Source of the DNA: Podarcis vaucheri
Lineage: Eukaryota
DNA: 64,000 bases
Strand: one strand, 5' to 3'
NCBI GenBank assembly: GCA_965113315.1
Contig: OZ220363.1
Of the stretch, positions 1 to 64,000 are shown piece by piece. The position numbers and the translations under genes were made by a program. The notes below the pieces were generated by a model, which saw nothing but the letters and a program-made list of their open reading frames with translations, ran no database searches and was not told the DNA's origin. Within the stretch, counting starts at the first letter, position 1; the number at the start of each line of letters is the position of its first letter.

Positions 1-111
1 TGGGAACAGGATTGTGGACCCTTGATTTTTCCTAGAAGGACTTCTGTCTTCATATAGCTGCAGGTACCAACACATCTCCTGTGTAGATGAGCCTGGAGGA
101 ATTATTTAAAC

Positions 112-850
112 CAGGGCGGTCCAACACCTGGCCTGAGGGCCACATGAAGCCCTCAATGCCTTTTTGGTTGCCCTCAGCAGCAGCATTTGACTCCCAACCC
201 CACAGCCTTCGCACTGCCTTTCCAAAGCTGGGTAAGCAAGGCCCTGGCTTTGGGCAGGAGGAGTGAGAGCTCTGACAGGGTCCTAGAGTCCTCCATTCTC
301 CTTTCCAAAGCTTAGTTAATGGGTAGGCAAACTAAGACCCGTAGGCCAGATCTGGCCCAATTGCCTTCTAAATCCAGCCCGCAGATGGTCCGGGAATCAG
401 CGTGTTTTTACATGAGTAGAATGTGTGCTTTTATTTAAAATGCATCTCTGGGGTATTTGTGGGGTCTGCCTGGTGTTTTTACATGAGTAGAATGTGTGCT
501 TTTATTTAAAATGCATCTCTGGGTTATTTGTGGGACATAGGAGTTTGTTCATTTCCCCCCCCCCATAATATAGTCCAGCCCACCGCAAGGTCTGAGGGAC
601 AGTGGACCAGCCCCCTGCTGAAAAAGTTTGCTGACCCCTGGCCTAGTTAGTGCTTTCCCAACTTTGGGAAGAATGTGAGCTTTCCAGAGCCTCACACCTC
701 TTTTCCAAAGCCCAATGCCTCGCATATCCAACTTTGGGAAGGTAGCATGAGGGCTGAGGGGGCATCACATTTTGGCCTTGCTCTTCTCCACCCCCGCACA
801 TCAAGACAGTGTGCAGCCTGCATGTTCTGTGTCAAAGTTGGACTGCCCTG
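112..850. mobile_element. Non-autonomous hAT DNA transposon (host of a nested MITE)
   Basis: TIR CAGGGCGGTCCAAC / GTTGGACTGCCCTG; perfect 8-bp TSD ATTTAAAC (104-111, 851-858). Confidence 0.85.
318..640 (+). mobile_element. hAT MITE nested in the 112-850 element
   Basis: TIR (c)ATGGGTAGGCAAACT / AGTTTGCTGACCCCTG; TSD GCTTAGTT/GCCTAGTT; same family at 9889 and 27223. Confidence 0.85.
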
Positions 851-1362
851 ATTTAAACATTGACTAAAGCCTAACTTTCAAAATTATTGAATTTGTTACA
901 AAAAAATAAAAATGGGGGGCATGCCTGCAATCAGGCCTAAGGTCAGTTCTTCTTTATGGTTTTGTTTTTATTGACCCATCAAGCTTTTGGATATTTCTTA
1001 CCTAGTTGAGTGGCCTGCTTTGTGTTTCATATTGAGGTTACCCAATATTTATTTTTATGTAGGAGTAGCATTTCCTTTAGATTTTGTAAACATTTGTAGA
1101 AATTGGAAATGAGAATGTTACATGAATGTTGGTGTGAGGTAACAGCTTCTGCTTGAGTTCATCATGACTATACCTATGCATTTCCCCCTATTTTGCAAAA
1201 ATATAATTTGCTCCTTTAACTCCTGCACTATAAGGTGACAGATGATAGATTTACTAAAGCATGTGATCGGACAATGGCATTATTATTTTTACCATTCATT
1301 TATTACAATAATCTGTATCCTGCCTTTCTATGCACATGCTTGGTTCACACGATGCTTTAAAC

Positions 1363-1493
1363 CAGGGACGTGGAACCGTTGGCCCTCCAGATATTTCTTT
1401 GAACTTCAACTCCCATCAGTCCTAGCAAGCATGGCCAATGGCCTGGGATGATGGGGGTTGCAGTCCAGTGACATCTGGAAGACTCTACACCTG
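1363..1493. mobile_element. Short hAT-type MITE (aactcccatca...tgatggg family)
   Basis: Palindromic core; flanks ctttaaac/gtttaaag; related copies near 10500-10605, 39435-39510, 46200-46361. Confidence 0.65.
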
Positions 1494-2816
1494 GTTTAAA
1501 GCCTGCTTAAACCAAACTATGGTTTAAAAGGTGATTATGCAGTGTGCTGGTGCCTGCTGCTCAAATTGTGGGTGCTCTTGGCTCCTTCCTCACTTCTCCT
1601 TAGCTGCTGTACCTAAACTAGGGCTTGTGGTTTCTCCAAACTATGAGTGATAACAATAGTAACCAAGATCTATTCTTGGCTTACTGTTCATGGTTTGTTT
1701 GGGCAGGGGGAAAACAAATCAGAAGCCTCGGTATAAATGTAACCCTAAGGTTTACAATGGCTTAGCTCCTAGCAGCATGACAGCAGCTGGAGTGGGAGAA
1801 GAACAAAGCACCCATAATTTCAGCAATGCACACCAAAATGCTCCACATTCACCTTTACAACTCAGACACTATTCAGCTTTCCAGTTTAACTGCAGCTAGG
1901 CCATTCTTCTTATTAATTCAGATTGAAGCAGGTTTTGGGGAAAGCGTGTCAAAATGTAGTATTTCCTAAAAAACCCCAAGAGGATATAGATGGATTTGGG
2001 TTGTGGCTGACGTGTGTACATTGCTTCCTAAACCAACAGTGGGAGCCCACTGGATTCAGAGTAAATGGGAGTGTGTTCATAGCCATTGTTTAGTGTAACA
2101 ATAATTAAATTGACATGCAAACCAAGCCCGAGTGTGCTTAAGGCAGTTGCAAAACAAAACAAAAACCTCTTCCATAATTTTTATTATGAGAGTCAATTGT
2201 AACTCTCTGATTTGCAATTCTACAAACACATTTTACAAGGGACATTGTCTCATTGAACTCAGTAGGATTTCTGAGCAGTGGTGCAGTTAGGTAATTTTTG
2301 ACTCTGAACTTAATAATCTTCACACACACACACACTCCCACAGTAGATAGCAACGTGTGTTCCTTCATTTCAAAATGTGGTGAGCCAGCCCTGCTGTGTT
2401 TGGGGCCATTTTGCTCATTCTGCTGAGTAGGGGCCCTGGACACATCCCCCCAAGCCCTGCCCTGATGGCATCCCTACTCCTGAGTAAACACACAGAGGAT
2501 TGAACTGTTAGTAATCTGCCTGGTTCTCCTGAAAGTAGCTGTGTGTTTAACGCTTTCTTTTACATTCATGAATAAAGCTTGACAGAGCTGTAGGGACTCA
2601 GAAAGCAGTCTTGTGAAATCGCTACAGGAAGAAAAAAAAACACCACGCAGTCTTTTGTAGCCAGAATTTCCTCCAAGTACTTCCAGCTGCACTTGGAAGG
2701 ATGAGTCACGCTGGAAGCGAAGGAGGTTTTCTACGAGCCTTTTGCTTAGTTCACATGATTTTTTTTTAATTTTACATTCCTATCTGTTTTTCTTTCCTTA
2801 AAAAAAATTTGTTAAG

Positions 2817-2965
2817 GAGATTCACCCAAGGAAAATCCGTACGAGGATGTGGAACTAAAAGCCCGTAATGCAGGCCGAAAATCCCAGCAGTTCTCAGAAA
2901 GTTCCCTAGATACTTTGCACAGGATGTGGACTCCGCAGGACAGGAAGTACACAACACCTCCACAG
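2817..2965 (+). CDS. DENND2B: DENND2B exon (DSPKENPYEDVELK...YTTPPQ)
   Basis: ttaag| acceptor, |gtaatg donor; peptide recognised. Confidence 0.92.
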
Positions 2966-5900
2966 GTAATGCTGCATGTCCAAAAGAGGGCTGGGCTATG
3001 CTCAGACCTTGTGTTTAGATGTGAACGTGTTTTATTTGTTTGTTTGCAAAAGAACTAGCCACAGGAGCAGAGATAGGAAAAGGGATACTAACTGTAAATG
3101 AACTTGATGAAACCAAAAAAGGTTATTAGAAAGGAAGTACAATCCTTTTAGATGTTTGCTGTAGAAAAAAGGAAGATTAAGTTTATATAGATTTGCTGTA
3201 AACATTCACTTAAATTCTGTGATGCTATTTGATACTTCATATAGTTATAAAGTTTGTTACCCTTTGCTAAAGTTAGTAACTCCCAGAATGAGTCACTGAA
3301 TGTTCTGTCAGTTTCAATAGAAGATAGGCAAAGCTCTGGGTGGTGTTGTTTTTTTAACCTAAATTATTATGAATTGTCAACCCAGGCTTTATATCTAATC
3401 TACTAAAAATAGTGTTAAAACAATGAATGGGGAAATGGCAAGGCACAGCAAGATTTTCCTTAGACAGATAACTGCTTTAGCTCCTCATCTCCCAAACCAA
3501 TGTTGCCTCTTATATGACAGTCATGCTGGTCCTGTATGGATGTATGTGAAAATGCTTCATTGGGTTTAGTGTAATTTACTTCTAGAAAAAAAATAACTGA
3601 AATCAGAGGGCATTATTTCCAAATGCCTTTGATAAAATTATGTAAGGGCTTGTAATGTTTATGACATAATAGGTAAAGGTAAAGGTACCCCTGCCCGAAC
3701 GGGCCAGTCTTGACAGACTCTGGGGTTTGTGCGCCCATCTCACATCTATTGGCCGGGGGCCAGCGCTGTCCGCAGACACTTCCGGGTCACGTGGCCAGCG
3801 TGACAACGCTGCTCTGGCGAGCCAGAGCCGCACACGGAACGCCGTTTACATAATAGCCTACAGTAAAAACCTTGACGTATGTGGAATGTCAAATTAATTT
3901 TGAATCAGTGGGCTTTAGTTCTGAATTCACTTATTGATTATAAATGGGCTTGTGTATTTGTTTTGTTCAAAATAGATTTTTAAATGTCTGATTTTGTTTT
4001 ATAAAAATGAACACTATCTCTCATGAATTTGGATTAGTGTTGTTAAAGATAGTCTGTGTCTGAGTGCTGATTGGATTACATGATCAACTAGTTCTTTCCA
4101 ATACTGTATTAGGAATCTAGAACTTATGTTTGTGCTGAAGCAAACGAATTGAGTGGGTTATTATTAAACAACTACATAAACTTATTATTTGTATCTCACA
4201 CAAAAAAGCAGAAGACATAAGACCTTTTTACACAGATTCTCTTTTGTATGACAAATGGGTGTTTGAAAACTTCCATCTACCTGCTAGCCCATAGTTCCTC
4301 CCTTGGCGCTTACAGATTATTACAATGCAATATATAATGTACAATACAATAAAAACGATCAGAGACAGAAACAAACTTCACCACTGGACAGAATAAAATC
4401 AGTAACTTTTAGCAAATTACAACTGCTTTCCTAAAAAGAAACTTGTTACCAGCTTCCCCCAAAGTGATTGTGTTAAGAAGTAGACTTCCCACAGTAACTA
4501 CCTTCCTAAGCTCTGATGACAGGGACATGTGGAACATATTTTTGCATCAGTCTGAGTGCAGTCCCCAGATCTTTCCTCAAGGAAACATTTTAATGGAATG
4601 ATATTGCACTTCCTGACCACTCAAAAGCGCAGTATATCCCCTGATGATAGTCACTGCTATTACGGTTGTGTGCTCATCTCGCTTTACTGGCTGAGGGAGC
4701 CAACGTTTGTCCACAGACAGTTTTTCCGGGTCATGTGGCCAGCATGACTAAGCCGCTTCTGGCGAAACCAGAGCAGTGCACGGAAACGCCATTCACCTTC
4801 CTGCCGGAGTGGTACCTATTTATCTACTTGCACTTTGATGTGCTTTCGAACTGCTAGGTTGGCATAGATACGTATAAAAGCCACAATATTATGCATGGTG
4901 TGACAAAAGTTGACAGAGAGAGGTTTTTCTTCCTCTTCCTCTTATAACACAACCGGGGGTCATGAATGGTGGGAGATTATGACATACAAAAGGGAGTACG
5001 CTTCACAGAGAATTATTAATATATGTTTAGTGGGAGGGAAGAAAGACTCTGTATTGTCATATCTAAAAAGGAAGAGATGAAATATTATTCTAGCTGTGCA
5101 ATCCTGACCATATTTACTGTGAAGTAAGCCCCACTGTGTTCAGTGGGATTTGTTTCCATGCAGGTGTTGATAGAATTGAAGCCTAGAGCAGTCAATTGCC
5201 AAGTACTGAGAGTTCTGTGGAAGACATCCCCAGTTAAAGATTGCAAGCCAAGAGAGTGATGGGACTAGAAGGGCTAATGTTCTGAGCTGGTATAAGGCAG
5301 CTCATTATACTAATGGCAGAATGTAGTCTTTTTCAATGAAAAGGGCAATTTTGTCTCCCTGACTAACAATCTCTCCTTATTTACTGTTCACTGAAGCTCA
5401 TTTGAGGTCTTTCTGCTAATTATATTAAAAATTCAGTGAAGGCCCGGCACGGTTGGACTTTGCCGGAATAACTGTGTTTCTATGGGTGGAATTTGTTTTT
5501 CTTCCAAAATGATATTGTAGAGCTGGAAAAGGTGTGCAAAAAGGCAGCCAAAATGATCAGGGGGATAGAGTAACTCACAACAAATGAAGCTTACAATATT
5601 TGGAGGCTACTGAATTTTTTAAAGGGGGGGTAAGGGTGAGCATGATAGAAGTGTGTAAAATTATGCGTGGAGTAGAGAGAGTGGACAGACAGAAGTATTT
5701 CTCCATCAGTCAACATCCTGGAGCCCAGAGTCATCCAGTTAAGCGAAATGGTAGGCAATTCAAGACTGACAAAAGTAAGTACTTCTTCATAAAGCACATA
5801 GTTAAACTATGGAAATCACTTCAACAGGATGTGATGATGGCCACCTACGGATGGCTTCAAAAAGGAACATAAGGCTATCATTGGGTACTAGACAAAATGG

Positions 5901-8900
5901 CTACACACCATTTCCAAGATCAGAGGCAGGGTGCCCCTGAATACCTGTGCCTGGAGATTATGAGCAGGCAAGTACTGTTGCTGTCATGTCTTGCTTATGG
6001 TCTTCTCATAGGCACCTGGTTGGCCAATGTATGAAACACAGTGCTGGATTAGATAAGCCTTTGGTCTGATCCCCCAGGGCTCTTCTTACTTTCTTATGCT
6101 TACTTCTTAGCTACCTTCAAAGCCCAGCAGCCAGTCACTAAGAATCGGAAACTGGTCAGAAAGGAGAAGCCATCGTGTACCACGGTTACCCAAGAGACAC
6201 AGTCATGATGACATGCTGCTGCTGGCCCAGCTTGGCATTCCCTCCTCTCCATCCAGCCTGAATGAAGACAGTTTGAGTACTACCAGCGAACTTCTTTCCA
6301 CACGCAGAGCCCGGAGGGTCCCAAAGGTAACTACTACTAATCGGTCATGGTGTTGCTTTTTCTTACCCTTGGTGTAATATCCCCAATTCAGTACAAAATT
6401 AAGTATTGTTGCTGGAGGCAGTGTGCCCTTGAATGCCAGTTGCTGGGATTCACAACTGGACAAAGTGCTATTGCTCTCAGGTCGTGTTTTTCGTTTCCCC
6501 ATAGTCCTGATCTAGCAGGGCTCTTCTTATGTTCTTACTGTGNNNNNNNNNNNNNNNNNNNNNNNNNNNNNNNNNNNNNNNNNNNNNNNNNNNNNNNNNN
6601 NNNNNNNNNNNNNNNNNNNNNNNNNNNNNNNNNNNNNNNNNNNNNNNNNNNNNNNNNNNNNNNNNNNNNNNNNNNNNNNNNCAAGACGAAATTAATTCAT
6701 TCCGTGAGTTTTTTCGTCTTGCGGTTTTTTTCGTCTTGCGAAGCACGGTTTCGGAAAAGTTTTGGAAAAGCTTCAAAAATCACCAAAGTCTTCAAAAACC
6801 TCAAAAAATGCTACCACACCGCATGCTGTGAGTTACTCCTCGAAGTCAAGTCGCAACTGTATTAACAGTTTTAAGAAAAAGGAAACAAACTTGCAAGACG
6901 TTTCCGTCTTGCGAAGCAAGCCCATAGGGAAAATCGTCTTGCGAAGCAACTCAAAAAACCAAAACCCCTTTCGTTTTGCGAGTTTCCCGTCTTGCGAGGC
7001 ATTCGTCTTGCGAGGTACCACTGTACACAACAATGCATGTGGGAATACCTGGGCTGTGGGGGGTGGGAAAGTCCCTGAGCTTTTTTTTGTGCTGCAGCAA
7101 CCAACTTCAAACTGAAAGGTAAAAGCACTAAAACCGTCATTGCTTACACATGTGGTGTAAAGCACATGTATATCCATGTAACACCTGATGTGGCCTTCTA
7201 GCTCTCAATAAAGGGAAAACAACTGCATGAAATATCCACAAAGACATCTGAGTTATGTTGCTGGCACAGTGGGTGTCTGCCTTCACCACTCCATTTCTGG
7301 AAAAGATTTTTTAGGTGCATGTGTGGAAAGGGGCGATTACATGCTTTCCCTTAATCACTGCAAACTGGTGCATTGCTCTGTTTTGCTTAAATTATAATGT
7401 GAGTAGCAGTTGACCTGATGCTATTTATAATCCATGGTTTGTGCCTAAAGTTTTTTGTTTTTGTTTGTCATGGTGGTTCCCAAGGAAATCACCACTGATC
7501 CAACTTGGGTCCTATTGTTTATATCTGTACTATTCAGATAGCTGCGTCATGGCAGATTTGAAACAAGCCTCAATTAAAGTTAAGCTCTTGCATCTTGGTA
7601 AAAAACTTACAAATCTAGGAAGGAGACGGAATAATTATCTGGTAGTATGAGCAGTTAGAATGAACAATAGCATATTTATTTATAATGGTAAATGGAGCAT
7701 TTTCCTTATATGTTTAACTCTTTCCTGTGCAGTTGTGTTTAGTACATTCTTAACAGAACTTCCCCTCCCTCTCTTCTCCCTGTTCTGGGTTTCTCCCAAA
7801 CCATTTGGAGCAGATTTGGAGAGGGCAGAGGGTGTGCTGAGAGGAGGGGAGGTGCTAACACATCCTGTGCATTGCATGCTGCCCTCACCCACACCTTTTT
7901 TATTCTCCATCTTTATTAGAGTTCAAGTGCTGATTTGATGGAGGCTAATGGTTCTCCTCTTCTTTTACAGCTTGTACAAAGAATCAATTCTATCTATAGT
8001 GCAAAGAGAGGGAAAAAAAGATTGAAGAAGCTTTCAATGTCCAATATTGAAACAGCATCACTGAGAGGTATATCATGAAATCCGTTTTAGCACCCATCTT
8101 TTATTACAGAAGTCACTTTTACACTGATATATTGTATAATAAATAAACAGATAAAGCTGCATGGTCAGGTGCTTGTTCCTAAACACAAACTAGGGAATTG
8201 CAGCCAATTAGGGGTCCCTGGTGTGCATCCGTCAGCATTTAGGAATGCCCATCTGCCTTTCACATTTTGCACATTTAGTGCAAGAGATACTAGGGAAATG
8301 TGGCCATAGCTGCAGCAAACCTGATTGCTATATAAAGTGTGAAGCGGCTCTCAATGTTTCCTGGAAGGTGCCAGCTAATTTCTGCAGAACTGAAGTGCCC
8401 AAATGTGCTCATGGTGAAGCCACACCGGCCATTGATGTATTTCTGTCAACTTGTTGCATATGCAACAATGTGAAAGTAAAACCAATTAATAAAACTGGAT
8501 CCTGTGTGCATATTCTTTCCAAATGAATGTTTTTAACATTTGCTATGGTCTGTGCATTTCATGTGCATCTTTGTATGTGCATGTGATCATGTATGCCAGT
8601 GTGTATGTTCCAGTGTAGCAGAAGTAATGAGAGTTCCTGATGTTCCTGCCCTATGAGATGTACCACTCCGACACCAAGACATGAAAACATAGAGGGCTTA
8701 GGAAGTTGTCTTGTACTAAGTGAAGCCATTGGTCCACTCACATTGACTGGCAGCAGCAGTACAGGGTTTCAGACAGGGAGATGTGGGAGACTGAACCTGC
8801 GACCTTCTGCATACAACGCAGATGCCTTTCCGCTGGCCTATGGCCCTTCCCTTATATCTAGATCTGAACTTAGCCTTGCTACTGCTTGCTGCTGGCTCAG

Positions 8901-11900
8901 TTATAGCTGCTCTCTGCCCTTGACACATCGCTGTTAGCCTGCTTAAGAGCAGCCACATCAGGTGAATGCGTCGCCAGCCAAGCTACCAGTATGCCCAGTT
9001 ACCCAAGTAGGCATTCGTCACAGAATTAATTCATGTTACAGTGGTGCCTCGCAAGATGAAAATAATCCGTTCCGCGAGTCTCTTCGTCTAGCGGTTTTTT
9101 CGTCTTTCAAAGCAACCCTATTAGCGGATTAGCGCTATTAGCGGTTTAGCGGCTATTAAAGGCTTAGCAGCTTAGCGGCTAAAAGGCTATTAGCGGCTTA
9201 GCGGTTTAGAAAAAGGGGGGGAAGCGAAAAAAAATCGCAAGACTCGCAAGACGTTTTCGTCTTGCGAAGCAAGCCCATAGGAAAATTCGTCTTGCGAAGC
9301 ACATCGAAAAACGGAAAACCCTTTCGTCTAGTGGGTTTTTCGTCTTGCGAGGCATTCGTCTTGCGGGGCATCACTGTATTCATACAGATTTCTGACTACT
9401 TAAGCTTTTAAAGTGTCCCCCTTGACTTCTCTGAGGTGTTACAATCTCTTTTCAGTAAAAAGAATTTGAATGGGAAAGTGTCAAACTAGTTTTCAAAATG
9501 CTTCCTCAAGCAGCCTGGAAATTACTTTTTTCTTAAAGATTTCCATAATCCTGAAACATCGCTTGACCATGTATCTTCATTGCAGGACAAAAGGACACAC
9601 ATTATTTTTATTATTATTTTGCTAACTTTAAGAGCAAACCTGAAGTTTCCTTCTGATAATAGAATCCTTCTCTCTCTTTCAGATGAAAATAGTGAGAGTG
9701 AGAGTGATTCAGATGACAGGTTTAAAGGTGAGAGGCTCAGCATTCCTTATCTACTAGTTGCTGTACAATCCAATGAAATTAAATGGGAGACAAGGTGATA
9801 GAACTACAGCTCCCCCTTACCACATCCCATTTCATCTCTGACAGCAGAGGCACGTGAGGGTGGCAGTGGAGCAGCAGTGGCATGCGATCAGGGGTCAGCA
9901 AACTTTTTCAGCAGGAGGCCGGTCCACTGTCCCTCAGACCTTGGGGGGTGTGTGTGGACTATATTTTTTTTTGGGGGGGTGAACGAATTCCTATGCCCCA
10001 CAAATAACCCAGAGATGCATTTTAAATAAAAGGACACATTCTACTCATGTAAAAACATGCTGATTCCCGGACCATCCGCGGGCTGGATTTAGAAGGCGAT
10101 TGGGCCGGATCCGGCCCCCAGGCCTTAGTTTGCCTACCCATGCCGCTAGGTGCTGGCAGCACTGTGTTCACTTGGATGGTACAGGGTGGCAGCAAGGTCA
10201 GGGAATGGCAGCAGCATTCTATAGGTGCATCCTGGCTGCTACTGCCAACTTGGAGCTCTCCGGACTTTGCTGTTGCCCTAGTCCTCCTTTTGCTGCTGGC
10301 TGAGCATCATTATAAATGATGCTGCTGGTCTCTGAGGGTCTGCTGAGCATAAGAATTGGCCTTTGGAGAGGTACAGTATGGGTGCAGTAAGGAAGACACA
10401 GGAAAGCCGTTTCATTGTCCTTGGGATGTTTGCATTTGACTAAAGTAATTATTCTCATGCAAGGCCTTGTATTGGTAACCTCCAGCCTTTCATGATAGTC
10501 TTGAACTCCAACTCCTGTAATTCCTGACCATTGGCCATGCTAGCCGAGGATGATGGGAGTTAGAGCCCAACGGCATCTGTAGGGCCACAGGTTTCCCAAT
10601 CCCTGCATTTAGCCAATAAGAATATAATAAGTGGTGGTCATTGTGATGGACAATTATAACACTACTTTTCCTAAATGCCTAAAGCACTTTGTAGATATGT
10701 TATATCAGTAATCATTATCTATAGCAAGCCTATATAATATGCCAGTACTGTCATCACCCTATTATAGATTGGCGGCAGTAGGCATTTAAGGTGAACGCTA
10801 CCCAATACAGTTCTTCCCAGCTTGGAGCACCTGCTCAGAACCAGCATTTTGTGCAGCTTATCTTCTTTTTACAGTTTTTTTGAACATGGAGCAAATTAAT
10901 TAAGGTGCACTAAATGCAAAGCTTCATATAAAGGAATGTTTTTTTAAAAAAATAAGAAGAAATATGGAGGATATGACTATCACTTAAAAATCCTTTAAAG
11001 ACAGTAATAATGATGATGATTAAATGATTGTGAAATTGCTGGCCACAGTTTCTCTTCTCCTTAGTCGTCTTTGCTGCTTTTGCTTTCTAGCAGTCTGGTG
11101 TATCTCAGTCTTTGTCTGGCCAGTAAATCTGTTTTTATGGACTTATTTCCCAGCTAGTGCCAGAATCTGCTTTTATTCCAGTGAATTTCCTGGCTTTAGG
11201 TTGATACAGATTACTGTGGTATTCTGAGGTGCAGCAGAAATGGATGGGTGAAACTGCAGCTTGTTGCTGCTCCTTCTGTGGGGCCTTAAAATTTGTATTA
11301 TATATTTGTTATTGTATTTTTACCAAAAGGTAATGCTCTTATATTACTTGGGGGCATTCACTCCAAGAGGAGCTTCCTTTATTTCTGCTTTTTAAAAAGC
11401 AATGCTATCATCAGTCTAGTCCCTGATCTAGATTGGGACCACATTGCAGGGGACAAAGGGTTAAATGTCTCCCTAATACACACCCTCATTCAAATCAGCC
11501 CCCCACCATATCTACATGGGGGGGGGGGGAAGAGAGAAGGGAAAGTTTTGTTGTGCAAGCAGAAGTCCTTGTGTAGGGCTTCCGCTGCCAGGAATCCTTA
11601 GTTGAATCTCACCCAGAGGACTTTATCACATCAAGGTTGAAACATATTTGGCAACACAGACCTGATTCTAAAGTGATGTGAGAAGCTATTTTATGTATGC
11701 TTGTTTGTTAATAAAGTATAGTGATCGTTACGGTTTACAGCCTGTTGCATTTGATGCTATGCAGTCAGCTGACTTCGTAAAGCTTGAGTAAGTTGTATTC
11801 CTCAAGTTTCTTTTCACGAACTTTTATTGCTTCTGTATTTGAAAAGACTTTCATTTATGTAGGAAATAAAGACATGCAGAATTAAAAGTGAACGTGCTTG

Positions 11901-14900
11901 GGCTTAGCATCTCAGAAGCTGCCAAGTAATACTTCTTGCTTCTTTTCTAATATTAGCTCACACCCAGCGCCTTGTCCACATCCAGTCAATGCTGAAGAGA
12001 GCTCCTAGTTACCGGACTTTGGAACTGGAGCTGATTGAATGGCAGGAACGTGAACTGTTTGAGTATTTTGTGGTAGTTTCTCTTAAGAAGAAGCCCTCTA
12101 AAAATACTTACCTCCCTGAAGTCACATATCAGTTTCCAAAGGTAAAACAACTTTATTGGATTGCCGTCATTATTGTTATTGTAGCTGTTGACTGCTATTG
12201 TAGCATATATGGGATACTGTTAGGTACATGCATAACTTAAAAATAGACACATGTCCAATTTTAAGAAATGTTAGTATAGATGGGTGGACATTATTATTTT
12301 ATATTTCACATTAAATTTATATAGTCATCCATCAATAAATATTTTCTAGGTGGTTTACAAACAAAATTTAAAATGATGCCAGTTTTTATTGCCCTTGTTT
12401 ATGTTGTGGATGTTTTGACGAGACTTTTTATTGAAATGGTACCACTGCTGTGATATTTTGTTTTTTTCTAAACTGCTGTGAGGTCATATTTTCAAACAAA
12501 GGGCAGCCTAGAAATTATTTTAAGGAAGTAGGTAGGTAGGTAGGTAGGTAAGTAAGTAAGTGAGTAAGTAAGTAAGTAGTAAGTAAATAGGGTGGCTGCA
12601 TTCACACAATGTGGCAAACTATAGTAAATGGTTTTTCTGTGAACATGGGAGATCGCTTCACTTCTCTCTTAGCACAAGCTGAAACAACGAATTGCAATCC
12701 CTGGCTCAATGTTATGGGAGAATGTAACACACTATAGATAGTACAGATGTGTTCACGGTGATGGTGTTACAGCTTGATCTAGGGAAGAAGGAATTGCCAC
12801 AGTTCCTTTCTATTCTGTAGAAATCGTTCTGCCCTCAGGATAGGATTTTGGGAGTGTGTGGAGCACCATGGTAGGGAGTCAGCAGTGTGGAACTCCTTTG
12901 CAATAGGCATCACTTTCACTTGCCCTTTCATTGGATACAACCCACTGACTTTTTCTCAAAATTGGCCTATTGAAATGAATAGCCTCGATAAACTTAGGCT
13001 TATTAATATCTCTGGGTTTACTCTAAGTTAGTTGACTACAACCCATAAAGTCAGTCTTCTCAGTGTTTGTAGTTTTCTTTGCCTAGAGTCAAGATCTCAT
13101 AAGGCTAATGGAATCAGGCAAAGACAATAATGGAACAGCAGCAACAAAAGCAGGATCCTGAGTGGGTTTCTGTGATTGTGTGGAGGAGAAAGATATCAAT
13201 GAGGCTCTGATATCAATAATAATAATACACAGCTTATCTATTTTGTCATTTGTCTTCTCTTGAATCAAAAAGGCAGTAGTTTAAATTCAAAAGGCACATT
13301 TTTGCCTTTCTGCATATGTTTCTGTACTAAGTAATATATATATGGCTTTGGGGGATAAAATATAGTTTTCTCATTTAGTTAATTGGTTGAGTCACAGCTC
13401 AATCCTTAACCATGTCTACCTAAAAGTAAGCCCTATTGGGTTCAATGGGGCTTGCTCTCCCAGGTAAGGAGGGTTTCGGATTGCATCCTTAATAGATGTT
13501 TGTAGAAGGATAGCTATTCCCTGTGTTGATTTAAAAAGCCTGATTTGAGTCTATTCTGGACTCTGCTGATGTTGACTTATTCAACCACAGCTAGAAAGAC
13601 CCACAAAGCAAGTTCGCGAAGCAGAAGAACGTCTCAAGGCCATCCCACAGTTCTGCTTCCCAGATGCCAAGGACTGGAACCCAGTGTCAGAATACAACAG
13701 GTAAACTATCCTGCTGATAGTTAGAAGACTGGATTCATGGATTGACAAAACACACATAAATCTGTGCCCTTTGCTTGTTGTTGAATGTAGATGACATTTT
13801 TTTCTCCTTTGGAACTCTAGTTATGTTCTGCTGGTGCACCACACCTAGTCCTTGCCTCTTTTTGCTGCTCCTGCTAACGCCCTTTGCACAGTATTGAGGA
13901 AGGTAATCAGTGAAATTGCTCATAGCAGTTTGATTACTGGCCTTTCTGGGCTCTCTGGGGTTAGAGAAGGGAGAGCTCACTTCTGAGTATCACTAAAGCC
14001 CTGTTTAGGTTTTCTGTTACCAAGTAGAGCAGCGGTGGCTAACCCACAGCTCAGGGGGTGCGATCTGGCTGCTCAATCTCTCTCTCGTTCTCTCTTTCTC
14101 TCCCTCTCTCCACCCTAATACCCAATGAGTTTGGCAATGGCACTAAAAAAGAGAAAAAAGATCAAGCAGACATAGCATTGGGGTGGGCACAGCCTTGCAC
14201 TCTAATGGAGATGCAAATTGCCCCTCTCCAACACATCAAATGGATAATTTTGTGAGCAGAGGGCTATAACTTATGGCCTTGGAGTGCTGCATAACAACTT
14301 CCTAGGAGGAAGGGCATGGTAGGCCTTGGAAAAGAAGAGCTGCCATGACAGAAAAGGGGAAGTGATTGGCCTCTAGCTACCCTGCACCCTGCTGTGGCTG
14401 CTCCCACTACCACTGATGATGTCTGGGCAATGAGTGGCGGCAGGCGGGGGTGGGTGGCTAGAGGGATAGATCTCTCTGCTCCCTTCTCCCTGGTGCTATT
14501 ACCACTGGCCATAAAAGTAACAGAAAGTGGGGAATGGCAGAGAGGAGGAAGCAGTTTCAGAATATGTGTTTTGGGGGAGGGATGGTGGAGAGGAAAGCCA
14601 GGGTTCCTTCTCCTTCTTCAGATCAGATTTTAAGTTGAGCTGGAGGAGAGTTTGGGCCTTTTAAAGCTTGCCTCTCCTTTGAGGTGAGCTTTTGCAAGCT
14701 CCCAAAGACATTCTCTGAGCCTGGCTTGAGGGAGCTTTGCAACCATCTCTTGTTCAGTTTTGTATAGTTCTGATAGCAGTCAGACAGCTAAGAACAGAAC
14801 AAGAGATGTCAGTCTTTGGGGAGATTTTTCCGCTCACCTCAAAGTCTCCATACTTAAAGAAATAGCTCTCAGCCTAACCTACCGAACAAGCTTGTGAGGA

Positions 14901-17900
14901 TAAAATGGGATGGAGGGAACTATGTATGCTGACATGAAGTCCTTGGAGGAAAAGTGGGATGTGAATGAAATAAATGGAAAGGGAGGTTCCAGCTTGAAAT
15001 AGCTGAATTGGAATTCATTGGTTAATTTGAATATATTCCATTCAGACTTAATTGGATCGGTGTGTTTCTTTCCTCCTACAGCATAAGCTACTGTGTAAAC
15101 CATATGCTAGCTGACCACTATAAGTGGAGTACTCTGTCTTACAACTGTGAGGCAAAAGAAACCAACCAATTTCACAATAGAATATCTGGTTCTCCATTGC
15201 TTCTTGTGTTATGTAATCATTTACACATGGATAAAATAAGTACAAATCCTTTGGTTAGTCTCAAAGCCTCACCAAGACTATGAGATAAAACCACAAGATT
15301 TATCTGTCTGGAAGATATCTCAAAACATGTCAAAATATTAATCGAAAGGAATCTTAACACCTGCTTTTTGGCAGCACAATAACATCTGTGGCAATCTTTC
15401 TTACAGTGAAACATTCTCTTTTATGCTGACGGGAGAAGATGGCAGCAGAAGGTTTGGTTACTGCAGAAGATTACTAGTAAGTACATCAACTTTTTTCAAC
15501 GTACACTATGCTAAGAATGTGACATATTATGAGAGCTGAATGTGTCACTTTTGGGGCTGCAGACAAATGCAAGAAGAAAATTAATCTCTTGTGGTCTTAA
15601 GGGAAATAGGGCTTTTGCTATAGAAAATCAAATCAAATCCATGTTCATATTCCAGGGAATCTAGGAGTTACTGTATTTTACATGTTTCAGTGTTTATGGC
15701 AGGGAATTCCATTTTTTTAAACTAAGCCCACTCTCAATTGTTTATTATACTTGGAAAATTCATACCTACCTACTTCCAAATTGGGCATTTCCAGAGAAGA
15801 GCTTACTAGAAGTAAAACAGGATGTATCTGATAGAAATGTTACCGGTTATGAAGAGGATACAGAGCTACTGGCACTCATGACAGTTGATTCTTTCCCCAT
15901 GGTGATCCCATGAGTACATTTGGACTAGCACTACTAGTTAGTATTAGCTGCAGAGTGCATACTGGACTACAGATGCCTTGCACATCAGCAAACTAATGTA
16001 TAGGCCACTAGAACTGCTAAAGGGCTTATGCACACTTACCTATTGCCTCACTCTTTCCAGGCACAGGTCCGCACTTAAAAGCTCCCTGTCCAAGTGTTTT
16101 TTTTGTTTTTGTTTTGCCCCAGAACTTTCCCTGAAAAAAACTGCTCTTTAATGCTCAGTTGCAGCAAATGTCAATTCAGTGTCAGTTAAGGGTTTCTGTG
16201 CATTGCTGTTTGTTCCGATTGAACTTTAAAGAGCAGGTTTTTATGGGGAAAGCTCTGGAGAGAGAGAAAAGGGCACATAGAAACAGAGATTTAAAGCACA
16301 GGCTGTCCCTGGAAGGAGCGGAGGAAAGCCAAGTGTGGATAAGCCCAAAGCTAACATTGGGGAAGTGCTTTTTCTACCTACGTTTTATTGCTTCCTATCC
16401 CACTCATATGTTTTTAATGATATTGTGTTGTAGTGCCAAACAGAGGCCAGTAAGCTGCATTTTCTCATGCTCTGCCCATCTTCCCTTTTGTATACATTAC
16501 ATTATTGGGAAACTGGGTCGAGGTCATTCTTTGATTTCCACTCAGGGCCAATTTAGATATGGTGGTAGAGGATCTATGTGCTTAAACACAGGTCTGCCCC
16601 CAGACACACAGAAATGGGTTGTGCAGGCTCTAGTTTTAACAGCAAGAAGATGCATACAGGAAAGGAGTGCTGAACACCCCTGTCCCTGGTTGTCACTTAC
16701 CTTTCTGCATCCCATCTCCCAACCACCTTTCTAGCAGTTAAGGATGCTTCTACTATTAGAGTTTCACTAGGGAGTAAAACACACGTGGGAATAAAATGTA
16801 GGGGGGTAATATAGAAGCAAGGGAAGATATAGTACCCCTCATCTGTAGTCTCCTTTTGCACTCACTCCCCATGACTGGGGCAGATCCATGATTAGGCACC
16901 TAGTATTTCTGCTATCATGTCTCCTGAGGCCATTGCTAGCAGTAGTAATATTATCTAGAGCAGTCTCTGGCATGTACAGTATAGTGAGGCAATCCATGCA
17001 TGAGAATCTGTTCCTGAATGTGGATTACACCTTGCTGAATTGAGGATGATCAAATGCAACCATTCATATAATGAAAGCCTCTGCCCACTTTATGTTTTCT
17101 CCACGAGATTGATGCTCATGACAGAAAGAGCATGTATTTTTGAAATACTTTAATTGATGTGGCAAGTTGTTTTACTTGGGGAGTTTTTTAATTGCAGGGA
17201 CACGAATCAGGGAGCCAATATGGCAATTCTCCTGTCTGTGAGACAATGATGATAGTAAATAATCAACAATAACAGAATATTAGGAATAAAAGGAGGCATG
17301 TGACCAGAAATAGGAAAAATATGATATATGACAACCAAAGGTCAACATTACTGTTGACCGCTTACTCTGTGCTGACACTGCAACACTCACTTTGGCTTTG
17401 GTTCAAACAAGTACAGTGGTACCTTGGTTCTCAAATGCCTTGGAACCCAAACACTTCAAACCCGGAAGTAAGTGTTCTGGTTTGCGAACTTTTTTCAGAA
17501 GCCGAATGTGCTCCGTTTTGAGTGTTTATGTATTGATTTGAGTGCCACACTTCTGTTTTGAGTGTTACGCTTCTGATTTGATTGCCACACTTCCGTTTTG
17601 AGTGTTACACTGAGGTCTGTCTGTTTTTGCTATTTATTTTGCATTTTTGTTTTTGCGGCTTTTTTGTTTTGTTTTTGTGACGTGTGTGGAACCCAGTTCA
17701 GCTACTGATTGATTGATTGTGTGACTGCAGTACACTGTTTATTGCTTTCATTTTATGGATCAGTGGTCTCGTTAGATAGTAAAATTAATGTTAAGTTGCT
17801 GTTTTAGGGGTTGTTTTTAAAAGTCTGGAATGGATTAATCCATTTTGCATTACTTTCTATGTGAAAGTGTGCCTTGGTTTTGGAATGCTTTGGTTATGAA

Positions 17901-19684
17901 ACAGACTTCCGGAACGGATTAAGTTTGAGAGCCAAGGTACCACTGTAATTTGTGAGGGAGCAGCACATTAAGATGGAACCTTGTTTTGGAAAAGCAGATA
18001 CTCCCACTTCTGAAGGGACTACCTTGTCAGGGAACTGCCATCGGAGCCGGAGGCGGAGGGAAGGCTCCAGAGGGATGCCGGAGAGGGTCCCAGTAGGGAG
18101 AGGGGCAGCCCATTTGCTGGGGAAGGAAATCAGCGTAACACCAGTGGAGAAGGGGGGCAGATGGGGGAATCGGAGAGGAGGCTCCAAGACTCCTCGCCGG
18201 AGACCAGCGGAGAGAGTACGGGTCCTCCGCTGCCCACACCCTCCCTGCGAAGAAGGCTTCTGCGCAGGGAGACTAGGCGGAGACTAGGCGTCAAAGAACT
18301 TTTGTGCTGGAAGAAGTTCAAGAAACGCCCACTGACGGATTCTGCCAGCGACTGAGACAGTCACAATGCTAGAGGCTGTTCAGTCAGAAAGGGTTCAACC
18401 AGATAACCTAGCCAGAAGTGGCGGCAACTTACGCACGAGAAACCCCTAAACCCATTACATACCTGCTGTTAGATTATTCTTTTCTTTTTTAGAAAGCTTA
18501 ACTTTTCAGCAGCAGGTGCTGCTAATGGCCTGGGTTGGATGGTGGAGAGGAAGATACCAAAGAATATTCCTGGCAGGATAGCTGGTACTCCTGCTTGATT
18601 GCTTTGAGGATGGGAAAGGGTTGGGTGTGCAAAACTGCAGACCTTGTAAATCATCTGCATAACACATGCAACACAACCCTGACTTACAGAACACAGACTT
18701 TACTATTCAGAAAAACCCATTCAAAAGCTGTAATCTAAAGTAATGTTGATAGTGTGGGACAGGATCTCCTGGCACTGTCAGATGCTGTTTGAAGTCCAGT
18801 TTGGGCTTAAAGATTGTGATTGTTTCATTTTCAAAACAATAAAGTTGGACAAGTACAGTTGTCAGGCTTCCATGACTATTAATATGTACAGTATGTTCAC
18901 ATTACATTGCTATATCCACAGTTTCTTTCACTTAAATAAGCATTATATTATAAGTGCATTTTGATCACTGGCATTAATGTCTTCCATAAACTGAAGTTTG
19001 AATTCTAGATGTCCCCCTTTGGGATTATTAGAAATTACATTCAAATGCCCTTATATGTGGCTAAATCTGAAACTCTTTTATCAGAACTCCTATGTTGATA
19101 TTCAAAAGGAGTGGGAAATAATTCACTGATGCACGAAAATTGAAAACAGTGGCAAACATCACCTAAGAGCTATTCCTAAGTGTTTTGAGGCCCAAATAAG
19201 CCTTTTGTTCTCTTTTCAGAGTTCTGTATTATAGATGTGTATGCTGGGCTGACAACCTTTAGTCTTCTTGAATACTTGGGGAGATTTGTTTTTTAAGACT
19301 GCCTTCAGACTCACAAATCTACAGTGAGGTTGAGGTTCACAGGGAGATGAAACTGGCTTTGATGATAGGTAATTTCTGATCTTTACAATTTTGCATAACA
19401 GCCAGTAGCACTGAGACACCCTGCTCCTGGGGCATTTAGTCAGTGGTGGACCTTGGGGCCTCAAATTTCAGCGTTGCCCTGTGTAACACCAAAAAATCGG
19501 AACTTTCCTTGCTTCGCATCTTCCATTCTGCATCGTAGCTGCTGTGCCCCCCAAGGCTCTGTGCCGAGTGCAACCAAGCCACTGGTGCTCCCCTAAATCC
19601 ACCTCTGATTTACCCATTCATATAGAACAAAGTTGGGCAACTTGTGGCCCTCCCGGTATTGCTTGATTCCATCTTCCACTAATC

Positions 19685-19717
<33 letters not shown>

Positions 19718-22700
19718 GGTCTAATGGAAAATAAACAGGAATCTTTAAAATTCGAGCTATTACTTAAAATTGCACGCTACAGTATATTAGAAAACAATTT
19801 CAAAATTCAATGATTTTTATTTCAAATGTGAATACTGCCACAAATGTAAAATGCTTTGTACTAACACTGGGGCTTTTTTCATAATTAGAGGTTTGAAGGA
19901 AATTGAAAGGTTATGCAGTTTGGTGCATGCACACACCAGTGAAAGAGTTGATAGAAAGAAGAGTTCCAGCCACTTAAAAACTTTCCTCCTCTGAGGGGCT
20001 CCTTTTTTATTGCTCCTTTTTTATTGCTGCGATCTGTTAGCACAAAGGAAGTCACTGCTGCTGGTAAAAAGAAAAGGGAAATCTGAAATAAAGGACATGA
20101 AGCAAGAGAGGTTTGGAAAGTGAAGATGCTCTTTTTTTTTAAACTTGGTGACACTGTAGCCTTTAAGGGTTATTAAAAAAGCAGCAAAAAAACCCAGGAG
20201 TAATATTTCACAAGGCCGGAGCTTTTGACTAAACTGTGAGCCGTTATTGTTCCTGCTATTATATATGACCCAGGAATGCAGTGTTTTTACTGGCAGCCAG
20301 CAAGACAGCTTTTAGCTGGTAGCTGTCCAGGACGCCTGGCATGGCTACAGCATTCCTGCAGATTTGACACAATGATTTTAACCCAAATCCCACATGCTAG
20401 ATATAATCACTTGATGCTTTTAGAAGGCGTTTTTATACCTAATATGGACAAAGAAGGATTCTGCCTTTTCAGAAATGTGACGTCTGCTGAGCAGCAGGTC
20501 TTGATCCAGAAATAGACTCATCTGTGTTCACTTAACTGCACTGCATCTTCACGATTTTAACTGCAGAAGCACACGCACCTGCTGACCAGCCCAGTCATTC
20601 TCTGATTAGAACAGTAATCTGCAGCTTCCTGCAAACAGCTCAACAGCAAAGCGTTAACTGCAGAAAATATTTTGAAAGCCTCATAAAAATAGGGTTAAAA
20701 ACCAGGATTTTTAAATGTTGCCATCTCCTTTGGTTTGATTGGAAGTGGAAGGAGCTAGCGTACCTTAGGTACACAGAATTGGCACTGCTGTTTTGTCCTT
20801 AATATGGAGCATGTGCTCACACCATCAGCACAACTGCAAATTAACTGCCTTTTAACACTCATAATGAAGGAATGTCTACATGATTATGGAGGACACTGTC
20901 AAACCACCTAGGTCATGGCTAGTTTCCTGATTGCTTTCTATTTGCAAGGCACCCAATGGATGTAGCAAGCAACCTCATGTGGGAAGATTTGTGGTTGCCA
21001 CGGCCAGTCCTACTATTTGGCGGAGTGTGGTGTAACCACCTCAGACCCTAGGTACTGGCAGTACTTTTTTCAACCATGAAGTTGTTACAGTAAGTGCCAC
21101 ACTTTTAAAAAAAATTAAATTAAAAGTTTTCTTGGTTAACAACAGTTACTTGCATTGTCTCTTTTTTCAGATTGTGAAGTCCTTTCTACAAATCAGTTAC
21201 ATTTGGACGTTAGTATTGTATACGCCATAGGGTTGGGGAAGAAAGGGGGGGGAGAGGTGTGATGAAACTTATGTTCTTTTATATAGTGTCCATGTAGGTT
21301 TTTTTTGTCAGCATCAACTGGGTAGGTTCTCTTTCTATTCGCTTATTACATTTCCTTGGTGGGCAGAGTGTGAAGTGCCACACTTTTTAACAACAACAAA
21401 AAGATGTGCCGCTACTGTGTACCCTTGAGTACCCCCTGCAAAAAAGGCACTGGGTACTGGAATGGGAGCAGCAGCAACATTACTTGATTGTCTGTATTCT
21501 GACCCCCGCCCCAGCCAATCATTCATCTTTGTTGCCACATAGCCTTACCATGGCCCCATAATCTAGTCTGAGGCCTTGGGTGCTGTGGAAAATGCTATCC
21601 TGTTGACAGGATTCAACTGCCAGTCAACTTGGCTTCATTCAGTACATGGAATACGGCACCATCTTGACCTTCATCTCAGGCAGCAAAATGTATTGGGCTG
21701 GCCCTAGTGGTCACATTCTCAATGGCCCTCACTCCCAAATTTTCTCATAAGTGATCTTGGTGGCTTCAGTTCATATACAATAGAAAAACGACATCAATGG
21801 CAGAAATTGCTAAATGTGCTGGAGGTTTCTTTAAAATAAAACAAAACTTTGATTTGGTATGATGATGGGGAAGTGTGACCATTGCACAGCAGTTGCCAGA
21901 ATGGATAAATGGATCTTGAGGTTCCGTTCCAGCCTTTGGGAAAATAAGGTGATTTCCCAAGTTTGACCACTTTGGTGATGAAAGGAAAGATTCATGTTTA
22001 GAATAGTGGCTAATGGCACAATCATATCAGTGGCTTAAAATGCAATTAAACCTGCTTTCTTTCTTTCTTTTACTATTGTTGTCAGCCAAGTGGAAAAGGT
22101 CCACGCCTACCTGAAGTATATTGTGTGATCAGCCGCCTGGGTTGCTTTGACTTATTTTCCAAGGTAAGTTGGAGGTTTTTTTAAGCACTGCTGTTGGATT
22201 AGCTGCTCACAGAAAACTTTCACACTTAATAAGTCAAGAAGTGGAATTTTTTGTTTGATTGGCGATAACAGTATTTTAGAATTACTGTGCTGGACAGTTC
22301 ATCTCTGTTATTGACTTTATTAAAGAATGCTTTATTACTTCTGTGCCTGAAGTGCATCTCAATTTGAAAAACATCTGTGTCTGTCAGTATTGGCACTCTC
22401 CCTCTCAGTCCATTGTATTCTAAAGCCACTTTTGGCCAAGCTGTAATTCTTGGCACACTTATCTGAAATGATGAGCCAGTATAACACTAACCCAGTATCT
22501 GTTTATTGCCAAATACAGGGAATACCTCCAGAACCGTTTTGTTTTTTTAAAATTGTGGTTGGGTGTGCATTCAATGGATATCTAATCCTCATTGCCCACA
22601 TGCCCCTGTATTCAGTCTGCATTAATCCGCCTGCACACCCAAAATACTGATGCCAGACTTGATAATCTCCCAGTCCATATTATACCTACTTTCTGCTTCC

Positions 22701-25700
22701 CATCCCCAAGGCCTGTTTCACCAAAAGTTGCTGAAACTTGGAAGTTCAGGATGCATATGCACCTGTAGATAAAAGATAACTTCATATCAAGATCATTGCA
22801 TGGGTGAATTCTGTTAGGCTATGCTGTTTTCTATCATCAAAGAAAGTTTAAAATGTGTTAATGAGAGTTAGCTAAATAGCAGTGTCAAAGGCATGCAGAA
22901 GGCATTGCATTCATGCCCTGGTATCTCCAATAAAATAATCTCAGGAAGCAAGGCTAAAACAGACTTCTACTGCAGAGCAGCTGCCAGCAGGACAGTAGAC
23001 AGAAGTGGTCTGACTGTATCAGGCAGCATTATACAGCAACATCAAATTGCCTCAAAAATGGATAAGTTTTGCAAAAAAAAGCTTCACATTTGCGGTTCAG
23101 CTATTAATGGAAATTGTAAATGAGCTATTTAAATGCCAGAAGGTAAAGCCGGAACTTTTTGATAGAAGCCCAGCAAATTGCTTCTTCATTTATATTATCA
23201 CAAGCATCATTCTCCTTTCTATAAGGGTTCTCAGATATAAAAAGCTTTCAAACTTTGATGATGGTTACTCAAAGGGAATTTGAACTCTCTTGTGCTGTTA
23301 CTGTCTGCTCCTGAGAGACTATGACTTAATGTGAATGTGCAAAGTACTGGAGAGAAATTTGTGACTGCTTTTCTCCTCCTCTGGCCCTGCATCTTCACAC
23401 TGGGTTCTTCTCAGTGTTGCACCTGAACCTGGGCACATGGTTTAATTCTGCCAGACAATGAACAAGTGGCAAGCCAAGGAACAAACATTGGCTACAGCTT
23501 ATGACCCCTATTGTCTCCCCACATTACTTGGTCCAGCTGTGCTGATTAGCTACAGTCCCTCTGTTTGACCATTATCTGTGTGGTGCTGCAATGCAGCCAA
23601 GGTCCTGTAGTTCCAGGTTATCTTTCAAGCGTTGGTGTCACTGAGAGATTGCTTGTTTAGATGGAATGTTAGTGACAGTCCTTCTCAAAGAAGTACGTTT
23701 AGATCGAGTCCATACTCAACTGGAAGGCTTCAGTCATAGAAATGACATTTCTGGAAAAAGAAAGTTGGATATTGCTTGTTTTTTTTGTTTTTTTAATAAA
23801 TGGACAAAACACAAAATTTCTGATTTACTAGCACTTTGGCTGAGTAGGGTCAATATAGCATACATGTGTAAGTTGTCATTAAGACACAGCTTCTCTTTTA
23901 TTCTGCATTTGACTGTGATGGATCAGATACTGGATGAAGTTGAAAGGAGAAGAGGAATATCTGCTGCCCTGGTTTATCCATTTATGAGAAGTCTGATGGA
24001 GTCTCCTTTTCCTGCACCTGGAAAGACAATCAAAGTCAAGACTTTCCTGCCTGGAGCTGGAAATGAGGTAAAAAGAAACCTTAAACTTTTAAGTAAAACC
24101 CTAACACACATATTCTTTCTCTCTCTGAAACAGTAAAATAGAGAGAAAGAAAGTAGAACACAGAAAGCTATCACAGCTCTGGAAGTTACATGTATTGTGG
24201 ATTTATTTTTTAAAATAAAGTTCTTTTGGGAAGCTGCTTCATTAGGCAATTTACTTTGGTGTGTGTATGTGCGTAACTGCTTCAGGAATCTAATTTATAT
24301 TTGTTTAACAGATTCAATGTTATAGGGCGTCTTGGTTATATCTATGAAAATTATGACATCAGCAGGCTTTATCACAAGGTCAGCAAGCTAGCCGTCAGAG
24401 TAGTCTCAAGGTGTTTTCTCTTGTTGACTAATCCCTAGTGGTTAAGTCAGGAAGCTACAAGTCACCACAGGCAAGGATTGAAAATTATAACCAGCATGTT
24501 GCAACAGTTTAGTACCATATATAAGTATGTCACGATTTTGTCTATATTTGGTCATTAAAAGGCTACATAGTTCAGCCTACAAATTAGTGTCATTGCACTT
24601 TTGTCATAGTCAAAATAAAAAAATTCCTTCCTGTAGCACCTTAAAGACCAACTAAGTTAGTTCTTGGTATAAGCTTTCGTGTGCATGCACACTTCTTCAG
24701 ATACACTGAAACAGAAGTTGCCAGATCCTTCTATATATAGAGAAGGTGGGGAGGGGTATTACTCAGAAGGGTGGTGGGAATCGGAGATTGGCAGATAGCT
24801 GAGATGAGCCTGATGAGCCTGTTGACGACTCTTAACGACTGTAGTAGGTCTTACAGGAAAAGGCAAGGGGTGAGAAGGTGAGAAGTGGCTTAGTCATGTA
24901 TAATGAGATAAGAATCCAATGTCTCTGTTCAGACCAGGTGTCTCCATAGTTTTAAGTTTGGTAATGAGTTGCAATTCAGCAGCTTCTCTTTCCAGTCTAT
25001 TTCTGAAATTCCTTTGTAGTAAAACAGCTACTTTGAGATCTTGTATAGAATGTCCTGGGAGATTGAAGTGTTCTCCTACTGGTTTCTCTGTTTTGTGATT
25101 CTTGATGTCAGATTTATGTCCGTTTATTCTTTGGCGTAAGGTTTGGCCTGTTTGTCCAATATAGAGAGCTGAAGGACACTGTTGGCATTTGATGGCTTTT
25201 GTCATAGTCATGAAGCTAGCCAAGCAAGAGATAATTCCTGCATTCATAGCCTACTGTATGTGAGCTAATTCTTTTTACGTTGTAGTGTATGAATGATGGA
25301 ATGGTGGCAGTTTCACTCTGCGTACTTGGCTTTTTGTGCTTTTATATTGTAAACCATCCTGTGATCTTTGGATGAAGGACAGTACAGGGATCTAATAAGT
25401 AATAAAATAAATTATAATAAATAATAGTAAACCAATACCAACATCAGATTCATGTCAAGCACACATTAGTCAAAATATGCACTTTCTCCTTCTCTGCATA
25501 TTGCGGAAAGTAACGTTTCCTGTTTTGTTACTTTCAAATTCCACGTAATAATTAACCAAAGTCAGGATGCAAGATTGGCATAATGTCTATATTATAATCA
25601 AGCCAGTTAGAACATGACTTGTGTTTGTGGAATGCATTCAGGTGATAGAACTCCAAAGGCCAATGGACTCTCGCCTGGAACATGTGGACTTTGAGTGTCT

Positions 25701-28700
25701 TTTCAAGTGTCTGAGTATACGACAAATCATCAGAATCTTTGCCTCCCTCCTGTTGGAACGTCGAGTGATCTTCATAGCAGATAAACTCAGGTAAGTCACA
25801 CAAGAACTTCCCTGATGAAAATTAAATATAAGGCTGAAAATTAAATATAATGCTATGAGCATAGTGCTGCTCACTGTACAACCATTCATTAAAGCTAGTT
25901 GGGGATACTTCCAGTCATCCTGTCCCCCTTCTCATAAAAAAATAAATAAATGGAATTGACTTCAGGTTACACTTTTACTGAGTGCTTTCACATCATTTTA
26001 TAAAGTAATAAACCTGTGATACTATGCTACGTGTTATGTGTTACCCAAAGCTAGGGATTCCCAAATTGAGGTCTACAGACTGAGCTTCATTCAGGTGGTT
26101 CACAGTGTGTCTGTGAAAAACAGTTACAATTCTAATACAGTAAAATACAATATAAAAAACAAAGCAAGCAATAATAATACAAGTGAAAATTATACAGCGC
26201 CTAGCACAGCCCATTCAATTGCTACAGCAGGCAGAAAAAATATATTAAATGGCATGCCAAGACCCCCAGCAATTTCCAAGTGGTCTGTGGGAGAAAAACT
26301 TTTGGGAATCACTGGCCTAAGGTGTGAAACTTGGGGACTCAGCTACACTCAGTCAGTTATATCGTTGTAACTCCATTGTAAAGATGCCTCACCAGGTGGT
26401 GCTCTAGAGCACAAAATGTGTCTATGTGATTTTCATAGGGTCCCCCCTTTTGTTATAAAGATCTAATATATGACTTCTTTATAGCTATCCTCTGAAGTTG
26501 AAGAAGTGAAAAGGAATTGAATAGCTTCAGCACCACACATTTTTGCTTGCATGAACTGGTTCGTTCTATGTAGAGGTGTGGTTATTAACCAGTAATTGGG
26601 GGTGGGGGTGGGGACAACTCTTATTGAAAGCACTTCCACAAGGCAGTTGTAGACTTGGTGCCGCTTACAAATGCAAGTTTTGTGCAGTGTTCACATGTCA
26701 TTCTCATCAAAACATTGTCCCATTTTATTTTTCTATTTAATTTGGATTTGCTGGTTCTACAAAAAGTCTGATGTTAAAGAAAACAGGGCAAGATAGTCAA
26801 TCCAGATTAAAAGGGGAAAAAATATGGAATAGCATTTGGGTGAGGACAACGTCATGAGGATGTTGTGAAAAATGTGTGTGCATGAGCTTCATTGAGCTCA
26901 CAATAAATGGCCCTGTCGAAGTGCTCTGTGTCCCATTAATGCTTTTCCAAGGGTGTTTGAATTAGATTCACCAAGAGGAAAGACGTATGCTCTCCCAGTG
27001 TAATACATAGATGTCTTAGTCAGGGGGAAATGCACATGCTTCTCTTTTCACTTTACGTCAGTGATGTGCACTCTAGTACTGTACTGGAAAGCAAAAGTGC
27101 AGAGAGCTAAATGAAACAGGGAGGAAAAGATAAATCATCGCAAAATGTATGTATGGGCATGAGGGCACTAATGCAGTGGAAGAAGATGGAAAATGCCACC
27201 AGGCTATTTTAAAGGACTAGAGCATGGGTCAACAACCTTTTGCAGCCATGGGCCAGTCCACCGTCCCTCAGACCATGTGGGGGGCTGGACTATATTTTGA
27301 AACAAAAATAAACGAACAAACTCCTATGCCCTACAAATAACCCAGAGATGCATTTTAAATAAAAGCACACATTCTACTCATGTAAAAACACCAGGCAGGC
27401 CCCACAAATAACCCAAGAGATGCTTTTAAAATAAAAGGACACATTCTACTCATGAAAAACACGCTGATTCCTGGACCACCCCCTGGCCGGATTGAGAAGG
27501 CGATTGGGCCGCATCCGGCCCCCGGGCCTTAGGTTGCCTACCCCTGGACTAGAGTAATGCTCTCTGCTACAGTGGTCTGAAACCTTGGAGAGATACCACC
27601 AGTTAGTGTAGGCAGTACTGAGCTAGACGGACCAAGAGATAAGTCGTGTATTTATCATCTGCTACTGCTGAATGGTGACAAGAATGCTGCAATGTTCTAC
27701 CTGCACAAAGGCAGGAAATTAAGATTCCATGCAGGCTGGTGACATCATTGGTTCACACCTGTGCAGCCACTGTGTTGGATTCTGGTCCCCTCATTTGTCA
27801 TTACCTGGTCGCTGTTTGTGTGGGAATGCTTCACAAAATTCATTTTGTTAAACTTGTGTATTCTTCACAATACACTCTAGGTTGCAAAGAGCCAACAATT
27901 GTTTCATAAATTCCTCATAAATAATCTCATTATTGCTGGTGTCTTTGCAGATCAGTGATGAAAGTCTATACAGGACATTGTTAATAGCATATGTAACCCA
28001 GTAGAGAAGCTCTGTTACATGATGACAGAGAACCATAACAGAAATTTCAGAGATCATTATTATTATAGTGTGAAGTCTACAATTCTCACCAAGCATGACA
28101 GCACATTTGATTTTGCTAAATCCTTTGTGCACAATGCCCAACAAGATAAATCCTTATACATGACTCATGTCTTTTCAACGTGAAGTTTATGTTGGCTTAC
28201 ATTCATGGGGGGGAAATACTTAGTAGCAGGATGAAGGAGCTGAGAGTTTATTCTTTACATTGTAGCCATAGTTAAAACCGTTTTGTACAAGGGGATAGTT
28301 GATAATTGTCTGATGTGATGTGGAAAGTATGTACTTCCTCCTCGCTCCATGCCCCCTACCCCAGCTTTATCATCCAAACCTTTGTGCTCTGCAGTTTGTC
28401 ACATGAAGCTCACTCCCTGCAATCAAGCCAGCACACCATTTCATGTGAGACCACTTCAGCCTGCCCTGCAAGCCTTCTTTTTTGCTCAAAATCATTTACT
28501 GGGGGAATCTTAGCATAGGGCTGGTTTAACTCCAGCAATGTTTCTGCTGGTGGTTGTATCAGGGCTTGTCCTCACTGGACTTTATCATGAGTTTGAGGCT
28601 GTTTGAGTCCAGAATTTATAGGTGTTGTTCACATGACGTTGCCCTCAACTGGAACCCACCCCACATATTTTGTTGAGTGAATTTGGATGCCCCCAATCCC

Positions 28701-29675
28701 CAGGCCATCCAAAAAGCAAAGCAAAATGCAGAGCAAATCTGCTGCTGTCTGACTGCCAGATGGGCTGCTGCTGCATTCTGTTTGGTTAAGGTGGCATGGA
28801 ATGGGTGTGTGAATGCAGATGTTTCCTTGTTTGTAGAATAGAAGGAAGACTTTTTTCTTCTTCCCCGCTTCCAGCCACTCAGTGAAGATTGGGGTAAAGA
28901 TCTGAATAAGAATATTAAGGCTGAGTGGGGATGAGGAGTTTTTGACAGCATAGAGCAGGGGTCGGCAACCTAAGGCCCATGGGGGTCGTTTAACTAGCCC
29001 ATGGACCCCCGCCACCTGCTCGGTCGGCTCCCGTGTGCCACGCTAAACCGGCACGGAGCAGAGCGGGGACTGCCTTCTGTGATGCTGGCCAGCTTCCCAT
29101 TGGCTGCAGGAAGCTCCTGCAGCGAATGGGAAGCTGTGCACGCCTCCTCCGCGCCAGAAGGAGCGTCGGAAATAGTGTTTGCGCCTGTGTGTGTTCACTC
29201 CAGCCCACCACGGTGTCTGCAAGCCCATTAACTAGCCCAAGCCACAAAAACTTTGCTGACCCCTGGCACAGAGGTTTGTTTGTAGGGCAACCGCTGGAGC
29301 TCCAAATGCCCACACAAGCAGTTTGGGTCTCTTAGGACATCAAAATGGCTGTTCAGTTTGTGAAACAATGGATTGAATTTAGGATCATGACCTTTTTGTA
29401 GAACTGCCCTAAGTCTCAGTATCATGTAGCCAGGATCTTCAAGACCTTGGCCCGACCAACACCTGGTATCCATACCCAGTATACAGTGACAATGGCCATA
29501 GCTTCTCCCCTGCCTGTATGAAAGATTGCATTTTTTATATATTCCCTGTTTCATAAAAATCAAATGAACAAAAATCCTTAGAAAAACATATTGGCAGGGG
29601 ATGTGCAACTTTTTCAAAAAAATATTTTTATTGCACTAGCTGAAGTCCATGGCAACATCCAAAGAAGGAAGACGA

Positions 29676-29715
<40 letters not shown>

Positions 29716-32700
29716 GCAGTTGCTACATACACTATATGCAGTAAAACCATGGTCAAATCCACCAAAATTTCTTATTATAGAAAATAAAAAGTAATTCTCA
29801 GATAAAATATGCAAATTAGATCTTAGAGTCCCCTTTGCAATTCACTGCTGGATGCAAAATTTGTAGTCCACCAAGTGGAATGCAGCCCACCAACCGTGCT
29901 CATCAGGTCACCAGCAGCACAATAAAATTACCTGTTTTGCCCATCTAGGATTGTAGAAATAGTGAACTTGGTAAGCACTTAGGAGACCATGTGGCTGGCA
30001 GGCTGTAGTGTGCAGAAGTTGCCTGTCCAGATTATTGTGACTATTCAGCAAGGGAATAACTTAATTGCAACAAAACTCAGAAGTAGAGCCCTAATCAACA
30101 ACACCCAGGATGATGAAGTGGCCTACAACACGTGCTTGCATTATATCCTGGGACATATCGCATGACAATTAGTTGCTCTTTAAAATCCTTTTATGTTGTG
30201 AAATATTCAGCTTTTGTTTCCTCTCCCACCCCGTATCTGAAACATTATCCATTAAATATCCCCCAGTATCCTAGATTCCTGTAAATGCCGTCCCATCATC
30301 TTCTGCTGTGGTTTTCTCCTAATCTGTGCATTCAGTTCTTTGACTTTGAATATCACCATTGTCCCTGAATGCATGTGTTAGCATATTCTGTAACTTGGGG
30401 ACTTTTCTCACGGTTACAGCTATTCACTCAGCATTTTTTAACTGGCATTTTTTCTTTCATGGGTAGCAACAATGACTCATGCTCTTATTTTGATATTTTC
30501 AAGGGGAAGCATTTTTTTAAACAAAATATGTATGGCATGTCATTTTTACAATTTGAGTACAGAAAGAAACAACAATGGGTCTCATGCTTCTAATCTGGTG
30601 TCCCATGGGACCAGAATTAGAAGTTAGACCTACAGTATGTCTGCCTTAAGTTGAAATTGGACATAACTTCAGGGCACTGAACTGATGCTGACCATCTTAC
30701 CATGGTTTTAAGTGGCTTGCGGATTATAGATCGCCTGAGCTGGCATCCCCTTTGGACTACAGTTGTAAACAAATTCTTGCTCATTGCAAGGCCTTGAATT
30801 TTCATGTGAAATACCCATACTTGAAGACCAATTGCATCACTGGAGAGCCTACTTGGAAACCGCTTGTTTTCAACTGCAGTTCAAAATGTACTTGTGGTGA
30901 AGAAGCAGTGGGAGCAGTTCATCACAATCATAGACCATGATTTTATATCCCATCATTCAGCCCACTTTAGGAAGGCCTTTGGTGGTTTGCAAAATGGCAA
31001 TTGGCATATAATGACCTGCTGAGAAGAGCCCTAGTTCAGCTTTTGGTGAAAAAGTGGCCTGACAGTGAGTTGTAATGCACGCTGGCAGTTCAGGCTCCAA
31101 CCACATCTCAGTTTGCGCATATAAATTGAACCACATTTGGGCTAGATGTTTATTCCATGACTATGCCAGCATGAGGCACCTGTACACACACACACCTCTT
31201 CTTAACTGCCCCATGACTTCTAGGCTTACAGTATAAACAACCAAGTATAGCTAAGTATCATGATAAGTTAAATTGTCCAAGTTAATGGAGTTTCAAATGT
31301 CTCCAGTTTTATACACTACAAAAAGATCTTTGTTCTCCATTCAAAAAGACATTCAGTCCAGGTACTCACTACGAGATATGCTAAAGAGGCATACAAGCAT
31401 ACAAAGTTACAATTCAGCCTACCAGCCCAGTTTTTTTAATGATATGTGTAAAAGATGCCAATGCAGCAAGGTTATTTACATAATCAACCAATAAGTAAAA
31501 GGAGAGGACTCTGCAGTTGGCGGCAATATTGGCTGGAGAACTGTTGCCAGGCTGTCTGTCTGGGTGGCACAATCAACATAAAGGAATGTGCAGAACCTGC
31601 ACAACAGAGTACCTTTTTCTTTTCTTGCTACTTTTTGGTTTAGTACTAAGTACTAGGCTAACCAGTTTGGAAGGCTCCCAGGCAGATGTGCCCAAAGAGT
31701 ACAAATCTTGGATTTGTACAAAACCATCTGCAAAGCTACTCAGAACTGAATATTCCAATCTAGCTAACCTCATTTCTTATCAAACCAAAAACAAAGAAAG
31801 CAACAGCATATCTTCTGGCAAGTTAAAGGCTCACATTTCTATTGTGTCGAACCTTTCATGAACCAAAATCCATTTCTCCATTCGTAAGCTCCAGCCTACA
31901 ACAATTTATGCTGCAATAAATCTGTTGATCTTTAAGATGTAAGTCTTTGTTCATTTTGTTGCAGTCGAATAATGCAACTACTCCTCTGGAAGTAAAAAAA
32001 GAAAAAAAAAGTTGTCATGCATGTATAAAACTGCCTTGGATCGCATGTTTACTACCCAGTTGTCTCACAGTGGCTCTGTGCATTGGACAATTCATGGGGG
32101 AGGGGAGGGGATCTAGTGAAGTGGCCCAAAGCAAAAAGTTCCCCAAGCGTGGGAATTGCCCATGAGAGAGAGGATGTTGTTTCTGATTTACATCACAGCC
32201 CTGCCTTCAAGAGGAGGGCAGGTTACAAAAGGGCATTCTATAGAAAGCAAGGAGTATGTGCTGAACACTAAGGAATGTTTGTGTTCCTGCTTTTAGATTA
32301 ACATGGTTCTCACTTTAGTTCCATTTGCTTATTGACTTGACCAGTTACACTTGAAACTTCCACAGTCATTAAAAGCGAGTTAAAGGATTATGCCTGGAAG
32401 CCTGTGAAGCATGCTCCACATTTTCTTTTCCTGAATCAGATGGTGGTGTTTTGTTTGTTTTTAAATCAAATACACTATTCAGCAAGATAAGAGTCAAGGC
32501 TAGCACATCACATGTTGGATAACAGTACTAGGAGGGAAATGTTTGCTAAGAAGGCAGCATTAATCTTTGTGTAGGTAGGCAAGGTCATGAAAGTCAGTTG
32601 CCTTCACCCGGAGCCCTGTGTGGTACCAAACCCATTTCAGTAGAGACGGATCTGCCTTTTTTACTAAAGCAGATTGGGAAAATCCGTTGGGCAAGGGTGT

Positions 32701-35300
32701 TCCCAGGTTAATGAGGGATTGCTAGATCTTACATTATATTTATTTGTTGTATTTATTTTCCCCAAGGGATTCAAAGTGGTGTATATGGATTTCCCCCTCC
32801 CCATTCCATCCTCGCAACAAGACTGTTTTTTGTTAAGAATATTCGTATTCTACTTGTCAGTTCAAGACTGAACCACTCAGGCTGCTTAAAACATGTAACA
32901 AGGCTCAGAAGAACAAACTGAGAAGCTAACAAATGAGCAGGAGGAAAAAAGAGCCAAGGGCATGGGAAAGAAGAGGTCTGGCAAAATTAACAAAAAGTGT
33001 AGGCCAAAGGCTCCCTAAACAGAAACGTTTTCAGGAGGTGTCGAAATGCTACTAGAGAAGGAACCAAGTGGGGGGTCCCCCAAGGCAGAGAATTCCAGAA
33101 AGTGGGTGTCACTACTGAGAAACTCCTCACATGTGTCCCAGCCAGGTGTGCTTGGAATGGGAGTGGAGCACCAAGAGCGCCTCTCCTGGTAACCTGACTC
33201 CAGCTTTAAAGGGCTTTAAAGTCAATAGCCAGCACTTTGGATTGTGTCTAGAAACAGACAGGCTGCCGCTGCAGCTGAGGTAATAAAGGAGTCAAATGCT
33301 CTACCAACTGCATTTTGAACTACCCACAGATAGAGCGTCTTACAGTAGTGTAGTCAGGCCTGTGGAGAGACAGACCCATGCCGGAGGGCGGGGGGAGACA
33401 GGTACACTTGCCCCATGCCTTGGAGGGCTGAGCTGGCTGGGGGTCTCTGCCAGGGACTGGCTGCTTTTTTGTTTGAGTTTATAACGTTATTCTAACAAGA
33501 CTCCCACCTCAGGCCTCACAGCGGGCTTGTGTACAGAGACCAAGTCTGTCTTCTCCCAAAACAAGAGCAGTTGATACACCTGCCAGAGCTGGGCAAAAGC
33601 ACTCTTGGACAACACCTGGGAACGCAAGAACAGGAGTACCCTCAAACCATGTCCCTGCTCTGCCAAGAGAAGTGCAACCTCATTCCACCCAGGCTTAACC
33701 TCTTTTACCACTGAGCTAAGAGTCCTCCCATCCTGACCAAGAGCTGGATCAAATGTCATTTTATCATTGCTAGATAACTAGTTGCTGGCATCTTTTGCTG
33801 GAAGCTGCACACGATTCTGACAGGGCATTTCCCATCAGGAACTAGTAATAGTAGCTGTCCTCCCACTATATTTCTCCACTGATTTCCCTTAAATACATTG
33901 GATCAGCACAGTTCTCATCTGGTTCATGAGCACGTGGCACGCCAGTGCCTTTGTGGTCTGCAAAAGCACTATGATTGCTGGAGAAATCTGACATATGTGC
34001 CCCTAAGAGTTCTACTGTGACAATGCATAGTTTACAACCTAGCACACAGAAGCTTCTCTCCTGTCGGCACATAGCTCCAGTTGCTATTGCTGAGCAAATG
34101 GTCTTGTGTGGTCTTTTACATGGTTTTTGCTTAGAGAGTTGGCAAAGGAGTCTTCAAACAGAAGTTTGATGCCATCTAGGGTCTTGAAAAGGCCTTGCAT
34201 GTCAATAAATAGATGGTTAATTGACCACACAGCATTTTCATGTAAAAACTCATTTAGTGAATTCATAACTCTCTGAAATGAAAAGTATTCTTGTGGAAGA
34301 AAGCTTTGTGAGGGATTTTCTTCACAAACTTAAGGTGACAACACACTTGGAATTCAATCCAGACCATGACATTTGAGCTAACCTTCATCACAGTTAAAAC
34401 TTGTTCAAGCATATTTGCTTAAACAAGTTTTAACTGTGACTAAAAATTATCGTAAGTTGTTCAGATCTTGGCATGAGTGTTGCTGTCTTAACTTCAGGAA
34501 GAAAAAATCCCCACCCTCACCTCTGCACAAAGCATCACAAGTTAAAGTGGTGGTTCTTGAAATAAAAGTCCTTTCCTTTTTTTTTTTTTTGTTATCCTAA
34601 AGCAGATTGGACAAAAAAAAGCTATTTTATTGTAGCCTTCCAAAGAAGACTACTGGGAATGCACTCTGGGTAAAAGCATGTTGTTAGCAGGGGATTTCCA
34701 AAGAATGTGATAGCAAAGCATAGCAGCGAGGGCTTTTTTGAGTGCACAGAGGTTTCTGAAGTGCCTTTCAATGGAAAGTGCTCTGAAGATGGAGCATATC
34801 CTGCAGATGGAAGAACTTGAGAACAAATGAAACTGCCCTCAAAGTCAAGGGCAGCAGGAACTGTGGCTTTCCAGTTCTCAGACTGTGCTGTGCTGGTCAA
34901 GGGCAAGGTGTTCTTCCATTGCTTACAGATGGTGTGAAAAATGTAAGCAAGGATATACAGTATATGGATTTGTATGAAGAGGAGGCTAGTTGAATGGGGA
35001 AATAATGAAAATTGCTGCTGCACAGTTTGAAATAGAAAGCATCAGCCATTAAGCTAATAAGAGCCTTGATTACCCACTGTTTATCCTTGGTAGGATTCCT
35101 TTGTCATCTGCATGGCAGGCAGAAATTCAACAGGCATAATTTCCCCATTCATTGCATCTTCAAACTGGGAAAAGGCGTGTCAGGCTAGCTGTTGAAGGTG
35201 GCAGATTACCCTGCTGGAAGCAGGGCAATAGGAACTCTCCTTTCAATGTTCTTAGTGGCAATTGTCCTGGACAAACCACTAGCTGAATGAATTTATTATT

Positions 35301-35346
<46 letters not shown>

Positions 35347-38300
35347 TTCCCCAGCCACTCTGGGCAGCTTCCAACAGAATATTAAAATACAATAACCTAT
35401 TAAACATTAAAAGCTTCCCTAAACAGGGCTGCCTTCAGATGTCTTCTAAAAGTCTGGTAGTTGTTTTTCTCTTTGACATCTGGTGGGAGGGCATTCCACA
35501 GGGTGGGTGCCACTACCAAGAAGGCCCTCTGCCTGGTTCCCAGTAACTTGGCTTCTGTGTATCTGAAGAAGTGTGCATGCACACGAAAGCTCATACCAAG
35601 AACTAACTTAGTTGGTCTTTAAGGTGCTACTGGAAGGAATTTTTTTATTTTGACTATAGCAGACCAACACGGCTACCTATCTGTAATTGGCTTCTCGCAG
35701 TGAGTTAACCACCAGAAGGCCCTCAGCACTGGACCTCAGTGATGTGTTATGTGAGAGCATGTGGGGATAGCAAGCACTTCTTTGCACTTTTGGTTTAAGA
35801 TCAACAGGCAACTCATTTATTAAGATGTATGGGCTGCTCCACTTCTGGAAGCATACACATCTCATTCTGGGGGAGATGTGCAATTTCTCCATCTACATGT
35901 TACACTGGAAATGAGGTTCATGCTTCTTTCCCCCTCATTTATGGGTAACATGTCCCACCAAGTCCAATGCTTTCTTCACTCCCAAACAACAACAAAATCC
36001 TATCAAGACTAGACAAAAAATCCTATCATGGCTATCAGCTTAGTGACTGATTTAACCTAGTCGGGATACTAATCAGTGTTAACTTTGAAAGCTTCAGACT
36101 ATTTCCGTAGGATACCGTAATTTAATCCAGTAGGTAAACAATCATCCTGTCATTTACTAGAGCTGCCAACTTTAGCAGATTAGTTTCAACTCATAACAGG
36201 GAGGCTGGCGTACCATGTGGTAGCTAGAATCTTGTTCTCAGATACTGATTTTGAATGGGTATCACTCCTTTACCATATTAACCCTAAGCTGTGCTCAATA
36301 CAGTAATTGTCCCATTGCTTTCCCCTGAAAAATGTTAAAGTATACATGTAATTAATTGATTTACTTTTCAAAAACAAAATTTGTCCACTCTCTTATTGTT
36401 TGGCCAGCATTTTCTCTAGCTGAATCTGGATACACTATAAAGGATCCTGAACTAGTGAAAGTGATTTTTAGAATATAGTATGCTATTAAAGTGTTTCAAT
36501 GATATATTTCGAACTGTGCCTCCCTTTTTCTTTTACTCTTTTGCTGTATTACTGATTAGGTTTATTAAATTTATACATTGTTTCCTGGTTAAAAGAGAAG
36601 AAGTCCTGAAATAATTTGCAAGAAAAATTTAAAAATACAATAATAAAATCATATAAGGTTGTTAGAAACAGATTAGCAGGACAATATATCATATCAATGG
36701 GGCTGTCCAATTGTCTAGGAAACAATATAATTGTTGCCAGGGGTTAAACTGTGGCAGGTTTACACCAGGTAGGCTTCCATAAATTGGTGACTGGTGATGA
36801 CTTTTGACTAAGCAGGAAAGATTGGATTTGGATAATGTGCAAAGTCATCTTGAAGACCATTTTGTGGTGCGTGAATGTAGGGTGTTCTCTTTTCTTTGAG
36901 TGTGCATCCAGACAAGTGGTTTATTGAACATTCATCCAGACTTGTTTGCAGGGAGATTCAATGACACCAGCTATTTAATGAGCACTCATTCTGATTTGTT
37001 TGTGGGGAGGTTAGATGACATTGCACAAAAGCAAATGCTATCCCATATTTTCCAGTGCATTTTCTTGTCCCTTTCCTTATCGTAGAAAGTTACATCTTTT
37101 GGGGAAGTGTACAACCTGAATTTGCTGGTATGTGATTTAACCCCGTCTGAATATAGTGACAAACTGGAAGTGTCCCGGCTTTTATTAAGAAGCAAGCAGA
37201 AAGTTTTGTTTGTTTGTTAAAGCACATGCTAATGTCCATTCTGTTTTGTCCTCAGCACCTTGTCCAGCTGCTCTCATGCGGTGGTGGCTTTGCTGTACCC
37301 CTTCTCCTGGCAACACACATTCATTCCTGTCCTGCCTTCTTCCATGATTGACATTGTCTGCTGCCCTACTCCGTTTCTGGTTGGATTGCTTTCCAACTCA
37401 CTGCCTAAACTAAAGGAGCTACCAGTAGAAGAGGTAGGAATGGAGTCTATAGTTCATTGTAAGTGAAATTCCCAGGAAAGAACTCTGCAATAGATTTAAC
37501 AAACCTTTGTGCTTCAGTCCTCACTTGCAACTGATGGGAAACAATGCCATTACATCTCTGAAAGGTTCCTCCCCATTGATATGCAAGCTGTAACGCAGGG
37601 GCAGGAAACCATTTTCAGCCCATGGACCATATTCCCTTCTGGACAACCTTCTGATGTCCAAATGCCAGGGGTATGTAGGGCCAGAGGCAAAAGTGTGCCA
37701 AGCAGTGAATCTCACTTTTTCTAGTAGGCTAGTTTCCACATACACCACTCTATCCAGGTAAGCAAAAGACAACATGAGAGTTCAAGGCTACATTCTAGGC
37801 AGGCAAAAACACTCATTGGGGTGCAAAGCAGGGCTGGTAGGGGGGATTGGCCTGGGAACAGGGTGGTGTTACAGAGGCCAGATAGAGAGGCATAGAGGAC
37901 ACAATTGCCTACTGATCTTGAGGTTCTCCAACTCTGCTAGAGTGAGCATAACACTGAAATGCCAATTTTGGGATAGGTGATCAGAATTGCAACTCATTGA
38001 TTTCGATAAGCTTGTATTCTTACATCCTTATGAGGTGGATGCACTCATTTTTAAATTGTATTTCTGCCTGTAACACCTGCAAAAATGGACTGCGGTAGAG
38101 AAACAGACCATTTTAAAAGAAGCAAGTTTGTCCAGGACAGATGTAAAATCTTAGTTCTATTTGGGCATTCTGCTCATATGCAAACCCTACAATGTAAGCA
38201 GTTGAGCATGCTAAGCTGTGCCATTGTGTCACTTTTCCCGTCGTCTTCCAACTCATGGTCCTGTAGAGCAAGGGACCTCCTCTACTCATGGAAGCTCTTT

Positions 38301-41300
38301 GCACAATTCAGAATCCTCCACTTCACATTGTACTCCCTGAGTTAAAAGGTGATGGGTATAGCCCTCTCATTTCTGCTCACCTTGCTCCCATGTGAGCTTG
38401 ACATATGAGGAGCACGCCTGAATCGAACTCTTATCTGGGTATTTTCTACCAAATGCATGGGAGTGGAGAAGCAACTATCAATACATAGGCTCTTACCAAT
38501 TATCATGAGCATTAAAATTGAGTGGTAAATTTACACAGACCATTCTAGGAAGGTATATTGGCAGCTTGTTGCTTAGGGAGCAATGTGGTCAAAGTACTGT
38601 TGCCCACAACTATTCTGTTCTGAGCTGAATTCTGAGTTTATCCATTCTCCTCTACATACTTTCATCCATCACGAAATTAGCTCAGTGTGAGAACTGGTTT
38701 CCTGTGGTGTAAGCATGGCAAACATGAGAGCAGAGGATGAGGAAGATACTACATTGGTAACTGGCATCAGTCCAGAAAATATTAAGGACAACTGCATTCC
38801 TGACGGTGTCATTGTTCTATTTCAATGGGTCATGAAAGCAGGGGAAGAGGTGTTTTGATAGGGCTGATTCTGAGCCACTGTTTGNNNNNNNNNNNNNNNN
38901 NNNNNNNNNNNNNNNNNNNNNNNNNNNNNNNNNNNNNNNNNNNNNNNNNNNNNNNNNNNNNNNNNNNNNNNNNNNNNNNNNNNNNNNNNNNNNNNNNNNN
39001 NNNNNNNNNNNNNNNNNNNNNNNNNNNNNNNNNNNNNNNNNNNNNNNNNNNNNNNTATATTGCTACTTATACATACAAGGGTAGCTTCATTCAGTATCAG
39101 AGAGTCATAAGAATTGCTTCTTAGTGTCTGGATCTGTTACTGTTCTGGTAACGTCTGAGTAAACGGAATGACATGGTTTCTTCCCATACAACAGGAACAT
39201 AGGAAGGCCCATGTCATAGGAACGGAGGAAGCTGCCTTATACTGAGTCAGACCATTGGTCCATATAGCTCAAGAGTTGGCCCATCCACCTGTCAAAGTTG
39301 GCTCACAAGGCTGATTGATCCTAATAAGGATCTGGCATTTGGAGCCCAAAATGTTCCCCACCCCTGGTTTATATGAATACCTTCTCAGATACTAGTAGAA
39401 CTGTGTCTTCTTGAATAAAGGAAGGATCAAAAAATCCCATCAGCCCCAGCCAGTGTGCCAAATCATCAGGTATCATAAGAGTTTTAGTCCATAGCATATG
39501 GAGGGCACAGTGCTGATGTAAGACGCTCAGCTTAATTCTCATAGAAGTGGATGTTCAGTACACTACACACACCACAAGCTTGGGTTCCTGCTTTATACAT
39601 TATTGGTGCATACCAAACACTCTGAAGCCACTGGATGGCACTAGAAGTTCAATTTGGTTCAAACTTGTATTTAGATCTCCCCTTTCATGTAAAGACAATA
39701 ACATGTCTCCAGGCACCACGATAAAACTTTTCTCTGTTGATTACCTTTTAGGCTTTGATGGTGAACCTTGGATCTGATCGTTTCATCAGACAGGTACTGT
39801 GTGTTTTTTGTGTGTGTCTTGAAATATGCAAAACAACTTCATAGCCCATTAGAAAAACATAAATAGAGTTAACAGGCCGAGTTGTGAGGTTGTCCCATCA
39901 GTTAAGAATGAGAAAACGTGGTGGGTGTGTCAACCTCACAATAAACAATAAAACGTCACCCAAAGGTCCCAGGGCAGAGATATACACAATCTAAGCCAAA
40001 ATGAATCAATAACATTCAAACAGCATAAAACAAAACAAAAACTTCAATTACAAATAGAACAACCAACAACATAAATTCAGATGTTCAATACACCTCATCT
40101 CTCCTCAAAAACCTGGGCAAGGTGCTGCAACATCACTGCCAAATCTGGCTTTGGCCTGCTCTCTCGTCTCACAGTCTAAGAGTTTAATGCTCTATTTACA
40201 ACATGGTGTGAAATATCAGATATGTTTCTCAGTTCTAAATCCTGAAAGAGTTTTATTGGAAATAAGCCTGCTCATTGTTTTCCTCCTTCAGATGGATGAC
40301 GAAGACACACTTTTGCCTAGGAAATTGCAAGCAGCTCTGGAGCAGGCTCTAGAGAGGAAGAGTGATTTAATAAACCAAGATTCAGACAGCGAATCAGATG
40401 AGGGTAAGAGAGGCTGGGAACAAGTCCTGTTTACAGTCGAATCTTTGTGGGATGGGGAATAATATGTTCTTGGAAGCCAAAGAGGGAAACAAGAATGTTG
40501 TATGTAAACTGATCAGCGAACTACAAAAAAATATATTTTTCAACATTTAAAGTGTACTTCACAACACACCATTACATTCTCACACTGAATGTAACTGACC
40601 TGTAGAAAGGACTCTATGAATTGAAAACAGAGACATTTTATGTACCTCTGTTAACTATGAAAATCCTTTAAGAAAAACAACTTCAAAAAATGTACTTCAC
40701 AACAGTAAACTATTCAGTATTTAACGATGGCACACATTTTTTCCCACAACACTGTCACGCATTGCTCTATTCTGAAGAGTGACTTCCATGACTGTTTTTC
40801 TTTTCTTTTTTTTGTTCACTTATTGTGTTTGTAAGAATTTAATTACAAGCTTGGATGCTGTGCTATTCCCAATGGAAGCGAAACAGGAGCCACAGTTGGT
40901 TCAGAGCAGCTTGCTGTGTTGATCTGAGTCATTGTGAGACTTCCCTTGGAAAACAACTGAGGCATCTGTCTGTAGAACTTGAAGTGTTTGGTAGCCCATA
41001 AAGAGACTTTAGAACTATTTTGATATTTCTTAGGTTCTGAATGGCTGACTTCCACACACTTGGCTTTGCAGAGCTCGATACTCATTTTGATTTGTTACAT
41101 GAATGTCTGTGGGATTGTGCTACATGCATCCTTGCAAAAGTGTCCTGTCATTTACCCTTTTTTTTTTTAAAGAATGCAAATGGCTTTTTAATAAATTTAA
41201 TAATACTGTCTTGAACCAAGCTAGTTATCCTATGACTAGGAAAAGGGAAGAAAAGGTCTCTTACCTGTTTATTTACAAATTAAAGGGAGGAATTTAAGTC

Positions 41301-43029
41301 AACTTAAAGTGTCCACCTTACAAGACAAGAGACATTCCACAGTCAATTGGCTGACCTAGCCACATGAGATGGGCAGATATTGATCTGAGCCTTGGTGGGG
41401 GAATCAGTTTAGAGAAACTTGGCAGGAGCCTCTTGGTATGCTTTGTACTTACTGGAGTCTGAGAGTGGCAACAATTCAGCCTTGGCTGCTGGCTGCTCCT
41501 TTCATACTAATGTTTGACCATTCCTTCACAGTTTCTCTCTTAGTTAAACAAAATAGTTTCTCCATGAGATTCAAAGGCATTCTCATTCAAGGGAAAAAGA
41601 TATTGCAAAGGCTGTTTGGAAACAAACATTTTGCTTGGCTCCTGGTATAATTGTGGTACAGTGGTACCTCGCAAGACGAATGCCTCGCAAGACGGAAAAC
41701 TCGCAAAACGAAAGGGTTTTTGGTTTTTTGAGTTGCTTCGCAAGACAATTTTCCCCATGGGCTTGCTTCGCAAGACGGAAACGTCTTGCAAGTTTGTTTC
41801 CTTTTTCTTAAAACCGTTAATACAGTTGTGACTTGACTTCGAGGAGCAACTCATAGCACGCGGGGTGGTAGCCTTTTTTGAGGTTTTTGAAGACTTTGGT
41901 GATTTTTGAAGCTTTTCCAAAACTTTTCCGACACCGTGCTTCGCAAGACGAAAAAAACCGCAAGACGAAAAAACTCACGGAACGAATTAATTTCGTCTTG
42001 CGAGGCACCACTGTATACACTCTAAACCCACTGGTATTTTGATAAATGAGGAAAATGCCCAGAATATAATGTTTGAAGAACAAAGTGAAGGTCTTCAAAA
42101 AACCTGCTCCAGAAGACCCAACCCCATTTGTTGGTATTCGTACAGCCCTTTGGTTATGAGAATTGAGGAAACTAGCATGCTGTCTTTATGTCAAATGAAT
42201 TTTAAATGTATATCAAATGATTTTGGGGGGTGGGAGTGATGCTTCTAGCTGCTGGACAGTCTCTTGGCGATGTCCTGTTGAATACAACATTCTTTCCCTT
42301 GCACTTTTTGGCTAATCTGCTGTATACCACTTAGACATTTTAAACAATAGTCTGATAATGAACATCCTATTCTAATATCCTAATAATGTAGGATGTTTAT
42401 GTGCAATTACAGCGATAGGGAGCTGCAGGGACACACACAATGGTATTCAGGAGTTGGGGGAGGAGACATCCAGTTCATATTGTGTGGGTTCTACTACATA
42501 CTGTTTCCTCTTTTCTTGCAGAGTGTAATACTCTGAACGGATTAGTATCAGAAGTGTTCATCCGTTTCTTTGTGGAGACGATCGGACACTATTCCCTTTT
42601 CCTCACTCAAAATGAAAAGGCTGAGCGAGTCTTCCAAAGAGAAGCTTTCCGCAAATCTGTGGCTTCAAAGAGCATCCGCCGTTTCTTAGAGGTCTTTATG
42701 GAATCTCAGATGTTTGCTGGGTTTATCCAAGATAGAGAACTCCGAAAATGCAGGGCAAAAGGTAAGGCCTGTTCTCTCAACTGTGTGATGGCCTTTTCGT
42801 TTTTTAATGTATTGTAGTACTCATAATTTGCAACTTACAAGCATTTAGCTTGTGCGCATTCAGCTTACACACTTGGCATTTATTTTTAAAGGGAGCGGGT
42901 GTCTAGGAAAAAAGACTTTGGCAATCCCACCCACCATCTCCTAACAGGAGAAAGGCTGATGAATGCTGGGATGAATGAAGACATGGAACATTTGAAAATA
43001 AGGCTTTTGAAATACCCTTCAGAAAACAA

Positions 43030-43097
<68 letters not shown>

Positions 43098-45001
43098 GTC
43101 TCTGGCTGCCACAAAAGTAAGAGCACTAGGTCTTGATCCTCCTTTTTCTTGGAAAAAGACCAATATTTCTCTTTCATCCATTTCCCACAGGTCTCTTTGA
43201 ACAGAGGGTTGAACAGTATTTGGAAGAGCTTCCAGACACTGAACAAAGTGGAGTAAATAAGTTTCTGCGAGGCCTTGGTAAGGAACTTAAAACAGAGGCT
43301 TTGAAATATTGAAACATGTGCATCATGTTGAAAAAATGCTAAGAAAAGGCCCTATTATTTAGCACATTTTTTTCCTGGAGGCTTCTTCATTGTAGCATCT
43401 GGTAGATATGCAAGAGAAGGCAACATTTATTAACAAGTAATGGAAGAGCTTAGCTTCCGCAGAAAGTGCTGACCTATTTAACAGTCCTGGTAACACGCTT
43501 TGCTTCATGATCCAATGCATACAACAACTGAAAATTCTTTAGAAGGGCCTCAGTTGATCAAATGAAATTATAATATATTGTATCTGATAAGCAAAATAAA
43601 ATGTGATTCATAGTACTGTTTTCGTTTTAATATAGGTAGGGAAGGTGTACTTCTTTTAAAAAAAGAAAGAATTGATTTAGCTCTTTGGCTTCTAGATTGT
43701 TGAAATGTTTGTGTTTGTGGGGATGATGAGAGTGGGAGTCCAATAACATCTGTAGGATGCCCCATCCCTGCTTTAGAGTATATGCGAGCCTCTAGACTGA
43801 GGGGAGAAACTATACATGTAGATGAAAAGCAGAAAAGGGTCAAGGACCTGCCGCCCCAAACACACTTAAAATTGCAGTCTCTTTATTTTTTGAAAAAAAT
43901 GGGACTTTGTTTCATTCATTCATTGCATATAGTATAAAGTTCATATAATGTAAAGCTCATGCTTTTCAAAAGAATCAAGGGAGGGCAAAGATATAACAAT
44001 ATACTTTAACAATATGTCCTTAAATGGGATGTGGAGAGGAGGCTGTGTGAGGACTTTAAAAAACAGAGACAGTAAGCTTGTCAACCCAGTACAATTGTAC
44101 AGTAGTGATAAGGAAGACATCATTCCTCTTTGTACACAGAAATTGTTACCTGTGTGCGCGCACTCCATGTACAGTGGTGCCCCGCAAGACGAATGCCTCG
44201 CAAGACGAAAAACTCGCTAGACGAAAGGGTTTTTCGGTTTTGCGTTGCTTCGCTAGACGAATTTCCCTATGGGCTTGCTTCGCAAGACGAAAACGTCTTG
44301 CGCTTTTTTCTTAAAGCCGCTTGAAGAGGCGCAGTTGCGACGGACCGTGCTTCGCAAGACGAAAAACATCGCAAGACGAAAAGACTCGCGGAACTAATTA
44401 TTTTCGTCTTGCGAGGCACCACTGTATGTGTCAGATAGTTCTCCTCTTAATTTTATTATAACGTTTAAGCATGAAAATAAATTTTAAGACATACAGCGGT
44501 ACCTCGGGTTAAGAACCTAATTTGTTCTGGAGGTCCGTTCTTAACCTGAAACTGTTCTTAACCTGAAACTGTTCTTAACCTGAGGTACCACTTTAGCTAA
44601 TGGGGCCTCCCATTCCTGCCGCACCACTGGAGCCCGATTTCTGTTCTCATCCTGAAGCAAAGTTCTTAACCCAAGGTACTATTTCTGGGGTAGCGGAGTC
44701 TGTAACCTGAAGCGTCTATAACCCAAGGTACCACTGTAAAACAAGAGTGTTTCATCATTGTGTTTCATCTCATCTACATAAACCAGGATTGTGGTAGTAG
44801 TGAGTTCTATGCTGCTTTTCAAACTAAATTTCTGAGACACCACCAAGATATAGATTGCATTGTATGCTGTGACCTCTTTACCAAAAAGAAGTTGTGCTGT
44901 TTTGAATTCCTGATGGTTTAAAATGTATATTAATAACTCTATGATATGTCATTTGTGTTATTTCAGGAAATAAAATGAGGTTCCTTCACAAGAAGAATTA
45001 A
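2817..45001 (+). CDS. DENND2B: DENN domain-containing protein 2B (ST5), 3' part: 16 coding exons; gene begins upstream of the window
   Basis: 16 GT-AG exons splice in consistent phase into one ORF matching recalled ST5/DENND2B C-terminal sequence (ENPYEDV...uDENN/DENN/dDENN...GNKMRFLHKKN*); adjacent to RPL27A as in human. Confidence 0.97.
3673..3847 (-). mobile_element. Sauria SINE, 5'-truncated
   Basis: (ACCTTT)n tail read as ggtaaaggtaaagg, core ttccgggtcacgtggccagc; 9-bp TSD ACATAATAG (3664-3672, 3848-3856). Confidence 0.85.
4662..4864 (-). mobile_element. Sauria SINE fragment
   Basis: ttccgggtcatgtggccagcatgactaagccgcttctggcg...tacctatttatctacttgcac shared with 53312 and 63614 copies. 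Confidence 0.85.
5500..6098 (+). mobile_element. CR1 LINE 3' fragment
   Basis: Degenerate ORF2 end (DIVELEKV..KAAKMI; KYFFIKHIVKLWKSL) plus 3' UTR ending gggctcttctta(c)tttcttatg. Confidence 0.8.
6111..6326 (+). CDS. DENND2B: DENND2B exon (LPSKPSSQSLRIGNWSERRSH...RARRVPK)
   Basis: cttag|, |gtaact; 216 nt, phase 0-0. Confidence 0.95.
6410..6540 (+). mobile_element. CR1 LINE 3' UTR fragment
   Basis: Similar to 5920-6098; ends gggctcttcttatgttctta. Confidence 0.65.
6543..6681. other. Assembly gap
   Basis: Run of N. Confidence 1.
6682..7023 (+). mobile_element. Tc1/mariner (Tigger-type) MITE; left end lies in the gap
   Basis: Right TIR ttcgtcttgcgaggtaccactg followed by TA; near-identical to reverse complement of 41659-42013. 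Confidence 0.88.
7971..8067 (+). CDS. DENND2B: DENND2B exon (LVQRINSIYSAKRGKKRLKKLSMSNIETASLR)
   Basis: ttacag|, |gtatat; 97 nt. Confidence 0.95.
9039..9376 (+). mobile_element. Tigger-type MITE with (TTAGCGG)-like internal array
   Basis: TIR CAGTGGTGCCTCGCAAGA.. / ..TCTTGCGGGGCATCACTG; TA TSD. Confidence 0.88.
9683..9727 (+). CDS. DENND2B: DENND2B exon (DENSESESDSDDRFK)
   Basis: ttcag|, |gtgaga; 45 nt. Confidence 0.95.
9889..10142 (-). mobile_element. hAT MITE (same family as 318-640)
   Basis: TIRs CAGGGGTCAGCAAACT / AGTTTGCCTACCCATG; shared body. Confidence 0.85.
11957..12141 (+). CDS. DENND2B: DENND2B exon (HTQRLVHIQSMLKRAPSY...TYQFPK)
   Basis: attag|, |gtaaaa; 185 nt. Confidence 0.96.
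12527..12586. repeat. (GTAG)n(GTAA)n microsatellite
   Basis: Direct reading. Confidence 0.95.
13591..13700 (+). CDS. DENND2B: DENND2B exon (LERPTKQVREAEERLKAIPQFCFPDAKDWNPVSEYN)
   Basis: cacag|, |gtaaac; uDENN FCFP motif. Confidence 0.96.
15407..15476 (+). CDS. DENND2B: DENND2B exon (ETFSFMLTGEDGSRRFGYCRRLL)
   Basis: tacag|, |gtaagt; uDENN motif. Confidence 0.96.
17414..17945. mobile_element. Tigger-type non-autonomous element
   Basis: TIR CAGTGGTACCTTGG.TCTCAAA / TTTGAGAGCCAAGGTACCACTG; TA TSD; internal ~20-bp tandem units 17515-17610. Confidence 0.88.
17951..18459. mobile_element. Possible solo LTR
   Basis: TG...CA bounded, CpG-rich 509-bp block in AT-rich intron; no TSD found. Confidence 0.35.
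19686..19715. repeat. (AC)n microsatellite
   Basis: Direct reading. Confidence 0.95.
21107..21372. mobile_element. Short retroposed insertion, family unassigned
   Basis: 15-bp direct repeat AAGTGCCACACTTTT at 21092-21106 and 21373-21387. Confidence 0.55.
22086..22163 (+). CDS. DENND2B: DENND2B exon (PSGKGPRLPEVYCVISRLGCFDLFSK)
   Basis: gtcag|, |gtaagt; 78 nt. Confidence 0.96.
23927..24067 (+). CDS. DENND2B: DENND2B exon (ILDEVERRRGISAALVYPFMRS...PGAGNE)
   Basis: atcag|, |gtaaaa; 141 nt. Confidence 0.95.
24613..25195 (-). mobile_element. Penelope-like element, 5'-truncated, GIY-YIG endonuclease C-terminus plus 3' pLTR
   Basis: Open frame AIKCQQCPSALYIGQTGQTLRQRINGHKSDI...EAAELQLITKL...PGLN; 15-bp TSD CTTTTGTCATAGTCA (24598-24612, 25196-25210). 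Confidence 0.92.
24667..24706 (-). ncRNA. Putative minimal hammerhead ribozyme in Penelope pLTR
   Basis: gtat-CTGAAGA-a-gtgtgcatgcacac-GAAA-gc-TT-atac on - strand. Confidence 0.6.
25642..25790 (+). CDS. DENND2B: DENND2B exon (VIELQRPMDSRLEHVDF...LLLERRVIFIADKL)
   Basis: ttcag|, |gtaagt; 149 nt. Confidence 0.96.
27223..27546 (-). mobile_element. hAT MITE (same family as 318-640)
   Basis: TIRs; perfect 8-bp TSD GACTAGAG (27215-27222, 27547-27554). Confidence 0.9.
28956..29265 (+). mobile_element. hAT MITE, related TIRs, different CpG-rich core
   Basis: CAGGGGTCGGCAACC / CTTTGCTGACCCCTG; TSD GCATAGAG/GCACAGAG. Confidence 0.85.
29674..29714. repeat. (GAAA)n microsatellite
   Basis: Direct reading. 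Confidence 0.95.
32960..33340 (-). mobile_element. Old L2-like LINE fragment
   Basis: ggctccctaaacagaaacgttttcaggagg...ttccagaaagtgggtgtcactactgagaa resembles the L2 3' region at 35410-35530. Confidence 0.55.
35303..35740 (-). mobile_element. L2-type LINE 3' fragment with (TTA)n tail, interrupted by a Penelope fragment
   Basis: Peptide RAFLVVAPTLWNALPPDV...FRRHLKAALFREAF; (AAT)n 35303-35343; near-identical copy at 58034-58250. Confidence 0.82.
35557..35686 (+). mobile_element. Penelope pLTR fragment with putative hammerhead ribozyme, nested in L2
   Basis: Matches reverse complement of 24613-24706; TSD TTGGCTTCT (35548-35556, 35687-35695); CTGAAGA 35563-35569, GAAA 35585-35588. Confidence 0.85.
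37256..37433 (+). CDS. DENND2B: DENND2B exon (TLSSCSHAVVALLYPFSWQHTFIPVLP...LPVEE)
   Basis: ctcag|, |gtagga; core DENN motif. Confidence 0.97.
38885..39055. other. Assembly gap
   Basis: Run of N. Confidence 1.
39752..39793 (+). CDS. DENND2B: DENND2B exon (ALMVNLGSDRFIRQ)
   Basis: tttag|, |gtactg; 42 nt. Confidence 0.95.
40292..40403 (+). CDS. DENND2B: DENND2B exon (MDDEDTLLPRKLQAALEQALERK...SDE)
   Basis: ttcag|, |gtaaga; 112 nt. Confidence 0.96.
40567..40690 (+). mobile_element. Short A-tailed retroposed insertion
   Basis: 14-bp direct repeat TGTACTTCACAACA (40553-40566, 40691-40704); A-rich 3' end. Confidence 0.55.
41659..42013 (-). mobile_element. Tigger-type MITE
   Basis: TIR CAGTGGTACCTCGCAAGACGAA / TTCGTCTTGCGAGGCACCACTG; TA TSD. 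Confidence 0.9.
42522..42761 (+). CDS. DENND2B: DENND2B exon (CNTLNGLVSEVFIRFFVE...RKCRAK), dDENN
   Basis: tgcag|, |gtaagg; 240 nt. Confidence 0.97.
43031..43093. repeat. (TG)n(AG)n compound microsatellite
   Basis: Direct reading. Confidence 0.95.
43191..43277 (+). CDS. DENND2B: DENND2B exon (LFEQRVEQYLEELPDTEQSGVNKFLRGL)
   Basis: cacag|, |gtaagg; 87 nt. Confidence 0.96.
44172..44424 (-). mobile_element. Tigger-type MITE, short-core variant
   Basis: Same TIRs as 41659; TA TSD. Confidence 0.9.
44494..44736 (+). mobile_element. Tigger-type MITE, second family
   Basis: TIR CAGCGGTACCTCGGGTTA / TAACCCAAGGTACCACTG; TA TSD; inverted copy at 56745. Confidence 0.88.
44967..45001 (+). CDS. DENND2B: DENND2B last coding exon (NKMRFLHKKN*)
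   Basis: ttcag|; TAA at 44999-45001. Confidence 0.95.
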
Positions 45002-45731
45002 TTCATTTCTACTGAAATATGGATCCAAAGACTATTTATGATGCCGGCACAGATCACCACCTACATCTTTTTTTCCAATTCTGATGCTGGAGGGGACAAA
45101 ATTAGCTGGTCACAAGTTTAAGTGACTGCAAATGATGTTTCACTGTGCATCAGCAATAATAATAATAATAATAATGTATTTGGATATTTGTAAATGATGT
45201 GCTGTAAGCGTCCTTAACAAACAAACAAAAATTGTCACGAGCACGGACAACTGTGGTAATATTTGTATATTCCTGAAAATAACAGGTGCTTCTTTCTTTA
45301 GTGCAAACTGAGTTATGCTTGGTGCAAACTGAATAGCTAATTATGTGCAGCCGACTGTCTCAGCGGAACCACTGACTTCATCAGATATTTGTGAGAGCTA
45401 CATGGTGTACTGTGGAAGCGAATGAACTCCAGTGTGGGAATTTGGGGGTGGGGGTATATGAAAGAGGTCTGATTTTTTATATGACAGAGTTTATATTTTT
45501 CTCTAGTGTTTCTTCTAATTAATTTTTCAAGAAAAAGAATAACAACTTATTCTGTAATAAGGTACTTGATTCACAATCACAGATTATCTGCTTTGTTTTA
45601 AATGATGGTCAGTAAATTATAATGCGTTCTGCACTATGATTGCTAAACATGGAGAAATCTCTGGCCTTTTGACACACAGGCTGCAAATGGTGAGGTACAG
45701 TCCATCTTTTTCTAATGTATGTATGATTTCT

Positions 45732-45737
45732 AATAAA
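45732..45737 (+). terminator. Probable DENND2B poly(A) signal
   Basis: AATAAA ~730 nt after the stop, followed by TG/T-rich sequence. Confidence 0.65.
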
Positions 45738-46250
45738 TTGTGTAAATACTTGTGTCAAATGTCATTCATTAGAATTCTTCTGATGTTGGCTGCTGCCTCA
45801 ATACTAAATGAATAACTAGGTTTACTTTGAAGTTGTATAACTTGTGCTGTAAATCCCTTAGAACACAGTGGGATTTCTCCCCCAAGTAGATATTCATAGG
45901 ACTGGGTTTGACAGCCCAAAGTACTAAACCATTGTTTTAAACCTTGTTAGAAGCTAACCTCTGCATCTTGGCAACGCAACAGTCAAACTAATAGAATTTA
46001 CTAACTGCATCCTAAAAATCCTAGGCATTCCACTTGCAGAGTGGGACTTTTGCACCTCCTGAGGGCTGAGTAATTTGTTCCTTTAGGCTTATTCTTTAAA
46101 AAGCTAGAATTCCTGGTCACCCAGTGGAATCTATTGGCATTGCTTTTTAAGCAGACATTACCCAGTTCATTTATGGAATATACTGTACCGGTATTTAAAG
46201 AGAGCCGGGGAACCTGTGGCCCTCCAATGTTATTCAACTCCCATGAGCCC

Positions 46251-46344
46251 CAGAGAAGCATGGTCAGTGGTCAGTCCCAATAACACCTGAAGCACCACAG
46301 AGAAGCATGGTCAGTGGTCAGTCCCAATAACACCTGAAGCACCA
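46251..46344. repeat. Perfect 47-bp tandem duplication inside a hAT-type MITE
   Basis: cagagaagcatggtcagtggtcagtcccaataacacctgaagcacca x2. Confidence 0.92.
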
Positions 46345-47743
46345 CAGGTTTCCTATCCCTGTATTAAAAGATGTAGCAGCGACTATTAGCTTAGATGGGT
46401 TGAGAACTTCATAGACAATTGGTCTACTTAAAAGCAAAAACTTCAAAGTAAATGTTTGTTCATCAGGTCATTTTTTCATTGTTCACAGTGACTTTCTGCA
46501 TATAAAAAAACAGGCCAAACAAAAGAATAAATGGACACGAATCTGTCACCAGAAATGGCAATATTAAAAAGGGATTGGAGGGCATTTTAACTTTCTAGGA
46601 CAGCATGCCTGACCTAAATGCCCCGATAATCGATCAATGGCACTTTAAAGGGAGACTGCAACATAAAACTGGTGAACTACAATTGATCAAGAGGGTCAAT
46701 GTTACCAATGGGAAAAAAAAAACAATCACACTACATGTGTTAATTGGCATACTGATGTCATGATTACCCAGTTGGATTTGTGTGCGTGAAAATGGCCACT
46801 ATTAATAACGCAATTATCACACTGTATTTTTCTGCATTTCCTTTCCTTCGAACCTTACTGTTTAAGGTTCCATACCACCATCGGTACTAGTGGATGTTCT
46901 GCACAATGCCTGTTCCTTTAGTTATGAAATATCAATGTGGTGCAGTGGTTAAATGAAGAATCATCCATTGGGTGGGTGGGGGCGCTATGGGCACCTCTTA
47001 AGAGACCACATCCCATAACCTTGCATGCACCCCCCCCCAACCATCTCCCCAATATGAGTGTTAAAGTCAAGCGCTCACTGAATCCGCTATAGCCTGCTCC
47101 ACATTAAATCCCACACTTAAACCCTTCTACACGTTCTGCCTCACACAGCCCCCTACGCAACTCCACACCCCACTGATATCGCAGACACACACCAAGCACC
47201 ATACTGAAATTCTCACTGATAACACTTCCAGTATTTATTTTCTCACAGAAACACAGTGGGGTTCTTATTCTTATTGTTCTTATTCATCAAGAAAGCAAAC
47301 TAAACCCATGCACTGCACACCAGCTTTTAACCTTTCTTCAACCTCTTTTAACAGCCTAAATTGTGTCCCGTCCCCCTCTTAAAACCCTCAAGTGTTCTCT
47401 TCCAATAACCAACGTTACTCCTACAACGAGCAACAAGACTCTTCTGTAAGACAAGAGGGCACGATCATTTCAGAACAACGCAACGAAAGGAAGCCTGTGG
47501 CTGCGCGCCCTGGCTAAATTTTTGCATCGGCCACCTCTACTTCCGCCCCTCATGCCCCGCACATGGAGGCTTACTCAGAACCGGAAGTGAGGCATGAATG
47601 CGTGAGCGTGAGCTTCGTTGACCCATTCCCCACCCCCAACCCCCGCCGCGCGAGACATCGCGAGAAGAGCGCGCTTCCCCGGTTCTTTTGTGAAAGCTCG
47701 CGAGAGAGGCCTCTCTCTTTCCCTTTGACTCTGGCCCAGCAAG

Positions 47744-52644
<4,901 letters not shown>

Positions 52645-52670
52645 ATGATTTTTCTATGTACCCAGGCTTC

Positions 52671-52676
52671 AATAAA
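52671..52676 (+). terminator. RPL27A poly(A) signal
   Basis: AATAAA 26 nt after TGA, typical short RP 3' UTR. Confidence 0.85.
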
Positions 52677-53311
52677 CACAATTTCAGCTGTGTATTCATA
52701 AGCTTAAAATCTGAAGTGTCTCACTGCCAATTTGAATACTCCTAACTTGATTTTTTTTGGGGGGGGGAGGAGAGGTCCACCGAGAGAATATTTTTTTTTG
52801 TTCGTTGTAAAGATAGGCTTAAGCACATGAACAATGTTTGGTGAAATTCATTGTGTTTGGAGTGTTCTGCATGTGAGAGAGCACCTGCACATGTGCAATT
52901 CAGAGACGATACCAGTGTTTTTTGTCCCTACTGGAAATGTATCTTTCTGTGCCAAGTGGTTGTGGTTGCCCAGAATTTTGATTGTATACCATATATCATG
53001 CCATAGTCTTAAGATGACCATGTTCACATTATTCTGTTTAATGCATAGGCTTTTTAGGTAGTAAACTATGTGCAGTTCACACCAGCAAATGTGAACAAGA
53101 ACAAACTAGCTATATATTAACTTTAAGGAAAAACAAAAACATTGTACAAATCTAGGCAGCTATTTAAGTTGAAATGCTTTTTCTTCAGAATTGAACCATT
53201 CCCTATGCAGGACATAATTTGTGTTAAAATCCATGAAACATACAGTGGAACCTCTGGTTGCGGACGTAATTTGTGACAGGCAACCCACAGCGTTCGCATC
53301 CTGAAGTGCTG

Positions 53312-53570
53312 CAGACAGCTTCCGGGTCATGTGGCCAGCATGACTAAGCCGCTTCTGGCGAAACCAGAGCAGCGCACAGAAACGGCGTTTACCTTCCCGC
53401 CGGAGCAGTACCTATTTATCTACTTGCACTTTCGATGTGCTTTTGAACTGCTAGGTGGGCAGAAGCTGAGACCGAACAACAGGAGCTCACTCCGTTGCAG
53501 GGCTTCGAACTGCGACCTTCTGATAGGCAAGTCCTAGGCTCTGTGGTTTAGACCACAGCGCCACCCCCCA
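53312..53570 (-). mobile_element. Sauria SINE
   Basis: Same core as 4662-4864; preceded by a Tigger-type end at 53243. Confidence 0.85.
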
Positions 53571-53846
53571 AAGCAGCTGAACAAAAGCTCAACAACTTTG
53601 ACCTGAACCCCCCCCCCCCAAAGGGGTAGATCACTGCCAGTTTTTAGCTCTCTTGAGTATATTGCAGTCTCTTGGGAGTTGGCCACCCCTAATATAAAAT
53701 ATCTAAGGGAGGTTGCAAAGACATATATAACAATATGCAAGTTTGAATAATATTACAGAATTCATCCTCCACTGGAATGCATTCCTCAAAATTATATCCT
53801 CATGTAACAAACAAAACCCAAACAACTTCAGCTTTTACACAAACTT

Positions 53847-53852
53847 TTTATT
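53847..53852 (-). terminator. Poly(A) signal of the minus-strand RPL27A-derived unit
   Basis: AATAAA on - strand followed by GU-rich element (gttgtttgggttttgtttgtt). Confidence 0.65.
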
Positions 53853-53980
53853 AATACTTGAGACGAAAGTTAACAATAACTCTCCAAATTTATGGATCCA
53901 CTCTCCTGCTGAACACTTGAAAAGCAGTTGCTTAGGCACTTTCCCCTTCATAGTAATCCTGAGAAGAAACAAATTTGCAA

Positions 53981-54068
53981 AGTCAGTGAATAAAGATCAG
54001 TTTTTCTCTCCGAGTACTATAGCACACCACAATGACTGAAGACATCAAGATGTGACTCTAGTCTCGAT
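53981..54068 (-). ncRNA. SNORA3: Second SNORA3 copy: intact 5' hairpin and H box, 3' hairpin truncated, no ACA box
   Basis: Reverse complement is 51/58 identical to the 5' hairpin of the 50049 copy, then H box AGAGAA (54009-54004) and 19/20 match to the start of hairpin 2; homology stops ~20 nt before a splice acceptor. Confidence 0.85.
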
Positions 54069-55729
54069 TAATTATAGGTACACAAGCTTCTTACTCATTT
54101 ACTGTTTCAACCCAATACATTAATTCTGTCTAGAACTGTAAACACATAATATTTTATTTCACAAACAGAAATATTTATGAAAAACCAAGTGTTAATAAAT
54201 GTTGATATCTACAATACTGACCTTATGCTTTAATAACAAAAGCCATGCTTTTGGTTATCTCACTATTTTTAAGGATGTACTTCCATGGTTGTGCACTCTT
54301 CCAACACTACCCAGGCTTCTGGGTACAGTATTTCACATTTCCCTAAAATATAAGTAATGAAGATTATAAAATAATCTTGCAGATTTTCTAAATAATGAAA
54401 TATGCACAAAGAAAGCCACAGAATCTAGAATGCTGGGATTCTACATGTTTGATGTATAAAGTTAAGCTGTTGCTCTCAAAAAATTACTACAGGACACAAT
54501 AACTGACAATATATAAAAGTGACTAAACAATTATTCTACACAGTTTTCACAGCTGCAAGTTGTTTCAGGAAAGGGTTCTCATTAAGGCCCTTCAAGCATT
54601 AAGCACATGAAGCATGGGGATGTGCTCACAGGCTTCACCCTCTCTTACATGGTCCCATCACTGACCTCACAGCCCTTTGGGAGCTTGTTCTACTTGTTTA
54701 GGTTCCCCACACAAGTTAGGGCCACTATTGTGCAGGCTTCCCACTCTAGTACTTCAGCCCTCAAGGTATCCAGCGGCAATATGAAGAACGGGGCAGGCCA
54801 ATGAGCACCTCCTCATCCATGCAGCAATAACCATGTGATGGTGGGCGAAGAAATCAGAAATTCCTCATTGAATTTCTCAACCACCTTGCTGTCTGACTGT
54901 ATATGAGATTAATCGTTTACTCTGTGCCAGTCAGGAACAAGCAGAAAACACACTCTTCAATAACTAGGCAAGGCTTTTTCATTGGATCATTTATTGGTCA
55001 AAGGCAAACAGAGCTTTCTTCTTTAAGACTATTTTCAAATTAATCATTTCAGTTGTAAGCCACCGGCACAAACAAGAAAAGCATATACGAATACAATGAA
55101 CCTGTACTTGTTTTTTCGACATTAAAAGACTTGTTGGACAGGGCCAGAGATCCATGGGCATCCAGAATTTTGGACTGTAGCCAATGTTAGTCCTACTCAC
55201 AGTTAATGTACCTAAATCAGTCACATCTATTAATTTCAATAGGTCAACTGTATATCCTTGACTAAAGCCTTTTGTTTCCAGCTGGGGCCAAGCAAATGCT
55301 TCTGGAAGGCATATACAACAGTCCTTTCCTATCATGTGCAGAAGCATCAGGTATACAAAGTAGACTGCCTCTGAACGTAAAGATTTAATTCATCTGCAAC
55401 AGTTTTAATAGCAGCTAGTATCTATAAATTTTGCAAAGCTGGCACAAACCTGGACTTGACGCTACAGCCATCGAGCCGCATACGAGGGGGAGCCCATTCG
55501 CCGCCTACAGAACACAACTTCAGTTCGCTTCCCTTCTGTTCCTGGTCACAGGCATGGCCGAATCGCCCGATAAATTTACTTATCTTCCTCATCGTGAAAG
55601 CCTGGAAAGATTAAAAACAAAACCACTGTACTTTGCACGCTTAAGGGTGGAAAACGGAGGTTGTTTTACCCAAATACTATTTATTTTTCTTCTTTTAAAA
55701 ATAATTTTTTTAAAAAATATCAATTAAAT

Positions 55730-56300
55730 AAAAGCCCCCGTGAGACAGTTGCGGAGACCGCCCAAGACTCTCACCAAAAAAAAGATTGCGCGCCTGCTTG
55801 AACTTATTCGCTCATTTTAAACCCTGCTCCCCGCTACTCACCACGTGAAAGGAAGAAGGGAAACAGGAAGCGGAAGAAGACCTTCTTCAAGGAACCTCCC
55901 ACAATGCTCTCGGGGTGCGTGCGGGGGGGGGAGGGGCACATAGAACGGGAGAGAGAAGTGGAGCTCGGCCATTCCGAGAGCGGTAACACAGCCTGCACTT
56001 CCGGTGGCCATTGAAAGTCGTCACACTGTGGTGTACTGTGCCGCTCCAGCCCTGTGGCAGCTCTATGATAAATGCCCGCTTTGCATTGGAGGGGAAGGGT
56101 GGGGGCGGGAAACCAATTCAGGGGTATACCGGAAGTTTTCGCTCTCATCGAAGTGAAATGCATTTAGCGTCAGGAAGGCGGTGACGTCACCTAGCTTTTG
56201 GTCTTGCCACTCAAGTGGGAGGAGAATTCAGCAGATCCCCAGTTGAGGGCGGGAAACCGTCCTCAGCGCAAAAAAAAAAAAAAAGCAAGCTCCTAACACG
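55730..56300. promoter_or_regulatory. CpG-island promoter, probably bidirectional
   Basis: CpG-rich; ETS sites CACTTCCGGT 55996-56005 and CCGGAAGT 56129-56136 in opposite orientations; full CRE TGACGTCA 56182-56189; GC boxes; CCAAT 56113-56117. Confidence 0.8.
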
Positions 56301-56744
56301 TACCATTGGCTGATATATTTTTTTAAAAAAAGGCTTCGCCTGTGGAGGTTTTCCCCTCTCCTCCCTTGAGCATAGTGGGCGGTAGCTGTGCTTTCAGTCA
56401 AAAGTGCAATCTTGTGGCACCTCAAACACTTACAATTTATTAGAAGGCAGTTGCTTCTTCGCTTGATAACGTCACTGGAGGATACAAAATTGGAATAAAT
56501 CCCAGCCAAGTTATTTTGTTGTCCTTTTGTATCCAGCAGGGTCCCTTGGTCCTTGAACTGTATGTTCCTCGGAGTGCAGCCTTGCAGTTCAGGCATGCTC
56601 AGAAGCGAGTCCTTTTGATTTCAGGGGTACTGACTCTCTGAGGCTGCACAGCTATACACATCTGGGACTATGTCCTATTGAACTGAGTGAGCAGAGACTT
56701 TCCTCTGAGTAGAAACACCTAGCATTGGCCTCGGGCTGTTGATA

Positions 56745-56986
56745 CAGTGGTACCTCGGGTTACATATGCTTCTGGTTACATACGCTTCAGGTTACAGACT
56801 CCGCCAACCCAGAAATAGTACCTTGGGTTAATAACTTTGCTTCAGGATGAGAACAGAAATCGTGCTCTGGCGGCACGGCGGCAGCAGGAGGCCCCATTAG
56901 CTAAAGTGATACCTCAGGTGAAGAACAGTTTCAGGTTAAGAACGGACCTCCGGAACGAATTAAGTACTTAACCCGAAATACCACTG
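56745..56986 (-). mobile_element. Tigger-type MITE, second family
   Basis: TIR CAGTGGTACCTCGGGTTA; TA TSD; reverse complement of 44494-44736. Confidence 0.88.
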
Positions 56987-58033
56987 TATTTATTCCGTAC
57001 AGTATTTCATTAATGAAGCTGAAGGAAGGTGAGGACAGGTGACCTCACCTAGGCCCGAAGGCACCCCCCCCCAAAGCAGGCTCAAAGCTTCTCAAAGCTT
57101 TTCAAAATCATTTTCTCAGCAGCTAAGCATCAGAAACATTCCGCTTGCTGTAACTAAAAAAGATTGCAACAAGGTAGAGAACAGAGCCCATTGTCTTCTC
57201 AGGCCTTTCTCAGAACCACATTGCAACTTGCTTTCTCTCCGGGAACCATGCCAAAGCACAAGAATGAAACAACGGGAACACTCTGAAAACCCCCTCACCC
57301 CCTTTCCTGCCAAGAGTCCACAATAGTCCCAAGACAGCTCTCTGTTCATGCTCAGAGGAACCTCAACATGGGGCAGGACTCCTGAGGGAGGAGAAAGGGG
57401 GAGGGAACTAGAAAGGGGTATACATGCTTGTGCACATGATTGTGAACTCGTGCATGCTTTTTGTGACTTATCACACTTGCTCCTTCTACCAGTTCATGGA
57501 TGGTAGAAATAAAACTTTTTCTCTGAAACTATTCCTTGAGTGTCTGTTGACTCCCACTTCCCTTTCCCAGGCGCAATATTTTTCCCACCCGAGGGAAAAG
57601 CCTCATAAGGCTACAAAGCCACTTGCTGTGCTGCTCCCCTTCTTTCTCGCTTGATCTTCCAAGAAGCAGCTATATCCTAAATAGACTTTTCATTTTCCGC
57701 TTTGGGAAAGTGATGTAGTATCACTTTGTAGCATAGTGGGAAATTTAATAGGTGGCCACCCAGCACTGCTTGGAACCCTTACTATTTACTACCAGTGCCA
57801 GGTACTCTGGGTGTGTAAGGGATAAGGCAGTCTTAAGGAAGCTAGTCCTGAGCTGTATAGGGCCTTATGTTGTCACTGATCATCGTCTCTCTAATTGTGT
57901 GTTATTCCACGTTCCTCACTGCAGCAGTTTTGTGTTATGCCATGCCAGCCCCATAGCAGCCATTTTGTCCCCAGCACCCTCTCAAAAGTCATTATGTGTC
58001 CACTGGCCCAGAAATGTTGGCAACCCCTGGTAT

Positions 58034-58250
58034 AACAACAACAACAACAACAACAATTTATTATTTATACCCCACCCATCTGGCTGGGTTTCCCCAGCTA
58101 CTCTGGGCGGCTTCCAACAAAACACTACAATACAATAACCTATTAAACATTAAAAGCTTCCCTAAACAGGGCTGCCTTCAGATGTCTTCTAAAAGTATGG
58201 TAGTTATTTTTCTCTTTGACATCTGGTGGGAGGGCGTTCCACAGGGCGGG
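58034..58250 (-). mobile_element. L2-type LINE 3' fragment
   Basis: Near-identical to 35345-35510; (AAC)n at the tail. Confidence 0.82.
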
Positions 58251-61200
58251 TATAGGTCAGATTAAAATAAATGAGAAAGACTGTTGGGGGACAGGTGAGC
58301 AAGCTGTGCTCCCCCCACCTCAAGAAACACAACTATTCCAGGGCAAGGAGACATGTTTGTCTCCCTGACTCCAAAGCCTAAGTTCAAACAGTGACAAACC
58401 CATATACACACATCCTTAACATCAGAATGATGCAATGGCACAGGGCAAATCTGACACTAGGTGGCCTGACTTGTGCTAAATGGGTCCCAGAGCAAAATCG
58501 ATATTTTTGTGTGAGCATTTCTTGTCCCCAGAAGACCCTGGAAGATCCACTTCCAAGCAGGAGATGAACTAAAATCAGGAGCATGAGGTTACAAATGAAT
58601 GTTAAAGAATTCACAAGTGCCTTTGGCCACCATAGTAACAAAATCCAGGAAACAGGGCAAATATTTTATTGTGTTCCATATGTCATGGAAGGGTTAGAGG
58701 ATACACCAGTCAGAAAACTCAACATGAACTTCATTGACTCTACAATACAGAACAGCAACAGCAAACTCCTGATTCCTCCAAGTACATCTAAGTAAAGTAC
58801 CACCTGGGGATTAAACTATATGATGACACTGTCTACACACAATAATAGAAAGACTGAACATTTTCATTTGTTCCTAGAAACTCCTCTGTTTTATTGTAAA
58901 TAATTCATAGCGTGTCTAATAATTGCAGTTATATGCTTCTCCCAGGGATAACAGTTTATTTCCTGAGCAAAATGTAATGGGATTGCTCAACTAAGATCAG
59001 GCAAAGAAGTCACATGCATCTTAGATAATTGCATTGGGAAAAGGAGAATCTGATATTTTGCTGACCCACCAATAGAATATAAGGTTTGTTTTTTATGTCG
59101 GAATACTGACCAATTACATAATTTTAGTGATACACAGCAAGTTTTAGCCTATGAAAATATGCTGCATAACCAGGTCTTGGGCAGATGTTTCTTATATTGT
59201 GTAGAGTTTTTCTTGCTTTTCTCTTGGTAGTATTTTAATAACAACTTTCTGGAAATACTGTATATGCTCATTTTAGGATCCCAGGCCTTTATATGAACTT
59301 TTCACTACTGCACCAGCATTCTGCAGGTAAATCCTTTAATTAGTGAAATGTTTAGCATTTAATGCTGGGTGCTTAGACAGTCACAATTTTGTGGGTATGG
59401 TTCAGTGGCATACTGGCAAATTCTGTGTGTACAATTGACATTAATTTGGCATTCTTGCACACACTGGAAAGTGTGGTATAACATTTGCTTGATATAATGT
59501 CATATAGCCTCTCCTCAAATTTTGTGGAAACAAATCAGGTAGATGCTCAACAAACAGTCTGCAAGCAACTTTAGTGTGCTACCGACCTCTGTAGTGATGG
59601 TTCAGACACTAGTGACTTGTCCAGCATCCTAGTGACAAAGAATGAGAAATCTTTCTTACACAATCTCAAGCTTGGGTCACAGTTTAATGACATTGTTTCT
59701 AAAATTATTCAATATTTTCAAATCCACCATTATTGTCTGTGTTCTTTTTACAACTGTTCTGCTATTTGACAATTTATTGGGCTCAATATATAATATTCTG
59801 CTAGAGATGCAAGAAGGAAGCAAAGCTGGGCACCTTAAGCAAACATATAACCTTAGGGCAACATCATGCTTACAAAGCTGTAAGCCCCTGCTCTGTTCAC
59901 TGGTGCTTACTCTTTAGTAAGTATGCTGTGGATTGCAGCCTTAATATAAAAAGCTCAGAGTTTACTGCTGGGAGAGCCTCCCTGAACTGAAATGAGTAAT
60001 AGTCACGCCAGTGAATCACTCTCTGGCTCATCTATCAGTGTTGTCCATCTTTTCCTTCATGCTTTGCACAAGCAGTCTACCTTTTTTATTTTGAAAAGCC
60101 AGCTTCAGCTGCAAATTTGCAAAAACAGCTTGAGCCTGGAGAGGAAAGGTGTGCTTTGGTTGAACATATGGAGGACACCATCATTCAGACAGCTCCAGCC
60201 TGTTGAGTAAGAGAGTGCTGTTTACATTCTTTCTTTAAGGTGGGGGTTGTGGGACACACACACACACTGTAGTCATGAGTGTTTGAGGACTCACATACCC
60301 ATCTCTTTGCTTAGGGGAAACAGATGGAAAAGATGCAGGAGTTATGCTGTGATGACTTGGAGGCATGGTCTGCCCTTCCCTGGTGAGTTGCCTTTCCTTG
60401 CTTACTTACCTTATCCTTGCACCTCAGCAGTGGAGCTGAGGTTCTTAATGGGTGTTTGCATCTAGAGTCCCATGTTCCTGTGAGTTATTGTGAAAAAAAA
60501 TGTTAACAACATTCCTCTCCTTCACACCAAGTATTCCTTTTCATCAACATTTGAAGGTCTTAGTTGTCTACCATAAGATAGAGCCCCATGTCATGCGCCT
60601 CGATGTATTTATATATATATATATGCTGTGTAATGTTTCTGGAGATGATATACCCCTGTGATTTGTTTTTGAGTTATTTTAGACTCCTGTCGTATGATAT
60701 GGTGTGACAGCAGGGTAGAGTGGTGATCGTGGTCATAGCACAGGGCAATCACCTTAGGCTCTCCACTGATCCCTTAGTTTTATTTAACTTGCTCCATCTT
60801 TTAATTTGATATGTTACACTGCTGTTGCAACTGACTTCTGTGCATTAGATGTCAACTCTGCCCATTTAGCCACTTGTGTTAGTGAGTACTGTGGTAATAA
60901 TGCCAGTGTTGCATAATGCTGGTGCAACAGGGGCCTCTTCTGTGTCTTTGTTTAGGGCTCTGGAATTCTCTTTGGCGAAAATGTGTCTCACTGTTTCTTT
61001 AATGGCCTTCCAGAAGCTAGAATAAACTTTTCTATGTAAGAAGGATTTTTGTTTACAGATGATGGGTTTATTGTATTGGTTTTACTACTCTCTCTACCTG
61101 TTTGTAATCTGAAAACTGTTAGTAATTTTTGAAAACTGCTCCATTATTGTTTTCCCATTGCTGTTTATAGTATTTTAATGGTTTTGTAACTTATGTTTTA

Positions 61201-63613
61201 AATTTTTAGCTAATGGTTACATTTTGCTGCTAGTCACCTTGAGCCTTTTTATGAGGACAAGCAGGGTAAAAGTGTTGCAAGCAAACTAACCCACTACTCT
61301 GATTCAAAGTTTTGTTCTGCCAGCATAAGGAACTAGTAGTGATCCTATCCCCATCAAGTGGTTGTAATTCAAAGGCAGAATCACACTGTGGGTGCTTCCA
61401 GACAGTCACAATTTTCAGGTGGATTTCAATCATATGCTAGCAAATTCAGGTTGTGCAATTAAAGTTGATTTAGAGCTATTTCACGACAAGCCCATTTCCT
61501 TTCAAAATTGGACATTTTGCAATAAGGAAAGTGATGAGAAAATGCATTGGAAAGTTTGAGATAACATTTGCTTGCCGGAGCATTGTCTAACATCCCCAGA
61601 AACAAATTGGGATGAATGCTCAGTAATTAGCCAATGTCAGCTCACCTCCTTGAAAACTTTATGCAAAGAAATCAGGATGAAATCTCAGTAAACAGGTTGC
61701 CTGGATGCAAGCAGGAACTCTGCCTTGGGTTGTTCCCATGTTGTATTGTATGTGTGCCTGGGATTGCTTTTGCCCATAGCAACTTGACGGTGCACTAAAT
61801 CCCAAGGGTGCTTTTTCAATTAGAGAGCAGTTTGGGTGGTTCAGTGCTGTGAGCTGCTGCGGCTCAAACTAAGGGGAAATCTTCAAGTGTGAGTATGGAT
61901 ATGTTGCACACATTTTACTTAGCTTTTCTGGGGTGTGGCAGTGGTGCGGTAGGGAATGGCAGCGATATTTTTTTTAGCGTGCCTCAGTCAATTCAGAAAA
62001 TGCCTGACTGTGTCTGCCAACAGATTCTGCAGTCTGTAGAACAAGGGGCAGGAACGGTAATTAATTATGTGTCTCAAATCTTTTGTTATAAATCAGGAAT
62101 TATTATGTGCTTAAAAAAACAGAAGAGAAATGACAGGGCAAAGAATCAATCAACAGTGATATTCTCATAGGCCCACACAAGGCACCAGGTGCAAATCTCT
62201 AATTAATATGTCAGGAATCTGAAGAGGAAGGAAAACAAATCTGAATCTCAGTAAAATGATGTTACTGTGTGTACTGAACACCATTGAGAGGCAGTGAAAG
62301 ACAGGAGATATCCTGATCTGAGCCCAGCAAAAATTAGTCTTTTATGTGTTGGATATTGTACTTGATAAATTTGACTCTACAGCTGTGACAAGGCTAGGCA
62401 TGATCACAGACTGAATTATGTGGCTATCTATTCCATGATAAAATAATCAATGATGAATTTGGGGCTGACCCATCTATACGATGAAAGGGACATTTTTCTT
62501 CACCATTGGGCATTCTGAAATTACTGAATAATCAGCTGCTGAAATGGGGTGGGGAGCAGTGGTTTTCCGAGGGAGGGAGGGTAAGGAAAGAGCTCATGGT
62601 TCCATTGGGGCAGGGTTAGCAGCATGTTATATGAAAAGAGATGGACATCTTTGGAATAGACAACTGAGCAAGAATACAGATCCCAGGTGGTAGGGTCATC
62701 TGAAGTTTTCTGATAGGAGGCGTAACTCCCTGTGTTTTGTGAATGTAAGTCCTACACTGATTACCATGAACATCTGGTTTTCTTCTGTGCCCTCTCTTGT
62801 ATCACCCACACGTGGGGAAAATATTTTGAGAAAGCCTCAAAGGTGTTATTTACTGTCTTGACTGAAACATTCACATCCATAACTTCTGTCCAGGACACCT
62901 ATATGTCTCGGAGTAGCCTTGAGTGAACTAATCATATAGCTGTAGATGTGGGAACAATTTATTATTTATTCTTGTTCATAACAGAATAGTAATCTGGCAA
63001 ATGTATTTATCCATTTCAAACTTGTTTGGAGGATCACTGGATATTGTTTGAAGCTGCTTGGAAGGGACTTGCATGGCCATGCCAGTAAGAAGGCTGTGGA
63101 TAAAAATGAGAAAGCCAAGGTAGGCTAAACTCTGTGGGCAACTATATGGGCATCATCCTAAAATTTATGTGGGAGTTTAAAGCTGCATATAAACTACTAA
63201 GCCCAGTTTCCTGGAGATAAGGTTCATGCGACACAGTAGGAGTATACTGTATAGGATTGGGCTGTTAATGACATTGGCATGGGAGGGAGCTAGCTGTGAA
63301 GGACAGGTGCCTTTAGAAAGCACATGTGATGCATACGGCCTAAAAGCATCCTGGCCCTGCTATTGTCCATGCTTGCTGAGTGCAGGGGCAGGGAACTGCT
63401 GACATTTGAACTCAGCATGTTATGTGGCTTTAAAGAGATCAGTTGTGCCGAATGTGCATGTCTGAGCCTGGGGAGTGGAGGGAGACCTTTTGTATCCAGC
63501 ATGTGTGTGTGTGTGCATCCGTCAGTACTTTTCCTTATTATGTACAACCTGGTTAGCAGCATCCCTGAACAAACCCTTTTCCTGAGAAACAAATATATTC
63601 TTATTGGTTATTA

Positions 63614-63837
63614 AAGGTAAAAGACCCTTGGACGGTTAAGTTCCGTCAAAGGCGACTATGGGGTGCGGTGCTCATCTCGCTTCAGGCCAAAGGAGCCAGC
63701 ATTTGTCCACAGACACATTTCCAGGTCATGTGGCCAGCATGACTAAACAGCTTCTGGCGCAATGGGACACTGTGACAGAAGCCAGAGGGCACGGAAATGC
63801 CCTTCACCTTTCCACCACAGTGGTACCTATTTATCTA
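63614..63837 (-). mobile_element. Sauria SINE interrupted by a DNA transposon
   Basis: aaaggtaaa tail and SINE core, broken at ...ttatcTA|cagtc. Confidence 0.82.
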
Positions 63838-64000
63838 CAGTCATACCTCGGGTTGAATGTGCTTCAGGTTGAGCGCTTTCGGGTTGCGCTCCGCGGCAAC
63901 CCGGAAGTAACGGAGCGCGTTACTTCTGGGTTTGGCCGCTCGTGCATGTGCAGATGCTCAAAATGACGCCATGTGCATGCACAGAAGCGGCAAAATGCAA
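63838..64000. mobile_element. Tigger-type element running off the window end
   Basis: TA followed by CAGTCATACCTCGGGTT TIR. Confidence 0.7.

Follow-up and report, generated by a model that had tools for sequence, protein, structure and literature searches.

A decayed, inverted RPL27A copy in Podarcis vaucheri, very probably a transcribed and spliced non-coding unit, resembles a snoRNA host gene

The minus strand at 53.8-55.9 kb of the window, which is the whole 64-kb stretch of Podarcis vaucheri DNA analyzed here, is a collinear decayed copy of the neighboring RPL27A gene. The copy is unprocessed and inverted, and it lies tail-to-tail with the intact gene, with ~1.1 kb between the two. We are highly confident that this unit is transcribed, spliced, non-coding and RPL27A-derived, and it resembles a snoRNA host gene whose guest snoRNA is broken in the P. 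vaucheri assembly. To the whole account, in which the transcribed non-coding copy also had a past role as a snoRNA host, we assign a probability of about 0.6. The features of the unit are given below in the order of transcription; X1, X5 and X6 denote runs, presumed to be RNA, whose contigs are from a related species and not from the P. vaucheri source genome; the spliced contigs belong to two studies other than that of the raw RNA run X23.

55996..56004, minus strand: CCGGAAGTG motif, taken to be of ETS/GABP type (3 matches in the window vs 0.17 expected)
55845..55880, minus strand: pyrimidine tract of 36 nt, putative TOP-type start region (at least 33/36 pyrimidines)
55775..55803, minus strand: last part of the first exon, or a mini-exon, spliced to exon b (donor G/GTGAGA at 55775/55774)
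55450..55601, minus strand: exon b, from RPL27A exon 2 (homology; X1 and X6 contig pieces 55449/55450-55602)
54453..54524, minus strand: second and more decayed SNORA3-like relic, lying in the b-c intron (blastn identity 72% across 75 nt, E 5.3e-6)
54222..54342, minus strand: exon c, from RPL27A exon 3 (homology score 28; X1 and X6 pieces 54222-54341)
53962..54069, minus strand: last-intron SNORA3 copy, incomplete (blastn identity 86.7% across 90 nt, E 6.6e-22; RF00334, 54.1 bits)
53835..53958, minus strand: last exon d, from RPL27A exon 5 (homology, 3/5000; X5 and X6 contig pieces ending at 53959)

Homology to RPL27A and loss of coding capacity

The intact RPL27A gene, with an intronic SNORA3, occupies 47.7-52.7 kb of the window. 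Exon blocks of the copy were compared with it by local alignment, with the scores of 5000 random windows serving as the null. The exon-2 block and its acceptor (55613-55553 on the minus strand vs 49167-49227) are ungapped and identical at 33/51 positions within the exon, exactly as counted in the sequence-only reading that first proposed the copy. The score of 24 is reached by 0/5000 null windows, the null maximum being 16.5 (blastn E 2.8e-4), and 10/12 bases upstream of the block match as well (taatctttccag in the copy vs taatcttttaag in RPL27A). The exon-3 block (54342-54264, minus strand), which that reading had overlooked, scores 28, again with 0/5000 null windows, and its acceptor and donor sequences are both ancestral. 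The exon-5 match that had been claimed (53978-53860 with its acceptor, minus strand) scores 22.5, a value reached by 3/5000 null windows when position is restricted and lying within the null when the whole candidate is searched without restriction. Exon identity to RPL27A is ~67% (66-70%). The parental order of exon 2, exon 3, SNORA3 and exon 5 is kept with introns between the blocks, as in an unprocessed pseudogene, and the acceptors of the two genes occupy identical alignment columns. These significant collinear blocks outside the snoRNA, together with the absence of any remaining ORF, bear out the proposal of a decayed non-coding RPL27A copy. No further RPL27A pieces were found in the window, where the sole matches were to transposons.

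An exon-4-like block, also claimed earlier at 54770-54890 (minus strand), was rejected. Scored under two schemes, it reached 16.5 (P 0.024 per window, 226 windows having been scanned), which is within the null; it sits between the exon-2 and exon-3 blocks, where the order of the gene would not place exon 4, and in the observed transcript it falls within an intron, with low-depth intronic contigs only.

The copy has GTG where RPL27A has ATG, is missing exon 4, and carries an 11-nt deletion in exon d that shifts the old reading frame; none of the three frames of exon c is free of stops. Each exon was translated by itself, and the reading frame was carried over the exon b/c border by bookkeeping only. 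The only open frame of the spliced RNA runs from the ATG at 55592 to a stop three codons into exon c, >100 nt upstream of the last junction, and the spliced RNA may be NMD-prone. A Pfam search with the remaining ORFs of the copy gave no match.

Transcription, splicing and the RNA ends

As a strand control, the RPL27A 3'UTR had a depth of 917.7 on the plus strand vs 0.39 on the minus strand in the raw RNA run X23. Over the bins of the copy, X23 reads fall on the minus strand only, the strand named in the sequence-only reading, with depths of 44.9, 8.7, 4.6, 4.4 and 7.9 vs ~0 on the plus strand. In one single-cell RNA run, the depth of the copy is on the order of a few per cent of that of RPL27A mRNA. 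In twelve RNA-like runs from 3 studies of one species, 13-23% of the words making up the 2.4-kb stretch were present, a share that fits exons only.

Minus-strand splicing was found as GT..AG joints in X1 and X6 contigs and in two raw X23 reads. An X1 contig (depth 149.8) joins 55602 to 55777 with 27 letters aligned, which, with the shared G, gives a minus-strand GT..AG intron at 55774..55602. The junction 55842>55601 put forward in the sequence-only reading is absent among the joints listed, and exon 2 is entered from the donor at 55775/55774 instead. Upstream of the mini-exon, 20 letters of the X1 contig are unplaced, as are 48 upstream letters of a second contig; an intron from exon 1 to the mini-exon would measure only 39 nt. 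Exon b uses the ancestral acceptor ccag/G, and its ancestral donor has been lost, with a new donor, CAG/GTTTGT, 88 nt downstream. The following minus-strand GT..AG intron, 55449..54343, is present in X1 (depth 149.8), X6 (33.5) and the two raw minus-strand X23 reads. Exon c likewise uses its ancestral acceptor, ttttag/G; the ancestral donor AAATA/GTGAG survives at 54264/54263, and the contigs continue to AAG/GTCAGT at 54222/54221, with X1 and X6 both leaving the genome exactly at 54222. For exon d, the ancestral acceptor ctcag/G is used, and the acceptor predicted at 53958 agrees with X5 and X6 contig pieces that stop at 53959. The piece ends 54222/GT and AG/53958 suggest that exon c is joined to exon d, a junction absent among the joints listed. 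The acceptors of exons 2, 3 and 5 are ancestral and still in use, and every used donor is new. When the X1 species is compared with the window, 9/274 positions differ in exons b and c, as against 19/1053 in introns; exon b is the fastest-changing piece (8/154). The earlier notion of exons drifting under maintained splicing is accurate for the exons and the acceptors, but not for the donors used, which have all been replaced.

At the 3' end, an AATAAA followed by a GU-rich run is present at 53852-53847 on the minus strand, as predicted, and the X23 minus-strand depth drops from 44.9 in 53864-53999 to 2.7 in 53728-53863. The RNA is probably polyadenylated near the predicted site at ~53830; some contigs continue past the AATAAA to 53664-53720, and the exact 3' end is one that we infer. 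At the 5' end, minus-strand X23 reads are present in bin 55768-55903 and are zero upstream of 55904. Transcription starts somewhere in 55776-55903, the old promoter region. No start pile-up is listed in this interval, and contigs cannot show starts.

In a 5'TOP gene, transcription begins at a C, and 4-15 pyrimidines come after it without a break. The 36-nt pyrimidine tract that had been pointed out at 55880-55845 is present and falls within the start interval; the two strands of the 64-kb window contain only five such tracts in all. Judging from sequence, the start of the copy is putatively of the TOP type. An ancestral-looking donor, GTG/GTGAGT, lies 3' of the tract at 55842/55841, its neighborhood reading TGGTGAGTAGCG in the copy vs TGGTAGGTAGCG in intact RPL27A.

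Promoter region and SNORA3 elements

The CCGGAAGTG motif, which we take to be an ETS/GABP site, has a second relevant match at 47581-47589, inside the intact RPL27A promoter, and the distance from motif to first intron base is 163 nt in the copy vs 166 nt in the intact gene. The surrounding 55701-56400 is CpG-island-like (GC 0.51-0.56, CpG observed/expected 0.65-0.74). The correspondence that had been proposed for exon 1 and the promoter is weak by alignment, with a local P of ~0.02 for exon 1 and promoter and a promoter-to-promoter score of 12, which does not exceed those of shuffles or GC-rich tiles. What the copy and the intact promoter share is just the CCGGAAGTG motif and its spacing. No divergent transcript was detected at 55904-56700 in the four runs mapped. 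In a test for a bidirectional promoter, no TRIM66-like or other coding exons were recognizable by eye in stop-to-stop frames on the plus strand at 56-64 kb, and there were no reads. The motif TGACGTCA and further promoter-like motifs occur at 56120-56250, on the opposite side of the CpG-rich region.

A SNORA3 copy had been claimed in the last intron, and it is there, given its blastn E of 6.6e-22 and its RF00334 score of 54.1 bits, compared with the Rfam gathering score of 51; its second hairpin is missing the 3' half, and it has no ACA box. The element retains the 5' hairpin, the H box (AGAGAA) and, of hairpin 2, the 5' strand; 33 model positions of that hairpin are replaced by 9 nt, leaving the H/ACA architecture of RF00334 (hairpin-hinge-hairpin-tail) incomplete. 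Its 5' hairpin folds as the intact one does; in the apical stem, GAUA/UAUC has become GAUG/CAUU, a compensatory change, and the 18- and 16-nt segments beside this variable stem are identical in the copy and the intact snoRNA. The 5' half is 87.5% identical to the intact element, whereas exons 2 and 3 reach ~67% (Fisher P 7e-4). Contigs from a related species depart from the window sequence precisely at 53978, where the snoRNA is truncated, and the state of SNORA3 in that species may therefore differ. The relic at 54453-54524 had been overlooked by the sequence-only reading, and a three-way SNORA3 alignment was made; an Rfam search there, with E up to 1, returned nothing.

Interpretation and comparison with known systems

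In the account that we favor, Pol II still transcribes the copy from the old promoter region (55776-55903), and splicing relies on new donors together with the ancestral acceptors of exons 2, 3 and 5. The resulting RNA ends mostly beyond the AATAAA at 53852-53847, is non-coding and measures ~0.5 kb. Through most of its history after the duplication, the copy was probably kept to host a second SNORA3-family snoRNA, and this would be the reason for its retention. Given that the snoRNA has lost hairpin 2 and the ACA box, the transcript is probably now a host without a working guest, its promoter intact, and a current host function is doubtful because the hosted snoRNA is incomplete. The suggestion of an SNHG-type lncRNA arising from a ribosomal-protein gene is upheld insofar as the RNA is spliced and ORF-less and the snoRNA is better kept than the exons, and is weakened by the incomplete guest. 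A promoter retained for other reasons could alone account for continued transcription.

A functionless transcribed pseudogene keeps a real, though minority, share of the probability. Under this explanation, an old CpG-island-like promoter with ETS and CRE-type sites, maybe common to a divergent neighbor, fires because it is intact, the remaining splice sites are used, and neither the RNA nor the snoRNA is selected today. Such a pseudogene would be consistent with exons conserved no better than introns between two species, with the shift of every donor and the loss of exon 4, with a snoRNA devoid of hairpin 2 and ACA box, and with TGACGTCA and the promoter-like motifs across the CpG-rich region. 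Exon drift does not discriminate here, since unconstrained exons are also expected of a snoRNA host. The survival of three ancestral acceptors and the promoter beside exons at ~67% identity argues against it, as do the better-kept SNORA3 5' half with its compensatory change (P 7e-4) and the lack of a divergent transcript at 55904-56700 in four runs.

We consider it very improbable that a small protein is still encoded, be it by the ATG 55592 frame in exon b (MRKISKFIGRFGH..., the old exon-2 frame) or by an exon d frame of 40 codons. The ancestral frame is open all through exon b (50 codons) and the transcript is fairly abundant, but the corresponding exon c frame reads E-M-stop, Pfam gave no match, exon b changes fastest between species (8/154), and a 3-codon upstream ORF may come before it if the first exon is contiguous. 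A silent, dead pseudogene, or chance matches around an unexpressed, retroposed snoRNA fragment, would suit the exon-1, exon-4 and unrestricted exon-5 matches, each within the null, and the finding that no indexed run recorded as RNA holds the stretch, but this reading is vanishingly improbable, given that the exon-2 and exon-3 blocks exceed all 5000 null windows, that the blocks are collinear with acceptors at homologous positions, and that there are minus-strand reads and GT..AG junctions, including those in raw reads of an RNA-recorded run; the block scores and the transcript data refute it.

Returning to the transcribed non-coding copy with a hosting past, the closest known systems are non-coding snoRNA hosts, which are TOP and NMD-targeted genes (PMC4233243, PMC6954239). 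Like GAS5, SNHG1/UHG and SNHG3/U17HG, the copy yields a spliced Pol II RNA with no meaningful ORF that is polyadenylated, in the case of the copy as judged from the depth drop after the AATAAA. It also shares with GAS5/SNHG-type hosts poorly conserved exons around a best-kept intronic snoRNA, a pyrimidine tract where transcription presumably begins, and a short ORF that stops well before the last junction, suggesting an NMD-prone RNA. Unlike in those hosts, its coding ancestor is recognizable (RPL27A exons 2, 3 and 5) and adjacent, its snoRNA is incomplete in this genome, and its TOP start is putative. Non-coding snoRNA hosts share TOP promoters and regulation with ribosomal-protein genes. To our knowledge, their origin is largely unknown, the classical ones having no visible ancestor.

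Human RPL27A hosts SNORA3A and SNORA3B/SNORA45 (PMC13736004, PMC1636440). With the intact RPL27A of the window, the copy shares exon order, acceptor positions, ETS-site spacing and a SNORA3-family element downstream of exon 3; it differs in lacking the ATG and exon 4, in its exon 5 frameshift, new donors and incomplete snoRNA, and in the extra relic between exons 2 and 3. Like transcribed unprocessed pseudogenes, it is an expressed, intron-bearing duplicate disabled by start-codon loss, exon loss and frameshift. Ribosomal-protein pseudogenes are, as far as we know, overwhelmingly processed and intronless, and the introns, splicing and snoRNA of the copy are unusual in comparison.

LncRNAs can be fossils of protein-coding genes, and the route via duplication and pseudogenization has been little studied and is hard to quantify (PMC5577775, Hezroni et al. 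2017). As in fossil lncRNAs, the copy has residual exon similarity, reuses ancestral splice sites and the promoter, and has lost its ORF; those fossils are mostly unitary losses, whereas here a duplicate pair exists with one member still coding. Xist, derived from Lnx3, is one such fossil lncRNA. Our literature search for this unit or for snoRNA hosts derived from ribosomal-protein genes found only general background.

A further, tentative and on balance doubtful reading is that the decayed copy is the original RPL27A locus, with its tail-to-tail orientation to a DENN-domain neighbor kept, and that its own inverted duplicate took over its function. The copy would then be a TOP-driven, non-coding host of a second SNORA3-family snoRNA that is complete in sister species and recently broken here and, if this is true, a directly traceable snoRNA host born from a ribosomal-protein gene.

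The copy is an intermediate in which the ancestor is still legible, with a ribosomal-protein promoter region and three acceptors in use, new donors, one exon lost and the snoRNA sequence kept best of all. It affords a rare glimpse of how a protein gene becomes a gene for non-coding RNA and could be a natural model for the passage from coding host to non-coding host and for the order of decay. ORF-based annotation overlooks such units, and unprocessed ribosomal-protein pseudogenes may merit a search as sources of lncRNAs and snoRNAs.

Descent of the minus-strand unit from RPL27A

The unit on the minus strand at 53.8-55.9 kb derives from a copy of the RPL27A gene and is transcribed, spliced and noncoding. 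It lies tail-to-tail with an intact RPL27A that, read exon by exon, yields a complete uL15 protein of 148 residues. The reverse complement of 53700-56100 was aligned with 47500-52900 by blastn, and Smith-Waterman scores were judged against empirical nulls from the rest of the window. Four collinear blocks rose above chance.

Intact RPL27A, its surroundings and the blocks of the decayed copy
42440-42817, +: dDENN-domain ORF (PF03455) upstream of RPL27A, Pfam E 1.5e-13
47746 (end, ATG|gt), 49179-49242, 49524-49599, 51060-51234, 52516-52644, +: RPL27A exons
50049-50179: full SNORA3 in intron 3 of RPL27A, Rfam 95.8 bits
55613-55553, -: exon-2 block with acceptor, score 24 (null maximum 16.5), 0/5000
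54342-54264, -: exon-3 block, acceptor to old donor, score 28, 0/5000
54069-53981, -: SNORA3 5' half, blastn 86.7%, E 6.6e-22
53978-53860, -: exon-5 block with acceptor, 3/5000, position-restricted

The 33/51 identity reported for exon 2 by the sequence-only reading was reproduced, and the exon-3 block had been overlooked in it. Its exon-4-like block at 54890-54770 did not hold up (226 windows were scanned, at P 0.024 for each); this block is also out of gene order, between the exon-2 and exon-3 blocks. Exon-1 and promoter similarity to intact RPL27A was not significant in the alignment. Given exon divergence at ~1/3 of sites and unalignable introns, the duplication appears to be old. The dDENN ORF shows a DENN-domain gene on the plus strand upstream of intact RPL27A, and it is the decayed copy, not intact RPL27A, that is tail-to-tail with this gene. 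Human RPL27A and ST5/DENND2B are arranged tail-to-tail as well. Set beside this human arrangement, orientation relative to the DENN-domain gene agrees with the tentative idea that the ancestral orientation is that of the decayed copy, intact RPL27A being the inverted duplicate.

The predicted loss of coding capacity was borne out, given that the start codon has changed from ATG to GTG, exon 4 is gone, and the KGKVPKQ remnant in the exon-5 derivative is frameshifted by an 11-nt deletion. Every frame of the exon-3 derivative contains stops, and a Pfam search of the leftover ORFs returned no match. The frame from ATG 55592 is open to the end of the exon-2 derivative, and the corresponding frame of the following exon, traced by frame alone, reads E-M-stop.

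Transcription, splicing and the 5' end

Sequencing runs were screened for words of a 2.4-kb stretch covering the unit. Twelve RNA-like contig sets from one related species (organism A, three studies) contain 13-23% of these words, the expectation for exons alone; DNA-like runs under four species labels contain 54-98%. Three screened runs and raw single-cell RNA reads from organism F were aligned to 52640-56700. With strand confirmed at the RPL27A 3'UTR (917.7 on plus, 0.39 on minus), raw reads over the unit fell on the minus strand only (plus ~0), as had been predicted. After correction for the exonic share of the bins, the single-cell run puts the level at roughly a few per cent of that of RPL27A. 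Raw depth was 44.9 in the last-exon bin and 8.7, 4.6, 4.4 and 7.9 going 5', with no raw reads upstream of 55904. It dropped to 2.7 just beyond AATAAA (53852-53847), which fits the expected poly(A) site, and some contigs extend past the last exon to 53664-53720.

Exons of the transcript
ends 55775, -: first exon
55601-55450, -: exon b, from RPL27A exon 2
54342-54222, -: exon c, from exon 3
53958 to ~53835, -: exon d, from exon 5

The joint 54341->55449, with CT..AC ends (GT..AG on the minus strand), was present in two organism A sets, X1 (depth 149.8) and X6 (33.5), and in two raw minus-strand reads. The X1 joint 55602->55777 gives a GT..AG intron at 55774..55602, once the shared G and a T-run shorter by one T are taken into account. 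The genome match of two contigs stops exactly at 54222, before GT (AAG|GTCAGT), and two others end at 53959, after AG; these ends place the last intron at 54221..53959, the junction itself being absent among the joints listed. The proposal that splicing was kept stands for the exon 2, 3 and 5 acceptors, which are ancestral and occupy the same alignment columns, but not for the donors in use, all of which are non-ancestral. The exon 2 donor is destroyed and its substitute lies 88 nt downstream; the exon 3 donor sequence AAATA|GTGAG survives, but in the contigs splicing occurs 42 nt downstream of it. Contrary to prediction, none of the joints listed connects the ancestral-looking donor at 55842 with exon b. 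Comparing organism A with the window gives 9 differences in 274 positions for exons b and c and 19 in 1053 for introns, and the mature RNA sequence is thus without visible constraint.

Of the three CCGGAAGTG copies in the 64-kb window (0.17 expected), two precede the first intron base, by 166 nt in intact RPL27A and by 163 nt in the decayed copy. The first-donor neighbourhoods are similar (TGGTAGGTAGCG in intact RPL27A, TGGTGAGTAGCG in the copy), the 36-nt pyrimidine tract of the copy counts among five such tracts across the two strands of the window, and 55701-56400 is among its few CpG-island-like stretches. In an X1 contig, 27 letters fall at 55803-55777 and the 20 upstream of them are unplaced; an X6 contig leaves 48 letters unplaced. 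A model with a mini-exon would require an implausibly short 39-nt intron; a sequence difference between species is an alternative. The start is thus bracketed to 55776-55903, and a TOP start is putative. Beyond the CpG-rich region, 56120-56250 (+) carries the promoter-like motifs CCGGAAGTT, TGACGTCA (56182-56189) and GGGCGGGAAA, a possible divergent promoter; the four runs aligned had no reads there.

SNORA3 copies and the likeness to snoRNA hosts

The SNORA3 copy reported in the last intron (54069-53962) is present but incomplete. It retains the 5' hairpin, which folds as in intact SNORA3 and has identical runs of 18 and 16 nt around a variable apical stem with a compensatory pair. It also keeps the H box AGAGAA and, of hairpin 2, the 5' strand (19/20 nt). 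It breaks off 19 nt before the exon d acceptor, the remainder of hairpin 2 and the ACA box being absent. Its identity to intact SNORA3 is 87.5% versus 67% for the exons (P 7e-4). Two short identical segments beside a diverged stem argue for past selection on this copy, rather than a single gene-conversion tract. In the surviving hairpin-2 strand, CTGAC at 53986-53982, ~24 nt from the acceptor, could now serve as a branch point. In two studies of organism A (X1 and X5), intron contigs match 54236-53978 and continue with 185-210 nonmatching letters, diverging exactly where the copy is truncated. This structural difference means that organism A probably has a different sequence at 53978, perhaps a complete one. 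A second SNORA3-like relic (54524-54453, minus strand, 72%) sits in the intron that separates exon b from exon c, where intact RPL27A has no snoRNA; it would be either a second ancestral paralogue or a local duplication.

Noncoding snoRNA hosts are TOP and NMD genes (PMC4233243, PMC6954239). Human RPL27A hosts SNORA3A, whose hosts across vertebrates are mostly ribosomal-protein genes (PMC13736004), and SNORA45 also lies within RPL27A (PMC1636440). The unit resembles such hosts in its unconstrained exons, its short NMD-type ORF and an intronic snoRNA that is its best-kept part, but it differs in the defining respect, having no complete snoRNA in this genome. A recently orphaned host and its main rival, a mere transcribed pseudogene run by the surviving promoter, both fit the present data. 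LncRNAs can be coding-gene fossils; the route of duplication plus pseudogenization is named as hard to quantify (PMC5577775). Our literature search found no description of this unit.

Repeats in and beside intact RPL27A

Intron 4 of intact RPL27A contains the first ~37 nt of U2 snRNA (52345-52419, +; Rfam U2 54.8 bits, the real match being the 5' end only). Both sides carry a perfect direct repeat of 19 nt, GAAATATTTTGCTTTTGAT (52345-52363 and 52401-52419), which suggests that a truncated U2 copy was retro-inserted with a target-site duplication. A tRNA-derived SINE-like repeat at 53300-53600, between the two convergent genes, has a summed contig depth of ~1e5 in RNA-like runs, raw reads on both strands, and GGGGATTCGAACC within the loose-end consensus. 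An RPL27A read-through contig (52646-53353) ends at this repeat.

Follow-up and report, generated by a model that had tools for sequence, protein, structure and literature searches.

A SNORA3 copy without its second half lies on the minus strand of the analysed 64,000-nt stretch of DNA (hereafter the window), in intron 3 of an inverted and decayed duplicate of RPL27A, and it probably represents a complete H/ACA SNORA3 of that intron which was cut by a very recent deletion. Alignments indicate that the half copy is SNORA3 by descent and a real feature, most likely a very young snoRNA pseudogene of the ordinary kind. The locus appears to be a non-coding snoRNA host that arose from a ribosomal-protein gene, with an inverted duplicate of that gene taking over the protein.

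The sequence-only reading of this DNA had assigned the stretch to SNORA3 and pointed to the Rfam model (RF00334) as a check. This model matched at 54068-53962(-) with 54.1 bits (E 1.3e-07), above the gathering cut-off of 51, which places the half copy in the SNORA3 family by score; hairpin 2 is missing from the match, with 33 of its model positions reduced to 9 letters in the Rfam alignment. The window holds two SNORA3 matches, this half one and a full one (50049-50179(+), 95.8 bits) that lies in intron 3 of an intact five-exon RPL27A gene (47744-52644(+), 148 aa) and served as the comparison copy. Over its first 58 nt, the half copy is identical to this neighbour at 51 positions, exactly the value given earlier, and the seven mismatches (positions 22, 26, 28, 29, 35, 38, and 39) include the A-T to G-C swap that had been described: pair 26-35 is G-C in the half copy and A-U in both intact copies (a true swap), pair 23-38 has changed from G-C to G-U, and 21 of 21 pairs of hairpin 1 are still standard. 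An eighth mismatch, at position 59, turns U-A into U-G.

Hairpin 1 (54010-54068(-)), supported by the Rfam match, its pairs, the fold z value, and the pocket pattern, carries the pocket directed at the 28S uridine that corresponds to human 3899. The H box AGAGAA follows at 54009-54004(-), 14 nt below the pocket, so that the half copy has the 5' hairpin and the ANANNA box at about 14 nt that characterize canonical vertebrate H/ACA RNAs. The fold z value was -1.93 for hairpin 1 of the half copy (54004-54068) and -5.26 for the intact copy, and that of 53958-54068 was -0.74, no better than shuffles. A pattern derived from the two pockets matched the 28S of this genome in 37 places (reversed control, 0), and the pocket of hairpin 1 can form 8 bp and 3 bp with 28S around UU; the earlier claim that both the guide and the H box are intact was thus confirmed. 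Positions 3899 and 3938 are probably the two human SNORA3 sites. The two SNORA3 target uridines in the 28S of this genome are 39 nt apart, which equals the spacing of human pseudouridines 3899 and 3938, both tabulated in PMC6182160, and from this we infer the match of the numbers.

Homology to both intact copies ends inside hairpin 2, at a break located at 53978-53982, and only the 5' arm of this hairpin is left (53981-54000(-), including the left half of pocket 2). The orphan arm is identical to the neighbouring intact copy at 19 of 20 positions and to the other intact copy at 18 of 20. No ACA occurs between the H box and the acceptor (54010-53958); both this absence and the end of homology within hairpin 2 had been noted before and are borne out by the alignment and the sequence. 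The half copy thus departs from canonical vertebrate H/ACA RNAs in its lack of a second hairpin and of an ACA box placed 3 nt from the 3' end. The arm ends 23 nt from the exon-5 acceptor in the decayed gene, against 2379 nt in intact RPL27A, and it contributes the motif CACTGAC, with a predicted branch-point A at 53983, 24 nt before the last intron base. The break coincides with the end of homology, where the intact copies carry hairpin 2, the ACA box, and exon 4, which supports a deletion, and the conservation of a useless hairpin-2 arm at 19 of 20 positions supports a recent break.

The host gene itself has decayed considerably. The exon 2 homologue (55553-55601(-), with an acceptor, an in-frame stop, and a donor that is not fixed) was recognized from 42/61 identical positions (69%; 55613-55553), close to the roughly 65% claimed earlier, and the exon 3 homologue (54264-54342(-), with AG and GT splice sites) from 48/75 (64%); 0 of 200 shuffles reached either score. 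The exon 5 homologue (53830-53958(-), lower end approximate) aligned with 84 identities, 66 mismatches, and 33 gaps, a local score that is weak by itself (reached by 10/200 shuffles), and was placed by this alignment together with its position, an AG acceptor at 53960-53959, and AATAAA at 53852. An exon 4 homologue was not found in the decayed gene, the best score being reached by 16/200 shuffles. A putative exon 1 (55842-55879(-)), pyrimidine-rich and without ATG, is followed by a GTGAGT donor and lies inside a CpG island (55801-56200), as judged from sequence and a CpG scan. Thus, the acceptors of exons 2, 3, and 5, the donors of exons 1 and 3, and AATAAA are retained, and the joined exons contain stops in all three frames and no long open reading frame, a combination of kept splice signals and lost coding frame that is expected for a non-coding snoRNA host. 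The decayed copy has the appearance of a snoRNA host that descends from the ribosomal-protein gene carrying this snoRNA. Among the titles that we matched, no clear precedent for a ribosomal-protein duplicate turned snoRNA host appeared, which does not imply that none exists.

Intron 2 of the decayed gene contains an older, dead SNORA3-like remnant (54453-54524(-); 71% over 75 columns, E 1e-05), which scored 60 against a shuffle maximum of 39 and had no Rfam match at E<=1 (54524-54453). This remnant has been struck by deletions in three of the four relatives described below (X3, X5, and X7) and illustrates how a truly dead copy looks, in contrast to the undecayed stump in intron 3. Its loop is closer to the intact copies than the loop of the half copy is. 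In the intact gene of the window, introns 1, 2, and 4 contained no SNORA3 remnant scoring above shuffles, nor did the rest of the second intact gene, on contig C25.

RPL27A is present as three intron-bearing copies: the intact (+) and decayed (-) genes, which are arranged tail to tail in the window (47744-55879), and the gene on C25 (at about 94100250-94107660), which lies between a C2H2 zinc-finger gene and a single-exon BTB-Kelch open reading frame. The C25 gene contains an intact SNORA3 (99 bits), and its protein is identical to that of the window at 145/149 positions, with 19/62 fourfold sites changed; the genome has three SNORA3 matches, two of which are whole. The half and intact copies of the window form an inverted repeat, 3.9 kb apart. 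A DENN-domain exon (weak, E 2e-04) lies upstream and a TRIM66 B-box downstream, both on the plus strand. In human, RPL27A and TRIM66 are presumably arranged head-to-head, and RPL27A and ST5/DENND2B tail-to-tail; on this arrangement, the ancestral position may be that of the decayed minus-strand copy, and the plus-strand gene would be the duplicate. TRIM66, RPL27A, and ST5 are given as human neighbours in PMC3744548.

Several further observations concern these genes. Five more RPL27A matches (L014-L018) are likely processed pseudogenes, of which L014, L017, and L018 are closer to the intact gene of the window, L015 to the C25 gene, and L016 is mixed; affinities to both suggest that both intact RPL27A genes have been expressed in the germ line. 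Locus L010 (4101-5798(-)) contains an uninterrupted BTB-BACK-Kelch open reading frame of 566 codons, which we take to be KLHL12-like and which is possibly an intact retrogene. Intron 4 of intact RPL27A contains a 37-nt fragment of the U2 snRNA 5' end (52362-52398) flanked by a direct repeat of ~19 nt, features that mark it as a typical truncated retrocopy of U2 bounded by a target-site duplication. Past the first 37 nt, the full-length U2 call of Rfam at this place is spurious, and by eye a second, more decayed U2-like stretch seems to be present near 52150-52175.

The break was then compared with sequencing runs of relatives, represented by 4 of 20 matching runs (X3, X5, X7, and X9; one each from organisms B, C, E, and F, in three studies, X5 and X7 sharing one), all presumed to be DNA, X3 having no recorded kind. 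Contigs on the snoRNA side match the window down to 53978 and then continue with 93 (X3), 396 (X5), 278 (X7), and 409 (X9) other letters, and those on the exon side match up to 53981 or 53982 and then continue with 120, 111, 121, and 34 other letters, respectively. The match stops at the break in all eight listed contigs that reach it, from four of four relatives, and no contig bridging the break as in the window was present among the 32 of 2542 pieces listed. For minus-strand records, the side of the overhang was read from 30-letter overlaps with neighbouring contigs (X3 and X7), and the same convention was applied to X5; for X9, a plus-strand record, the overhang side is unambiguous. The contigs enter the extra DNA without branching and with the depth of single-copy sequence (9-27), which fits ancestral intron better than a repeat insertion, and this single-copy DNA amounts to at least about 400 bases. 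The junction (53978-53982) has an overlap of 4-5 nt between its two sides, probably microhomology. An overlap of this length also fits a target-site duplication, which counts against a deletion. The single-hairpin form is therefore not conserved across species: all four relatives have the extra DNA and lack the junction. Among the earlier proposals, that of a full SNORA3 under long selection followed by a recent deletion is supported by these data, and the outcome that had been named as refuting a single-hairpin guide, a full-length orthologue in close relatives, is largely borne out by the extra single-copy DNA in four of four. Hairpin 2 and the ACA box probably lie within this DNA.

The X3 contig has 0 differences from the window over 53978-54376 (399 nt), and all 12 differences of the X7 contig fall at 54119 or above, so that the whole half-snoRNA is identical to the window in two of four relatives; in X5 and X9, 3/5 and 1/6 differences, respectively, have no listed position and could fall in the snoRNA. 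Since the hairpin letters of X3 and X7 are the same on the long allele, the pair swap predates the break. Organism B (X3) also shares the window base at 54555, at which X5, X7, and X9 differ. In total, 20/1781 letters differ between X3 and the window (1.1%, from seven of its eight listed pieces, one repeat piece being excluded), which corresponds to about 0.5 neutral changes expected in 91 nt since the split. There has thus been too little time for the stump to decay, and its conservation is uninformative about any role as a half. The case cautions against reading a compensatory change in a truncated RNA as evidence on the truncated form before the age of the break has been established. The two full-length SNORA3 copies found in metagenome contigs (see below) are too distant to date it.

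Taken together, we propose the following scenario. RPL27A would have been duplicated at the DNA level long ago, and one copy would have lost its coding capacity, retained its promoter and splicing, and hosted a full SNORA3, the spliced intron of this non-coding host yielding an ordinary guide with two hairpins that targets U3899 and U3938 of 28S (human numbering). Selection may have preserved the snoRNA while the host exons decayed. Later, in the lineage leading to this genome, a deletion, fixed or polymorphic, would have occurred between matching stretches of 4-5 nt and spanned no less than about 400 nt. It would have taken away all of hairpin 2 beyond the 5' arm, together with the ACA box and likely exon 4, joining the stump to the end of intron 4, and would date to less than about 1% divergence. 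Splicing of exon 3 to exon 5 via CACTGAC is predicted, and the stump is likely degraded: most of it is expected to be lost, and any remainder would guide weakly. Nothing is predicted to have been lost in function, since both sites are served by the two intact copies.

Other explanations of the short form were weighed against this scenario. It is unlikely that the animal has the long allele and that the assembly dropped a few hundred bases: such an error would agree with the long form in all four relatives examined, but the assembly, with 1.6 Gb in 285 contigs, is contiguous, unique sequence flanks the site and no N interrupts it, the stretch does not recur in another version within the assembly, and an overlap of 4-5 nt is typical of real repair deletions. 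Among the runs of the window organism itself, one sample, sequenced in two runs, contains 0.98 and 0.95 of 61 words, and another sample contains 0.77; about 2.4 sampled words are expected to cross the junction, the chance that at most one does so being 0.29, and the best-matching sample may be the source sample. Among the runs listed, none of those matching is of RNA; six presumed to be RNA contain 0.44-0.57 of the words, and two contain none. An old, selected single-hairpin guide of ~65 nt, ending in AGA plus 3 nt as in trypanosomes, with an insertion gained by the relatives, would explain the intact hairpin, pocket, and 14-nt spacing as well as an H box (AGA+GAA) that formally resembles the trypanosome end, and the 4-5 nt overlap could be its target-site duplication. 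This is nevertheless extremely improbable, since a single-copy insertion would be required in four of four relatives within 5 nt of the end of homology, organism B has the window alleles (0 differences in 399 nt, and 54555) yet the long form, and the useless hairpin-2 arm is conserved as much as hairpin 1. The sequence-only reading had offered such a guide ending at the H box as one option, which finds no support here, as both the conservation and the swap predate the break. Its other option, recent gene conversion from the neighbouring intact copy that refreshed a dead half, is favoured by the inverted-repeat arrangement at 3.9 kb and by the identity of the half copy, which is higher with the neighbour (51/59) than with the C25 copy (47/59). 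However, the neighbour and the C25 copy are themselves identical at 53/59 positions, so that the half copy is not unusually close; moreover, all differences preserve structure, and similarity extends only 1 nt past the snoRNA 5' end, the flanking introns not aligning. We therefore rejected gene conversion, whose probability is close to negligible.

A recent deletion does not by itself settle the fate of the stump, which might accumulate and guide U3899 as an accidental single-hairpin RNP. The H box has the form ANA plus 3 nt, tight in vitro binding of an isolated 5' hairpin by yeast proteins is described in PMC5778458, and PMC6984369 describes single H-box stems that are stable in chimeras, when fused upstream of a C/D RNA, along with single-domain AluACA RNAs in human. 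On the other hand, nothing 3' of the H box would protect the end, the ACA box and the 3' protomer boost the activity of the 5' pocket, activity falls upon reduction to one hairpin and accumulation requires the boxes (as reported in PMC5778458 and PMC12745780), and the guide is redundant with two intact copies, which makes an accidental RNP highly improbable. Very unlikely as well is the fuller proposition that the deletion is real and that the stump, hairpin 1 with AGA-GAA, builds up in complex with dyskerin as a vertebrate guide of ~65 nt in a host made from a decayed RPL27A; if it were true, it would be a natural experiment indicating that the second hairpin is dispensable in vivo. In any event, the allele offers a natural mutant in which the survival of an isolated 5' hairpin plus H box in vertebrate cells could be addressed.

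With regard to known systems, the half copy is closest to SNORA3/SNORA45 (RF00334), with which it shares the host gene family and an intact hairpin 1, pocket, and H box, but it lacks the hairpin-2 loop, 3' arm, and ACA box, and its host is a non-coding RPL27A relic. A pattern scan of metagenomes returned 11 loci, two of which have Rfam SNORA3 matches, both full length (L020:605-736 and L025:1590-1723); these contigs are probably host-animal DNA, and the exons beside the two copies presumably belong to RPS5. Such copies fit the movement of SNORA3 between ribosomal-protein hosts, as PMC13736004 places human SNORA3A in RPL27A and describes its moves among hosts of this kind, and a table of PMC1636440 locates SNORA45 in RPL27A. 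Trypanosomatid AGA-box and archaeal single-hairpin guides are resembled in that the half copy, if trimmed at the H box, would be one hairpin plus AGA and 3 nt with 14-nt spacing. The likeness is only formal, since the H box AGAGAA is ANA plus 3 nt and any H/ACA 5' half is alike. Those guides are ancient, expressed, and Cbf5-dependent (the trypanosomatid AGA guides as defined in PMC2613932), whereas the half copy is young, still carries one arm of a second hairpin, and is known from sequence alone.

Two further comparisons concern the stump as a relic and its host. Like other truncated snoRNA pseudogenes, which are a known class, the stump is a redundant copy with a box missing; in contrast to them, it would have arisen through an in-place DNA deletion instead of retroposition and is too young for decay. 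The host resembles non-coding snoRNA host genes of the SNHG/GAS5 type in its pyrimidine-rich start, CpG promoter, splice sites with AATAAA, absence of a long open reading frame, and conserved intronic snoRNA amid decayed exons, but differs from them in that the decayed host, putative by sequence, is visibly a duplicate of the snoRNA's own ribosomal-protein host.
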